From a virus (lineage: Duplodnaviria > Caudoviricetes): a DNA stretch of 52,282 nt. A program made the position numbers and the translations under genes. The notes below the pieces were generated by a model. That model had not been told where the DNA came from and made no database searches. It saw only the letters and a program-made list of their open reading frames with translations. This document shows, one piece after another, positions 1 to 52,282 of the stretch. Numbering within the stretch: the stretch's first letter is position 1; each line of letters begins with the position of its first letter. The stretch lies in the IMG/VR virus record IMGVR_UViG_3300006789_000002, positions 1-52,282 of that record. One strand, 5' to 3'.

Positions 1-112
1 AATACGAATCCAACAACAAAACCAATTACTAATATTGAAAGAAGGGTGTTGGATGACCAAATAGAAGACTGGCATGGAACCACAGGAACTAATGTTGAGC
101 ACTATGCTTATG
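1..112. repeat. 112-bp terminal direct repeat, left copy (circular assembly overlap)
   Basis: Identical to 52171-52282; lies inside a reading frame that is continuous across the join. Confidence 0.97.
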
Positions 113-432
113 ATCCATTAGACCCAAAAGTGTTTTATGTTTATCCTGGATCAGCAGCATCAGACGCAACAATAGATATTGTTTACAGCTCATCCCCAAC
201 AGATATAACGATAGCTAACTTCACATCAACAGCTACTACAATATCTTTGGACGATGTTTACGCCAACTCTATACTTGACTATATGTTATATAGGGCATAT
301 CAAAAAGATACTGAGTATGCTGGAGATATGAATAAGTCAGGTGTATATATGCAATTATTCCAGCAGTCTTTAGGAATTAAAAACCAAGTTGACGCAGGAT
401 CTACTCCTAAGCCGTCAACACCAGCACAATAG
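1..432 (+). CDS. 3' part of head-tail adaptor-like virion protein (DUF6682-like), 221 aa in total, starting at 51937
   Basis: Frame continuous from ATG 51937 through the join; motifs RWSQQTLLNYLNDAQREVV and DYMLYRAYQKD; follows the capsid gene. Confidence 0.75.
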   Translation, partial: NTNPTTKPITNIERRVLDDQIEDWHGTTGTNVEHYAYDPLDPKVFYVYPGSAASDATIDIVYSSSPTDITIANFTSTATTISLDDVYANSILDYMLYRAYQKDTEYAGDMNKSGVYMQLFQQSLGIKNQVDAGSTPKPSTPAQ

Positions 433-438
433 TGATTT

Positions 439-1116
439 ATGGCAGTAGCAAAAAAGATAGAGTCTTTAGCACCTAGGGTAAAGAGAGAAGCCCCAAGCTG
501 CCCTTCATTTATTGTTGTAGACGAACTAAGAAACGCAATAATAGATTTCTGTGTTAATACAGATATATATCTATCTGAGCTTACACTCTTTCAAACAGTT
601 AATGGTATTAATGAATACGAGTCTGGAGATCTTGATATCCCCAACGGAGCAGAGTTAAATCATATTATAGATATCTTCTCGGAGTTCGGCGAATCAACCA
701 CGCAGGTATCAGAGAAAAGTTTAACAAGACTTACACCAAAACCCTTGATTGGATCACCATCTCTTTTTGATGCTTACGGAAAGGGAAGACCTAAATACTA
801 TAGTCAGAAGGATCAAGAGACTATTTTGTTTGCACCAACACCAGATAAGAACTATCAACTCTATGCACTCTATAGTCTTAAGCCTACAGCAACTGCGACC
901 ACGGTTCCAAGTATCATAATAAACGAATACCAAGAAGCAATTGTTCATGGTGCACTTTATAGATTACAAATGATGAAAGACAGTCCTTGGTCTGATATTC
1001 AGGCGGCAGACCTCAATAAAAAAATGTATGATAAGGCAGAAGCAGTCGCGGTAAGAAAATCTAAATACGGCGGTGTTGGGGCACCACTGACTGTTAAGTA
1101 TCAGGAGTTTGTATAA
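439..1116 (+). CDS. Phage head-tail adaptor/connector-like protein
   Basis: LRNAIIDFC...LFAPTPD...AIVHGALYRL..PWSD pattern; structural operon position. Confidence 0.6.
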   Translation: MAVAKKIESLAPRVKREAPSCPSFIVVDELRNAIIDFCVNTDIYLSELTLFQTVNGINEYESGDLDIPNGAELNHIIDIFSEFGESTTQVSEKSLTRLTPKPLIGSPSLFDAYGKGRPKYYSQKDQETILFAPTPDKNYQLYALYSLKPTATATTVPSIIINEYQEAIVHGALYRLQMMKDSPWSDIQAADLNKKMYDKAEAVAVRKSKYGGVGAPLTVKYQEFV

Positions 1117-1490
1117 TGGCTTATTCAGAAACAATTAAATTAGTTAAGGGAGACACTCTTCCAGAATTGACTATTACCCTAAGAGATAGCAATACGGCTG
1201 CATCGGGCAAGACCCTGGATCAAGAAGATCCATCAACCTTTGCACCTATAGATATTACAGGCGGAACTGTAAGGGTAAGAATTAGAAAGATAGGATCTAC
1301 TACAATACTAAAAACAATAGTAGCAACGATAACAGCCGCATCGGACGGCAAGGTTAGTATGTTATTTCCAGCAGACACATTCGCTGACGCTGGATTTTTT
1401 GAGGCAGAGGTTGAGTACACGACATCTGGCGGAAACATACAAACTGTTAATGACTTAATAAAATTAAGTGTGAGAGATGATTTTGACTAA
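1116..1490 (+). CDS. Small Ig-like virion protein (BppU N-terminal-like)
   Basis: KGDT start, beta-rich, DT..AG.FEAEVE motif; TAATG coupling. Confidence 0.5.
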   Translation: MAYSETIKLVKGDTLPELTITLRDSNTAASGKTLDQEDPSTFAPIDITGGTVRVRIRKIGSTTILKTIVATITAASDGKVSMLFPADTFADAGFFEAEVEYTTSGGNIQTVNDLIKLSVRDDFD

Positions 1491-2488
1491 TGGCTATAAA
1501 GTTACTAGTAGAATACTCTTCTCTACATCTTACAGCCACAAGACAGAAACTAGCCTCTCTATCATTATCTAGCGAGCCATCTGCCCTTTTACAATTTGTA
1601 GATTTAACCAGCTCACAAAGCTATGTAAGTCTTGACGCAGATCTTTTCTTAGACGCAGAAACTAAAAACCTTTACTTCTCTTCTCAGTATGACTCACCAC
1701 AGGTGCAGGTTATATCCATGTCAGAGGACTCAGCATTTGATTTCGGCAAGGTTCTAGGAGACAGCCTTGCGTTTGATGACAGTCAGTTAGTTAAGAGTAT
1801 TAATAAGTCCGTTGACGAAAGTATAAGTCTTACAGAGGACGTGGTTATAGTTAAGATATACTTCAGGGACTTTGCCGACAACTTCTCATTTGCCGATACA
1901 CAGTCGTTACTGTCTGGTCTAGGCAAGCAGGATGTAACAACAATAACAGAGAGTCTTGTTTTAAATTCTTCATTATCGAAGTCGGATACCTTAACGATGT
2001 CGGAGGAATCTGTCATAGCCACAGATATAAACAAGGGTGACTCAGTTGCTATCTCAGAATCGTTTGATAGGGTTGTTTCTTATATAAGAGCATTCACAGA
2101 CGCAGTAACGCTGGACGATCTTGCTAGTGCACAGGACCCTTTACAAACAGATAATGTTTTAAACAAAGATAACTTTACTACAGTAACCGATGAGCTTGCT
2201 TATTCAATAGCCTTTCCAAAATCAGACTCCATATCTTTTACGGATGATCCTGAGATATCTTTTACAACAAGCAGGACAGATTCCCTTACTTTATCAGAAA
2301 GTCTTGCCCTTAACTTACAATCAATAGCTTCCGATAGCACTTCACTATCTGATGCAGAAGTGATATCTTTTGCAAAGAGTTTATCTGATTCATTAAGCAT
2401 CACCGAATCTATTAATATTTCATTAATAACAGGTGCTCAAGGCTTAGTATTGAATGATGCTAGACTCAACACTAATGTATTAAATTAG
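1490..2488 (+). CDS. Acidic Ser/Asp-rich repeat virion protein
   Basis: Many DS-x-x-x-(S/T)-(D/E) repeats at roughly 18-aa spacing; C-terminal LN-x4-LN repeat. Confidence 0.6.
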   Translation: MAIKLLVEYSSLHLTATRQKLASLSLSSEPSALLQFVDLTSSQSYVSLDADLFLDAETKNLYFSSQYDSPQVQVISMSEDSAFDFGKVLGDSLAFDDSQLVKSINKSVDESISLTEDVVIVKIYFRDFADNFSFADTQSLLSGLGKQDVTTITESLVLNSSLSKSDTLTMSEESVIATDINKGDSVAISESFDRVVSYIRAFTDAVTLDDLASAQDPLQTDNVLNKDNFTTVTDELAYSIAFPKSDSISFTDDPEISFTTSRTDSLTLSESLALNLQSIASDSTSLSDAEVISFAKSLSDSLSITESINISLITGAQGLVLNDARLNTNVLN

Positions 2489-2497
2489 GAGATTTAA

Positions 2498-2923
2498 ATG
2501 TTAAATGATGGATTAAAACTTACAGGTAAGTTAAGCATTGCAATCAATAATGAGGTTGTGCAAGAAATACCAAACCTAGTGGTTACTGCTGGAAAAGGAT
2601 ACGTTGCTTCAAGAATGAAGGACGCTACTGCTACAGCTATGTCACACATGGCAATAGGTACTGGAACTACTGCGGCGGCTGCATCCGACACACAACTAGT
2701 AACTGAATCAGGAAGAGTGACCTTAACGTCAACAACTGTTTCAGCTAATGAGGTTGAATATGTTGCATCTTTTGGAGCAGGCACAGGAACAGGAGCTATA
2801 ACAGAGGCAGGTATATTAAATGCTTCTTCTTCTGGAACTCTTCTTTGTAGAACAGTATTTTCTGTTGTAAACAAAGGTGCTGCTGACGCAATGACTATTA
2901 CTTGGACTGTTACAGTAAGTTAA
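2498..2923 (+). CDS. Tail collar/fibre-associated small structural protein
   Basis: NLVVTAGK...MAIGTG...ITEAGILN...TITWTVT pattern; AGGAG RBS. Confidence 0.6.
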   Translation: MLNDGLKLTGKLSIAINNEVVQEIPNLVVTAGKGYVASRMKDATATAMSHMAIGTGTTAAAASDTQLVTESGRVTLTSTTVSANEVEYVASFGAGTGTGAITEAGILNASSSGTLLCRTVFSVVNKGAADAMTITWTVTVS

Positions 2924-2941
2924 TTTTAAGGAGTTATAAAT

Positions 2942-5900
2942 ATGGCTGTTAAGTTTACTAACAACGCCAGAACAACTCTTGCTGCTGACATATCAAATAG
3001 TGCAACCACAGCAACAGTTACTAGTGGTTCTGTATTCCCAGTATTAAATGCTGGAGAATATTTCTATTGCACATTTGATAATGGAACAAATAACGAAATT
3101 GTTAAGGTTACTGCAAGGAGTGGCAACACCCTTACCATAGTTCGTGGTGTAGATAACACGACAGCTAGAGCCTTCTCAACAGACGATGCTGCGGAGCTAA
3201 GAGCTACCGCTGGTCTTCTAACAGACATACAAGAAAACATTGCAGCTAAGTCTGCAAACCAAACAGTATATAACGCAACCACTGCATCAAGTGCAACAGA
3301 CTATGACATAGGTATAGATCCTGGTCTTGAAAGCAACGCAATGGTATTTCTCAATGGTGTAATGCAACACCATGACACTTTTTCATTTAGTGGATCCACA
3401 TTAACATTTGATACTGCTCCATCAAACGGACTGGCTTTAGAGGTTATTGTCGATAACTTAATTAACCTTCAGTCGTCTAACTTAACGGTAGACACATTTA
3501 CCGCAGCGGACGTTGGCGGCAATCCACAGGTTGACTTTGTTCTATCAGATGCCCCTGCGGGAGAAACAAATCTGATTGTATTTGTGGATGGAGTATTCCA
3601 GGCTAACGACACTTACACGATTTCAAGCACAACACTAAGCATGACTGATGGGGTTACTGCTGACATGACTGTAACAGTTTATGTAATGAACCCAGTTAAC
3701 ATAGGTGCTCCTAGCGATAATACAGTCACTAGCTCCAAGCTATCTGGCAACATAACCATGCCCGCCGATCTTACGGTAACAGGTGACGTTGCATTCGATT
3801 CCCCAACATTTGTAGTAGACAACGCTAATTCAAGAGTAGGTATAGGCACCGCATCACCCTCAACGCTTTTAGATATAGTTGGCGATGTAAAAATGTCTGC
3901 AAACCTAACAGTAGATACAGATACTCTACACGTTGATGCTACAAATAATAGAGTTGGAATTGGGACAACAAATCCACAAGGAACATTCGTAGTATCTAAT
4001 TCGGGAGCAGGTGGTTTTGAATTTACGCCTGACACCACATCTTTTAGTGTTGCTAATTCAAACTATATAGCTTCATATGATAGAAGTGCTTCTGCTTATA
4101 GAGATATAGTAGTTGATTTAGGTGGTGCAGAATCACAAGCAGTTAGATTTAAAGCAGGAGGCTCGGTTGGTATTGGAACGAGTGCACCTCTCGCTAAATT
4201 AGATGTTCGTATGTCTGACTCTAATGGTGACTATGGTCGTGGACGTGATGGTAATTTAAATTTAGAAAATACAAATACATCAGTTACTGAAGGCGGATGG
4301 TTGTCAATATCTGGTTATATGGGAAATTCAGCTTCTAACGGACAATATCAGATGGGTTATATAAGCGGTGGGAAACAGACAACTGCAGCTGATGGAGACT
4401 ATGGCGGCTACTTAACTTTTTGGACTACATCGAGTGGAGCAAATGGCGAAGCTAATAGTGGTGGCTATGAACGCATGAGAATAGACTCATCAGGACAATT
4501 ATTATTAGGAACTACTACTAGTGATTCTTTGTTATCAGTTGATATACAAAATACTTCTGCAAGTTCAAACAATACTTTAGTAAGAATTAAAAATACTATT
4601 GGAAGTGAAGATGCAGGTTTAATTATTGATGGTAATAATAGTGGTCAAAACGAATATAGAATAGGTGTAAATACTGTAGCTGATACTTCTGATTTAACTT
4701 TTAGTGGTGGTACAGGATATAGATTTTATACAGGTTCTACAGAAGCCATGAGAATATCCAGCAATGGTCAAGTACTTTTAACAGCAGCACATCCCTCTAT
4801 CCAATTTACAGATTCAAGCGATAATAGTGATGCGTATATACAAGCTGATGGTGGAACACTAAGATTTTTTGCTGATGATAATAATGAAGTAGGCAGTTCA
4901 TTCCAATCTTTTCATGTTGATGGAAGTGAAAAAATGAGAATAGACCAATCAGGCAGCCTGTTGGTGGGTAAAACAGAAGATGGAGGATCTAACCCTGGTC
5001 ATGTCTTTTTTGGTGCTGGTGCAGCTTATCATATACGTGATGGTGGTTTCACTAACTACTTTAATCGTAAATCTTCAGATGGTGAAATACTTAGGTTTGC
5101 AAAAGATGGCTCAACAGTTGGAAGTATTGGTGCTAGTGTTGGCGATTTAACAATTTACAGCAGCTCAAACAATCATTGTGGCTTGAGATTTACTTCAGGT
5201 GGACTAGCACCTGTAGATGATGATGGTGCTTTAGTAGCTGATACTGTAGATATAGGGCAAAGTAGTTGGAAGTTTAAAGATTTACATCTTTCAGGCGGTG
5301 CTTATGTATACGAAGTTCAGACTCAAACATTAGGATTAGGAAGTACTGTAGCTGGTGCATCTGTGGGTACTAACTACTCTGAGCCTAAAGGAGTTTTTTG
5401 GCATAACGGTGGGGGTATGACTGATTATGCAATCTATAGAACACCAGGGGCTTGGTCAGGTAATTACCAACAATTAAAACTTGACTGGGACACTGGGATT
5501 ATTATAGACGGAGGTACTGCTTACGGTAAATCAGGTGTACATATCCATGGAAATATTAGTATGGGAGATAGTACTTATAGTAATTTTACTTCTCCAAACT
5601 ATCCTGTTCATATTTGTGCAGATAATTATGGATTGATGATTGAAAGTGCTACAGGGTATGGTCATCTTGGTTCAAATAATACGTCATATTTTCATTTCGG
5701 AGGAAATAGAAATTTTTACTTTGACAATCGTTGTGAAGCCTCAGGGGGCTTTCATACATATTCAGATGAAAATTTAAAGAAAGAAATAACTGTAATACCC
5801 TCAGCACTTAATAAAGTAGCAAAAATGAATGGTGTGACCTTTAAATGGAAAGACGCAGCAAAAAGAGGCGGTGGAGATGCTGGGAAACAATTTGGTGTTA

Positions 5901-6109
5901 CAGCTCAAAATATGTTAGAAGTAGATTCTGAATTACCCACAAAAAATATAGACCCACTTTATAATGTAGAAGATGGCGTTAGTGCTGATGATGAATATTA
6001 CACAATGGATTATAATAGAATTACGCCATTCTTAATTGAAGCAGTAAAAGAATTAAAAACAAAACTAGAAGCAGCAGAAGCTAGAATAGCAACATTGGAG
6101 AGTGAATAA
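2942..6109 (+). CDS. Tail fibre 1 with C-terminal intramolecular chaperone (peptidase S74-like)
   Basis: GVGIGT and MRI repeats; YSDENLKKEI...GVTFKW...GVTAQ...LIEAVKEL plus coiled coil. Confidence 0.85.
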   Translation: MAVKFTNNARTTLAADISNSATTATVTSGSVFPVLNAGEYFYCTFDNGTNNEIVKVTARSGNTLTIVRGVDNTTARAFSTDDAAELRATAGLLTDIQENIAAKSANQTVYNATTASSATDYDIGIDPGLESNAMVFLNGVMQHHDTFSFSGSTLTFDTAPSNGLALEVIVDNLINLQSSNLTVDTFTAADVGGNPQVDFVLSDAPAGETNLIVFVDGVFQANDTYTISSTTLSMTDGVTADMTVTVYVMNPVNIGAPSDNTVTSSKLSGNITMPADLTVTGDVAFDSPTFVVDNANSRVGIGTASPSTLLDIVGDVKMSANLTVDTDTLHVDATNNRVGIGTTNPQGTFVVSNSGAGGFEFTPDTTSFSVANSNYIASYDRSASAYRDIVVDLGGAESQAVRFKAGGSVGIGTSAPLAKLDVRMSDSNGDYGRGRDGNLNLENTNTSVTEGGWLSISGYMGNSASNGQYQMGYISGGKQTTAADGDYGGYLTFWTTSSGANGEANSGGYERMRIDSSGQLLLGTTTSDSLLSVDIQNTSASSNNTLVRIKNTIGSEDAGLIIDGNNSGQNEYRIGVNTVADTSDLTFSGGTGYRFYTGSTEAMRISSNGQVLLTAAHPSIQFTDSSDNSDAYIQADGGTLRFFADDNNEVGSSFQSFHVDGSEKMRIDQSGSLLVGKTEDGGSNPGHVFFGAGAAYHIRDGGFTNYFNRKSSDGEILRFAKDGSTVGSIGASVGDLTIYSSSNNHCGLRFTSGGLAPVDDDGALVADTVDIGQSSWKFKDLHLSGGAYVYEVQTQTLGLGSTVAGASVGTNYSEPKGVFWHNGGGMTDYAIYRTPGAWSGNYQQLKLDWDTGIIIDGGTAYGKSGVHIHGNISMGDSTYSNFTSPNYPVHICADNYGLMIESATGYGHLGSNNTSYFHFGGNRNFYFDNRCEASGGFHTYSDENLKKEITVIPSALNKVAKMNGVTFKWKDAAKRGGGDAGKQFGVTAQNMLEVDSELPTKNIDPLYNVEDGVSADDEYYTMDYNRITPFLIEAVKELKTKLEAAEARIATLESE

Positions 6110-7638
6110 TGGCTAATACCAAGATCACAACAGACGTAATAGCAGACGGAGCTATAACAAGTGCCAAGCTAGACACTAACATAACTATATCTGGAGATAT
6201 CACAGGTACACTTGCTACAGCAGCACAGCCTAATATTACAAGTCTTGGAACTCTTACAGCTCTTACAGGTGGTACAGGAGATTTAAACTGGGATAGTGGA
6301 ACTTTATTTGTAGATTCTTCTGCTAATTCTGTTGGAATTGGAACTAGTAGTCCTTCAACAACTCTGCATGTAACAAGTCCAGCAGGCTCTAATAAATCAG
6401 CAATAATTACTAGGACTTCAGGTGCAGAAGCAATTAATTTAAGCGAAATGCAAGATTATAATGCCTTGCAAATACTAAACAAAAATAGTGGCTCATATTT
6501 AAACTTTGCAGGTAATGCTTCACATAGTTCAATACAAGCACAATCTAATGGTAGTACAGCAGAGGATATAGCCTTAAATCCTTATGGTGGCAATGTTGGA
6601 ATTGGAATGACACCAGCACCAGTTGGTTCTGATACAGTATTAGCATTATATAACTCTGCAACACCTAGAATAAAATTACATAATGCAGCAACTGGAACCG
6701 CAGGTACAGATGGTGGCGAAATTAACATGAGTTCAACTAATTTAATAATAGAAAATAGAGAAGCAGCTAATATTAAATTTTATAATAATGGTTCACAGAG
6801 ATTTAATATTGATAATAGAGGAAATTTATCTTTTGGTAGTCAAACATCAGACCCAGTATGGTCACAGTTTTTTAATGCAATATCTTCTAATCATGGTGGA
6901 CATGTATCTTTTCAAAGTAATAGTTTCCCTAATACTTCTTTAGGTAATAATTTTTATATTAATAATTCAACTCAAAATCAAAGAGTATTAGGATATCCTA
7001 CACAACAGTTTAAATTAGACCATCAGGGGAATTTCTTATTTGAAAGTGCAGCTAGTGGCACAGCAGGTGCAACTTTTAGTTTTACTGAGAAGATGAGACT
7101 AACTAATGAAGGTGCTTTAGGTATTAATAGTACATCAGATTCATTTAATGTAATGTCAACTGGAAGGGGACATATATTCAGACCTAATGGTGAGTCATTT
7201 CATAGCACAAATGATGCTGGTTCTCAAAATACACTTCATGTTTATGATTATGCAGATTCAACTTACAGGTTTTATGTTAGAGCATCAGGAAGTTCTGCTG
7301 GTAATATTTATGCAACTAATACTTCAATTACTGGACTATCAGACAAAAGATTAAAAGAAAACATTGTAGATTTAGAAACTGGTCTTACCGAAGTAATGGC
7401 ATTACAACCAAGAAGATTTGATTGGAAAAATGGGGATGCACAAAATGTAGCAGGTTTTATAGCACAAGAAGTAGAAAGTGTTTTACCTGAATTAGTTGGA
7501 GATTATAAACACGAGGAGCTTGAAGATTGTAAATCTTTAAAAATGGGAGATATTGTTCCAACACTTGTCAAAGCTATACAAGAACAACAAACAATAATAG
7601 ACGATTTAAAAACTAGAATAGAAACATTAGAAGGATAA
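6109..7638 (+). CDS. Tail fibre 2 with C-terminal intramolecular chaperone (peptidase S74-like)
   Basis: AAQPNITSLGTL, NVGIG repeats; SDKRLKENI...PRRFDWK...GFIAQEV...LVKAIQE. Confidence 0.85.
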   Translation: MANTKITTDVIADGAITSAKLDTNITISGDITGTLATAAQPNITSLGTLTALTGGTGDLNWDSGTLFVDSSANSVGIGTSSPSTTLHVTSPAGSNKSAIITRTSGAEAINLSEMQDYNALQILNKNSGSYLNFAGNASHSSIQAQSNGSTAEDIALNPYGGNVGIGMTPAPVGSDTVLALYNSATPRIKLHNAATGTAGTDGGEINMSSTNLIIENREAANIKFYNNGSQRFNIDNRGNLSFGSQTSDPVWSQFFNAISSNHGGHVSFQSNSFPNTSLGNNFYINNSTQNQRVLGYPTQQFKLDHQGNFLFESAASGTAGATFSFTEKMRLTNEGALGINSTSDSFNVMSTGRGHIFRPNGESFHSTNDAGSQNTLHVYDYADSTYRFYVRASGSSAGNIYATNTSITGLSDKRLKENIVDLETGLTEVMALQPRRFDWKNGDAQNVAGFIAQEVESVLPELVGDYKHEELEDCKSLKMGDIVPTLVKAIQEQQTIIDDLKTRIETLEG

Positions 7639-7639
7639 G

Positions 7640-9670
7640 ATGGCAAAGACAAAGATACCAGGTGAATATTTAAAAGACTCAGTAGTACGCTTCACGGCTA
7701 AGGCGGGGGAAAATATAACCAAGGGACAAGCTGTATATATCTCAGGCATATCAGGAGAAGTCCCAGTAGTATCTTTAGCAGACGCAGATGATACAAATAA
7801 AATGCCAGCCTTCGGTCTTGCCGAATCAACCGTCTCAACAAACGCATCAGTAGAAGTAACAAGCAACGGAACTCTAGCAGGAATAGACACGTCCTCTTAT
7901 GCACTCGGAGATATACTGTATATATCTACAACAGCAGGATCTTTAACAAACGATCCCTCTGGACTAGAGGCAAGCAAAGTACAGAACATTGGTATGGTGC
8001 AAAGGGTTCATGCCAACAACGGATCTATCAAGGTGGGCGGAGCGGGGAGAACAAATGCAACCCCAAATCTTAATGACGGAAACATATTCGTAGGTAACTC
8101 CAGTAACAAGTCCGTAGCAGATTCATTCACAGATGTATTAAACGATCAGGCTGGAATTAACTCCAGTGCTAACGCCACAGCTATAACTATTGATAGTAGT
8201 GAGAATGTTGGAATTGGGGTTACGCCAAAAGCATATCATTCAGACTATAAAGCTATAGACATCAATAATAGTGCTAGTGTCATGGGTTATACAGGTAACA
8301 ATGGTGCTTGGCTAATGGAGAACTTATATTATGATGGTAACTGGAAACATAAAAATAGTGATTTTTCAGCCTTGGTTGAAATGTATGATGGTGTTTTTAA
8401 TTTCTATAATACTGTTTCAGGAACAGCAGGAGCAACAGCAACTTTACAAAATCGTTTAAAAATTGACCAATCAGGCAATGTTGGAATTGGAGCTGATAGT
8501 CCTACAAGTTATTATTCAAGAAGTTTAGTAGTTTCTGCTACTGCTGAACAAGGTATTACTATAGCTGCAACTGGAACTAGCATGTCAAACTATCTTATGT
8601 TTGCAGACGGTACTACAGGAAATGAAGCATATCGTGGTTACATAGCTTATAGTCATACGAATGATAAAATGGCATTTGCTGCTGGTGGTGAAGAAAAAAT
8701 GTATATTGACTCATCAGGCAATGTTGGAATTGGAATTAGTAATCCAGCAGACTACAATTTTGATACTGGTGTAAATTTAGTTGTTGGAAGCTCTAGCACA
8801 AATGGTCAAATACAAGTTTTATCAGGAACAAGCGGTATAGGTTATTTAGCTTTTGCTGATGGAGTAACTGGAGCAGAAAACTACAGAGGTCTTATTCAGT
8901 ATCATCATGGAAGTAATTACATGGGTTTAAGAACCAATGGCAATGAACGCATGAGAATTACCTCAACAGGTAATTTAGAATTTAAGAGTACAACAACCAC
9001 TTTTACTGGTGCTTCATCTTTTACAAATCATTCAAATGGAGTTTTATATTTAAGAGGTGGAACTTCAGGACTAAGGCTTGATGATAACGATAGTCATAAC
9101 ACAATTCACGTTAGTGGTGCGGGTAACTATATTGCTTTTGAAACTTTAAGTGGAGTAGAACGCTGGAGATTTAACTCAACAGGACACTTCACACCTGCTC
9201 AACAACATACATATGATATAGGCGGAGTTAATGCGGAAGTTAGAAATATTTATGCACAAGGATTATATGTAGGTGGTTCAGCAGCAGCAAACAAACTTGA
9301 CGATTATGAAGAAGGTACTTGGACTCCAGTTCTATCAGGTTCAGGATATGCTTTTGGCACAAATAGTGGAGTATATGTAAAAGTAGGAAGAATGGTAATT
9401 GCAACAGCAAAACTAATTATAACCTCAGTAGGTAGTAATACTTCAGTCATTAGTATATCTGGATATCCATTTACATCATATAGTGCAAATAATAATCACC
9501 AAGTTGGTACTGTTAGAGAAAGTGCAACAACAGGTAAATTTTATGTTTGTCAAATTAATGTGAATAACACTATTGGTAGTATGAATTCAATGGATGGTAT
9601 TAGTAGTGGTAGTAATGAAATATTTACAACAGGTACATACTCTTTATCTATAACTTACATGACAGCATAA
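7640..9670 (+). CDS. Tail/head fibre protein 3
   Basis: N-terminal AGENITKGQAVYI domain, GNVGIG repeats, C-terminal LDDYEEGTWTP...YVKVGRMV tip domain. Confidence 0.8.
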   Translation: MAKTKIPGEYLKDSVVRFTAKAGENITKGQAVYISGISGEVPVVSLADADDTNKMPAFGLAESTVSTNASVEVTSNGTLAGIDTSSYALGDILYISTTAGSLTNDPSGLEASKVQNIGMVQRVHANNGSIKVGGAGRTNATPNLNDGNIFVGNSSNKSVADSFTDVLNDQAGINSSANATAITIDSSENVGIGVTPKAYHSDYKAIDINNSASVMGYTGNNGAWLMENLYYDGNWKHKNSDFSALVEMYDGVFNFYNTVSGTAGATATLQNRLKIDQSGNVGIGADSPTSYYSRSLVVSATAEQGITIAATGTSMSNYLMFADGTTGNEAYRGYIAYSHTNDKMAFAAGGEEKMYIDSSGNVGIGISNPADYNFDTGVNLVVGSSSTNGQIQVLSGTSGIGYLAFADGVTGAENYRGLIQYHHGSNYMGLRTNGNERMRITSTGNLEFKSTTTTFTGASSFTNHSNGVLYLRGGTSGLRLDDNDSHNTIHVSGAGNYIAFETLSGVERWRFNSTGHFTPAQQHTYDIGGVNAEVRNIYAQGLYVGGSAAANKLDDYEEGTWTPVLSGSGYAFGTNSGVYVKVGRMVIATAKLIITSVGSNTSVISISGYPFTSYSANNNHQVGTVRESATTGKFYVCQINVNNTIGSMNSMDGISSGSNEIFTTGTYSLSITYMTA

Positions 9671-9684
9671 CAATTTAACTAATA

Positions 9685-9704
9685 TACCTAGTGGATTCTA
9701 GGTA
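9685..9704 (+). promoter_or_regulatory. Intergenic hairpin just upstream of an RBS
   Basis: TACCTAG-tggatt-CTAGGTA perfect 7-bp inverted repeat, no U-tract, AGGAG follows. Confidence 0.4.
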
Positions 9705-9722
9705 CGGACATAGGAGAAAAAA

Positions 9723-10016
9723 ATGTCAATAACAAAAGAAACAGTCGAAGACAAAATAGAAGTTGTCGGAGACTATAAAACAATACAAGTAAGAACAGCT
9801 ACAGTCATAAAAGAAGATGGTGTAGAGCTTAGTAGGTCTTTTCATAGACACACATTAGAATGTGTAAGCTCTGTACAAAACGATGACGATAGTTGGACTC
9901 ATACAGATACTGATGTATCAGGTGAGTCTACAGAGGTTCAGGGCATAGCTTCAGCCGTTTGGACAGACGCAGTGAAGACTGCAAAACAGAACGCTAACGA
10001 AGCAAACTCAATATAG
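9723..10016 (+). CDS. Fibre-associated hypothetical protein
   Basis: EDKIEVVG..IQVRTATVIKEDGVELSRSFHRH; directly after the fibre gene; strong RBS. Confidence 0.7.
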   Translation: MSITKETVEDKIEVVGDYKTIQVRTATVIKEDGVELSRSFHRHTLECVSSVQNDDDSWTHTDTDVSGESTEVQGIASAVWTDAVKTAKQNANEANSI

Positions 10017-10024
10017 GAGATATT

Positions 10025-10183
10025 ATGGATATAATGAGTATGGTTACTTGGATAACCACTATTGTGACTGTTGCATCAATTGTTGCAGCATCCACGCCAA
10101 CACCTAAAGACGATGAGTGGATCGGTAAACTTTATAAGTTTGTAGATCTTCTTGCTCTTAATATAGGCAAAGCTAAACAATAG
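10025..10183 (+). CDS. Small membrane protein, putative holin (52 aa, not in ORF track)
   Basis: MDIMSMVTWITTIVTVASIVAASTPTPKDDEWIGKLYKFVDLLALNIGKAKQ; AGGAG RBS. Confidence 0.6.
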   Translation: MDIMSMVTWITTIVTVASIVAASTPTPKDDEWIGKLYKFVDLLALNIGKAKQ

Positions 10184-10188
10184 AATAA

Positions 10189-10539
10189 ATGTCTGAAGCT
10201 GTTTCAATAATAACCGAACTAGGGTTTCCCATTGCAGCAGCTTTAGGATTAGGTGTTTTTGTTTGGAAACTAATCAATAGAATTATTGACGGGATGGAAA
10301 CCAAACTTGACACCATGGACGATAAAGTTCAAACAAGTCTTAACACCATGGAGGAGAGAGTCTCCACAAAACTTGATAGTCAGTATGGCATTATAGTAAG
10401 CTTAATAGACAGGGTAAGGGCATTAGACAATCAAAGCATAAGGCAGGATGTTCTTTTGAAGACATTGTTGGGTGTTCCAAACTTAGTTGATATTGACAAG
10501 ATAGCGAAGGCGGATAGAGATGATCAAAGAAAAGATTAA
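10189..10539 (+). CDS. Membrane-anchored coiled-coil protein
   Basis: N-terminal GFPIAAALGLGVFVW helix followed by heptad region. Confidence 0.6.
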   Translation: MSEAVSIITELGFPIAAALGLGVFVWKLINRIIDGMETKLDTMDDKVQTSLNTMEERVSTKLDSQYGIIVSLIDRVRALDNQSIRQDVLLKTLLGVPNLVDIDKIAKADRDDQRKD

Positions 10540-11017
10540 CGAAGAAAGAGAAAAGCTTTTTCTTATAAGAGTTATTTTAACCATTGGGTTATTTCTTTTC
10601 GCAGGAGTTGTTGTTCAAAACATAGAATCCGATGAGATGGTTCATAAATTTAAGTCACCGTCTTTTAGTGGCATAAACACAAGCTCACATTATCTAACAG
10701 TAGAGTCCCAAGAGAATACAAGAAAGATGAGTCTAAAGGCTGAAATAAAAGCTCTGCAAGATCAGATAGCAAGAGATGCCGAAAACACAACGCTGGCACG
10801 TTTTATTCGTAACTTAGAAAGTCGAATATATGCACAGCTTAGTAGACAGCTTGTGGATAACTTGTTTGGTGATACAGCACAAACATCTGGGGTTATAGAG
10901 CTGGAAGGTAATAGGATAGAATATACATCGGATGGAATTGTAATAACCTTAAAAATAACGGACCCAGATGGAAATATCACAGAAATTAGTTTGCCTATCG
11001 GCAGTTTTACTTTCTAG
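10520..11017 (+). CDS. csgF: Curli assembly protein CsgF homologue
   Basis: Hydrophobic leader then MVHKFKSPSFSG...SSHYLT (CsgF N-terminal F-x-NPSFGG-like), LESRIYAQLSRQL, C-terminal TDPDGNITEISLP; adjacent to csgG. Confidence 0.85.
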   Translation: MIKEKINEEREKLFLIRVILTIGLFLFAGVVVQNIESDEMVHKFKSPSFSGINTSSHYLTVESQENTRKMSLKAEIKALQDQIARDAENTTLARFIRNLESRIYAQLSRQLVDNLFGDTAQTSGVIELEGNRIEYTSDGIVITLKITDPDGNITEISLPIGSFTF

Positions 11018-11834
11018 TTGTGCATTAATAGTAGATCCACTAGAAAATAACCTACCACCTTTTCAGCACATAGAAGAAGCACAGATAGATTCTTTGGTTC
11101 TTGCCGAGCTTGCTAATATAAAATCTAATCAAGACGCAAAGCCAATCGTGGCTATATACTCTGGTGGTTTTACAGACCAGACAGGACAAAGAAGAAGTAA
11201 TAGTAACTACGCAACCTTCTCATCTGCGGTCACTCAGGCACCAGACGCATACTTAATAAGAGCACTCAAGCATGCAGGCATTAATCACAATGGGTTCTTT
11301 GAAGTAGTAGAAAGAGTTGGGTTAGACTTTGTAACCAAGGAAAGGCAAATTATTAGAAGCACCAGACAGGAGTTTGGGGAAAAAAAGAAAATGCAACCTT
11401 TAATGTTCGCTGGCTTGATAATGCAAGGCGGTGTGATATCTTATGAAAGTAATGTGAAGAGTGGTGGTGCTGGTGCAAGATATCTAGGCATCGGAATGTC
11501 TAGACAATACAAACAAGACACAGTAACCATATCACTTCGTACCGTTTCCGTAAGTACGGGAAAAGTACTACTAGAAGTATTAGTAACTAAAACAATACTA
11601 AGTGCCTCTATTGACCAAGATATATTTAGATTTATTACTGACAGTACGGAGTTAGTAGAAGTAGAAAGCGGTCTTGTAAGAAATGAATCAATTAACATAG
11701 CACTACAGACAGCAATAGAGACTGCTGTTTTGCAGACTATAAAGGAAGGTGCTCAAAACGGATACTGGAGTATTTATGAAAAGACTAAAACTATTGATTG
11801 CGATGATGCTTGTGTCTCCGCTATACGCGGCTGA
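10968..11834 (+). CDS. csgG: Curli secretion pore lipoprotein CsgG homologue
   Basis: Lipobox LLSSC; DQTGQRR, FSSAVTQ, VVERVGLD..TKERQIIR, GGVISYESN..SGGAGARYLGIG, LRTVSVSTG, TKTILS. Confidence 0.93.
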   Translation: MEISQKLVCLSAVLLSSCALIVDPLENNLPPFQHIEEAQIDSLVLAELANIKSNQDAKPIVAIYSGGFTDQTGQRRSNSNYATFSSAVTQAPDAYLIRALKHAGINHNGFFEVVERVGLDFVTKERQIIRSTRQEFGEKKKMQPLMFAGLIMQGGVISYESNVKSGGAGARYLGIGMSRQYKQDTVTISLRTVSVSTGKVLLEVLVTKTILSASIDQDIFRFITDSTELVEVESGLVRNESINIALQTAIETAVLQTIKEGAQNGYWSIYEKTKTIDCDDACVSAIRG

Positions 11835-12486
11835 TAACGAGATATACATTGATCAAAGCGGTGCAACAGCAAATATAGACCTAGAACAGTTAGGATCAGG
11901 CAACTTAATAGGAGGTCTGTTAGCAGTAGCTGGTCAGATGACCGCAGCAGATTTTGACGGAGGAAGCCTAACCTTAGATGTTAATCAAATAGGTAACACT
12001 AATAAATTTTTAGCAGATGTATATGCAGACTCACTCACAGCGTTTTTTGAGTTTGATGGTGACAGCAATACATACACTCTGACAGTAGACCCAGATAACA
12101 CATATGGTGCTGACAACTCAGACCTTAATGTGGTTGCAACAGGATCATCTAACACATTTACTTTAGATCTAGCGACAACAGGGCTTGCATCTAACACCGA
12201 TCTTGATTGGATAATAAACGGTGACAGCAATACTTTTGATTTTAATATAAACTATGATGGTGCCACCAACTATGTAGATGTGGACGGAGACAGCAACACA
12301 GTTAATTTCACAGGAAGTGGATTTGCAGGTGGTTACTTTTATTTAGATCAACAGGGCAATGGCAGAACATTTAATATCAACCAAGCATCAACTCAGGATA
12401 ACGACTGGCTTAGGATATTATCTAATGGTAATAATGGTACTATTTGTGTCATTCAAAATGACCAAGGTACAAGCACAGGCTGTTGA
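11776..12486 (+). CDS. Secreted curlin-like (CsgA/CsgB-like) beta-repeat protein
   Basis: Signal peptide MKRLKLLIAMMLVSPLYA; DNEIYIDQSG, EQLGSGN, NQIGNTN, GDSNT repeats; directly downstream of csgG; start inferred from GGAG RBS. Confidence 0.7.
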   Translation: MKRLKLLIAMMLVSPLYAADNEIYIDQSGATANIDLEQLGSGNLIGGLLAVAGQMTAADFDGGSLTLDVNQIGNTNKFLADVYADSLTAFFEFDGDSNTYTLTVDPDNTYGADNSDLNVVATGSSNTFTLDLATTGLASNTDLDWIINGDSNTFDFNINYDGATNYVDVDGDSNTVNFTGSGFAGGYFYLDQQGNGRTFNINQASTQDNDWLRILSNGNNGTICVIQNDQGTSTGC

Positions 12487-13513
12487 GGTTGGAAACATAT
12501 CTGAGCTAAACGGCTCTGCACAAATACTAAGAGACAAGCCATACACGGCAGAAGAATCATTTAACATACAGCAGAACGATGAGGCTGTAACAACAAATGG
12601 TCGCATGGCTATAACATTCTTAGATGAATCCCAGGTACGATTAACCGAACATTCACAGCTTGTTGTGGATGAATTTATCTATGACCCAGATCCTAGTAAG
12701 TCAAAGATGGCTATCACCTTTGGTCTTGGTACTGCAAGGTTTATCACTGGAAGCCTTAATAAGATAGATAAAAACAACATAGATCTCAAGACACCCACGG
12801 CAAACATAGCAATCCGTGGTACTGACTTCACAGTTACAGTAGACGAGACTGGAAGATCGCTGTTGATACTTTTACCAGATGAGTTCGGTATATCTAGTGG
12901 AGAGATACTAGTAACTACAGCCATGGGAACAGTAACCCTAAATAAGCCTTACGAGGCAACAACCGTAGATGTTTTTGAAAAGGCTCCAAGCAAGCCAGTT
13001 ATATTAGATCTAACATTAGACCTTATAGATAACATGCTTATCGTCACCCCGCCGAAGGAGCAGGTAGTAGATATAGAAAGGGTTGTTGTTAAAAAAAAGA
13101 ACATACTAGATTTTGATGGATTAGATCAGGACTTCTTAGAAGAGGACTTCCTAAAAGACGATGAGCTGGAGTTTGGCGAGCTAGATATAAACTACCTGGA
13201 TGTTAATTTCTTAGAAGACTTGCTTGATGTCATTGATGCACTAGAGGAGATAAGAGAAGAAGATCAACTAGCTCAAGACGCAACATCTACTAACATAACT
13301 GGAACTAAAATGGGTCAGGATCTCAACACACAGATAACAACATTTCTTACAGGACAAACATTAACATTGTTAAGAAGCGTCAGTGATACCGCAAGGGTAG
13401 ATATAGATGGATCAGGATCCTACACAGTAATATTTATACAGGACGGAACATCTAACATTATTAAGGTTAATGGCGGCAGTGGAAGCACTATTAAAATAAC
13501 TCAGAGTAACTAA
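12359..13513 (+). CDS. Exported FecR-domain protein with acidic C-terminal region
   Basis: VGNISELNG...DEAVTTNGRMAITFLDESQVRLTEHSQLVVDEF...GTARF...KTPTANIAIRGTDF; true start may be a downstream Met. Confidence 0.85.
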   Translation: MAEHLISTKHQLRITTGLGYYLMVIMVLFVSFKMTKVQAQAVEVGNISELNGSAQILRDKPYTAEESFNIQQNDEAVTTNGRMAITFLDESQVRLTEHSQLVVDEFIYDPDPSKSKMAITFGLGTARFITGSLNKIDKNNIDLKTPTANIAIRGTDFTVTVDETGRSLLILLPDEFGISSGEILVTTAMGTVTLNKPYEATTVDVFEKAPSKPVILDLTLDLIDNMLIVTPPKEQVVDIERVVVKKKNILDFDGLDQDFLEEDFLKDDELEFGELDINYLDVNFLEDLLDVIDALEEIREEDQLAQDATSTNITGTKMGQDLNTQITTFLTGQTLTLLRSVSDTARVDIDGSGSYTVIFIQDGTSNIIKVNGGSGSTIKITQSN

Positions 13514-15261
13514 TGAAAAAACTAATATTCTTACTTCTACCTATATTGTCTTTGCCATTGGTGTTTCAATCAACGCCAACAGAAATACTTAAGCTAAAAA
13601 TATTTGATAGCTTGGTTACTAAACAAGATCCTTCTGGATATTTCACAATACTAAACATAACCGAAGATGATATGGATAGAGAGGGAGGATATCCCATACC
13701 GCGTAAGAGGCTTGGCGAGATACATTCAGATATTATGGCAAGGGGAGCTTTGGGTGTTGGTTGGGTTATTTCTTTTCCCCACCCTGATCGACTCGGGGGA
13801 GATAAAGAATTTGCAGAGTCTTTACAACAAGGTACATCAATATTAGCTATGTTTGAAGCCCCAAATCAAATATACCCAAAAACTATTGGAACAGTGATAC
13901 AAGGACCAGATGTTAGTGGTATGTTATCCAAAGGTGTAGTTCAAAATACTAACAACCTTAGAAATTATATACAACAGGGTATTGCAACTGCACCTACTGA
14001 CATAGACAACCTAGTCAGAAGAATGCCCTTACTTTTAAAAACCCCAGACGGTTATGTTAGTTCGTTTGGTACTGAGGTACTCAAAAGCCTTGTTGGTGCA
14101 AAAACCTATATTATAAAAACTAATGATAATGGTATAGAGCAGATAGCAGTAAGGGGACTGCCGCCAATCAAGACAGATAGCCTTGGTCGTAAATGGATTA
14201 GTTGGGTAGATACACCACAAACCGATTTACAAGAAATGAATGTTGAAGGTAAGTTTGTTTTTGTTGGTATTACCGCACCAGGAATCATGCCACAGGTTGC
14301 AACTCCAGTTGGATTATTAGAGCCACACAAAATTCAATCAGCATTATCCGAGTCAATCCTTATAGAAAACTCTCCAATGATCCCAGACTACGCTTTGGCG
14401 TTGGAAATTTTGGTTTTCCTAATTTTTGTCTCTCTGACGTGGCTTGTAATTAACTATCTTGGTATAACCAAGGGCATAAGTATAGCTGTAGTATTGCTAT
14501 TAACCACGGGCTTCTTAGGAGCTTATAGCGTTCAGAGAGGTTATTTAATAGATTTCTCTTGGACTTTTATCTCACAACTCTTAATTTCTGGTATTGCCTT
14601 CTATTTAAACTTTAGAAAACAGTTTAAACTCCGCCAACAGGTCAAAAAACAATTTGAACATTACCTTGATCCAAGACAGGTAAGACAACTACAAAATAAT
14701 CCAGAGCTATTAAAACTAGGAGGAGAAAAAAGATACGCAACATTTCTCTTTACGGACGTAAGAGGATTTACGTCCTTGTCAGAAAAGCTAAAGCCAGAAG
14801 AAGTAACCGAGATAATGAATAAGGTTCTTACCATACAGTCAGATACTGTAAAGTTTTATGATGGAATGGTAGATAAATATATTGGTGATGCAATGATGGC
14901 AATCTTTAATGCACCCTTAGACCTAGAGGGTCATGAACAGGCTGCTGTTTTATGTGCCAAAGAGATACAGGACAAGGTACAACTATCTGGTCTAGGTCTT
15001 GAAATAGGCGTGGGCGTTGCTACAGGATTTGCGGTTATAGGTAACATGGGTAGCTCAACCAGGTTTGATTACACAGCTATCGGCGATTGCGTTAATACCG
15101 CAGCAAGGCTTGAATCTGCCACCAAAGAGGTAGGATTTGACATATTGATAGGAGAAGAGACTGCCAAAAAGTGCGGTTTTGAGTTAAAATTATTAGAACC
15201 AATTAAAGTTAAGGGAAAAGAAAAGCCCTTACAAATTTATACTATTGATTATGGCAGTTAA
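13513..15261 (+). CDS. CHASE2-domain membrane class III adenylate cyclase
   Basis: ILNITEDD...YPIPR...DIDNLVRR (CHASE2), 3 TM helices, FTDVRGFT, VDKYIGDAMMA, DYTAIGDCVNTAARLE. Confidence 0.92.
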   Translation: MKKLIFLLLPILSLPLVFQSTPTEILKLKIFDSLVTKQDPSGYFTILNITEDDMDREGGYPIPRKRLGEIHSDIMARGALGVGWVISFPHPDRLGGDKEFAESLQQGTSILAMFEAPNQIYPKTIGTVIQGPDVSGMLSKGVVQNTNNLRNYIQQGIATAPTDIDNLVRRMPLLLKTPDGYVSSFGTEVLKSLVGAKTYIIKTNDNGIEQIAVRGLPPIKTDSLGRKWISWVDTPQTDLQEMNVEGKFVFVGITAPGIMPQVATPVGLLEPHKIQSALSESILIENSPMIPDYALALEILVFLIFVSLTWLVINYLGITKGISIAVVLLLTTGFLGAYSVQRGYLIDFSWTFISQLLISGIAFYLNFRKQFKLRQQVKKQFEHYLDPRQVRQLQNNPELLKLGGEKRYATFLFTDVRGFTSLSEKLKPEEVTEIMNKVLTIQSDTVKFYDGMVDKYIGDAMMAIFNAPLDLEGHEQAAVLCAKEIQDKVQLSGLGLEIGVGVATGFAVIGNMGSSTRFDYTAIGDCVNTAARLESATKEVGFDILIGEETAKKCGFELKLLEPIKVKGKEKPLQIYTIDYGS

Positions 15262-15394
15262 GATAAAAGTAAAAAGTGTAGATCCACAAAGAAGAAAATC
15301 TAAACGCACTTCAATAGGAAGTTCGTTAAACACTTATCCAAGAAACAAGAATGCTAAAAATCAGTATAAAAAATATAGAGGACAGGGAAGATGA
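15251..15394 (+). CDS. Small basic protein (47 aa, ends KKYRGQGR; not in ORF track)
   Basis: Open frame filling the gap, overlapping both neighbours. Confidence 0.6.
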   Translation: MAVKIKVKSVDPQRRKSKRTSIGSSLNTYPRNKNAKNQYKKYRGQGR

Positions 15395-15876
15395 AGTTTA
15401 AGTTAATAAAAAATTTAGTAGGTGCAGTTGCTCCAACACTAGGCTCTGCATTGGGCGGACCTCTTGGAGGTCAGGCGGCATCAGTGGTAGCAAAGGTGCT
15501 TGGATGTAATGCAGATCCGAAGTCTATCAATAGTGCAATACAAAGTGCAACTCCAGAACAGATGCTGGAGCTCAAAAAGGCAGAGCAGGAATTTGAGGTG
15601 CAGATGAAGGAGCTCGATGTTGATGTTTTTAGATTAGAAGTAGCAGACGGTCAGGACGCAAGAAACAAGTTCAGCAAGGATTGGACAGCTCGTATTATGG
15701 GGGTTGCAGTGGTTGGAGGTTTTATGGGGTATATATTTCTTGTTACTCTACAACCACCAGAGCAGAACTCAGAGGCTTTAATTAATTTAGTTTTAGGATA
15801 TTTGGGTGGATTGGCTAGTGCTGTGATATCTTTTTATTTTGGTGCATCAAATACATCAAATAACGAAAAGGATTAA
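15391..15876 (+). CDS. Membrane protein, holin-like
   Basis: VAPTLGSALGGPLGG, two C-terminal TM helices, ISFYFGAS. Confidence 0.6.
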   Translation: MKFKLIKNLVGAVAPTLGSALGGPLGGQAASVVAKVLGCNADPKSINSAIQSATPEQMLELKKAEQEFEVQMKELDVDVFRLEVADGQDARNKFSKDWTARIMGVAVVGGFMGYIFLVTLQPPEQNSEALINLVLGYLGGLASAVISFYFGASNTSNNEKD

Positions 15877-15878
15877 AA

Positions 15879-17561
15879 GTGGCTGGATTTAAACTAAATA
15901 CATTTGGAGGGCTAAATAAAAAAATAGCCCCAAGACTATTGCCAGAGGATGTTGCTCAAGAAACCTCTAATACATTTTTAGACAGAGGCAGACTTGAAGG
16001 ACTACCGCAGGATCTTAATGATCCATCAGAGGCAGGCTCAACACATCCAGCCTCAAACATAAGTGCCGCAACAAGCACAATATTTAAAGCAACCGACAGT
16101 GCATGGTTTACATTTAATGATGATGTAGATGTTATTAAGAGTCCAATAAGAGAGGATGCATTTAGCAGATTTTACTTTACTGGATTTTCTGGAAGCTCTG
16201 GGTTCCCAAGAATGGTTGATGCTGCAAACGGCATATCAGGAAGTGGTCCTTACCCAGTTACTAGTTATAGATTAGGTTTACCAACTCCAGGTGCATTTAC
16301 TTCTGCTCCAAGCGTTGATAATACAACTGCGGCTGATGGTGCTACAACAAGCTCAAGAGCTTATGTTTATACAGAGATAACAACATTCGGAGAAGAAGGA
16401 CCGCCAAGTCTCGTTACGGCTGCAGAGATCATTGATGCGGCTAATGGATCTACAGTTACTCTGTCACTACCAGCTGGATCAAGTGGTGCTTATTCTATAG
16501 CAAAAAGAAGAATATATAGAACAGATCTAAATGGTGTATTTAGGTTTGTTAGAGATGTTGCTGGTGTGTCATCGGGAACAACAACGGATGCTGTCTTGGA
16601 TGCCTCTCTCGGGGAAGAAATAGAATCAGCAGATAATCTAGCACCGCCAGATGATGTAACATCAGATCACCCAGACGGACCAATGTTTGGAATTACAACA
16701 ATGCCTAACGGTATAACAGCAGGTTTTAGTGGTAACACTTTACTATTTAGTGAACCATTCTTACCACACTCATATCCTTTAGCAAATCAATTAACAACAG
16801 CAACTGACGTTGTAGGTATAACAACTATAGGCTCAGGATTATTAGTTACAACAAAAGGCAAGCCAGTTATAGTTTCTGGTACAGATCCAAGGGCTATGGC
16901 TTCTTTAGAGATAGACGCCAACCTACCAAATACAAATAAAAGATCTTTGGTAGATATGGGTGAGTATGCTATTTATGCATCACCAGACGGCTTGGTATTG
17001 GCAGCAAACTCAGATGTTCAATTAATAACCCAACAAATATTTACTCGTGATCAGTGGCAGGAATATTATCCAAACAATATAGAGGCATATGAATACGAAG
17101 GAAAGTACATAGGCTTTACTTGGGATGGGTCTAACACATCAACAAAGAAGGGATTCTTATTTGATCCTAGGGGTCAGAAGAATGCGTTTATTGATTTAGA
17201 CTTTTATGCACACGCTGGATTTAATGACAGGGAGAACGATGAGCTTTACCTTGTTATTGGAGGAGTCCTTAAGAAGTTTGCTAGATCAACAAGTACAAGA
17301 TCTTACTCTTGGAAATCAAGAGAATTCTATTCAAACAAGCCAATATCCCCAGGCGTAGCAAAAATAAGTGCTGAGTCCTACAGCGATCTTACCTTTAAGT
17401 TATACGCTGATGGATCTCTTAAGCATACTCAGGTGGTCACTAATAATAATATCTTTAGATTACCTGGAGGTTATCAGGCTAAATCATTTTACATAATCAT
17501 TGAGGGTACGGATGCCGTCAATGAGGTTTGTGTATATGAAAGCCCTAGGGAGATAACTTAA
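15879..17561 (+). CDS. Tail nozzle/stabilisation protein
   Basis: FGGL..APRLLP, YVYTEITTFGEEGPPS, RRIYRT, LFSEPFLPHSYP, YASPDGLV, FRLPGG; GTG start. Confidence 0.65.
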   Translation: MAGFKLNTFGGLNKKIAPRLLPEDVAQETSNTFLDRGRLEGLPQDLNDPSEAGSTHPASNISAATSTIFKATDSAWFTFNDDVDVIKSPIREDAFSRFYFTGFSGSSGFPRMVDAANGISGSGPYPVTSYRLGLPTPGAFTSAPSVDNTTAADGATTSSRAYVYTEITTFGEEGPPSLVTAAEIIDAANGSTVTLSLPAGSSGAYSIAKRRIYRTDLNGVFRFVRDVAGVSSGTTTDAVLDASLGEEIESADNLAPPDDVTSDHPDGPMFGITTMPNGITAGFSGNTLLFSEPFLPHSYPLANQLTTATDVVGITTIGSGLLVTTKGKPVIVSGTDPRAMASLEIDANLPNTNKRSLVDMGEYAIYASPDGLVLAANSDVQLITQQIFTRDQWQEYYPNNIEAYEYEGKYIGFTWDGSNTSTKKGFLFDPRGQKNAFIDLDFYAHAGFNDRENDELYLVIGGVLKKFARSTSTRSYSWKSREFYSNKPISPGVAKISAESYSDLTFKLYADGSLKHTQVVTNNNIFRLPGGYQAKSFYIIIEGTDAVNEVCVYESPREIT

Positions 17562-19765
17562 TGGGTAAGCCAAAAGGCACATTCTCAGTACCAAGAAGCT
17601 TTGACTCTGAGCAGAAAAGATTTGCTCAACTGCTTAACGAATCCGTGGCTGTTCTTAAGGGAGAGCTTGGAGATCCTTTAGACGCTGCTGTAACCTATAA
17701 TGATTTAATAAATTCTGGAATTGCAAAGAGAGATCTTCGGATTGGAAGCAATGGATTTATAGGCGGTGGGGGTGGTGGTATTATTCCTGGTGACGGACCT
17801 GTATTAGATATACCGCCAGCACCAACTGGAGTTCAGGTAAACGGAGCATTTCAAAACATACTTATTCAATGGGATAAGCCAACATTTTTTGGATTTTCAT
17901 ACGCTGAAGTATGGGCAGCAACATCTAACACCTTTGCAGATAGAGTTCTCGTTGGAACATCTACAGCGTCTTTATTTTCACATCAGGTGGGTAACGGACA
18001 AACTCGATATTATTGGGTTAGGTTTGTAAATACACAGGATGTGGCAGGACCGTTCAACTCAACAACAGGAATAGGTGATAGTACTGTTATTGATATTGGT
18101 GCACAAATGTCTTTGCTTTCAGAGCAACTTCAAAATCTTCCTGGATATACAGCACTAACAACTTTAATTACTAATGGAGATGTGGCAACTGCTGCGGTTG
18201 CGGCGGTGGTAATTAAGTCAACATCATCTCCAACAACACGAGATAATGGAGACTCATTATCTGCCAATGACATATGGATAGATACCAACGACAATAATCA
18301 GGCTTATTTTAGAAATGCTTCTAATAATTCTTGGGTTGCAGCAAGAGATTCTAATCTTATTAGTTTATACAATAGTTTAAGCTCAACTGTTACTACAAAC
18401 ACTAGCAATATTTCCACTGCTCAATCAGATATAGTAACACTTACAAGCGATACAACCGCAAATGCTTCCGCAATTACAAGTCTAACTTCTACAGTAAATT
18501 CTAATACTTCTGCTATAGCAACCGAGCAAACCACAAGAGCCAATGCGGATACAGCACTTGCAACAGATATAACTAATTTGACATCTACCGTTAGCGGAAA
18601 CACATCTGCTATATCTACAGAAGCAACAACAAGAGCAAACGCAGACTCAGCGTTAGCTACCGATATAACCAACTTAACATCTACTGTAAACTCAAATACA
18701 TCTGCTATATCTACAGAAGCCACAACAAGGGCTAATGCAGATACAGCTAACGCCACGGCTATAAGTAACCTTAGCTCAACAGTTGGAACAACTAATTCCA
18801 ACGTATCTACATTACAAACATCTGTATCTAACTTAGAAGGTGATGCTGATGCAATGTTTGTTATACAAGTCGCCACTGAATCTAATGGCAGTAAGTCAGC
18901 AGCAGGTATGGTTATTGGGTCTAATGCAAGTAGCGGTAGTGGTGCACAGTCATATGTACAGTTCCAGGCTGATAAGTTTGCAATATGGAGTGGATCTACA
19001 AACGTAGCTCCGTTCATTGTTAACAGTGGAACTGTTTTCATAAAAGATGCCATGATTGAAAACGGTGCTATAACAAATGCAAAAATACAAGACGCAACCA
19101 TAGATAATGCGAAAATAACTGCTACATTAGACGCTGCAAAAATAACAGCTGGAACCCTTTCCGCAGATAGACTAGATGCCTCTGTGATACTTTCAACAGA
19201 CTTGGCAACAAACACATCTACTTCTATACACGGTGGTAATATAATTACCAATACTTTAAATGCAGACAAAATAGTAACAAACTCTATTACTGGTACACAG
19301 ATAAATGTTGATACTCTTAATGTAAGACACTTCGATAATGTAAGCTCTGATATAAAAAGTCATACAGGTGCCTTTGTTCCTTTGGGGGTATTTGGTAGTT
19401 CATTTCAAAGAGGATCAACAAACTTTACAACACAAACATCAACAACAGGTACTTACTTATCTACAACTATAGGCGATGTCAGAAATAATGCTAAGTATCA
19501 GGCAATATGGACGGGGGTTTATGGGGACTGCACAAATGGCGTATTAGAATATAGTGTAAATGGCTCGACCTGGGTTCAGGCTGGTGGAGGTATACAAAAT
19601 GTAACTTTTTCAGCAGGAACCTTTAGGACATATGTCTTTGCATACTCAGGAGATATAACTGGTCTATCTGGTAGCTCAACAACTGTTTACTGGCGTGTTA
19701 GATGGATAACTAAACTTAGAAGCACATATCAATCTTTGTATGTGTTTATAGACAATACACAATAA
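17561..19765 (+). CDS. Tail tip/central fibre protein (FN3 + coiled-coil repeats + GpJ C-terminal-like region)
   Basis: PPAPTGV...RYYWVRFVN FN3; TTRANAD repeats; FQADKFAIW..PFIV..VFIKDAMI. Confidence 0.75.
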   Translation: MGKPKGTFSVPRSFDSEQKRFAQLLNESVAVLKGELGDPLDAAVTYNDLINSGIAKRDLRIGSNGFIGGGGGGIIPGDGPVLDIPPAPTGVQVNGAFQNILIQWDKPTFFGFSYAEVWAATSNTFADRVLVGTSTASLFSHQVGNGQTRYYWVRFVNTQDVAGPFNSTTGIGDSTVIDIGAQMSLLSEQLQNLPGYTALTTLITNGDVATAAVAAVVIKSTSSPTTRDNGDSLSANDIWIDTNDNNQAYFRNASNNSWVAARDSNLISLYNSLSSTVTTNTSNISTAQSDIVTLTSDTTANASAITSLTSTVNSNTSAIATEQTTRANADTALATDITNLTSTVSGNTSAISTEATTRANADSALATDITNLTSTVNSNTSAISTEATTRANADTANATAISNLSSTVGTTNSNVSTLQTSVSNLEGDADAMFVIQVATESNGSKSAAGMVIGSNASSGSGAQSYVQFQADKFAIWSGSTNVAPFIVNSGTVFIKDAMIENGAITNAKIQDATIDNAKITATLDAAKITAGTLSADRLDASVILSTDLATNTSTSIHGGNIITNTLNADKIVTNSITGTQINVDTLNVRHFDNVSSDIKSHTGAFVPLGVFGSSFQRGSTNFTTQTSTTGTYLSTTIGDVRNNAKYQAIWTGVYGDCTNGVLEYSVNGSTWVQAGGGIQNVTFSAGTFRTYVFAYSGDITGLSGSSTTVYWRVRWITKLRSTYQSLYVFIDNTQ
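18506..18793 (+). repeat. About three tandem 96-bp (32-aa) coding repeats
   Basis: ACATCTGCTATATCTACAGAAGC at 18602 and 18698; unit TSAI(A/S)TE(Q/A)TTRANAD..LATDITNLTSTV. Confidence 0.85.
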
Positions 19766-19766
19766 A

Positions 19767-20135
19767 ATGACAGAATATACTATATACAAAACAACAACAG
19801 GAGACATAACAACCTGTGGGACTACCAATCTTACTGTTGATGATATTTTTTTAGAAAGCGATCAGTCAATAATAGAAGGACTATATGAGGCAGAAGCTTA
19901 TAAAATAATTGAAGGAAAGGCTGTTCAACAAAACATTTCAATATGGAACTCAATAAGACCAATAAGAAATACAATGTTGTCTGAATCAGATTGGACACAA
20001 TTTCCAGATAGCCCTTTGACAGATAATAAAAAAACAGAATGGTCAACTTATAGACAAGCATTAAGGGATCTGCCATCTAATAATTCAGATGCGACTTCTA
20101 TAGATGATGTAACATTCCCTACAGAACCAGCTTAA
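19767..20135 (+). CDS. Tail fibre assembly chaperone
   Basis: RNTMLSESDWTQFPDSPL...WSTYRQALRDLP...FPTEP. Confidence 0.85.
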   Translation: MTEYTIYKTTTGDITTCGTTNLTVDDIFLESDQSIIEGLYEAEAYKIIEGKAVQQNISIWNSIRPIRNTMLSESDWTQFPDSPLTDNKKTEWSTYRQALRDLPSNNSDATSIDDVTFPTEPA

Positions 20136-20188
20136 TTAGTAATATAATGGTACATAATTATGCAATTTAATGATATCTTACAAGAGAA

Positions 20189-20593
20189 ATGTTAACCCAA
20201 GTTGATATAAGAGTTTACTGGGATTCCGTCAAGCGTGGCTTGCGGGAAATAAAAAAAGAAGCAAACCCAGATTGGCGACCAGAGGACATATATACTGCTA
20301 TAGTGAACGGAGTAGCAGAGCTTTATATAGATATAGAGCAAGAACCGTGTGAGAGCTTTATTATTTTACAAGAAAAGCCAGCAATGTTCAGTCCAACAAA
20401 GTCGTTACTTATTTGGGTGGCTTACGATAGAAGAGGAGATGCTAACGAGATGTACATGGAATACATAGAAGAAATGGCAAGAGAGAGAGGATGTAACAGA
20501 GTTGAACTCTGGACTCCATGGAGAGGTCTAGCTCAAGCATTATCTCACAAGGATTATAAAACGAAATTATACATAGTGGAAAAGGAGTTATAA
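20189..20593 (+). CDS. GNAT-fold-like virion morphogenesis protein
   Basis: LLIWVAY...MARERGCNRVEL...GLAQAL; position just before ejection genes, as in podoviruses. Confidence 0.5.
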   Translation: MLTQVDIRVYWDSVKRGLREIKKEANPDWRPEDIYTAIVNGVAELYIDIEQEPCESFIILQEKPAMFSPTKSLLIWVAYDRRGDANEMYMEYIEEMARERGCNRVELWTPWRGLAQALSHKDYKTKLYIVEKEL

Positions 20594-21183
20594 TGAGTGG
20601 AGGCGGCGGATCAACAACAATAAAAGATACAAAATCACAGAAGGCTTTAGCCTCTATTGCTGCACAAAGGTTTAATCTTTATCAACAATACTACGTCCCT
20701 TTCGAGAATCAGTATATGTCTGATATTTTTTCAATGAAGAGCCCAACTGCTTTTGAGAATGTAGAAAGCTTTGTTACTTCTGTTCAACAACCAGAATTTC
20801 AGGCTGCAAGAAGAAATATGCAGGAAAGAGCATTTGCAATGGGAGCAGACCCAACCAGTGGTCAGTACCAGGCAGCAGCAGCTCAAGCACAACAAGCACA
20901 GGCAGCTGGCATGGGAAGGGGAGGAGCTGAGGCTCTATCAGGTCAGGTCGACAGATACTACCAAGGAATGGAAAACATAATAGCCATGGGTCAAGGACAG
21001 GCTGGTCAGGCTATGTCTGGTCTTGGTGATGTTGCAAATATTGCACAGAAGAGGGGAAGGGCGGTAGCCCAGGAATCAATGGGAGACTATACATCAGCTC
21101 TTGGTGCCGCGGGTACAGCAGCTGGTCTTGGTTATGGCTACTACTCAGGAAGATCACCTGGTAAAAATAAAGGAATCGGATAA
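20593..21183 (+). CDS. Putative internal virion/DNA ejection protein
   Basis: MSGGGGS start, Ala/Gln/Gly-rich helical sequence. Confidence 0.6.
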   Translation: MSGGGGSTTIKDTKSQKALASIAAQRFNLYQQYYVPFENQYMSDIFSMKSPTAFENVESFVTSVQQPEFQAARRNMQERAFAMGADPTSGQYQAAAAQAQQAQAAGMGRGGAEALSGQVDRYYQGMENIIAMGQGQAGQAMSGLGDVANIAQKRGRAVAQESMGDYTSALGAAGTAAGLGYGYYSGRSPGKNKGIG

Positions 21184-21185
21184 TA

Positions 21186-21653
21186 ATGGCATTTTTTATG
21201 CAAAATGATGGGTATGATGATCCCTACAACCCTAATGACGGTAGCTTATATGTAAATCCATATAGAAAAGGTGATCAATCTGCACAAGACACATTAGCAA
21301 AACTATATGAGTCAGAGTTTCAAGATTATTTAAATAGGTTCTTTCCTGTAGAGCAGGACCTAATAGCCCAAATGACAACGGGATTTGAACAACTACAACA
21401 AGAAGAGATAGGAAGAGCACAATCAGCAGTTGCAAGACAGTATGCTAATACCAGGGGTCAGGAAACAAGAAGAAGAGCTGGCTTTGGGTTGACTAGAGGA
21501 CTAACACCAGAAGCAGATTATCAAAGATCGGAAACATCTTCGTTGGTTGCGGCAAGAAACTTTGCAAGAATGAGATCAGAAGAAAGACGAAGTCAGATAA
21601 TGTCTGGCGGTCTAGGAAGTGCAATGACACAAAGGAGTGCGTTAAGTGGCTAA
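21186..21653 (+). CDS. Putative internal virion protein
   Basis: Helical; in the ejection gene cluster. Confidence 0.55.
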   Translation: MAFFMQNDGYDDPYNPNDGSLYVNPYRKGDQSAQDTLAKLYESEFQDYLNRFFPVEQDLIAQMTTGFEQLQQEEIGRAQSAVARQYANTRGQETRRRAGFGLTRGLTPEADYQRSETSSLVAARNFARMRSEERRSQIMSGGLGSAMTQRSALSG

Positions 21654-22137
21654 AGGATTAATAGGAATAGGAAGAGAGCAAAAGAGGCAGGCGTTGGCGG
21701 GTCTTACAAGATCTGCTGAGTTAGAAGCACAGCAAGATATAGCAAATATGCAGCTTAGTGCACAGAAGAAGGCTGCTCAAATGAATGTTGTTGGAACCGC
21801 TGGAGGTATTACAGCCGCATCCTTATTAGCAAAGCGTGGTGCTTCAAAAGTATTAAGTGGTGCATTAATGTCACCAATTCCAGGAGGCACGGCAGCCGCA
21901 ACAGCAGCAGCAAATCCAATAGCAGCACAGCTAGGTTTATTGGGAGGCAAGGCGGCGGCTGGAACTGCGGCAGGAAGTGCAGCAGCAACCACAGCAGCAG
22001 GAAGTGCAGGGGCAGCAACGGCGGCAGCTGGAGGTGCAGCGGCGTCAGGTGGGGCAATGGCTGCATTAGCAGCAGCAGCACCATGGGCAGCATTAATTAT
22101 AGGCGGAGGGTATCTTCTTAAGAAGTTATTTGATTAA
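21646..22137 (+). CDS. Putative membrane-spanning ejection (pilot) protein
   Basis: Very Ala/Gly-rich, C-terminal PWAALIIGGGYLLKKLF; GTG start with AGGAG. Confidence 0.6.
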   Translation: MAKGLIGIGREQKRQALAGLTRSAELEAQQDIANMQLSAQKKAAQMNVVGTAGGITAASLLAKRGASKVLSGALMSPIPGGTAAATAAANPIAAQLGLLGGKAAAGTAAGSAAATTAAGSAGAATAAAGGAAASGGAMAALAAAAPWAALIIGGGYLLKKLFD

Positions 22138-22139
22138 AA

Positions 22140-23720
22140 ATGGCAAATGAATTTGGAACAGGTTTCAGTCAGGGATTAAACTATTATACAAAGTTTGCAG
22201 AAATGCAGCAGAATAAACTTCTGGACGAGGAAAGATTAAAAACAGAAAAGCTTAGACAAGAAAGCTATCAGTTTGAATTGGAAGAAAAAAAATCTACTCA
22301 AGATGTAAGAATGGAAGGCATTAAATCTGAAACAGATTTCAGAACCGCAAGAGCAGAAAAAACAAGGGTTGAAACAGATGAATTTATTGCACAAGCAAAG
22401 AACAGAAAAGAAAATGCAGAATTGCTTCTTGAAACAAACAAAAAGAATTTAGAGATTGCAGACTATAAACTAACAGCAGAGGCAATAAAAACGGATGATG
22501 TTGTAAGGGGTAGAGCCTTCGAAAGCCTAATGAATGCATATGCAATTGCTGGAGATGCATCAATAGATATTGACGTAAGGGCAAGTAATGTTGAGGAGGC
22601 GTTAACACAAGTAAGACCATACATCGACTGGACAAAATACTTAGATGATAGTTACTGGCAGGGCTGGGAAAAAATTACCCCACAACTTGAGTCTGGTGAC
22701 TTTGAGGGCATAGCAAGAGATCATTCAGATGTTCTTTCCGTTATATACAAGGATAGTCTAGACACATTTAAGGGAAAAGATTTTGTTGCAAAAGACGGAA
22801 GAAAGGGAGTGATACAGGGAGTAAAACTTTCAGGGGACTTTAATCCCATACCCGAATCTGCAAACTCCTTGGTTGGGGGAACCTATTCTGTACTTTTTGA
22901 AGGGCAAACAGAGCCAGAAGACGTATTTACTTTTATGCCAGACAAGGCACAGTATGCAAAAACTATAAAAGAAGACCAGGAAGGCACCGATGCCAAGGTT
23001 GTTTCTATTGCAGATATGGTGGACAAGGTTTCAGCAGAGAAAGACTTCGCTATGTATTTAATACAGAGTCCTGAAACATTTAACTCCTTAATGAAAGCAT
23101 CTAAAGGCAGTATTAGTCTTACTGGTTCGCCTACCGACAAGAAAAATAAAGTAGACATCTATAATAGTCAAAAAGATAAAAGAACAAAAATATTGGGTGA
23201 TGCACTTAAAAAAGCCAATGATCTTGCTGACGAGGAATATTCGGATCCAGAAAGTGTATACCTTCAATCTCTTTACAACAGCTTGCCATTTTCAATAACA
23301 ACATCAAACATTCAAAAGACAACAGATGGTTATGGTGGCGTAAAATATGAATATAAGGATGGAAAAAGCTCAGACACCTTAGTCGCACAATACCATAAAG
23401 AGTATTTAAACTTAGAGAAACTCTCGGGTGAGGTAGAAAACTCATATGCTGCTTTTGAACAACTTGAAAAAAGACTACCAGGACAAAAGGCAATGTATGG
23501 CTTTGGACCAGTCTCCATATCATTTGATAAAACAAAATCCTATGTGGATGCAATTCTTGAGGATAGCTACGGTGCAGATGTCTATAATAAATACAAGCAA
23601 GACGCATCTATTCAATACGAAAGAGCTTATAATGGAAGAAGTCTTGAAGATGCAACCGATGCAAAGTATCTTGCATTCATGGAAGCCTTTATAGAAAGAA
23701 ACTCAACTATAGGAAACTAA
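22140..23720 (+). CDS. Putative ejection protein
   Basis: FGTGFSQG start, long charged coiled coil; precedes the giant protein. Confidence 0.55.
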   Translation: MANEFGTGFSQGLNYYTKFAEMQQNKLLDEERLKTEKLRQESYQFELEEKKSTQDVRMEGIKSETDFRTARAEKTRVETDEFIAQAKNRKENAELLLETNKKNLEIADYKLTAEAIKTDDVVRGRAFESLMNAYAIAGDASIDIDVRASNVEEALTQVRPYIDWTKYLDDSYWQGWEKITPQLESGDFEGIARDHSDVLSVIYKDSLDTFKGKDFVAKDGRKGVIQGVKLSGDFNPIPESANSLVGGTYSVLFEGQTEPEDVFTFMPDKAQYAKTIKEDQEGTDAKVVSIADMVDKVSAEKDFAMYLIQSPETFNSLMKASKGSISLTGSPTDKKNKVDIYNSQKDKRTKILGDALKKANDLADEEYSDPESVYLQSLYNSLPFSITTSNIQKTTDGYGGVKYEYKDGKSSDTLVAQYHKEYLNLEKLSGEVENSYAAFEQLEKRLPGQKAMYGFGPVSISFDKTKSYVDAILEDSYGADVYNKYKQDASIQYERAYNGRSLEDATDAKYLAFMEAFIERNSTIGN

Positions 23721-23723
23721 GGT

Positions 23724-26700
23724 GTGGCAGATACATTTGACTTCAACAACCCTCTCGGACTTGACGAGGAGCTAGAAAAAGAAAACTCTTTATTGGGATC
23801 TCCTGATATTGAAAAACCGCAAGAAGAACAGAATTTTGATTCTGTGTTTGAAAAAAACAAAAATAAAAAATTTGTTGATAGGATTATAAATCCAGAAAAC
23901 TATCCCGCTCCAACACTTACTGATTCACAAGGAAGAAAACAAACTCACCTTATGAGTGCAGACCTTGATCAAAATAATGACTGGGTAGTATATCCAAAAA
24001 TTATATTAGAAAATAACAAATATAAAAGAGTCAATATGGAAGAAGCGATTTCTTCTGGAAACTCCATAAACTTCGGAAAAAATCAAGATCTTGCACAGGG
24101 ATTTTCGCAAAACTACAAAACAAAAAAGTTTAAAGAATTTTATAATGAAGATAAGGAGTCTTTTAACTTTGAAGATCCCTTAAGACAAGAATACCTAAGA
24201 AAAACAGCAACGGGTCCAGTTCCTTCTGACTTTGATGGAACTCCAATAGGTTCTGCTGTAAGTTTTATAAACAAGGTTTTTGTAAAACCTTTCGTAACTC
24301 TTTCAGAAGAAGCAGAAGAAAGATATCCAGAATCACCCATTGAAAATTTGCTTTATGCAGGAGATATAACAAAAAGTCTTGCATTTAAAGAAAGAACCGA
24401 GCAGGCTCTTTTTGCCGCAGGTCTGGTAAATGAAGAAGAAACAGCAAAGTACAAAAAGGGCGAGGCTCAATTTGGGGTTGGGGATTATGGTGCGGGGGCA
24501 TATGCAGAATTTTACAACGCGAAACTGCAAATAAGAGCCAAAGATAGATATAAAAATGATGCAAAGTACAAAAAATCTGTAGATGATAATCTTGCAATAG
24601 CACAAAAAGAGTCTATTAAAGAGTTTGCAAAGATTGATAAGGCTATACAAAAAAAGAGGTCTGATAACAACCTTGGACCCTACGGGAGCTCTGTATCTAG
24701 TGCAGTAGAAAGTATTGCTGTTATAGGTACTGGAATGGCTGTAAATTATCTTTCTGGTGGCAGAGCAACCCCAGCTATAACAGGAGGAACGCTTACATAC
24801 TTTGGTTTGCAAACAGCGGCAGCATCTTATTCTGAGGCAAGACAGCAAGGAATACCTCACGAACAAGCCTTTGGTTATGCAAGCATAAATGGAATATTAG
24901 AGGCTGGAACGGAAATGGTTCCAGTTATGAGATTCCTTTCTCCGAGGAGTAAAGGAACAATAAAAGATATATTAAAATTTGACTTAGCGACAGTAGCGGC
25001 TGATGTTACCTTGGAAAATGTTAACAGCTTATTACAAGAACATAACTCGGTCTGGTTTGATTTGGAGTCAGAACTAAAAACCGCATACGATAATCAAAAC
25101 AATCCTCTATATGAAGGAAGGTCTGTATCAGAGGTCTTGGTTGATATTGCTGGGCACACAACTCTTTCATCTATTATTGCGGCTGGATCTATATCTGCGT
25201 TTAGAAGCACTGGGGGTATTATATACAGTGATGAGGTTAAAACGCTTATAAGGAATCAAAAAGATAATCCCGAGCTTGAGTTGTTTATTGAAAACTTTTC
25301 AAATAATGTTAACAACTTACAATTAAACTACAACGCAATTGATAGTGCATCAAGAATACTTTTAGATCCAAACACCAACGGCAAGGGGTGGACGGCAGAT
25401 GAGGTGATCGCATTAGAATACTTTAACCAGCCATTTATAGATTTTAGAAAGCCTTTGGTAGTTGGAGAAGAGGGTGAAGTTTCTCAGCCAGATGACTATG
25501 TAGAATCCCTTGAGTTAAAGTTTCCAGCAAAAAAACAAGAAGAGTTTAATTTTGAAGACCCTCTATCAGGCGGATTGAAAAAGAAGGTTGCAGGACCCTT
25601 AACTTCTGAAATAGATTTAGACCTGTCTCCAATAATAACTCAAAGACTTGACGCAAACATAAACCTTCTTGAGGCAGACTTGCCGACTAACCCAACTTTA
25701 AATATAGACCAGATAAGAAATGACTCATATGATCAAAAGGAATTAGATCTAACAAAAAGTTTAATTATAGATACAAGAACCTTTGAAGAAAAATTCCTAG
25801 AAGAGCCATCTGGAGAACAAAAGTATTACAGGTTCAGGGACTTAAACAACGAAGAGGGTATAAATGCCTCTAAAGGAATTATAGATCTAACCAAATCAGG
25901 AATGCCACTGGATATATTTACAGATCTTGACTTTCTTGGTGCTCATACCAAAGACAATAGATATAAAACATTCGATGCCTCATATGGTATCTATATGCCA
26001 ACACTTAGGGGTGTATCTTTCTCACCTATTTCTGGAATATCAGAATTAAACTTTACAAATAAGCTAGGGTCTAAACTAAATTTAAGATCAACCATAGCCC
26101 ATGAAATGGGACATCATATAGACTTTACAATTGGAAGATCTCCTAGCGATAATCTTAATGTACTTCAGCCAGCAACAGCAGAATCTCCTTTATTTAATTT
26201 ACCAAACTTTAGCTACAACGAAAGTACGGGAGCTCTAGATATTGCAGATAATTCTGGTGGAGAAGTAATGAGAGAGGCTCTTAGAATGTTTAATGAGGGT
26301 CAGAAGGGCAAATACTATGACGGCAACATGCTTAGATATCCATTCAATGAAATGATTGCAATGAATGGAAGTATGACTCCAGCCCAAGAAAGAATGATTA
26401 AGGCGGAGGTATTTGGTCAACTTCATGAATTATATTATACTAATAGATCACTGCTAGAAGAGAAGGCTCCAACAGCACTAAAATTAATAGAGGAACTGAA
26501 CGATGCAATTTCAATTGACGGAACTACAAAGAAAGCTCAGAGAGTACAACTTGCTTTTCAAACACCCAGTGCCCAGCGAAGTGTTGAGGTTTCAGACAGA
26601 AGAACAGACGCTGAAAATGATAGATCAGGCGATAGCGTCCCAGAAGCCAGTGCAAGATTGGTTGGACAGGAAGAATCTACAGACGGGGACCGTGTTCGAC

Positions 26701-29700
26701 CTGAAATACCAGAACTAGAACAGGTAAAAACAACAGGTCAAGTAAAGGGAGCTCCAGAAGGAATGGACTCCAAACAAAAGGTAGGGGCACTCAGACGAAA
26801 AATGAGAGGTCTTGCAGAGCAAGGAGTCTCTCAAAGATTCTGGTATGAGCAAAGCGGTCAAGCTCTACTGGATATAACAAACAACAATAAAGAAGACGCA
26901 GATAAACTTGCACAAGTTATTGCAATAACATCACCAGGAAATAAAGTAGAAACAAACTTCAACTACGCATTACAAGCTTATTATCAATATATTGCTGGAG
27001 AAAAAGTAAAGACTGGAAGATTCCCTCAAACGGCGAGCAAAAAAATAGCTAATGTTTTTGAGGGCAAGGACTGGAGCGGAAGAAAAACCAACGAATTTTA
27101 TAACAACATTATGAGGGTCATAGATCCTTCTAGAATACAGGGAGTAACTGTAGATGTTTGGATGGTGAGAGCATTTGGCTTTGACACTGACGCCCCAACA
27201 CCTGCACAATACACGTTTGTAGAAAACGAAGTGCAAAAAATATCCAACCAACTTGGTTGGGAACCTCAACAGGTACAGGCTGCTATATGGACGGCACAAA
27301 AAGCTATTGGTGATAAGACCGATGTAAATGCCGCTGGGTTTAATTATGCCAGTGCACTAGACAAGTCACTAGGTCAAATAAGCTGGGAGTCTATACCAGG
27401 AAGAACATCAGGGCATATGCCTGAGATGTTTAATGTGCCATACGAGCAGTTACAGGAATACCATGTTGCAATATCAAAAGCCCTGCAAGATGAAAACGGA
27501 TCGGATTTTATTGCCAACACCCTGGGAATACTGTCGCCTGGAATAGTTGAGGCACCAGGGTTCTTTGAGGGCAAGGTAAGCCCAGGATCACAAACACAGA
27601 TAGCCCTAACAAAAATATACAAGGCAGATCCTAAAACTGAATTTGCAAAACTAGAACCTGCGGCAGAGGACCTAGCAAAAGCATACTCAGCAGCCATTGG
27701 AATACTTTTAAAGCAGGACGGTATTGGGTATCACAAACCATTCTTCCAAAAGGGAATAGCCAAGACTAAGTTAAATGGAATGGATATTAATATAGGAAGA
27801 CCATTAACTGAAAACGAAACACAGATGATTGCAGAGGCAATGGAAAAAGAGTCAGGAATTAAGGACTATAATCCTATAGGGACAGCAAATGGTGCGAGGC
27901 TAATTAACTTCTCATACCTTGACATACCAAACTTAAAATTCAAAAAGATTGTAACCAATGTTTTAGATGGTGTACAATTTGAAAATAACGAAGATGTTGA
28001 CCTTGGACAATTTGCGTCCAGCGAAGGATATCTTTCTAACGACTGGAGTAAAAATAAAAATGGCGAAAGTTACATTGAGAGTATTAGAGGAATCTCACCC
28101 GATCTTCAAAGAAGGGTTGAGAATATCGTCAGGGACCTCAAACAGAGAATTGATGAAGTCGACCAAACCTTCTCAGAAAAATACGGATGGACAAGAGATG
28201 AATCAATCAACTCAAACTACACAGGACAAGCAGACCTAACTCCACCAACCTTATCTAAAAAGGTTCTACCAGAAGAAGAATCTCAATTCGATATTTACGA
28301 GACAATGACATCTAACGATGCATCTCAACTATTTCAAGCATTTTCTTTTTTTCAGGAGCAGGCTGTAGATAAACTAGACAGGCTAAAAGCTTTTGAAGAA
28401 AAGCTAGGAAAATTAGTTAGTCCAAAAGAAATGAGAAGACTATCTGTTGTAAGAAAAACAGATGTGTATCATGGAAAGGTTAAGTACGGAATGGACAAGG
28501 CTGTTGAGGCAACCACAGAAATATCTGAGTTCTTAAATAGCGTCAATATAACAAGAGAAGAGTTCAACGATTTTCTCAAAAACCTGCACGCCCCAGAAAG
28601 AAATAAAAAGATCAATGAAAAATACAACAAAGAAATACCCGAGCTTGAGGCTGAGCTTCTTGCTGAAACAGAAAAGGGAAAAAGAACTGTTCTTAAAGGA
28701 AAGATTACTAAAAGAAAAAATGTATTAGCAAAATATCAGGACAGCGGATCTGGAATAAAAACAGATAAAGCGATTGAGACTCTTGAGTCTCTTGGAATTA
28801 AGTTTAATGAAAAGACAAACAAGGCAAGTGCAAGCAATGAAAAGGGCAAGAACCTCTTAGATGCATTCAAGCTATTTGAATCGTATCAGCAGGACACATT
28901 AAACATATACAGAGATCAGGATCTTGTAGACGAACAAACCCTAGAGGACTGGGATAGCTCATATAGATACTATGTACCACTAGTTGGATTCTCTGTTGAA
29001 ACTATTGAAGACAACTCACCAAGAGCAACTGGTGGTGGAATAAGTGTCTTTGGAAGAGAGGTGATGGAAGCTAAAGGAAGGACCTCTGAGTCAGGACCAC
29101 CTCTAGAACAGGCTGTTATAAGAAGGCAGTCGGCTGTGGTTCGGGGAGAAAAGAATTTCATAGACAAATCCTTGGCTGAGCTTGTTAATACATTCCCAGA
29201 TAAAAAGCTATGGCAGGTTAGGGGTGTAAAAAGAAACGAAAGACCTCATAAATGGGATGGAAGGGAATCTAAGATAGGATTTAAAGAAAACGGCAAACAA
29301 AAGTTTATTGTTATAAGAGACGAGAGACTGGCGAAGGGATTAGATGCTTGGGGAAATAACAGCATGCATTGGTCAATTGGCGTTATGAGAGGGCTAACAG
29401 GAACGCTGTCAAGCCTATATACATCCCTTGCCCCAGAATTTATTGTTGGAAACTTCTTTAGGGATTACCAAACTGGGTACTTTAATCTACTAAAAGAACA
29501 AGAGATAGAGGGCGGGCGAGCACAGAACCTAGATCTAGCAAAGGCGTTTAAGCCAAACAATATAGCCAAGACAATGAGGCAACTTAAGGATGGCTATGTA
29601 ACCAAAAGCCTACAAGAAAAAGATCCAGAAACATTTGCACTCTTTGATGCGTTCCAGAAGTTTGGAGGTCAGACTGGTTATGTGAATGCCAAAGACATAG

Positions 29701-31175
29701 ATCAAATAGCAAAAGCCATGGAGGAGCTTTCTTTAGTTCACTCTGGAAAGAGAAAGGTAAATGCTAAGAAGGTTTATAACTCAACATTTAAAATGGTTGA
29801 GAACATAAACAATGCTATTGAAAATACTGCAAGGTTTGCTGTCTTTAAAGAATACATTAACGCCGCTGGCGGTACAAAGAAAGCATCCAAACAAGACTTC
29901 GATGATGCCGCGGTTCTGGCAAAGAACCTAACTATAAACTTTAATAGATCTGGAAAACTTGGACCTGTAGTTAACGCACTTTATATTTTTGCAAACGCAT
30001 CTGTTCAGGGTTCTGTAAACATGTTTAGAGGAATGAACCCAATAGGATTTGAGGATGGAAAAGTTGTTTGGAGCGGGGTTTCAAAGTCTGCAAAAAATAT
30101 AATGGGCGGTCTTACTGGTCTTGGTGCACTTGTGCAAATGTACTCAATGTTGGTATCAGATGAGGACGAGGATGGAAGACTCCTTATTGACAAGATACCA
30201 GATCACGAAAAAGAAAGATTCATGGTTATACCAATACCTGGCGTAAAGTTTCAGGATGGCGAGGTTAAATTTAATAAATACAGCAGAAGATATACCGTTA
30301 ATGGCAAGCCATTTGCGTTAGCTATTCCTTTGCCATATGGATATAACATATTCTATAATCTAGGAAGAATGGGAACCGAGGTGGCAAGCAAACCAATACT
30401 TGGATACCAAAAAAGAACGCCAGTAGAAATGAGCAAGGATATGGCTGGAATAATATCTGGAGCATTCTCCCCAGTAGGCATAGGTTATTCTCAAGATCAG
30501 GGAATAGATTATTTAAAAACAGCAGTCCCATCGATAGCTAAGCCATTCTATGAATCCAGAGTAAATGAAAAGTGGACGGGAGCACCAGTCTACAAAGAAC
30601 AGTACCCAGGAACTGCGGAAATTCCCAAGTCATCAAGAAAACTTAGAAACACCAATGAGTTCTATAGAGAATTTACAATGATGATTAACAGTGCTACTGG
30701 TGGCGGTAAGTTCGATAAAGGAATGGCTGACTTCAGCCCAGACAAAATGAAGTTCTACTTGCAGTCCTATCTCGGTGGTATGTATACCATGGCTGAAAGA
30801 ACAGCATCAATATCAGGAAAGATATACAACAACCTCACAAAAGGAACAAACGAAAGCATTGAGCTAAATGAGGTTCCATTTATCAGGGTTCTTACGGCAG
30901 ATCCAATGGACTATGTTGATGCAGGCAACTTTTACAAAAAGAAAGAACTTATATCTCAAAAAGCTAGTGAATATATAAGCTATAAGAAAGATAGCAACAA
31001 GGCTGCATTAAGAGACTATGTAGAAAGAACAGGGTTTGATTCAGAATATCTTAAGCTAGACAAAGCTGTAAAAGGAGCAGACAAAGAACTTAGAAAATTA
31101 AATCAGAAAGAAAAGACAATTATGAATTTAAGAGAAAGGATTACGCAAGGTATTCAAGATTGTCAGATCAGATAG
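23724..31175 (+). CDS. Giant polyvalent ejection protein (HExxH peptidase-like, HhH-glycosylase-like, C-terminal LPD38); C-terminus possibly frameshifted to 31267
   Basis: AHEMGHHID; FWYE..AITSP..KTNEFY..VTVDVWM..QVQAAIW; AKNLTINFNRSG..FANASVQG..IPLPYG..NEKWTGAPV. Confidence 0.8.
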   Translation: MADTFDFNNPLGLDEELEKENSLLGSPDIEKPQEEQNFDSVFEKNKNKKFVDRIINPENYPAPTLTDSQGRKQTHLMSADLDQNNDWVVYPKIILENNKYKRVNMEEAISSGNSINFGKNQDLAQGFSQNYKTKKFKEFYNEDKESFNFEDPLRQEYLRKTATGPVPSDFDGTPIGSAVSFINKVFVKPFVTLSEEAEERYPESPIENLLYAGDITKSLAFKERTEQALFAAGLVNEEETAKYKKGEAQFGVGDYGAGAYAEFYNAKLQIRAKDRYKNDAKYKKSVDDNLAIAQKESIKEFAKIDKAIQKKRSDNNLGPYGSSVSSAVESIAVIGTGMAVNYLSGGRATPAITGGTLTYFGLQTAAASYSEARQQGIPHEQAFGYASINGILEAGTEMVPVMRFLSPRSKGTIKDILKFDLATVAADVTLENVNSLLQEHNSVWFDLESELKTAYDNQNNPLYEGRSVSEVLVDIAGHTTLSSIIAAGSISAFRSTGGIIYSDEVKTLIRNQKDNPELELFIENFSNNVNNLQLNYNAIDSASRILLDPNTNGKGWTADEVIALEYFNQPFIDFRKPLVVGEEGEVSQPDDYVESLELKFPAKKQEEFNFEDPLSGGLKKKVAGPLTSEIDLDLSPIITQRLDANINLLEADLPTNPTLNIDQIRNDSYDQKELDLTKSLIIDTRTFEEKFLEEPSGEQKYYRFRDLNNEEGINASKGIIDLTKSGMPLDIFTDLDFLGAHTKDNRYKTFDASYGIYMPTLRGVSFSPISGISELNFTNKLGSKLNLRSTIAHEMGHHIDFTIGRSPSDNLNVLQPATAESPLFNLPNFSYNESTGALDIADNSGGEVMREALRMFNEGQKGKYYDGNMLRYPFNEMIAMNGSMTPAQERMIKAEVFGQLHELYYTNRSLLEEKAPTALKLIEELNDAISIDGTTKKAQRVQLAFQTPSAQRSVEVSDRRTDAENDRSGDSVPEASARLVGQEESTDGDRVRPEIPELEQVKTTGQVKGAPEGMDSKQKVGALRRKMRGLAEQGVSQRFWYEQSGQALLDITNNNKEDADKLAQVIAITSPGNKVETNFNYALQAYYQYIAGEKVKTGRFPQTASKKIANVFEGKDWSGRKTNEFYNNIMRVIDPSRIQGVTVDVWMVRAFGFDTDAPTPAQYTFVENEVQKISNQLGWEPQQVQAAIWTAQKAIGDKTDVNAAGFNYASALDKSLGQISWESIPGRTSGHMPEMFNVPYEQLQEYHVAISKALQDENGSDFIANTLGILSPGIVEAPGFFEGKVSPGSQTQIALTKIYKADPKTEFAKLEPAAEDLAKAYSAAIGILLKQDGIGYHKPFFQKGIAKTKLNGMDINIGRPLTENETQMIAEAMEKESGIKDYNPIGTANGARLINFSYLDIPNLKFKKIVTNVLDGVQFENNEDVDLGQFASSEGYLSNDWSKNKNGESYIESIRGISPDLQRRVENIVRDLKQRIDEVDQTFSEKYGWTRDESINSNYTGQADLTPPTLSKKVLPEEESQFDIYETMTSNDASQLFQAFSFFQEQAVDKLDRLKAFEEKLGKLVSPKEMRRLSVVRKTDVYHGKVKYGMDKAVEATTEISEFLNSVNITREEFNDFLKNLHAPERNKKINEKYNKEIPELEAELLAETEKGKRTVLKGKITKRKNVLAKYQDSGSGIKTDKAIETLESLGIKFNEKTNKASASNEKGKNLLDAFKLFESYQQDTLNIYRDQDLVDEQTLEDWDSSYRYYVPLVGFSVETIEDNSPRATGGGISVFGREVMEAKGRTSESGPPLEQAVIRRQSAVVRGEKNFIDKSLAELVNTFPDKKLWQVRGVKRNERPHKWDGRESKIGFKENGKQKFIVIRDERLAKGLDAWGNNSMHWSIGVMRGLTGTLSSLYTSLAPEFIVGNFFRDYQTGYFNLLKEQEIEGGRAQNLDLAKAFKPNNIAKTMRQLKDGYVTKSLQEKDPETFALFDAFQKFGGQTGYVNAKDIDQIAKAMEELSLVHSGKRKVNAKKVYNSTFKMVENINNAIENTARFAVFKEYINAAGGTKKASKQDFDDAAVLAKNLTINFNRSGKLGPVVNALYIFANASVQGSVNMFRGMNPIGFEDGKVVWSGVSKSAKNIMGGLTGLGALVQMYSMLVSDEDEDGRLLIDKIPDHEKERFMVIPIPGVKFQDGEVKFNKYSRRYTVNGKPFALAIPLPYGYNIFYNLGRMGTEVASKPILGYQKRTPVEMSKDMAGIISGAFSPVGIGYSQDQGIDYLKTAVPSIAKPFYESRVNEKWTGAPVYKEQYPGTAEIPKSSRKLRNTNEFYREFTMMINSATGGGKFDKGMADFSPDKMKFYLQSYLGGMYTMAERTASISGKIYNNLTKGTNESIELNEVPFIRVLTADPMDYVDAGNFYKKKELISQKASEYISYKKDSNKAALRDYVERTGFDSEYLKLDKAVKGADKELRKLNQKEKTIMNLRERITQGIQDCQIR

Positions 31176-31324
31176 ATGAAGATAAGCACAAAATACATCT
31201 CAGATATAATAAGATACTGCAAGATGGTTTAGATAGAATTGAGAAAAGGAAAAAGAAGCGGGACTAATAAGTACATATACTAGTAGGGGGAAATATGACA
31301 AAGATTATTAACCCCGCTGTAAAA

Positions 31325-32125
31325 CTAAGATATCAGAGTATTACTTACCTCACAAGCATCGCTCAAATAATCTTTTGACAAATGTGCATACCTGTTGACG
31401 ATGTTAAAGTCTGACCAACCACCAAGATGTTGTAATGTGTGAAGCGGTGTTCCGTTCTGCACATGGTGAGTAGCCCAAGTATGCCTTATATCATGCCACC
31501 TAAAACCTTCTAGGTTGGACTTCTTTAATGCGTTATACCAGCCAGTGTTAGAGGCTCTGTTCATTTTTCTTCCTGAGTAGGTGAAAACATAAGGACCCTG
31601 TTGTTTAATTGATCCTAGGAGCTCTCTGCATTTGTTGTTTAATGGAACGCAGAGACTCTTTCCGTTCTTTGTTTCACTACCATCTATAGCTATCTGGTCT
31701 TTTTTTATGTCATCCCATTTAAGATTAAAGCAGTTGGACATCCTCACCCCAGTTAGGAGGCTAAATATAAAAGGCTTTTGCAAGTGAGAGGGGAGCTCCC
31801 TTTGCAGTCTTTTTATATCATCAATGGTAAAGTATTTAATTCTTTTAGAATCTTCCTTTACTCTCTTGATTATGGGCTTGGTATCCAACCACCCTAACTC
31901 TTCGTAGGCGTACATAAGCACAGCCCTGAAGTAGTTTAAATATCTGTTAACGGTACCAGGACTTTTCTTTATTCCCGATCTCGCCTTCACGATATGTTCT
32001 TTAGTAATATCCTTAAGATCAACTCCATCGAAGAGTGGATCAAAATATTTTCGATAGGTAAAGTCATTCTTACCCATCTTATTGAACCTATAGTATTCAG
32101 TAACTGCTTCTTTCCATGTATTCAT
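31325..32125 (-). CDS. int: Tyrosine recombinase/integrase
   Basis: TVNRYL, TGVR, TKNG, WHDIRHT, LGGW, RYAH catalytic set; start 32125 (AAGGA RBS) or 32146. Confidence 0.92.
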   Translation of the reverse strand: MNTWKEAVTEYYRFNKMGKNDFTYRKYFDPLFDGVDLKDITKEHIVKARSGIKKSPGTVNRYLNYFRAVLMYAYEELGWLDTKPIIKRVKEDSKRIKYFTIDDIKRLQRELPSHLQKPFIFSLLTGVRMSNCFNLKWDDIKKDQIAIDGSETKNGKSLCVPLNNKCRELLGSIKQQGPYVFTYSGRKMNRASNTGWYNALKKSNLEGFRWHDIRHTWATHHVQNGTPLHTLQHLGGWSDFNIVNRYAHLSKDYLSDACEVSNTLIS

Positions 32126-32252
32126 TCTGAATCCTTTTTGGTCCATTTAATAATTCTCTTAGTTTCAAAGCCCAAAGTTTTTTAAACTCTGGATCTTTAG
32201 CTCTTTTCTTTGCTTCGTTTAAAGCAACGCACCTTCTTGTTATGTTATCCAT
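32097..32252 (-). CDS. Hypothetical protein (51 aa, not in ORF track)
   Basis: MDNITRRCVALNEAKKRAKDPEFKKLW...; overlaps both neighbours in the operon. Confidence 0.55.
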   Translation of the reverse strand: MDNITRRCVALNEAKKRAKDPEFKKLWALKLRELLNGPKRIQNEYMERSSY

Positions 32253-32325
32253 TTAACAGAACCAGTACTGCCGCACATAAAAGCATACCCATTACAGAAA
32301 TTATAATTAAAGTATCATGCTTCAT
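32245..32325 (-). CDS. Small membrane peptide (26 aa)
   Basis: MKHDTLIIISVMGMLLCAAVLVLLNG; overlaps the upstream gene end. Confidence 0.45.
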   Translation of the reverse strand: MKHDTLIIISVMGMLLCAAVLVLLNG

Positions 32326-32605
32326 TTTTTGCCGCCTTCTTGTTATCCCTGTGTAGTTTATACAGCCTTTTAAAATACTGTATCTCTTCTTGCATGTTGC
32401 CCCAGATCTCATCTTTTGCTTCTTGCCTTTTTGGTGCATCAAGTTTTGTTAGTATTTGAAAGTCTGACTTCTTTGGTGTCCACCAACTATAGTTCAAAGA
32501 CTTGTATGCTGGTGATGGGTCCCCTTCTGTTTTCCATCTCCACTCAACAGTTCCGTGTTTAGTGTCTTCATTAAAGACCAGTAATGCGTTTGGATATATG
32601 TCCAT
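32315..32605 (-). CDS. Hypothetical protein
   Basis: GGGAG RBS; first gene after the promoter at 32637-32665. Confidence 0.65.
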   Translation of the reverse strand: MDIYPNALLVFNEDTKHGTVEWRWKTEGDPSPAYKSLNYSWWTPKKSDFQILTKLDAPKRQEAKDEIWGNMQEEIQYFKRLYKLHRDNKKAAKNEA

Positions 32606-32636
32606 ATTATCTCCCTATTTAATTAATAATGTAAAC

Positions 32637-32665
32637 ATTGTAATTTATTAATGCATGATTGTCAA
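32637..32665 (-). promoter_or_regulatory. Sigma70-type promoter for the recombinase operon
   Basis: TTGACA-17 nt-TACAAT on the minus strand. Confidence 0.75.
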
Positions 32666-33090
32666 ATTGTGTATCTTTTAAAGATGTCGATAGGAATAAG
32701 ACATGCTATTTTTTCTTGATCGTCTCCTCTTCCAAGTATTGATTGAGACTTTATGTTGTTAATCATAATACACTCTATAATTTTTTTTGGCGTTATCCAA
32801 AGCATCTGGATTCCAGTTTCTATAATCCAGAAGTCCGCCTCTGTAGTAAGAAGTGCTGATGGTTTATTAAACATAAACAGTTCAATAAGAATGTTTCCAG
32901 TCTCTTGGCTCTTGTAATCAACCTTGACTTCTATCTTAAGGTCTTTTTCTGGTACAAATATATCGTAGGGTTTAAACTTTCCAGGGACAAGAACAGCCGA
33001 TGGATATTTGTTTCTTAAAGAGTTTAATATTTTGTTTTCTATCTCATGCCCAACCGCCAGATCTTTTTTAAAAGCATCTGATGATGTCAT
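32662..33090 (-). CDS. PD-(D/E)xK nuclease-like protein
   Basis: PYDIF...IEVKVD...TGNILIE...TTEADFW. Confidence 0.7.
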   Translation of the reverse strand: MTSSDAFKKDLAVGHEIENKILNSLRNKYPSAVLVPGKFKPYDIFVPEKDLKIEVKVDYKSQETGNILIELFMFNKPSALLTTEADFWIIETGIQMLWITPKKIIECIMINNIKSQSILGRGDDQEKIACLIPIDIFKRYTI

Positions 33091-33362
33091 TCTTCTTCGT
33101 CTTTTGGTTTGCTTGTAAAGGTCTGTCTTATTTCATAGCCTTGAGAAATGTTCTTCATATTTATTCCCTTTCTAACGACCTCTGATAGCTCATTCCACTC
33201 AAGGATCTCATCCTCATACCTTCCGCATGTCTTACACCTCTGATCTCCAAGGGTTGTTGTGCAAATGCCACCAGTGCACGGAGATCCAGACAGCGATCCC
33301 TTGCCTAGAATAGCCGAGAGTCTCTCAAAATTTGAAAGACCCTTGTCTATATCGTCAGTCAT
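33087..33362 (-). CDS. DUF1289-like Cys-rich protein
   Basis: SPCTGGIC...CKTCGR..EILEW. Confidence 0.75.
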   Translation of the reverse strand: MTDDIDKGLSNFERLSAILGKGSLSGSPCTGGICTTTLGDQRCKTCGRYEDEILEWNELSEVVRKGINMKNISQGYEIRQTFTSKPKDEEE

Positions 33363-33625
33363 TAGGACTCTTCTTTATCCTTAACTTCTTCTTGCTCAAT
33401 AACCTTGTAGGTTTCTGGTAGGTATGAAGTAAGGTTGGTTCTCTCAACCTCAGCACCCACTTGGATAAGTCTTACAAGCTCTCCTAGAAGTGGCTGTATT
33501 GTTTGCTGATAGAACTGTTGTGCCGCAACAGCCCTGTTAGCCTCTTCAGATAAGTCTTCTATATTATAAGACCTTACCTCTTCATCCACCTTTACTGTTA
33601 TTGTTGGTTTTTCTTTATTTTCCAT
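33362..33625 (-). CDS. Hypothetical protein
   Basis: GGAG RBS, coupled ORF. Confidence 0.6.
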   Translation of the reverse strand: MENKEKPTITVKVDEEVRSYNIEDLSEEANRAVAAQQFYQQTIQPLLGELVRLIQVGAEVERTNLTSYLPETYKVIEQEEVKDKEES

Positions 33626-33634
33626 GGTTACTCC

Positions 33635-33907
33635 TTAAAATGGAAGGTCGTCTTCTGTAATCCCAGAAGGAAAAACTTCTTCAGACTTTGGTGCTGGTGC
33701 AGTTGCTCCATAACCTTCTGTCTTTGGCATTACGCTAAAACTTAAAAGTGGTGCCTTTGGATTGGCTCCGTCTTTTCTTTTCCAGCCGTTTAGGAAGTAT
33801 TCTTTACCCTCAACATTGATACTTCCAGTAAAATCTGGTTGAGTTTCCTTTTCTTTCTTTTCGTTTTTCCATAAAGATCCACGATTGCTGTTATCATACT
33901 GTTTCAT
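33635..33907 (-). CDS. Putative single-stranded DNA-binding protein
   Basis: RGSLWKN..QPDFTG..GW, acidic tail EDDLPF; clustered with ERF and YqaJ. Confidence 0.7.
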   Translation of the reverse strand: MKQYDNSNRGSLWKNEKKEKETQPDFTGSINVEGKEYFLNGWKRKDGANPKAPLLSFSVMPKTEGYGATAPAPKSEEVFPSGITEDDLPF

Positions 33908-34066
33908 TTATTTCTCCTTTTTAGACCAGTCCTCTAGAACTTTATTTACAATATAAGCAACTTTCCGATCATTAAATCTATGACCTTCTATTTTGCTAAC
34001 TTTTACAAGCTTATCGTATATATCGCTGTCGATTCTTGAGCTAATTGATTTTTTTACATTAGCCAT
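33908..34066 (-). CDS. Ribbon-helix-helix DNA-binding protein
   Basis: KKSISSRIDSDIYDKL...IVNKVLEDW; GGAGG RBS before ATG 34066. Confidence 0.55.
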   Translation of the reverse strand: MANVKKSISSRIDSDIYDKLVKVSKIEGHRFNDRKVAYIVNKVLEDWSKKEK

Positions 34067-34067
34067 T

Positions 34068-35015
34068 TTATTCCTCCAGTAGTTTGGTATAAACTCTAGA
34101 GTCACCCTCAGATCTGTAATTCTCCATTACGTCTACAGGTATCTCTTGATCCTTTACCAATCTGGCATAGTTTATTCTCCCTCTTGCTTGTGTCATATGA
34201 CACTTCACTTGTGAGGTACTAAAAGCTCCGCCATGCTTTGATATAAGCTTGACAGACAATTCTTTTTTCCTTTCATCAAGGATCGAAGCTTTGTCTTTGA
34301 GCTGCTTTAGTTCTGTTAAAACAGATGCTAATTCAGATGTATCATCCTCATCATCAACTGCCTTGTAATTTATTCCAGGTTCTTCTTTTTCTTGAGTCCA
34401 CCTTTCAATATAATTAGGGTCTATCTTTTTTTCGTTATACCAAACCATAAACTCTTCTGCTTTTGGTATATATGTTTCTGCCCAAGATAGATCTCTTTCA
34501 ACCCACTCTTGATAGTGCTCATCATTGCTATACCATTGAAAGAAAAGCATTTCATCTATGTCCATGCACTCCATAGCCATTTGCATTTGATGCCAGTAAT
34601 TTTTTTTTTGTTCTTTAACATTGGTACATGGTTTTCCCTGTGGGCATTTTACTTCTACAGCAGAAACCTTGCCGTTTCTTCCTTGGACCATTATTCCGTC
34701 TGGAGAAATACCCATCCAGTTATGCTTTGGATGTATAACAAAAGATGGTTGGGTTATCTTGTAGCCCATTTCTGATAGTGTTGCTAAGGCTAGTGGTTCG
34801 CTATCTGTACCGTGCTTCATGGCAAACATAGCAAATTGATTAAAGGGATCTTGAGTTAATTTATTAGACTCTCTATACATGTCTCTGCCCAAAGACTCCC
34901 ATTGATCGCCCTTTGTCCAAATACATTCCTTAGCTGTCTTGCATATTCTTGTGCCAGTAATTCTGTTTGCCCTTTGTTCATGCCACTCAGGTGTGCCTTG
35001 TTTTATTTTAGCCAT
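34068..35015 (-). CDS. YqaJ/lambda-type exonuclease
   Basis: QGTPEWHEQR..ITGT, HG..SE, GISPDG, VEVKCP, YWHQMQ. Confidence 0.9.
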   Translation of the reverse strand: MAKIKQGTPEWHEQRANRITGTRICKTAKECIWTKGDQWESLGRDMYRESNKLTQDPFNQFAMFAMKHGTDSEPLALATLSEMGYKITQPSFVIHPKHNWMGISPDGIMVQGRNGKVSAVEVKCPQGKPCTNVKEQKKNYWHQMQMAMECMDIDEMLFFQWYSNDEHYQEWVERDLSWAETYIPKAEEFMVWYNEKKIDPNYIERWTQEKEEPGINYKAVDDEDDTSELASVLTELKQLKDKASILDERKKELSVKLISKHGGAFSTSQVKCHMTQARGRINYARLVKDQEIPVDVMENYRSEGDSRVYTKLLEE

Positions 35016-35629
35016 TACTTAATCACCTTGCTGTATAAAAGATTTAGCTGAACCCTTGCCTCTTTATCGCTACTAAGATCAGCAACTTTGTCATACTGTT
35101 GGAAAAGCTTGAGTGCCTCTTCTTTTGTTTTGACTTTTTTAAGCTCCTTTTTAAATTCATCTATCATTGATATTTCTTGTTGATCATTTTCTGGTTTTGA
35201 ATTTTCATCCACGCCCTCAAGCTCTGGCTCAACAACACCTTCAAACGGTACACAAAATGTTTCTAATAAGGCATTCCTGTAAGCAAATGATCTTGCCGCT
35301 TCAAGGTCCTTAGCCTGCTGTGACAAGCTATGACCAACATATGATCTGTCTACATATGATCCGTCTTCAGTACATAAAAACCTTAAAGTTCCAACAACTC
35401 TTGTAAGGGTGTTCTTTCCATCAATGAATTTTGTAGATACATTTAAGTCTGGCTGAACTATTGTAAGAATTTTATTTTCATACAGGGGTTTTGAAAAAGA
35501 TTGAATGATCTGATCGATACCTCTATATTTATATTTCTGATAGTTATTGACACCCTCTTTTGCTATTGGGTTGTGCATCATGTAATTTTGTACGTTTTGC
35601 AACGCCTCGTATATTTTTTCTTTTGCCAT
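35015..35629 (-). CDS. erf: ERF-family ssDNA annealing protein
   Basis: IAKEGVN..QKYKYRGID, AKD..A.SFAYRNAL..FCVP; adjacent to exonuclease. Confidence 0.8.
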   Translation of the reverse strand: MAKEKIYEALQNVQNYMMHNPIAKEGVNNYQKYKYRGIDQIIQSFSKPLYENKILTIVQPDLNVSTKFIDGKNTLTRVVGTLRFLCTEDGSYVDRSYVGHSLSQQAKDLEAARSFAYRNALLETFCVPFEGVVEPELEGVDENSKPENDQQEISMIDEFKKELKKVKTKEEALKLFQQYDKVADLSSDKEARVQLNLLYSKVIK

Positions 35630-35649
35630 AATTATTTCTCCTTGGAATG

Positions 35650-35711
35650 ATTGTATTCTTTATAATATATTAAATCAAGTATTTACAATAATTATATTCT
35701 TGTGTTTTAAT
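35650..35711. promoter_or_regulatory. Back-to-back divergent sigma70 promoters
   Basis: Minus: TTGATT(35678-35673)-17-TACAAT; plus: TTTACA(35682)-18-TTTAAT with TG extension. Confidence 0.6.
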
Positions 35712-35731
35712 GTGATCTTACGAGGGAAAAT

Positions 35732-36364
35732 ATGTCATTAGAATACATCACTAAAGTCTTAAAGGTGGAGGTTAAGCCCACCCAGAAACTTATATTAATA
35801 GTCTTGGCAAACTACTCAGACGAGTTTGGACAGTCATACCCATCACACAAAAAACTTACAGAGCTAACAAATCTGTCATTGACCGCAATAAAAAGTAACT
35901 TAAAAGCACTTAAAGATATTGGTTATGTGGACTGGGAAAAAAGAAATAATACTAGCAATCTTTACAAATTAAATGTATGGGCGGGAGGCGACTACCCACG
36001 GGCGGGAGGTGACTACAATACTAAAGGTAATACTAAAAAGAAATATATACTTGATTTGAATAGAATTAATGAAATTTTTAAAGAGCAGTGCGACAAGGTA
36101 TTTTATGTGCATAGTGCGAATGCATTCAAGGCAGAGCCAAGATGGAAGGAACTGCGTGAATTGGGGAGAAAAGGAATCATCTCACCAAAGACTGGTATTG
36201 TTATTGATCTGACGCTAGAGGAGTTCTGGTATAAATATTTTGAAGTAGCAAACTCAGAAGGTCATAAGAAGTGGATTAGATCTTACTGGAGTAAGAAACC
36301 ACAACTAGTAACTATGCTAAGTGTAAATCAATTTGAAGCAATTATAGAGAGGCGATATGGATAA
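35732..36364 (+). CDS. Replication initiator (N-terminal winged HTH)
   Basis: KLILIVLANYSD..SYPS..L..LK..GYV..SNLY; precedes dnaB; contains iterons. Confidence 0.8.
   Translation: MSLEYITKVLKVEVKPTQKLILIVLANYSDEFGQSYPSHKKLTELTNLSLTAIKSNLKALKDIGYVDWEKRNNTSNLYKLNVWAGGDYPRAGGDYNTKGNTKKKYILDLNRINEIFKEQCDKVFYVHSANAFKAEPRWKELRELGRKGIISPKTGIVIDLTLEEFWYKYFEVANSEGHKKWIRSYWSKKPQLVTMLSVNQFEAIIERRYG
35979..36037 (+). repeat. Candidate origin iterons
   Basis: GGGCGGGAGG(C/T)GACTAC at 35979 and 36000 (21-bp period), then AATACTAAA twice. Confidence 0.65.
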
Positions 36365-37661
36365 TATTTATGAATTAGAGGCAAACACAATTGGGTCCAT
36401 GGTGCTGGACTATGGAAAGTTTCAGGAGGCACAGGAGAAGGGATTGCTACCAGAGGACTTTGAGTTCTTATCTTATAGGCAGGCATATGAGATCATGATC
36501 GACAAGAACGCAAACGATATAGTAACAATAAGAAGCAACCTGAAAGATGACTACGCATTTAAAGAGGTGCAAGAGGCGACAGCACATTGTGTTAGTCCAG
36601 CTGGGTTTAGCAGTTGGCTAAAACTTATGCATTCCAAAACAGCAAACAACAAACTACTAAAGCTCGCAAGAGAAATACCAGTAATTGTTGAAGAGAAAAC
36701 CAGCATAGACGAAAAGGTAGATAGAGTTAATCAACTACTTATTGAAAATAAAATAACCAAAAACTCTGGTGCACCTAAAGAGGCAAGAGATATTCTTGAG
36801 ACGGTGCATGCAGAGCTAAGGAATGCTGGAACTGAGTCACAGAACATTGTCAGAACTGGTTTCCAAGGAATAGACTCGAAGATCAGAGGGTTCAAGCCTG
36901 GTGATTTGATTATTGTTGCTGGTAGACCAGGTATGGGAAAAACTACATGGGCTCTAAATATTGCATCGAACAATATATATAACGGCAAGAATGTTTTAAT
37001 CTTTAGCTTGGAAATGACCAACGAACAGTTAGTCAAGAAGATCATAAGCTCAGAGTCTGGCATATCAACAGACAAGATGTTGAGCGGAGAGCTTACAAGC
37101 TCTGACTGGAAAAACTTTGAAAGATCAAAAGAGAGATTGTCTAAGTGTGACTTATATATTTATGACAAATCTCCAATAACAATTGAAACCTTGGTGAATA
37201 AGACAAAGGCAATTCAGGCTGTAAAAGACATTGATCTTATTGTTGTGGACTACTTACAGTTACTTATGACTTCCAGCAAGGCACCTAGTACATCTGACAA
37301 CAGGACCGCATCAATGACCTACATATCAAACCTTTTAAAGGGTCTGGCAAAAGAAATAGGTTGCCCAGTGATATCTTTATCACAGCTAAACAGGGGAGTA
37401 GAATCAAGACCAGACAAAAGACCAGTGCTGTCCGACCTGCGTGACTCTGGTTCTATAGAACAAGATGCAGATATGGTTATAATGTTATATAGAGAGGATT
37501 ATTACGATGCTCTGGAAACAGGGAACTCTGAAATAATAATCAAGAAAAACAGAATGGGAGAAACAGGAACATTTGAATTAAGTTTTGATGGGGCTATGTC
37601 TAAATTTGTAGACCCAGAAGACGTTGCATTCGGGAGAAGAGAAGAATATGGGATCATCTGA
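36357..37661 (+). CDS. dnaB: Replicative DNA helicase
   Basis: GRPGMGKT, FSLEM, VVDYLQL, SQLNR, SDLRDSGSIEQDAD, KNRMG. Confidence 0.96.
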   Translation: MDNIYELEANTIGSMVLDYGKFQEAQEKGLLPEDFEFLSYRQAYEIMIDKNANDIVTIRSNLKDDYAFKEVQEATAHCVSPAGFSSWLKLMHSKTANNKLLKLAREIPVIVEEKTSIDEKVDRVNQLLIENKITKNSGAPKEARDILETVHAELRNAGTESQNIVRTGFQGIDSKIRGFKPGDLIIVAGRPGMGKTTWALNIASNNIYNGKNVLIFSLEMTNEQLVKKIISSESGISTDKMLSGELTSSDWKNFERSKERLSKCDLYIYDKSPITIETLVNKTKAIQAVKDIDLIVVDYLQLLMTSSKAPSTSDNRTASMTYISNLLKGLAKEIGCPVISLSQLNRGVESRPDKRPVLSDLRDSGSIEQDADMVIMLYREDYYDALETGNSEIIIKKNRMGETGTFELSFDGAMSKFVDPEDVAFGRREEYGII

Positions 37662-37983
37662 AAATTTTCATCAACAACTAAGAGATATAATACCAAAAAT
37701 ATCAGAGGCTAGGGTTAACGTATTGAAGGCGGACGTTGGTCTAAAGAGAGTATTCTGGAGAGAACTATGCATTGCTAAGGAAGACGGTGAGAGAAGTTAT
37801 AACTCACAGAAATCTAAAGCAGAAGCAACTGACGAATATGCACAGGCATCAATGAAAGTTGCGGTGGCTAAGGCATCACTTGACGCATTACAAACAGAGA
37901 AACTGGCGGTAGACATGCAGTTTGAAGAATGGAGAACTAAAATGGCAAACTTAAGATCAGAGAGGAATAGATATGGGGCATGA
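37648..37983 (+). CDS. Coiled-coil hypothetical protein
   Basis: Overlaps dnaB end; ..EEWRT...R pattern. Confidence 0.6.
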   Translation: MGSSENFHQQLRDIIPKISEARVNVLKADVGLKRVFWRELCIAKEDGERSYNSQKSKAEATDEYAQASMKVAVAKASLDALQTEKLAVDMQFEEWRTKMANLRSERNRYGA

Positions 37984-38131
37984 TAATTTTAAAAGCTTTT
38001 GTAGAATGATGCATGAGGAATGCAGATCAGAAAGAAGAAGGCATAACGAAAAAGAAATTAGTTTTGAGGACTACATCAAGACTAACAACAAAATGTTATT
38101 AAAGAAGTATGCAGGGCAGATCGCCAAATAA
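37973..38131 (+). CDS. Hypothetical protein (52 aa, not in ORF track)
   Basis: GAGG RBS; MGHDNFKSFCRMMHEEC...; fills the gap. Confidence 0.55.
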   Translation: MGHDNFKSFCRMMHEECRSERRRHNEKEISFEDYIKTNNKMLLKKYAGQIAK

Positions 38132-38417
38132 AGAAGAACGTGATTGGATGGATTCTATATCTAACTTTGGATGTATAGTATGCCATCTTTTCTATGACTG
38201 CTACTCACCAGCGGAGGTTCATCATATAGATGGAAAAACAAAACCAAATGCACACTTGATGTCATTAAGTCTGTGTTACAAACATCACAGAGAAGGAATC
38301 AACAATGATCTTTATGTTTCACGGCATCCTTTCAAGCGGGAGTTTGAGAGAAGATATGGAAAGCAGACTGATCTTTTAAAGAAACTAAAGAATTTAATTA
38401 AGAGCAAAGGAGAATAA
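38109..38417 (+). CDS. Ref-family HNH recombination-enhancement nuclease
   Basis: GCIVC, AEVHHI, LCYKHHR, FERRYG. Confidence 0.8.
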   Translation: MQGRSPNKEERDWMDSISNFGCIVCHLFYDCYSPAEVHHIDGKTKPNAHLMSLSLCYKHHREGINNDLYVSRHPFKREFERRYGKQTDLLKKLKNLIKSKGE

Positions 38418-38418
38418 T

Positions 38419-38580
38419 ATGAAGTGTTGGCAATGTAATGAACAATTAATATGGGGTGGCGACCATACAGGAGAGGATTACGGTAATGAAGATTATCAAA
38501 TTGTAAGTAATTTATCTTGTCCTAAATGTGACGCACTGGTTCTTGTTTATCATCAAAAAAAAGAGGCTACAGATGAGTAA
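38419..38580 (+). CDS. Small zinc-finger protein (53 aa, not in ORF track)
   Basis: CWQC..LIWGGD...CPKC; AGGAG RBS. Confidence 0.65.
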   Translation: MKCWQCNEQLIWGGDHTGEDYGNEDYQIVSNLSCPKCDALVLVYHQKKEATDE

Positions 38581-38716
38581 TCATGGAGAATGGAGAGGAG
38601 GTAAGGGTTCTGTAAGAAGAAAATCTAACGATAAACTATATTCAGAAAACTGGGATAAGATTTTTAATAAAAAAAACAAGGAAGATAAATGCCAAAAAGA
38701 AAAAAAGAAAAAATAA
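38573..38716 (+). CDS. Small basic hypothetical protein
   Basis: GGKGSVRR...YSENWDKIF; GAGG RBS. Confidence 0.55.
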   Translation: MSNHGEWRGGKGSVRRKSNDKLYSENWDKIFNKKNKEDKCQKEKKKK

Positions 38717-38982
38717 ATTATAAGTACAACGAAGGCGAACTAATTAATGAGTTTGCAAAGTATGTAGATAAAACATATGAGCAACATTATTCCTTAAACA
38801 AGTTTCAGGCTACAGAATTTATTATGGACAGCGGTCATGGGGAGGGGTTCTGCATGGGTAATGTAATGAAATATGCACAACGCTATGGCAAAAAGGAAGG
38901 AAAGAACAGGGCTGATATACTTAAAGTAATTCATTATGGGTTCTTTGCATTGTATAACCACGACATGCAGAACAAGAAGTGA
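38689..38982 (+). CDS. DUF3310-like protein
   Basis: QHY...GFCMGNVMKYAQRYGKK..DILKVIHY. Confidence 0.75.
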   Translation: MPKRKKEKINYKYNEGELINEFAKYVDKTYEQHYSLNKFQATEFIMDSGHGEGFCMGNVMKYAQRYGKKEGKNRADILKVIHYGFFALYNHDMQNKK

Positions 38983-39272
38983 AACATGTTACCGTCTTTG
39001 GAGATATAGATTTGTTGAGCTACGCAAATGCAATAGCCAACATGCCTACACATGCAGATAGAAAAAAATATTTAGAAGATGTAGATGAAAAGTTTTATGA
39101 TTTGTTGTATCTTTTATCTATGCAGATGGGAATCTGCAATACCATTGCAAGGCTTTCGACTCGGGAAAAAAGAAAGAAAGCATGGGAAGAATTACCAGAT
39201 CACACCAGATCACTTAAAAGTATGAAGGAAATGGTCTATAGTAGAGTAGTTAGAAAATTTAAAAGGAGATAA
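38979..39272 (+). CDS. Hypothetical protein
   Basis: GTGA overlap with the upstream stop. Confidence 0.55.
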   Translation: MKHVTVFGDIDLLSYANAIANMPTHADRKKYLEDVDEKFYDLLYLLSMQMGICNTIARLSTREKRKKAWEELPDHTRSLKSMKEMVYSRVVRKFKRR

Positions 39273-39274
39273 TT

Positions 39275-39364
39275 ATGCCAAAAGGACCAGGAACATACGG
39301 ATCTAAAGTCGGAAGACCACCAATGAAAAAAGGTAAAAAGAAATCCGCTAAAAAGAAAAAGTAA
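39275..39364 (+). CDS. Very basic 29-aa peptide (not in ORF track)
   Basis: MPKGPGTYGSKVGRPPMKKGKKKSAKKKK; AGGAG RBS; TAATG coupling. Confidence 0.7.
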   Translation: MPKGPGTYGSKVGRPPMKKGKKKSAKKKK

Positions 39365-39549
39365 TGGCTTCTAAAAAGAAATCCACAGTCAACTCTGCGG
39401 GTAACTATACGAAACCAACCATGCGTAAGAACCTGTTTAATCGTATAAAGGCAGGATCAAAAGGTGGTAGAGCTGGTCAGTGGTCAGCAAGGAAAGCCCA
39501 GATGTTAGCAAAAATGTATCGAGCAAAGGGCGGAGGTTATAAGAAATGA
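39364..39549 (+). CDS. Basic protein, DUF5872-like N-terminal half
   Basis: YTKP.MR...KGG..GQWSARKAQ.LA..Y...GGGY. Confidence 0.7.
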   Translation: MASKKKSTVNSAGNYTKPTMRKNLFNRIKAGSKGGRAGQWSARKAQMLAKMYRAKGGGYKK

Positions 39550-39677
39550 TTGGTAAATTATTTGACAGGTTTATTGAGTGGACGCTTAACAGACAAGAAC
39601 AACACTTAATGCAAAAACCCAAGCCCAAGAGAAGAGTTTCAAGGGTAAGACGTAAGGCTAACGCCAAAAAGAAATAG
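39546..39677 (+). CDS. Basic 43-aa protein (not in ORF track)
   Basis: ATGA overlap, GGAGG upstream, Arg/Lys-rich C-terminus. Confidence 0.55.
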   Translation: MIGKLFDRFIEWTLNRQEQHLMQKPKPKRRVSRVRRKANAKKK

Positions 39678-39680
39678 GTT

Positions 39681-39923
39681 ATGCCGTTAAAGAAAACACA
39701 AAAGTCTTTAATTAGATGGACAAAACAAAAGTGGAGAACTGCTAGTGGTAAAAAATCTAGCAAGACTGGTGAGGTTTATGCACCAGCCAAGACCATTGCT
39801 AAGTTGAAGTCCACAGCCAAGGGTAGGAAGAAGCTATCTAAAGCAAACACAGTTAAAAGAAAAGCAACCGCAAAGGGCAAACAACATGCTAAACACGGAT
39901 TGCACAAGGGAAGAAAAAGATAA
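39681..39923 (+). CDS. Basic protein, DUF5872-like C-terminal half
   Basis: QKSL..WTKQKWRT...Y.P.K...K...GKQ. Confidence 0.65.
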   Translation: MPLKKTQKSLIRWTKQKWRTASGKKSSKTGEVYAPAKTIAKLKSTAKGRKKLSKANTVKRKATAKGKQHAKHGLHKGRKR

Positions 39924-40258
39924 TGGCTACAGTAAAAGATACTAAGAGAGTTTCAAACGGAGTCGTTTACAGGGGTAAGAAATACCCTGGGTTTAACAAA
40001 CCAAAAAGAAACAGTGGGTCAAGCAAACACAAGATGGAGGTTCTTGCTAAGAAGGGTAATGAAATCAAGGTCGTCAGATTTGGTCACAAAGACTATGGTC
40101 ATAATTACTCTAGTAAAGCTAGGGACAACTATCTTAAACGATCCGCAGGAATCAAGAACAAATCTGGTGGGCTTACGAAGGATGATAAGTTCTCTGCAAA
40201 CCACTGGGCGAGAAAAGTATTATGGGCAGGCAAAGGCGGAAAGAAAAAGAGTCCCTAA
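39923..40258 (+). CDS. Basic conserved phage protein
   Basis: KVVRFG..Y...R.NY..R...KFSANHWARKVLW. Confidence 0.65.
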   Translation: MATVKDTKRVSNGVVYRGKKYPGFNKPKRNSGSSKHKMEVLAKKGNEIKVVRFGHKDYGHNYSSKARDNYLKRSAGIKNKSGGLTKDDKFSANHWARKVLWAGKGGKKKSP

Positions 40259-40306
40259 AACGTATCTTAGATGAATTAATTTACAATTTCGTTTATCATA
40301 ATAGGT

Positions 40307-40474
40307 GTGATCTTATATAGCGAACAGGAATTACATACTGCCTACAGGAAATATGTAGCCTCGTTTAAAGAAACCCCACATTTAATTATCCCAACCTTTA
40401 AAGAATTTAGAGAAATCTATGAAGAGTATTGGGACTGGTACTTTAGCAATGAGCAAAAAAGAAGAACTCATTAA
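40307..40474 (+). CDS. Hypothetical protein (55 aa, GTG start, not in ORF track)
   Basis: ILYSEQELHTAY...PTFKEFREIYEE; fills the gap. Confidence 0.45.
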   Translation: MILYSEQELHTAYRKYVASFKETPHLIIPTFKEFREIYEEYWDWYFSNEQKRRTH

Positions 40475-40646
40475 TCTATTTAAAGAAAAGGGATTCGAGA
40501 GAGTTTCTCTTCGATGGATTCCAACAAACCCCTACGGCAAAAGACACAAGTTGACTGGATGGATTTACAGAATATCTGGTGACGATGAGTGGTCTGTTCT
40601 TGGGAAAAACTTTGAGGATTCATCAAGGGCTATCGATCTCTTATAA
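40449..40646 (+). CDS. Hypothetical protein
   Basis: Last rightward ORF before the terminator. Confidence 0.5.
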   Translation: MSKKEELINLFKEKGFERVSLRWIPTNPYGKRHKLTGWIYRISGDDEWSVLGKNFEDSSRAIDLL

Positions 40647-40684
40647 ACAAAAAAGCGGAGTAAGGACCCCGCTTTATTTTTGTT
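40646..40684. terminator. Bidirectional intrinsic terminator between convergent operons
   Basis: AAAAAAGCGG-agtaaggacc-CCGCTTTATTTTT. Confidence 0.65.
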
Positions 40685-40688
40685 CGAT

Positions 40689-40838
40689 CTATTTTTTCTT
40701 TCTGTGTTCCTCCTCATAAGTAGTAAACCTTTTCTTACATCTCAGGCATTCCCTTCGTCTTTTGATGATCTCTCCATCAATGATCTTACGGACATCAACA
40801 ACCCTTGATCCTGATCCACATTCTGAACAAGTCATCAT
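40689..40838 (-). CDS. Stand-alone NrdR-type zinc-ribbon protein (49 aa, not in ORF track)
   Basis: [43 protein letters not shown] matches the NrdR N-terminal C-x2-C...V-x-D-x-R...RRREC-x2-C-x2-RFTTYE; GGAGG RBS; ATGA coupling. Confidence 0.85.
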
Positions 40839-41164
40839 TCCACCTCCCAAGGTTCATAGTTTTGAAGATCATCTTCGTGATAGTATTCCATGCTCCAGAT
40901 CGTTCTAGCATCCCACTTACAAGAAAAAATACCAGAGTCCTTTAGATCATAAAAAAGATTCCAAAATTTCTCACGTCTTTTTTGAACAACAGAACTTCCA
41001 AAGTCCGAACAAATCATATGTCCAATATCTCTTTTATTCTGAGCATCTAGGAACTTTGCTACTCTGTGCCTATCTTTCCAATCTATTGGAATGATCTTGT
41101 TGATAGAACTCATCCCAAACTTTGACATATCTCCAGAGACTGAAGCCAAACATAACTTAATCAT
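40835..41164 (-). CDS. Hypothetical early protein
   Basis: GGAGG RBS before ATG 41164. Confidence 0.6.
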
Positions 41165-41660
41165 TACGCACCTCCTCTGGTCTATATTCCCAAACATCGT
41201 AGTCACCAATGAGCTCACTAGTAACAACATCAAGCAGGGCTTTGGATAGCCAATAAGCGTCAGACTGCATCCAATCTTCATGCTCACATGACTGGTACAT
41301 ATAACAATTAATCATTCCGTAAAGGTCCTTAGTACTTACTCTAGGGTAGCCCTTAGTTCTTGACTGACATTGATTGACATAAAGTAGGATCATACTTTCA
41401 TCAAACTCATTGTCCTCGCCCTCAGGGTTCCATGTAAAGAAACTCTTCCAGCTATCAGGATATCTAGCCTGTAGGCTTGTAACATTAGCCCTTGCTAGTA
41501 TCTCAACCGCCTCCTGCGGGGAAGAAAAAGAAATCTTCTCCTTCGTAACCAAGTTATAGGCATGACTAACAATCTTGTCACTAGACATGGGCACACTACC
41601 GTTACCAAAGAACTTACCCATCTCACCCATATGATCAGCATTACATAAAAACGCACTCAT
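41157..41660 (-). CDS. Conserved hypothetical early protein
   Basis: MSAF.C, NV.SL.ARY, CY.YQSCEH..W..SDA; GGAGGTG RBS. Confidence 0.7.
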   Translation of the reverse strand: MSAFLCNADHMGEMGKFFGNGSVPMSSDKIVSHAYNLVTKEKISFSSPQEAVEILARANVTSLQARYPDSWKSFFTWNPEGEDNEFDESMILLYVNQCQSRTKGYPRVSTKDLYGMINCYMYQSCEHEDWMQSDAYWLSKALLDVVTSELIGDYDVWEYRPEEVRND

Positions 41661-41869
41661 TATTTCACCTCCTTGATTAAAACTGTTCGCATTATTTCTT
41701 CTACGCCATCAGCAATATTGCAGAACTCGTCTTGTTTCTCTTCTGTCTTGGTGCCATCATCATTATAGATTGGGTCAATTGATGAATACTCTAAGACATA
41801 GTCAGAAAGTCTAGCGTAGAGCTCAACCCACTTTTCAGCGGGTAAAGTTATTTTATTAATCCCGTCCAT
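41660..41869 (-). CDS. Hypothetical acidic early protein
   Basis: GGAGGTGAAATAATG coupling. Confidence 0.65.
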   Translation of the reverse strand: MDGINKITLPAEKWVELYARLSDYVLEYSSIDPIYNDDGTKTEEKQDEFCNIADGVEEIMRTVLIKEVK

Positions 41870-42009
41870 TATTTCACCTCCCTTAGTGTTTCATGATCTT
41901 CTTCAGTTGATTCACCATCCAAGACTCTTGATAGAGCCTTGAGCTGGTCCGTGTTTAGATTATCCAATACATCTAAATTGAATATTCCTAAGTTATTAAA
42001 TTGGTCCAT
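41869..42009 (-). CDS. Hypothetical early protein (46 aa, not in ORF track)
   Basis: MDQFNNLGIFNLDVLD...; GGAGGTGAATAATG coupling. Confidence 0.6.
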   Translation of the reverse strand: MDQFNNLGIFNLDVLDNLNTDQLKALSRVLDGESTEEDHETLREVK

Positions 42010-42191
42010 TATTCACCTCCTAGTGTTATTAAACCTTGTTCTATTAAACCCATTGCAGTTCTACCAAACCAGCCCTGAAGTTGCCAAGCAAGACCAGTGT
42101 CAACTAAATGTTGCCATGCCTCCCTGACTTGATCCTCATGATCAGCTGGAATGAATCCCTCTGCAATACCTACAGCTGTGTAATTATCCAT
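42009..42191 (-). CDS. Conserved small early protein
   Basis: AWQHLVDTGLAWQLQGWFGRTA motif; TAATG coupling gives start 42191. Confidence 0.7.
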   Translation of the reverse strand: MDNYTAVGIAEGFIPADHEDQVREAWQHLVDTGLAWQLQGWFGRTAMGLIEQGLITLGGE

Positions 42192-42298
42192 TATGATTGA
42201 CCCCCAAAAGCTAAAGCGTATGCCAGTGCAATTGATAGGGCTATTGGCGTACATATTATGATTGCGAACAACGTGTAAGTAAGTCTATCTATATCCAT
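42191..42298 (-). CDS. Single-TM peptide (35 aa, not in ORF track)
   Basis: MDIDRLTYTLFAIIICTPIALSIALAYALAFGGQS; GAGGTG RBS. Confidence 0.55.
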   Translation of the reverse strand: MDIDRLTYTLFAIIICTPIALSIALAYALAFGGQS

Positions 42299-42300
42299 TG

Positions 42301-42480
42301 TTACACCTCTCTCTTTAATGCAACCCACTCAAACTTGTAACCAAGCTTCTTGAGAAGATTTAGATCAAGATCAGAAAAGGTCTTGGTTCCCTTGAAAGAT
42401 GCAAGCATCTTGCCTTGGATACAGGCTGGATAAACAAGCTCATTTCCAAATACGTTTTTTATTATCAGTTCTATTGTCAT
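42301..42480 (-). CDS. Hypothetical early protein (59 aa, not in ORF track)
   Basis: MTIELIIKNVFGNELVYPAC...GTKTF...LKKLGY; AGGAGG RBS directly after hammerhead C. Confidence 0.7.
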   Translation of the reverse strand: MTIELIIKNVFGNELVYPACIQGKMLASFKGTKTFSDLDLNLLKKLGYKFEWVALKREV

Positions 42481-42501
42481 ATTTCCTCCTACGGTTTGTT
42501 T

Positions 42502-42569
42502 GACTAAGACCTCCTCGATTCGCGGGGAAAAGAGAAGGTTTCGACCAATCAGGTCATCATCAGTTAGCC
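42502..42569 (-). ncRNA. Type I hammerhead ribozyme C
   Basis: GGCUAA-CUGAUGA-U-GACC(UGAUU)GGUC-GAAA-CCUUCUC(15 nt)GAGGAGG-UC|UUAGUC. Confidence 0.85.
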
Positions 42570-42952
42570 TATGAGTGAAAGAACATATCCCAGCTACGAA
42601 CTATGTCGTATACGTTGTACTCAGAACCATTCTTGATAGCCTCAGCAAGATCATTGAAGACCGCCTTTCTATACTCATACCTGTCAGGCTTGTTGATGGT
42701 GTAGCCCTTGTCCATGAAGTAGGCATAGCTTTCTATGATCCCATAATCCTTGGACTGCTCTTTGGTGATCCATTTAGCCATGTCTTCTGCTTGATCATGA
42801 AAAGATTTTTTGAGCTCAACATATTTCAAGAAGTTGCCGTGGTTGATTAAAGACAATTCATCCTTATCAGCTGTACCCATAATCTTAGTAGCAATAGCCA
42901 TTTCTTTTTCCCAAGTTAGTTGAGCATCAGTTTTAGTATTTAGTTTTGTCAT
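42569..42952 (-). CDS. Hypothetical early protein between hammerheads B and C
   Basis: AGGAGGT RBS; stop codon abuts hammerhead C. Confidence 0.75.
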   Translation of the reverse strand: MTKLNTKTDAQLTWEKEMAIATKIMGTADKDELSLINHGNFLKYVELKKSFHDQAEDMAKWITKEQSKDYGIIESYAYFMDKGYTINKPDRYEYRKAVFNDLAEAIKNGSEYNVYDIVRSWDMFFHS

Positions 42953-42976
42953 ATTTACCTCCTAAGTAATTGTTTT

Positions 42977-43028
42977 GACTAAGACTCCCCGTGGGGAGTT
43001 TCGCTCACTAAGAGCTCATCAGTTAGCC
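42977..43028 (-). ncRNA. Type I hammerhead ribozyme B
   Basis: GGCUAA-CUGAUGA-GCUC(UUAGU)GAGC-GAAA-CUCCC(CACG)GGGAG-UC|UUAGUC. Confidence 0.93.
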
Positions 43029-43516
43029 TATTCTCCATCAAAGTAAGCTGTCCAAGACCTCTCCAAGTTGAAGGTAAGTGTATGAGTTTTGCCATTATTA
43101 TATGTATCGCCTTGAGACATAAAAACTGAGTCAAAATAATTTCTTTGAGAAAAGTGATCCATCGCCTGACGCTCTAAAGCCCCCATGAATCCCTCAAACC
43201 TTTCAGCGTGCTCAGATGGAATCTCACTTGTAAATCTAGCAGAATATATGTGCCTCACACAGTCATCTCCACGATTGATGTTTTGTGCTGTAAAGTTGGT
43301 CATGAAAGCCCAGTCAAGATCAACACCTCTTAGTCCAAGCTTGTTATATGCAAATTCAAATATCTCATTATGAAACCACATAAGGATGTTGTCATAGTCC
43401 TCCCATCCATCAAGTCCGCTTTTATAAAAAGCAGTTCGCCCTGCATAATGCTTATCAGTTGGATCAAGCGTTGTGCTGTTGTTTATTAGTTCTAGTTTTT
43501 TTGTTAATGTTGTCAT
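43028..43516 (-). CDS. Hypothetical early protein between hammerheads A and B
   Basis: AGGAGG RBS; stop codon abuts hammerhead B. Confidence 0.75.
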   Translation of the reverse strand: MTTLTKKLELINNSTTLDPTDKHYAGRTAFYKSGLDGWEDYDNILMWFHNEIFEFAYNKLGLRGVDLDWAFMTNFTAQNINRGDDCVRHIYSARFTSEIPSEHAERFEGFMGALERQAMDHFSQRNYFDSVFMSQGDTYNNGKTHTLTFNLERSWTAYFDGE

Positions 43517-43537
43517 ATTCCCTCCTACGGTTTGTTT

Positions 43538-43587
43538 GACTAAGACGCCTCACGGCGTTTCGCTCATTAAGAGCTCATCAGTTAGTC
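43538..43587 (-). ncRNA. Type I hammerhead ribozyme A
   Basis: GACUAA-CUGAUGA-GCUC(UUAAU)GAGC-GAAA-CGCC(GUGA)GGCG-UC|UUAGUC. Confidence 0.95.
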
Positions 43588-44052
43588 TTATCTATAGTAA
43601 GCATCAAAGGCTGGTGATAAGTGTCTTGGAGTATTTTTTCTCTCCATAAACTTAGTGCCACAAACTTTATTAGTGCGTTCAACCATTGGTTCGTTTTCAT
43701 AAAAGTAGTCGTAAGTCACCACCTCTGAATTGCAAAGATTCTGATAGGCACTCCAGTCGCTATTCCATTGCTTCATCTCTTCGCGATGGGCATCTCTCCC
43801 TTCCTGTGTTGCATACTGGTTAGGACCATTAACCTCTTCTGTGTATCTTCCAGTTTCATAAAGATTGTTGATGTAAGAGTGAGTGTCATTAAGATCATCT
43901 TCAAACCATCCCAAATGATGTTTCTTCATTCTAGTAAGATAGCTTTTAGCTTTAGCTGGAGTATCCCACTCCTTACGCTTGCAATATCTAAACCCAGTTT
44001 TTGGGTTATATATCACGTAAGTTACTGATTTGTCGTTATTTATTGTTGTCAT
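43588..44052 (-). CDS. First gene of the early operon, hypothetical
   Basis: AAGGAGG RBS before ATG 44052; AKAKSYLTR and VERTN..G.KF.E..NTP...SP..YY motifs. Confidence 0.75.
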   Translation of the reverse strand: MTTINNDKSVTYVIYNPKTGFRYCKRKEWDTPAKAKSYLTRMKKHHLGWFEDDLNDTHSYINNLYETGRYTEEVNGPNQYATQEGRDAHREEMKQWNSDWSAYQNLCNSEVVTYDYFYENEPMVERTNKVCGTKFMERKNTPRHLSPAFDAYYR

Positions 44053-44092
44053 AAGTGCCTCCTTTGGCTGTTTGTTTGTAAACAATGAATAC

Positions 44093-44122
44093 ATATTAAT
44101 GCCATACTATATGTAGTGTCAA
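44093..44122 (-). promoter_or_regulatory. Sigma70 promoter of the early operon
   Basis: TTGACA (44122-44117)-18 nt-TAATAT, A/T-rich upstream. Confidence 0.7.
44104..44119. promoter_or_regulatory. Putative NrdR box overlapping the -35 element and spacer
   Basis: ATACTATATGTAGTGT matches the consensus acaCwAtATaTwGtgt at 14/16 positions; single copy. Confidence 0.6.
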
Positions 44123-44215
44123 CAAATTTCTGCAATTATTTTTTTGATCTATAGAAATGTTTGTCTTGATCCTGTATCTTTATTTCATCATCAACAGAAC
44201 TTTTATTTGAAGGCA

Positions 44216-44485
44216 ATGGATACATCAGGAATAGAAATGCGTATAGCAAACCTTGAGAAACATATGGAAGAGGTCCTTTCATTTGTAAGGCACATACCAG
44301 TGCTTGAAGAAAGAGTTGGGAGATCATTGAGTCAGTCTTCAGATCATGAGATCAGACTAAGGACTCTTGAGAAATCACAGATGAGAGATAACGTGCAATC
44401 CAAGTGGGCTGAAAGAATTATTGGCGGTGTTGCAATTGGTTCTATCATGGGTATTGGCGGAGCAATATTTACTTATGTTCTTTAA
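44216..44485 (+). CDS. Coiled-coil protein with C-terminal TM (holin/lysis accessory-like)
   Basis: RIANLE..RLRTLE heptads, terminal hydrophobic helix; directly upstream of the putative endolysin. Confidence 0.55.
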   Translation: MDTSGIEMRIANLEKHMEEVLSFVRHIPVLEERVGRSLSQSSDHEIRLRTLEKSQMRDNVQSKWAERIIGGVAIGSIMGIGGAIFTYVL

Positions 44486-44906
44486 GAAAAATGATCAAGC
44501 GGACGCAACGCTGGAGAGATTCGCATACTTGCCTGATGGAACTCTTGGCAAACTAACAATAGATGATCAAGTCTTTTGGATCGCAGAGCGTCCTTGGCGG
44601 GGAAATAAAAAAGAGATCAGCTGTATACCAACTGGCACATATACATGTAAGGCATATACATCAAAAAGATTTGGCAACACATTCGAGATCACAGACGTAG
44701 AAGACAGAACATACATACTATTCCATGTAGGAAACTTCCCTGAGAAGGACTCACACGGATGTCTTCTTGTAGGCGAGAGCTTAATGAAGGGAACCACCGC
44801 AGTATCATCAAGCAAGGTGGCAATGAAACGATTCAGGGAAACACTTAAAGATGTTGAAGAGTTCGAGATCGAAGTCAAAGACACCACACCATACGACTGG
44901 TCATAA
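44475..44906 (+). CDS. DUF5675-like protein (L,D-transpeptidase-like putative endolysin)
   Basis: TLGKL..ERPW..N..SCIPTGTY...RTYILFHVGN...DSHGCLLVG. Confidence 0.75.
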   Translation: MFFKKNDQADATLERFAYLPDGTLGKLTIDDQVFWIAERPWRGNKKEISCIPTGTYTCKAYTSKRFGNTFEITDVEDRTYILFHVGNFPEKDSHGCLLVGESLMKGTTAVSSSKVAMKRFRETLKDVEEFEIEVKDTTPYDWS

Positions 44907-45363
44907 GACTAGAACGTGCAAGACTTGTTTAATCAACAAGCATATAGATGACTATGAGGTAGCTAAGGGCTACAAGAGAAGAGAATGTCGAACCTGCCGT
45001 TCCGCGGGGAAAAGAAAAAAGATCAGCAATAGTCCATATCTTTATATAAACAACCTACACGGACAACTAGCATACAGAAGGAAGAAGACACACGAGTTTA
45101 GTGTAGAGAGAGAAGACCTACATGATCTATACGATAGACAGGAAGGAAGATGCCAGTACTCAGGAGTTGCCATGACTCACATTAAGGATGGATCAGGCAA
45201 GTACCTTAGTAATATCTCTATTGAAAGAATCGATAACAGTGTTGGATATGTGAAGGAGAACATAGCACTTGTCTGTCTTGCCTGTAACATGATGAAGTAC
45301 ACCTTGGACTTAAAAGAATTGCTGAACTGGTGTAAAATGATCACACAACACAATGAGGATTAA
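44851..45363 (+). CDS. HNH-like endonuclease with Zn fingers
   Basis: CKTC..CRTC; Q.GRCQYSG; SIERIDNSVGY..NI.LVC..CN.MK; start uncertain. Confidence 0.75.
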   Translation: MLKSSRSKSKTPHHTTGHKTRTCKTCLINKHIDDYEVAKGYKRRECRTCRSAGKRKKISNSPYLYINNLHGQLAYRRKKTHEFSVEREDLHDLYDRQEGRCQYSGVAMTHIKDGSGKYLSNISIERIDNSVGYVKENIALVCLACNMMKYTLDLKELLNWCKMITQHNED

Positions 45364-45365
45364 CT

Positions 45366-45776
45366 ATGACTATTAAAGACAAATCATTAATGCAAAGGAA
45401 GGCTGAATTTGTACAGCACTTCTTAGTAACAAAGAACGCAACTGAGTCAGCAAAGAGGACGGGATATTCTGAGGCATCTGCTTATAATCAGGGGCACAGA
45501 TTGATGAACGATGACGAGGTTCAAAAAATGCTTGCATTTGAGTTAGCTGAGTCCAAAGAACGTAACCTCAAGGATCATGACAGCATCATAGAGCGTCTTA
45601 AAGAGGAAGCCCTTGGTGATGTCAACGGTCACACAGCAGGCTCTAGAGTAAAGGCTTTAGAGCTCCTCATGAAGTATTATCAGATGATCGATTCAGCTCA
45701 GAAGGTTGAGCTTTCAATGAAGGATTCTTGGTTTGATACGTTGGATTTTGTGAAGGAAGAGGATCACCTTAATTAG
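45366..45776 (+). CDS. terS: Terminase small subunit
   Basis: FVQHFL..NATESA..GYS..SA..G.RL; RVKALELL. Confidence 0.9.
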   Translation: MTIKDKSLMQRKAEFVQHFLVTKNATESAKRTGYSEASAYNQGHRLMNDDEVQKMLAFELAESKERNLKDHDSIIERLKEEALGDVNGHTAGSRVKALELLMKYYQMIDSAQKVELSMKDSWFDTLDFVKEEDHLN

Positions 45777-45910
45777 GTGATACTTCTTTAGGATAAAAAC
45801 ATGTCGACATCAAGAAACCCTGTATTAATAGGGGCTGGGGGTGCTGGACAAGGTACCTCATATACATATATACCTATGTATCCCTTTGTCCTTATGGGGG
45901 GTATGTAATT

Positions 45911-47491
45911 TTGCAAACCGAAATCGAAAAATCAAAATATAAAAAAATTATAAATACCTTTAAAACGAATCTCAGTCTTTACGCAAAGCATTGTTTAAAA
46001 ATTATAGATAAACAGGGAAAGCTAATTTCTTTTGAATTCAACGCTGCACAACAATTACTAGACGATCAGATTAATAGACAGTATGCAGAAAGAGGCAATG
46101 TAAGAATTCTCATCTTAAAGTCTCGTCAAACGGGTATATCGACCTATTGCCAGGCACGAGGTTTCTGGAAGACGGTATCCGCACAAAATCAGAATGCCGT
46201 AGTTGTATCCCATCTTAATGAATCCACCAAAGCTATTTTCGGAATGGTGCGTAATTTCTATGATAATTTACCCAACCCCCTTGTCACACCAGAGCTCAAG
46301 GAGCATACAAACAATTCAATGGCTTTTACGCATGGTTCGCGATGGAGAATTGCGACCGCAAGAACGGGAGAGGTTGGTCGTGGATGGACAACAAACTATT
46401 TGCATGGATCTGAGGTAGCCTTCTATCCGAACTCAGATATTATTCCAGGGCTACTACAAACAGTCCCCGAAGCAGAGTCAGAGATATTGTTGGAGTCTAC
46501 CGCGAATGGAGCGGGCGGATGGTTCTATGATGCGTGTATGCGATCCTTGCGAGGAGAAGGCGAGTGGGAAATATGTTTTATACCTTGGTACATGATGCCA
46601 GACTACAAACGCAAGGTTGATCCCTACTTTGAATTAGAACGCGAGGAGGAAGATATTAAGCGTATGTTTGATCTCAGTGATGAGCAAATAATGTTTAGGC
46701 GTTTAAAGATACAGGAGCTTGGCGGCGAAGACCTGTTCAGGCAGGAGTATCCCTCTACCCCGCAAGAGGCGTTTTTGACTACAGGTAGATTATTTGTAGA
46801 GCCTAAGTTCATAGACCAGGCGGCAGTTGAATGCTATACCCCCGTTGAACGCTACGATGTTCGCGATACTGAGCTTGTCCCCCACGCGAAGGGGCTCCTA
46901 AAAATTTTCGAGAATCCAAGGGATTCTCTAAGATACTGTATTGGTGTTGATGTTGCGGAGGGGTTGGAGCATGGCGACTACTCGGTGATACAGGTATTAG
47001 ATCACTTGGGAAACCAAGTTGCGACTTGGAGTGGGCACGTTGATCCGTTCGACCTTGCGGGCATTGTTTGCAAGATTGGAATTTACTACAATAAAGCATG
47101 GACTTTAATTGAAAGAAACAATCATGGTCTAACCACCATTAGGAAAGCACAGGAACTTAACTACCCAAATCTATTTGTAGAACAAACCGTTGACGATGCC
47201 TATGTTGACAAAATGACAAGACGTGCAGGTTTCTTAACAACCAGCAAGACAAAGCCTTTAATTATTGATAACTTAGCACACTTACTTCGCCAAGGAGAAA
47301 GTGGTATAGTTGATATGGAACTTATAGACGAGCTACGGACTTATGTGGTAGACGCTAGAGGAATAACAAATGCACAGAATGGTTGTTATGATGATAGAAT
47401 AATGGCATACGCAATTGCTTTGTTTGGTTTGAACAGCATGCCAAGGAAGCACAGGCAGAATTTTAAAAGAACAAAAAAACAATATTTTTAA
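45911..47491 (+). CDS. terL: Terminase large subunit
   Basis: ILKSRQTGIST, LHGSEVAF, ESTANG, FRQEYP, IGVDVAEG, ERNNHG, DDRIMA; TTG start. Confidence 0.95.
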   Translation: MQTEIEKSKYKKIINTFKTNLSLYAKHCLKIIDKQGKLISFEFNAAQQLLDDQINRQYAERGNVRILILKSRQTGISTYCQARGFWKTVSAQNQNAVVVSHLNESTKAIFGMVRNFYDNLPNPLVTPELKEHTNNSMAFTHGSRWRIATARTGEVGRGWTTNYLHGSEVAFYPNSDIIPGLLQTVPEAESEILLESTANGAGGWFYDACMRSLRGEGEWEICFIPWYMMPDYKRKVDPYFELEREEEDIKRMFDLSDEQIMFRRLKIQELGGEDLFRQEYPSTPQEAFLTTGRLFVEPKFIDQAAVECYTPVERYDVRDTELVPHAKGLLKIFENPRDSLRYCIGVDVAEGLEHGDYSVIQVLDHLGNQVATWSGHVDPFDLAGIVCKIGIYYNKAWTLIERNNHGLTTIRKAQELNYPNLFVEQTVDDAYVDKMTRRAGFLTTSKTKPLIIDNLAHLLRQGESGIVDMELIDELRTYVVDARGITNAQNGCYDDRIMAYAIALFGLNSMPRKHRQNFKRTKKQYF

Positions 47492-49501
47492 ATGAAGATA
47501 AAAAACGAACTAGAACCAGGGGGGATTTCAGCAGCGGTTGATACGGATGATCAAGAGCAGACTGAATTAAACTCCCTAGGACAAATACTACAATCTAAAT
47601 ACACGGAGTACAAAGATGCCCGTGATGATATAGAGGATGATTGGATAGAAGACTTGCGAGCATTCATGGGTCAATACGATCCTGACATACTTGCGAAGAT
47701 ACAATCCAAGGGAGACAGATCCCAAGTCTATGTTGGCTTAACAAGAACCAAGGTACTTGCAGCCTTCTCAAGAATGACCGATCTTTTATTTCAACCAGGT
47801 CAAAAATTCTTTTCAATAGAAGCAACACCCATAACCAAACAACCCTTTGTCGAAAAGGAACTTACCGAACAAGCCGCGTTAGAAATAATGCAGGCTGCCG
47901 AAGTTGTAGACCCAGGACTTGTTGATGATTTAATTCAAGCAAGACTAAATGAATTAGAGACAGAGCTCGAAGAAGAAACAGAAAGAAGAGTAGAGAACAT
48001 GGAAGAGGCAATACTTGACCAAGCAATCGAAGGGAACCTAGAAGGCAAGATGAAGGATGCAATCATGGAACAGGTTATCTTTGGTACTGGAGCAATGAAG
48101 GCTGGTACTCTTAGAGTTGAGAAAGACCATAAGTGGGTTAAGACAGAAGATGGGTACGCGTTAGTATATGAGGAAAGCCCAATGCCCGAAATGGAGGCTG
48201 TGTCTATATTTGATTTATATCCAGATCCTTTCGCTACGTCCATGGAAGATATGCGAGACATATTCAGAAGACATATTATATCCCGACAGGAGTTCGTAGA
48301 CCTTAAAGATTTCCCAGGCTTCAATAAAGATATGATTGAGGAATGCCTTGAACATTACCCAGAAGGAAACCATGACGAAGAACAACATGAGAAAGACAGA
48401 AGAGACATAGCTAATGTTAATGATAGATCTACAGAAACAAACAAGTTTGAGCTTACAGAGTTCTGGGGTTCATTAAATGGTTATGACCTTGAAGAAGTAG
48501 GCATAGAGTTTGAAGGCGATGCTGATCTATCTCAAGAGTATAGTGCCAACGTGTGGACTGTAGCTGGCAAAGTAATTAAAGCACAACTCAATCCGCTTCC
48601 AGGCGGTGTTATACCTTACTTCATTTTCCCATATGAAAAGAACCCGCATGCGTTCTGGGGTACAGGAGTGCCTAGAATGATGCGTGATTCACAGACCACA
48701 ATGAATGCTGCTACAAGAATATACCTAGACAACGTGGCTCTATCATCTGGTCCTATGGTTGAAGTTAATACTGATATTATGGCTTCAGGCGAAGATCCAA
48801 CAGATCTATATCCTTGGAGAGTATTCTTGCGAGAGGGTGGGGATGGGAATCAGCCTATGGTTAGATTCTATCAACCACAGTCCAACTCGCCAGCACTGGT
48901 ATCGGTAATTGAATTATTTAGAAGGTTCGCGGATGAAACCACCGCGTTACCATCATACACACACGGACAGACGCAGAGTTCGTTAAATAGAACTGCCACA
49001 GGTATATCTATATTAATGAGTAATGCAAACATTGTTCTTAAGTCCGTTATTAAAAACATTGACGACTATTTAACCAAACCAATGATTCGATCATTGTATG
49101 ACTGGAACATGACTTGGAATGATAACGAGTTAGTTAAGTCAGACATGAGAGTTGTTGCAAAAGGATCTACTGCATTAATACAAAAAGAAGTACAGTCACA
49201 AAGACTACTACAGTTCTTATCACTAATTAATAATCCAATGGACGCTAATATGATTAAGAGAGATAAGCTCTTAACAGATATAGCTAAGTCATTAGATATT
49301 GATCCAGAAGAAGTAATTAAAAATGAAAAGGAGTTAATGGATGAGCAAGCACTACAACAAGCTATCCTTGCCAGCCAGCAAGGCGGTCAGGCAGATCAAG
49401 TCCCAAATGCCGAAGGAGTGGGCGGACCTGATGTTGGAAATGGAACGCCTCCGCCAAATGGAGCGGGACCAGTTGGAAATAACGGAGGACTACCGCTTTA
49501 G
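47492..49501 (+). CDS. Portal protein
   Basis: Follows terL; GTG.MK, DLYPDP, EFWG, WGTGVP..MRD.Q..N..R..LDN..LS. Confidence 0.9.
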   Translation: MKIKNELEPGGISAAVDTDDQEQTELNSLGQILQSKYTEYKDARDDIEDDWIEDLRAFMGQYDPDILAKIQSKGDRSQVYVGLTRTKVLAAFSRMTDLLFQPGQKFFSIEATPITKQPFVEKELTEQAALEIMQAAEVVDPGLVDDLIQARLNELETELEEETERRVENMEEAILDQAIEGNLEGKMKDAIMEQVIFGTGAMKAGTLRVEKDHKWVKTEDGYALVYEESPMPEMEAVSIFDLYPDPFATSMEDMRDIFRRHIISRQEFVDLKDFPGFNKDMIEECLEHYPEGNHDEEQHEKDRRDIANVNDRSTETNKFELTEFWGSLNGYDLEEVGIEFEGDADLSQEYSANVWTVAGKVIKAQLNPLPGGVIPYFIFPYEKNPHAFWGTGVPRMMRDSQTTMNAATRIYLDNVALSSGPMVEVNTDIMASGEDPTDLYPWRVFLREGGDGNQPMVRFYQPQSNSPALVSVIELFRRFADETTALPSYTHGQTQSSLNRTATGISILMSNANIVLKSVIKNIDDYLTKPMIRSLYDWNMTWNDNELVKSDMRVVAKGSTALIQKEVQSQRLLQFLSLINNPMDANMIKRDKLLTDIAKSLDIDPEEVIKNEKELMDEQALQQAILASQQGGQADQVPNAEGVGGPDVGNGTPPPNGAGPVGNNGGLPL

Positions 49502-49610
49502 CCAAGGGCGTTGCGACATCCTAAAATTTATAGTATCTTTGGATACAATTGCCACGAAGGTAATAGAAGCGTTAGGATCCCGAAGGGACACACCTAACAT
49601 ATATAGTTAA
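49341..49610 (+). CDS. Small head-assembly-region protein overlapping the portal 3' end
   Basis: W..L...R...RFSQGR...L pattern typical between portal and scaffold; AAGGAG RBS. Confidence 0.65.
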   Translation: MSKHYNKLSLPASKAVRQIKSQMPKEWADLMLEMERLRQMERDQLEITEDYRFSQGRCDILKFIVSLDTIATKVIEALGSRRDTPNIYS

Positions 49611-49641
49611 TTTTATCGACACACCCACGAGGACCGAGAAA

Positions 49642-50616
49642 ATGGAAAGAGAAAAAACTAGAGGCGAGTTAATCGCTGAAAGGCTTGAAAACGAAGCTGA
49701 TGAGATGATGAAGCAAGTTGCTGAATCTAAGACGGAATCTGAAGTTGAATCTAAAGGGTTAGCTACTCAAGAAGATGAAACCACAGACACCCCAGAAGAG
49801 ATTGAAGAGGAACTAGTAGAAACTTCACCCGATGAATCTCAGGAGACTGAAGACGCATCTGATCAGAAAGAACACGAGGTTCAGGAAGAAGATGTTAAAT
49901 CTGATAAGGGTTTACTATCTGCTGACCAATGGGAAGAAAGGTACAAGAATGCTCAGGCACGAATGACCAAGGCTACCCAGAGAGAGAAAGAACTTGAAGC
50001 CAAGATATCTGAAATGTCTAATAAGATAACAGCTATCGAAAGCATGAAGTCCGATACACGAATTGAAAGACAGAAAGAGGAAGTGAATGTTGACCTCGCT
50101 GAAATAGTCAAGGACTATCCAGAGATTGTTAAACCACTTCAGCAATACGTTGATGCTCGCATCGCGTCTGTTGATCAAAGAGTGAACCAGGCTACAGAAG
50201 AGGTCTTGAAAACTCAACGAGAGGAAGCGGATAAGAAGCATTACGGAGCTATTGCAGACGTGCATCCTGATTGGAAATCTACATCAGAGAGTGAGGACTT
50301 TGCTCTTTGGCTAGGAAGACAATCAAGAATGTGGCAGAGTGCAGCTAGCGAAGGTGATGCAGAGGATGTTATATCCCTCTTATCAAAATATAAAAAAGAT
50401 TTAGGTCTGAATCCGAAAAGTGTTTCCAAGGCGGAATTAGTGGAGAAGGCGAAGCAGAATGTTGAACCAACTTTATCTAAGGCTAGGAAACAAAATACAG
50501 GTAGTAACAAAAGAATTTGGACTGCAAGTGAAATTGGCAAACTAAACGACAAACAGTTTAGAAAGCATGAGAAAGAAATTGATCAAGCCTATGCCGATGG
50601 TAGAGTGAAGCCCTAG
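49642..50616 (+). CDS. Capsid scaffolding protein
   Basis: Acidic N-terminus, WEERYK, coiled coil, HPDW, EIDQAYADGRV; precedes the capsid gene. Confidence 0.8.
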   Translation: MEREKTRGELIAERLENEADEMMKQVAESKTESEVESKGLATQEDETTDTPEEIEEELVETSPDESQETEDASDQKEHEVQEEDVKSDKGLLSADQWEERYKNAQARMTKATQREKELEAKISEMSNKITAIESMKSDTRIERQKEEVNVDLAEIVKDYPEIVKPLQQYVDARIASVDQRVNQATEEVLKTQREEADKKHYGAIADVHPDWKSTSESEDFALWLGRQSRMWQSAASEGDAEDVISLLSKYKKDLGLNPKSVSKAELVEKAKQNVEPTLSKARKQNTGSNKRIWTASEIGKLNDKQFRKHEKEIDQAYADGRVKP

Positions 50617-50663
50617 TTAGTTTGTTGCTATTAAATTAATTTTTTTAAAAAGAGGTAATTATA

Positions 50664-51530
50664 ATGGCATATTCAACATCTGGCGGAAGTTTTAGTTTCG
50701 CAAGTGGAGAAAATCATTTCATACCTGAAGTCTTCTCAAAGAAGTTACAAGCTAAGTTTTATGCTCAGACCATGTTGTCTGAAGTTACAACTAACGAGTA
50801 CGAAGGAGAGATCTCAGGGTTAGGTAATAAAGTAAACATCAGAACAGTTCCTGCTGTATCAGTAGCTGACTATTCTGGCTCTATTTCATATAGTGATGTA
50901 ACATCATCTACTATTGAATTAGATATCAACAAAGCTAAAAGCTATGCTTTTAAAGTTGACGATATCTTAAGAGAACAAGCAGATATCGACTTCATGAACG
51001 AAGCAGCTAATGACGCAGCTCAGAACATGAAAATCGCTATCGAGCAAGATGTATTCGCAAACGTAGCCGCTGGTTCGTCTTTAACAGACATCAACGGAAC
51101 ACCTGCTAACATTACATCTTCAACTGTTCTAGGGCATATTCTTGATGCTGGTCAACAGCTTGATGAAAACAACATTCCAGAAGATGGAAGGTTCATGATC
51201 ATCAACCCTGCTGTTGCAACAGTGTTAAAGCAATCAGAACTAAGACAAGCATACTTAACTGGTGATAATGTATCTCCATTAAGAAATGGCTTTATTGGTA
51301 CAGTTGATAGATTCAATATGTATGTATCTAACAACTTAAGCACAACATCTGGAGTAACATCTGGTCTGTATGGGCATCCTAAAGCTGTTGCTTACGCTTC
51401 TCAAATGACTAACACTGAAACTGTAAGACTTGAGTCTTCATTCGGTGATGGCGTTAGAGGTTTGTCTGTATATGGATACAAAGTTATCCTACCTACAGCT
51501 ATCGGCGAATTTAAGCTACAAACTGCTTAA
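50664..51530 (+). CDS. Major capsid protein
   Basis: FIPEVFS, YEGEI..G.KV.I, LDENNIPEDGR, VRGL.VYG.KV; followed by a terminator. Confidence 0.9.
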   Translation: MAYSTSGGSFSFASGENHFIPEVFSKKLQAKFYAQTMLSEVTTNEYEGEISGLGNKVNIRTVPAVSVADYSGSISYSDVTSSTIELDINKAKSYAFKVDDILREQADIDFMNEAANDAAQNMKIAIEQDVFANVAAGSSLTDINGTPANITSSTVLGHILDAGQQLDENNIPEDGRFMIINPAVATVLKQSELRQAYLTGDNVSPLRNGFIGTVDRFNMYVSNNLSTTSGVTSGLYGHPKAVAYASQMTNTETVRLESSFGDGVRGLSVYGYKVILPTAIGEFKLQTA

Positions 51531-51545
51531 TACTGGCTATTGCTT

Positions 51546-51573
51546 AAAGGGAGTTTCGGCTCCCTTTTTTTTT
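51546..51573 (+). terminator. Intrinsic terminator after the capsid gene
   Basis: AAAGGGAGT-TTCG-GCTCCC-T9. Confidence 0.9.
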
Positions 51574-51642
51574 AGAAAAAAATAGATAGAACACTTATAT
51601 TTATGGTATCTTTATTATGGTTAATCAAAGAAGGAACTACAC

Positions 51643-51936
51643 ATGACAAAAGACGAACTATTAAAATTAGCTAAAGAAGAACACAATGTTACTTTGAATC
51701 CAAAAGAGAAACTTGCGGACTTAGAAGATAAAGTAGCAACATTAGAAGCAAATAAAGATGTTAAGGAAGTTAAGGCTCCAAAGAAAAAAGAGCCTGTGAG
51801 TAAAGATCCTATAGCGTCAAGAAGTGAGCACGGCAAAGTTGTTCTATGGAACCCAAGACACAGAGCAGAGTTCTGGCAGTTTGTTCATGACAAGAAGCAT
51901 CTAACCGAAGAAGAAATAAAAACACTAGGACTATAA
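51643..51936 (+). CDS. Hypothetical protein
   Basis: MTKDELLKLAKE..L small helical domain; AAGGA RBS. Confidence 0.65.
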   Translation: MTKDELLKLAKEEHNVTLNPKEKLADLEDKVATLEANKDVKEVKAPKKKEPVSKDPIASRSEHGKVVLWNPRHRAEFWQFVHDKKHLTEEEIKTLGL

Positions 51937-52282
51937 ATGGCAACCGTTAAAGTAATAGATTTAATTGATAGAGCTGAGGAGATCTTACAGGATACTACCA
52001 ACGTAAGATGGTCCCAACAAACTCTATTGAACTATTTAAACGATGCTCAAAGAGAGGTCGTTTTATTTAGACCAGACGCAAACCCAATTAATGAAACATT
52101 TACTCTAGCAGCAAACAGTGCAAAACAAACACTACCAAGTTCAGCACTAAGATTAATATCAATTTATAAGAATACGAATCCAACAACAAAACCAATTACT
52201 AATATTGAAAGAAGGGTGTTGGATGACCAAATAGAAGACTGGCATGGAACCACAGGAACTAATGTTGAGCACTATGCTTATG
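51937..52282 (+). CDS. 5' part of the junction-spanning adaptor-like protein (continues at 113-432)
   Basis: ATG 51937 after an AGGA RBS; open to the window end. Confidence 0.75.
   Translation, partial: MATVKVIDLIDRAEEILQDTTNVRWSQQTLLNYLNDAQREVVLFRPDANPINETFTLAANSAKQTLPSSALRLISIYKNTNPTTKPITNIERRVLDDQIEDWHGTTGTNVEHYAY
52171..52282. repeat. 112-bp terminal direct repeat, right copy
   Basis: Identical to 1-112. Confidence 0.97.

Follow-up and report, generated by a model that had tools for sequence, protein, structure and literature searches.

Type I hammerheads at the gene junctions of a predicted phage operon: a family in viral genomes and its proposed role in transcript processing

The operon and its three hammerheads

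The stretch of DNA analysed here (the window; 52,282 nucleotides) is a complete viral genome with terminal repeats and genes for terminase, portal and major head proteins. A predicted operon on the minus strand of this marine phage contains the following features, in the order of transcription:

44093-44122, minus strand: sigma-70-like promoter (TTGACA, 18 nt spacer, TAATAT; 10 of 12 consensus positions)
43588-44052, minus strand: gene 1, 154 aa, no known family, preceded by a leader of the CAAACAAAC..AGGAGG design that recurs in the leaders left by the ribozymes
43534-43589, minus strand: hammerhead 1 (HH1), type I, six-pair stem I 43587-43538; identified by pattern, covariance model R1 (71.7 bits) and fold
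43517-43543, minus strand: leader 1, 27 nt between the predicted 5'-OH end and the gene 2 ATG, with an AGGAGG ribosome-binding site
43028-43516, minus strand: gene 2, 162 aa, no known family, protein cluster c9
42973-43030, minus strand: hammerhead 2 (HH2), type I, stem I 43028-42977; pattern, R1 (76.4 bits) and fold
42953-42982, minus strand: leader 2, 30 nt to the gene 3 ATG
42569-42952, minus strand: gene 3, 127 aa, no known family, cluster c0
42498-42571, minus strand: hammerhead 3 (HH3), type I with an extra U after CUGAUGA, stem I 42569-42502; pattern, R1 (65.8 bits) and fold
42481-42507, minus strand: leader 3, 27 nt to the gene 4 ATG
42301-42480, minus strand: gene 4, 59 aa, cluster c1, first gene of the fragment predicted to remain polycistronic
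40689-42254, minus strand: genes 5 to 10, with GGAGGTG ribosome-binding sites and overlapping stop and start codons
40652-40675, minus strand: intrinsic terminator at the operon end, the sole terminator-like site in 40400-44600

The transcript would start near 44086. Promoter-like sites in the operon region were not above chance (13 vs. 11.3 expected), so the promoter assignment rests on position and conservation. Over 44400..44040 the promoter and leader are 96.9% identical to those of the related locus L094 and 93.1% identical to those of L061, and both loci carry a different first gene. Gene 1 of the window showed no homology to the gene behind the matching L061 leader (E 3.4). At the three hammerhead junctions neither promoter-like nor terminator-like sites were predicted. 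These predictions support the placement of the hammerheads inside one transcription unit, running from the promoter at 44122-44093 to the terminator at 40675-40652, which we take to be expressed early. None of genes 1 to 4 (0/4) was matched in PHROGs or in Pfam, genes 2 and 3 had no usable match in the protein atlas, and blastn of 41000-45000 against cultured phages gave no match. Pfam searches matched gene 5 to DUF7417 and identified the last gene of the operon (49 aa) as an NrdR-like zinc ribbon (PF22811, E 8e-16). Genes 5 to 10 contained no hammerhead and no match of model R1.

Reading of the minus strand revealed three complete type I hammerheads between the stem I ends given above, 459 and 559 nt apart, which come after gene 1 and bound genes 2 and 3. 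All three follow the same order: stem I 5' strand (GACUAA or GGCUAA), CUGAUGA, stem II hairpin, GAAA, stem III hairpin, GUC and stem I 3' strand (UUAGUC in every copy). The six-pair stem I is open and stems II and III are closed by loops, which is the type I topology, and the invariant hammerhead positions are complete in all copies. Two copies have a GCUC/GAGC stem II and the remaining one has GACC/GGUC, and stem III has three different sequences, each of which pairs; in HH3 this stem is long, with 8 pairs and a 15-nt loop. The upstream stop codon is a TAA directly before stem I in HH1, and a TAG whose G is the first nucleotide of stem I in HH2 and HH3. Cleavage is predicted at 43544/43543 (HH1), 42983/42982 (HH2) and 42508/42507 (HH3) on the minus strand, which would leave leaders of 27, 30 and 27 nt. 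The leaders are alike, with the first 23 nt of leader 3 being the same as in leader 1, and the promoter-derived leader of gene 1 shares their design. On all these points, namely a type I hammerhead starting at the stop codon of each of the first three genes, covarying stem II, three pairing versions of stem III, the cut sites and standardised leaders, our results agree with an earlier reading made from the sequence alone (the sequence-only reading).

The pattern CTGATGA..GAAA..GTCTTAG matched the window three times, compared to a mean of 0.00 in 100 dinucleotide shuffles, and CTGANGA alone showed no enrichment (22 matches vs. 28.6 expected). Model R1, a covariance model built from 100 distinct copies, scored the three elements as listed (E 8e-14 for HH1), and the next best score in the whole window genome was 11.7 bits. 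When folded in isolation, HH1, HH2 and HH3 all adopted the three-way junction as the minimum-energy structure (z = -3.0, -1.7 and -1.9, respectively). Folding of HH3 together with its flanks yielded a minimum-energy structure from which stem I was absent. The extra U between CUGAUGA and stem II of HH3 was present in 17 of 137 distinct relatives. Pattern, model and predicted fold together confirmed the three elements as genuine type I hammerheads with an intact catalytic core.

The hammerhead family in viral genomes

Related hammerheads were found in 104 viral stretches, in arrays of up to 10 copies. The family comprises more than 130 distinct copies of one fixed architecture, natural arrays hold 3 to 10 of them, and the family lies in free phage genomes of marine and other viral metagenomes. 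The cultured Pelagibacter phage Eistla has two copies, both in unannotated spacers. In the record of this phage (EXVC025P, MT375521.1), the predicted cuts fall between positions 8839/8840 and 10098/10099. Among the nearest cultured relatives of the window by portal protein (HTVC115P, HTVC033P, CRP-212, CRP-3 and CRP-13), the model gave a hit in 0/5.

In an alignment of 100 distinct copies, 99.4% of 1477 cells paired, and pairing fell to about 40% when the partner was slid by one column. Compensatory changes were seen in 291 cells, compared to 68 +/- 15 in shuffles, and 0/500 shuffles reached 291. In a set of 68 distinct copies, whose alignment was fitted to the model, 14 of the 15 pairs showed compensatory changes, including five of the six in stem I. 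As judged from these alignments, all three stems covary across more than 100 viral contigs. The core columns, apart from the free N position, were invariant in 68/68 distinct model-aligned relatives. Cleavage triplets in the 137 distinct copies were GUC (130), GUA (5), AUA (1) and UUA (1), and the nucleotide before the cut was never G. Outside the core, conservation was found where contacts are expected: the A before stem I (68/68), two A after stem I (61/68 and 59/68), and positions U1 (68/68), A3 (56/68) and U5 (55/68) of loop II. Mutual information showed no paired signal of a pseudoknot between loop II and the flanking sequence (12 nt upstream, 14 nt downstream), and loop II did not covary with the flanks as a tertiary contact might. 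Because stem I has only six pairs and the analysis revealed neither a pseudoknot nor a tertiary contact that covaries, it is not assured that the elements are active at physiological Mg2+.

The position of the hammerheads relative to genes was strict. A same-strand open reading frame started within 90 nt of 137/137 distinct copies, compared to 39.5% of 2740 random positions, and the start lay 20-35 nt past the cut in 110/137 copies vs. 8.1% of these random positions. The upstream stop codon fell at -3 to +7 of the stem I start in 102/127 cases, and in 48/127 it lay within stem I or the core, at +3 or +7. Upstream open reading frames were unevenly distributed over the three frames (62, 53 and 12), the depleted frame being the one for which the ribozyme supplies no stop. 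We report this embedding of the stop codon in the predicted ribozyme as a new feature. The commonest hammerhead-flanked gene in the set was cluster c0 (18/179), to which gene 3 of the window belongs. For the representatives of the 20 largest downstream clusters, Pfam searches gave 3/20 matches (Kyano_Gp96, DUF932 and a borderline YodL-like match).

A check with the Rfam hammerhead models, as the sequence-only reading had suggested, gave no call at gathering thresholds, neither in the window nor in 14 related loci holding 43 model hits. In E-value mode there were weak matches to RAGATH-1-hammerhead (RF03152; 23.2 bits, cut-off 56.3) and to Hammerhead_HH9 (RF02275, clan CL00010; 19.7 and 16.0 bits, cut-off 52). 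That Rfam misses the family is a new point of this study.

Proposed transcript processing and competing explanations

We hypothesize that the three elements are functional type I hammerheads, which would cut one transcript into three single-gene mRNAs and one polycistronic fragment, and we assign this reading a probability of about 0.75. Anatomy, conservation, covariation and genomic context were read directly from the genomes; from them we infer cleavage, its timing, and its effects on stability and translation. A single transcript of ~3.4 kb, running from the promoter at ~44122-44093 to the terminator at ~40675-40652, would cut itself after the GUC of each hammerhead while being made. The predicted products are mRNAs of ~543 nt (gene 1), ~561 nt (gene 2) and ~475 nt (gene 3), and a ~1.86 kb fragment with genes 4 to 10. 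The proposal of monocistronic processing in the sequence-only reading would thus apply to genes 1 to 3, and fails for genes 4 to 10, which would stay on one fragment after HH3. Type I topology implies that the whole ribozyme remains on the upstream fragment. This fragment would retain its stop codon on or beside the first ribozyme nucleotides, and its 3' end would carry a 2',3'-cyclic phosphate after two hairpins. On the downstream fragment, the 5'-OH would be followed by only six nucleotides of ribozyme origin (UUAGUC) and then by a CA-rich leader that is short and unstructured and includes a ribosome-binding site. Neighbouring genes would probably be uncoupled in translation and decay in this way, and each gene would probably receive an identical translation start region, whatever its upstream sequence. 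Stabilisation of the mRNAs by the 5'-OH end is a putative effect that would depend on the host and would not be general; RNase J1 of Bacillus subtilis reportedly breaks down the 5'-OH product of the glmS ribozyme.

A search of public sequencing runs for the region gave no RNA run holding it. Run X20, which is labelled as cDNA and is probably DNA (share 0.07), yielded one contig of 375 nt, whose span (42580-42954) corresponds to gene 3 alone. Since the DNA contigs of runs X10 and X16 break at the same repeated hammerheads, the gene 3 contig of X20 is uninformative on cleavage.

The idea of such processing is not new, and the description of the array as an undescribed system in the sequence-only reading does not stand. 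The main text of Perreault et al. 2011 (PMC3088659) reports multiple hammerheads flanking individual prophage genes and proposes that long phage transcripts are processed into single-gene mRNAs. According to that text, three triple arrangements, those of Clostridium scindens, Azorhizobium caulinodans and Agrobacterium tumefaciens, undergo cleavage in vitro, and one does so in vivo in E. coli. A 2019 review (PMC6765202) restates the transcript-processing idea and describes the biological role that self-cleaving ribozymes have in bacteria and phages as "largely elusive". Beyond these two papers, no later account of the family or of ribozyme-bounded cassettes was found in a search of openly accessible article texts. 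As our comparison rests on the main text of Perreault et al., some family members may already be present in their alignments.

The competing explanation that survives best is that the hammerhead-plus-leader junctions (~85-100 nt) act mainly or additionally as DNA-level linkers, at which homologous recombination permutes, deletes and swaps small genes. The genes would then be ribozyme-bounded cassettes, with the ribozyme securing neighbour-independent expression of a newly placed gene, and this explanation is compatible with self-cleavage. The gene order c9-c0-c1 of the window is c0-c9-c1 in L094, and different stem III types precede the same gene. All ends of the homology blocks between the window and L094 (44044, 43546, 42946, 43029, 42474 and 42510) fall in the segment of promoter and leader or in segments made up of hammerhead, leader and first codons. 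Across the family, 17 of 67 upstream protein clusters have more than one downstream cluster, and cluster 0 has seven. In two public runs, hammerhead copies are joined to each other in DNA contigs, with skips of 459, 500 and 495 nt, and one public-run DNA contig places gene 3 before gene 2, its shorter side being 255 nt long. The different first genes behind the kept promoter and leader of L061 and L094 point the same way. We report as new that, in the genomes compared, relatives differ by permutation of the genes that lie between hammerheads, and that the breakpoints fall within the junctions. However, homology blocks break also at the hammerhead-free junctions of genes 5 to 10, so the mosaicism is not specific to hammerheads. 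Most of the metagenomic joints cover only 30-31 nt to one side and may have arisen from assembly across repeats. Further, covariation of the stems shows selection for the RNA fold, a fold that recombination alone would not require, and any repeat would recombine, so shuffling may be a by-product and not a function. Identical stem III together with the same upstream cluster and another downstream cluster was seen in 31/159 pairs, and the reverse in 19/135, a difference too small to tie the ribozyme variant to one neighbour. We regard a linker role as possible, at odds of roughly one to two. Slightly more tentative is the combination of both roles, in which hammerhead plus leader would form a portable, two-function cassette junction: stop, cut and standard leader at the RNA level, and a crossover site at the DNA level for small orphan genes near the promoter. 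If true, this dual function would amount to a ribozyme-bounded gene cassette system of marine phages.

Cleavage might also be conditional and tune expression. A terminating ribosome would unfold stem I, and upstream translation and ribozyme folding would compete to set the fraction of transcript cut and the relative protein levels. The 48 stops inside stem I or the core imply that ribosomes must unfold the ribozyme there, and cleavage could for this reason be conditional instead of constitutive. The clustering of stops around the start of stem I, the depletion of the frame without a ribozyme-supplied stop and the competing fold of HH3 in its context are consistent with such control. On the other hand, hammerheads usually fold and cut within seconds during transcription, and the overlap of stop and ribozyme may be mere genome compaction. 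Regulated cleavage of phage hammerheads is also raised in the main text of Perreault et al. (PMC3088659). We consider conditional cleavage an improbable explanation.

Selfish or neutral intergenic repeats, or decayed ribozymes, could have spread among phages with no role in gene expression. Such repeats would account for the patchy distribution (model hits in none of the five nearest cultured relatives and two in a T7-like pelagiphage) and for the many copies beside unrelated genes. The invariant core, three stems kept by compensatory change, the strict strand and spacing to the downstream start, and the promoter-proximal position of copies in relatives of the window all argue against this explanation, and it is very unlikely.

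The least credible explanation is that excised fragments rejoin. All three window copies share the UUAGUC 3' strand, and since their stem I is the same, a fragment can use its 5'-OH end to pair with the ribozyme that lies at its 3' end, and could then be ligated into circular or rearranged RNA; 5'-OH and 2',3'-cyclic phosphate ends, which the fragments would bear, are substrates of hammerhead reversal and of RtcB-type ligases. Adjacent copies in two other arrays (L065 and L004) have different, non-interchangeable stem I sequences, and spliced or circular products were sought and not found according to the main text of Perreault et al. (PMC3088659).

Self-cleavage into single-gene mRNAs remains our preferred explanation. 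The family gives the question of what bacterial and phage ribozymes do a well-defined object, with cut sites predictable to the nucleotide, and the copies in cultured Eistla make RNA end mapping feasible. Annotation based on Rfam overlooks a common hammerhead subfamily in viral metagenomes. The strict layout of stop, ribozyme, leader and start may be viewed as a natural design for gene insulation within an operon, and the permuted gene orders point to a way in which accessory genes may be reshuffled by phages.

Comparison with known systems

In phage T7, the early polycistronic mRNA is cut by RNase III between genes at defined sites. The hammerheads of the window would resemble this processing in the defined cuts between early genes and in the 3' hairpin left on the upstream mRNA. 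The two systems are not homologous: RNase III is a host protein that leaves 5'-phosphate and 3'-OH ends, whereas the catalyst in the window would be RNA, with 5'-OH and 2',3'-cyclic phosphate ends predicted.

RiboJ is a synthetic insulator composed of a satellite-RNA hammerhead plus a hairpin, and it stays on the downstream mRNA. The likeness to a RiboJ-like insulator drawn in the sequence-only reading holds at the level of function, as both would remove variable upstream sequence and give the downstream gene a constant 5' end. It does not extend to the products, since all but six nucleotides (UUAGUC) of the window ribozyme would stay on the upstream fragment and the downstream leader would be unstructured.

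The PeSL cassettes of T4-type phages, in which repeats of an early promoter plus a stem-loop flank small early open reading frames and mediate modular shuffling, are similar in having repeated regulatory junctions around small orphan genes, the content and order of which vary between relatives. A PeSL junction consists of a promoter plus a terminator-like stem-loop, whereas the junction in the window consists of a ribozyme plus a leader inside one predicted transcript.

Among annotated hammerheads, RF02275 and RF03152 have the same catalytic core as the window family, to which they match at 16-23 bits, far from their cut-offs, and RAGATH-1 (RF03152) is in its consensus likewise of type I with a short open stem I. 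The closest likeness is to the prophage hammerheads described in the main text of Perreault et al. 2011 (PMC3088659), which also occur several within a few hundred nucleotides, on the coding strand, flanking varied single genes. Types I, II and III all occur among those examples, many of which have pseudoknots, whereas the window family is of type I throughout, with six pairs in stem I, a four-pair stem II with a 5-nt loop, the stop codon on the ribozyme, a leader of ~28 nt, and arrays of up to 10 copies in free phage genomes.

Hammerheads in the first three spaces of the operon

By sequence reading, the minus strand of the window from 44122 to 40652 is one operon of ten genes, and each of its first three intergenic spaces, which contain no promoter-like or terminator-like sites, holds a complete type I hammerhead (HH1, HH2, and HH3). 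All three follow the same order: stem I 5' strand, CUGAUGA, stem II hairpin, GAAA, stem III hairpin, GUC, and UUAGUC as the stem I 3' strand. Leader lengths below run from predicted cut to next ATG.

44122-44093, minus: promoter-like site (TTGACA, 18 nt spacer, TAATAT)
43587-43538, minus: HH1, between genes 1 and 2; predicted cut 43544/43543, leader 27 nt
43028-42977, minus: HH2, between genes 2 and 3; predicted cut 42983/42982, leader 30 nt
42569-42502, minus: HH3, between genes 3 and 4; predicted cut 42508/42507, leader 27 nt
40675-40652, minus: sole intrinsic terminator, at the end of the operon

The combined hammerhead motif was matched three times in the window and not once in 100 shuffles; the heptamer CTGANGA by itself was not enriched in the window. 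For each isolated hammerhead the minimum-energy structure was the three-way junction. Folded with flanks, HH1 and HH2 retained it, and stem I was not formed in HH3. HH3 carries one additional U at the boundary of core and stem II.

Rfam hammerhead models, the check proposed with the sequence-only reading, gave 0 matches in the window at gathering thresholds. In E-value mode Hammerhead_HH9 scored HH1 at 19.7 and HH2 at 16.0 bits (cut-off 52), RAGATH-1-hammerhead scored HH2 at 23.2 bits (cut-off 56.3), and HH3 had no Rfam match even then. An exact-pattern scan of IMG/VR, with the window's stem I held fixed, returned 143 pattern matches in 104 stretches. We built a covariance model from an alignment of 100 distinct copies, 3 from the window and 97 from the loci; three copies from one stretch (L048), with the same sequence as those of the window, were omitted. 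In the window this model found only the three copies (76.4, 71.7, and 65.8 bits); with filters off, the best score elsewhere in it was 11.7 bits. Across 100 loci it gave 173 matches at E up to 0.01, and in eight further sources nine more below E 1e-6 and one weak match at E 0.54. Sequence reading, motif counts against shuffles, folding, and the covariance model thus confirmed the three hammerheads of the sequence-only reading, whose cut positions and leader lengths were reproduced.

In the 100-copy alignment pairing held in 99.4% of 1477 cells, and fell to about 40% when the partner was shifted by one column. Compensatory changes were present in 291 cells, compared with 68 ± 15 in shuffled alignments, and none of 500 shuffles reached this number. 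Stem I is invariable here because the search pattern fixed it; model matches with other stem I sequences revealed that it covaries as well. A second alignment, of 68 distinct copies fitted to the model and biased towards the model's own structure, had compensatory changes in 14 of 15 pairs (stem I, 5 of 6). All core positions were invariant in the 68 copies. Outside the core, conservation extended to the A before stem I (68/68), two A after stem I (61/68 and 59/68), and loop II positions 1, 3, and 5 (68/68, 56/68, and 55/68), and these positions coincide with the stem I-loop II contact site of natural hammerheads. No covariation indicating a pseudoknot was found.

Placement and predicted processing

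Placement was analyzed for 137 distinct hammerhead-plus-leader sequences. Every one had a same-strand ORF start at most 90 nt from the cut, and in 110 the start lay 20-35 nt past it (median distance 28 nt, quartiles 26 and 31); the corresponding values for 2740 random control positions on the same strands were 39.5% and 8.1%. At least 30 codons were open upstream of 127 copies; for 102 of these, the upstream stop codon fell between -3 and +7, counted from the nucleotide that begins stem I. Such stops are made of ribozyme nucleotides that are conserved: TAG, or TAA/TGA with the conserved A and G; TAA in CUAA; TGA in CUGAUGA. ORFs were distributed over the frames as 62, 53, and 12, the rarest being the frame without a ribozyme stop. 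The downstream ORFs are small (median 89 aa) and form 80 clusters; representatives of the 20 largest gave Pfam matches in 3 cases. The window's four hammerhead-flanked genes had no match to any known family in the searches made.

Gene 1 directly follows the promoter, and its leader shares the design of the post-hammerhead leaders and is similar to them in length, which is consistent with a standard translation start region. Another device, GGAGGTG sites and overlapping stop/start codons, links genes 4 to 10. This second repeated junction type, a GGAGGTG ribosome-binding site with a TAATG or ATGA overlap, is used at every junction among genes 5 to 10, all of which lack a hammerhead (40689-42254, minus). 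The last gene (40689-40838, minus) encodes 49 aa with an NrdR-like zinc-ribbon domain (PF22811, E 8e-16) and lacks the remainder of NrdR.

Beyond the anatomy, conservation, and placement documented by these data, the proposed mechanism draws on established hammerhead chemistry. On sequence and comparative evidence we consider it probable, at roughly three in four, that the operon transcript self-cleaves at the three defined sites. The transcript would cut itself after each GUC. With the type I layout, the upstream fragment would carry the ribozyme at its 3' end, retain its stop codon, and finish with two hairpins and a cyclic phosphate. A 5'-OH and six ribozyme nucleotides would open the downstream fragment, followed by an unstructured leader. 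Genes 1, 2, and 3 would thereby become separate mRNAs, and genes 4 to 10 would share one fragment. RNase J1 degrades 5'-OH ends in Bacillus, and any effect of the 5'-OH on mRNA stability would depend on the RNases of the host.

Distribution, hosts, and gene order

At 52,282 bp and with direct repeats at its ends, the window is the complete genome of a virus. From about 45366 its plus strand codes for both terminase subunits (small and large) and for portal and major head proteins, and other products include a DnaB-like helicase, a replication initiator, and a RecE-like exonuclease. In the structural module one open reading frame alone spans 2483 aa (23724-31175, plus), and just 5' of the small terminase gene lies a 170-aa protein (44851-45363, plus) resembling endonuclease VII / HNH endonuclease families (phrog_1035, E 1e-20). 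The portal shares 31-36% identity with its counterparts in phages of 53-55 kb from marine Alphaproteobacteria, including Pelagibacter phages HTVC115P and HTVC033P and Roseobacter phages CRP-3, CRP-13, and CRP-212.

Across the loci and the window together, our own structure-checking scanner detected 179 type I hammerheads. Locus strands carried one (63), two (21), three (16), four (3), five (1), or nine (1) copies. One contig (L004) had 6 model matches and another (L065) 10, nine of them about 360-520 nt apart.

L065 2806-6445: array of model matches; the tenth match of the contig at 7513-7578
L108 3796-3858, L110 539-598, L109 541-598: Daejeonella / Bacteroidetes hammerheads
L111 (phage Eistla) 2740-2804 and 3994-4063, equal to MT375521.1 8785-8849 and 10039-10108: type I hammerheads

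Copies within the L065 array differ in stem I sequence and in cleavage triplet (GUC, GUA, AUA, UUA). The leaders of this array are A/C-rich and lack an AGGAGG-kind ribosome-binding site, which suggests a host that starts translation differently. The exact pattern, with the same stem I, also occurred in two Daejeonella genomes and one Bacteroidetes metagenome-assembled genome; these loci may be prophages. On another hammerhead-bearing viral contig (L023 11640-11764, minus) the Betaproteobacteria-1 RNA family was strongly matched (RF02932, 97.4 bits; cut-off 49.4), a possible hint of the host. The cultured Pelagibacter phage Eistla EXVC025P (Autographiviridae) had two model matches (44.0 and 42.6 bits) in the unannotated spacers gp15/gp16 and gp19/gp20, among small genes upstream of the RNA polymerase gene, and the gp19 stop codon lies inside stem I. 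The five cultured relatives nearest to the window by portal protein had no model match. The element is thus patchily spread across unrelated phage types.

Relatives of the window have the same junctions with different or reordered genes. The protein clusters of window genes 2, 3, and 4 (c9, c0, c1) follow the order c0, c9, c1 in L094, a contig rated 91% complete, where the stem III type before the same gene also differs; other orders were c9, c1 (L016) and c2, c1 (L010). All ends of window/L094 homology blocks fell in promoter-leader or hammerhead-leader-first-codons segments, and in L061 and L094 a promoter and leader 93-97% identical to the window's precede a different first gene. More than one downstream cluster followed 17 of the 67 upstream clusters. 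DNA contigs from two public runs fuse one hammerhead copy to another, one placing gene 3 before gene 2, although most such joints are short-sided and possibly assembly effects. Since homology with relatives is also interrupted at hammerhead-free junctions lower in the operon, cassette exchange at hammerhead junctions is plausible as a second role or a by-product.

Relation to described hammerheads

The sequence-only reading had interpreted the array as processing the early polycistron and as the window's best candidate for an undescribed system; this interpretation is partly supported, the processing being probable and the kind of system already described. In prophages, according to Perreault et al. 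2011 (PMC3088659), single genes or small blocks of genes often have multiple hammerheads on their flanks; the authors proposed that long phage transcripts are thereby processed to mRNAs of one gene each, and three triple arrangements cleaved in vitro and one in E. coli in vivo. A 2019 review (PMC6765202) repeats the processing proposal and calls the roles still largely elusive. The window array therefore belongs to this known kind. No later literature on its hammerhead subfamily was found in our search; the alignments of the 2011 supplement, outside that search, may list some members. What is new and worth noting compared with the described examples is that the ribozyme bears the stop codon, the leader is uniform, arrays run to ten copies, Rfam does not detect the elements, a cultured pelagiphage carries them, and cassettes are permuted.
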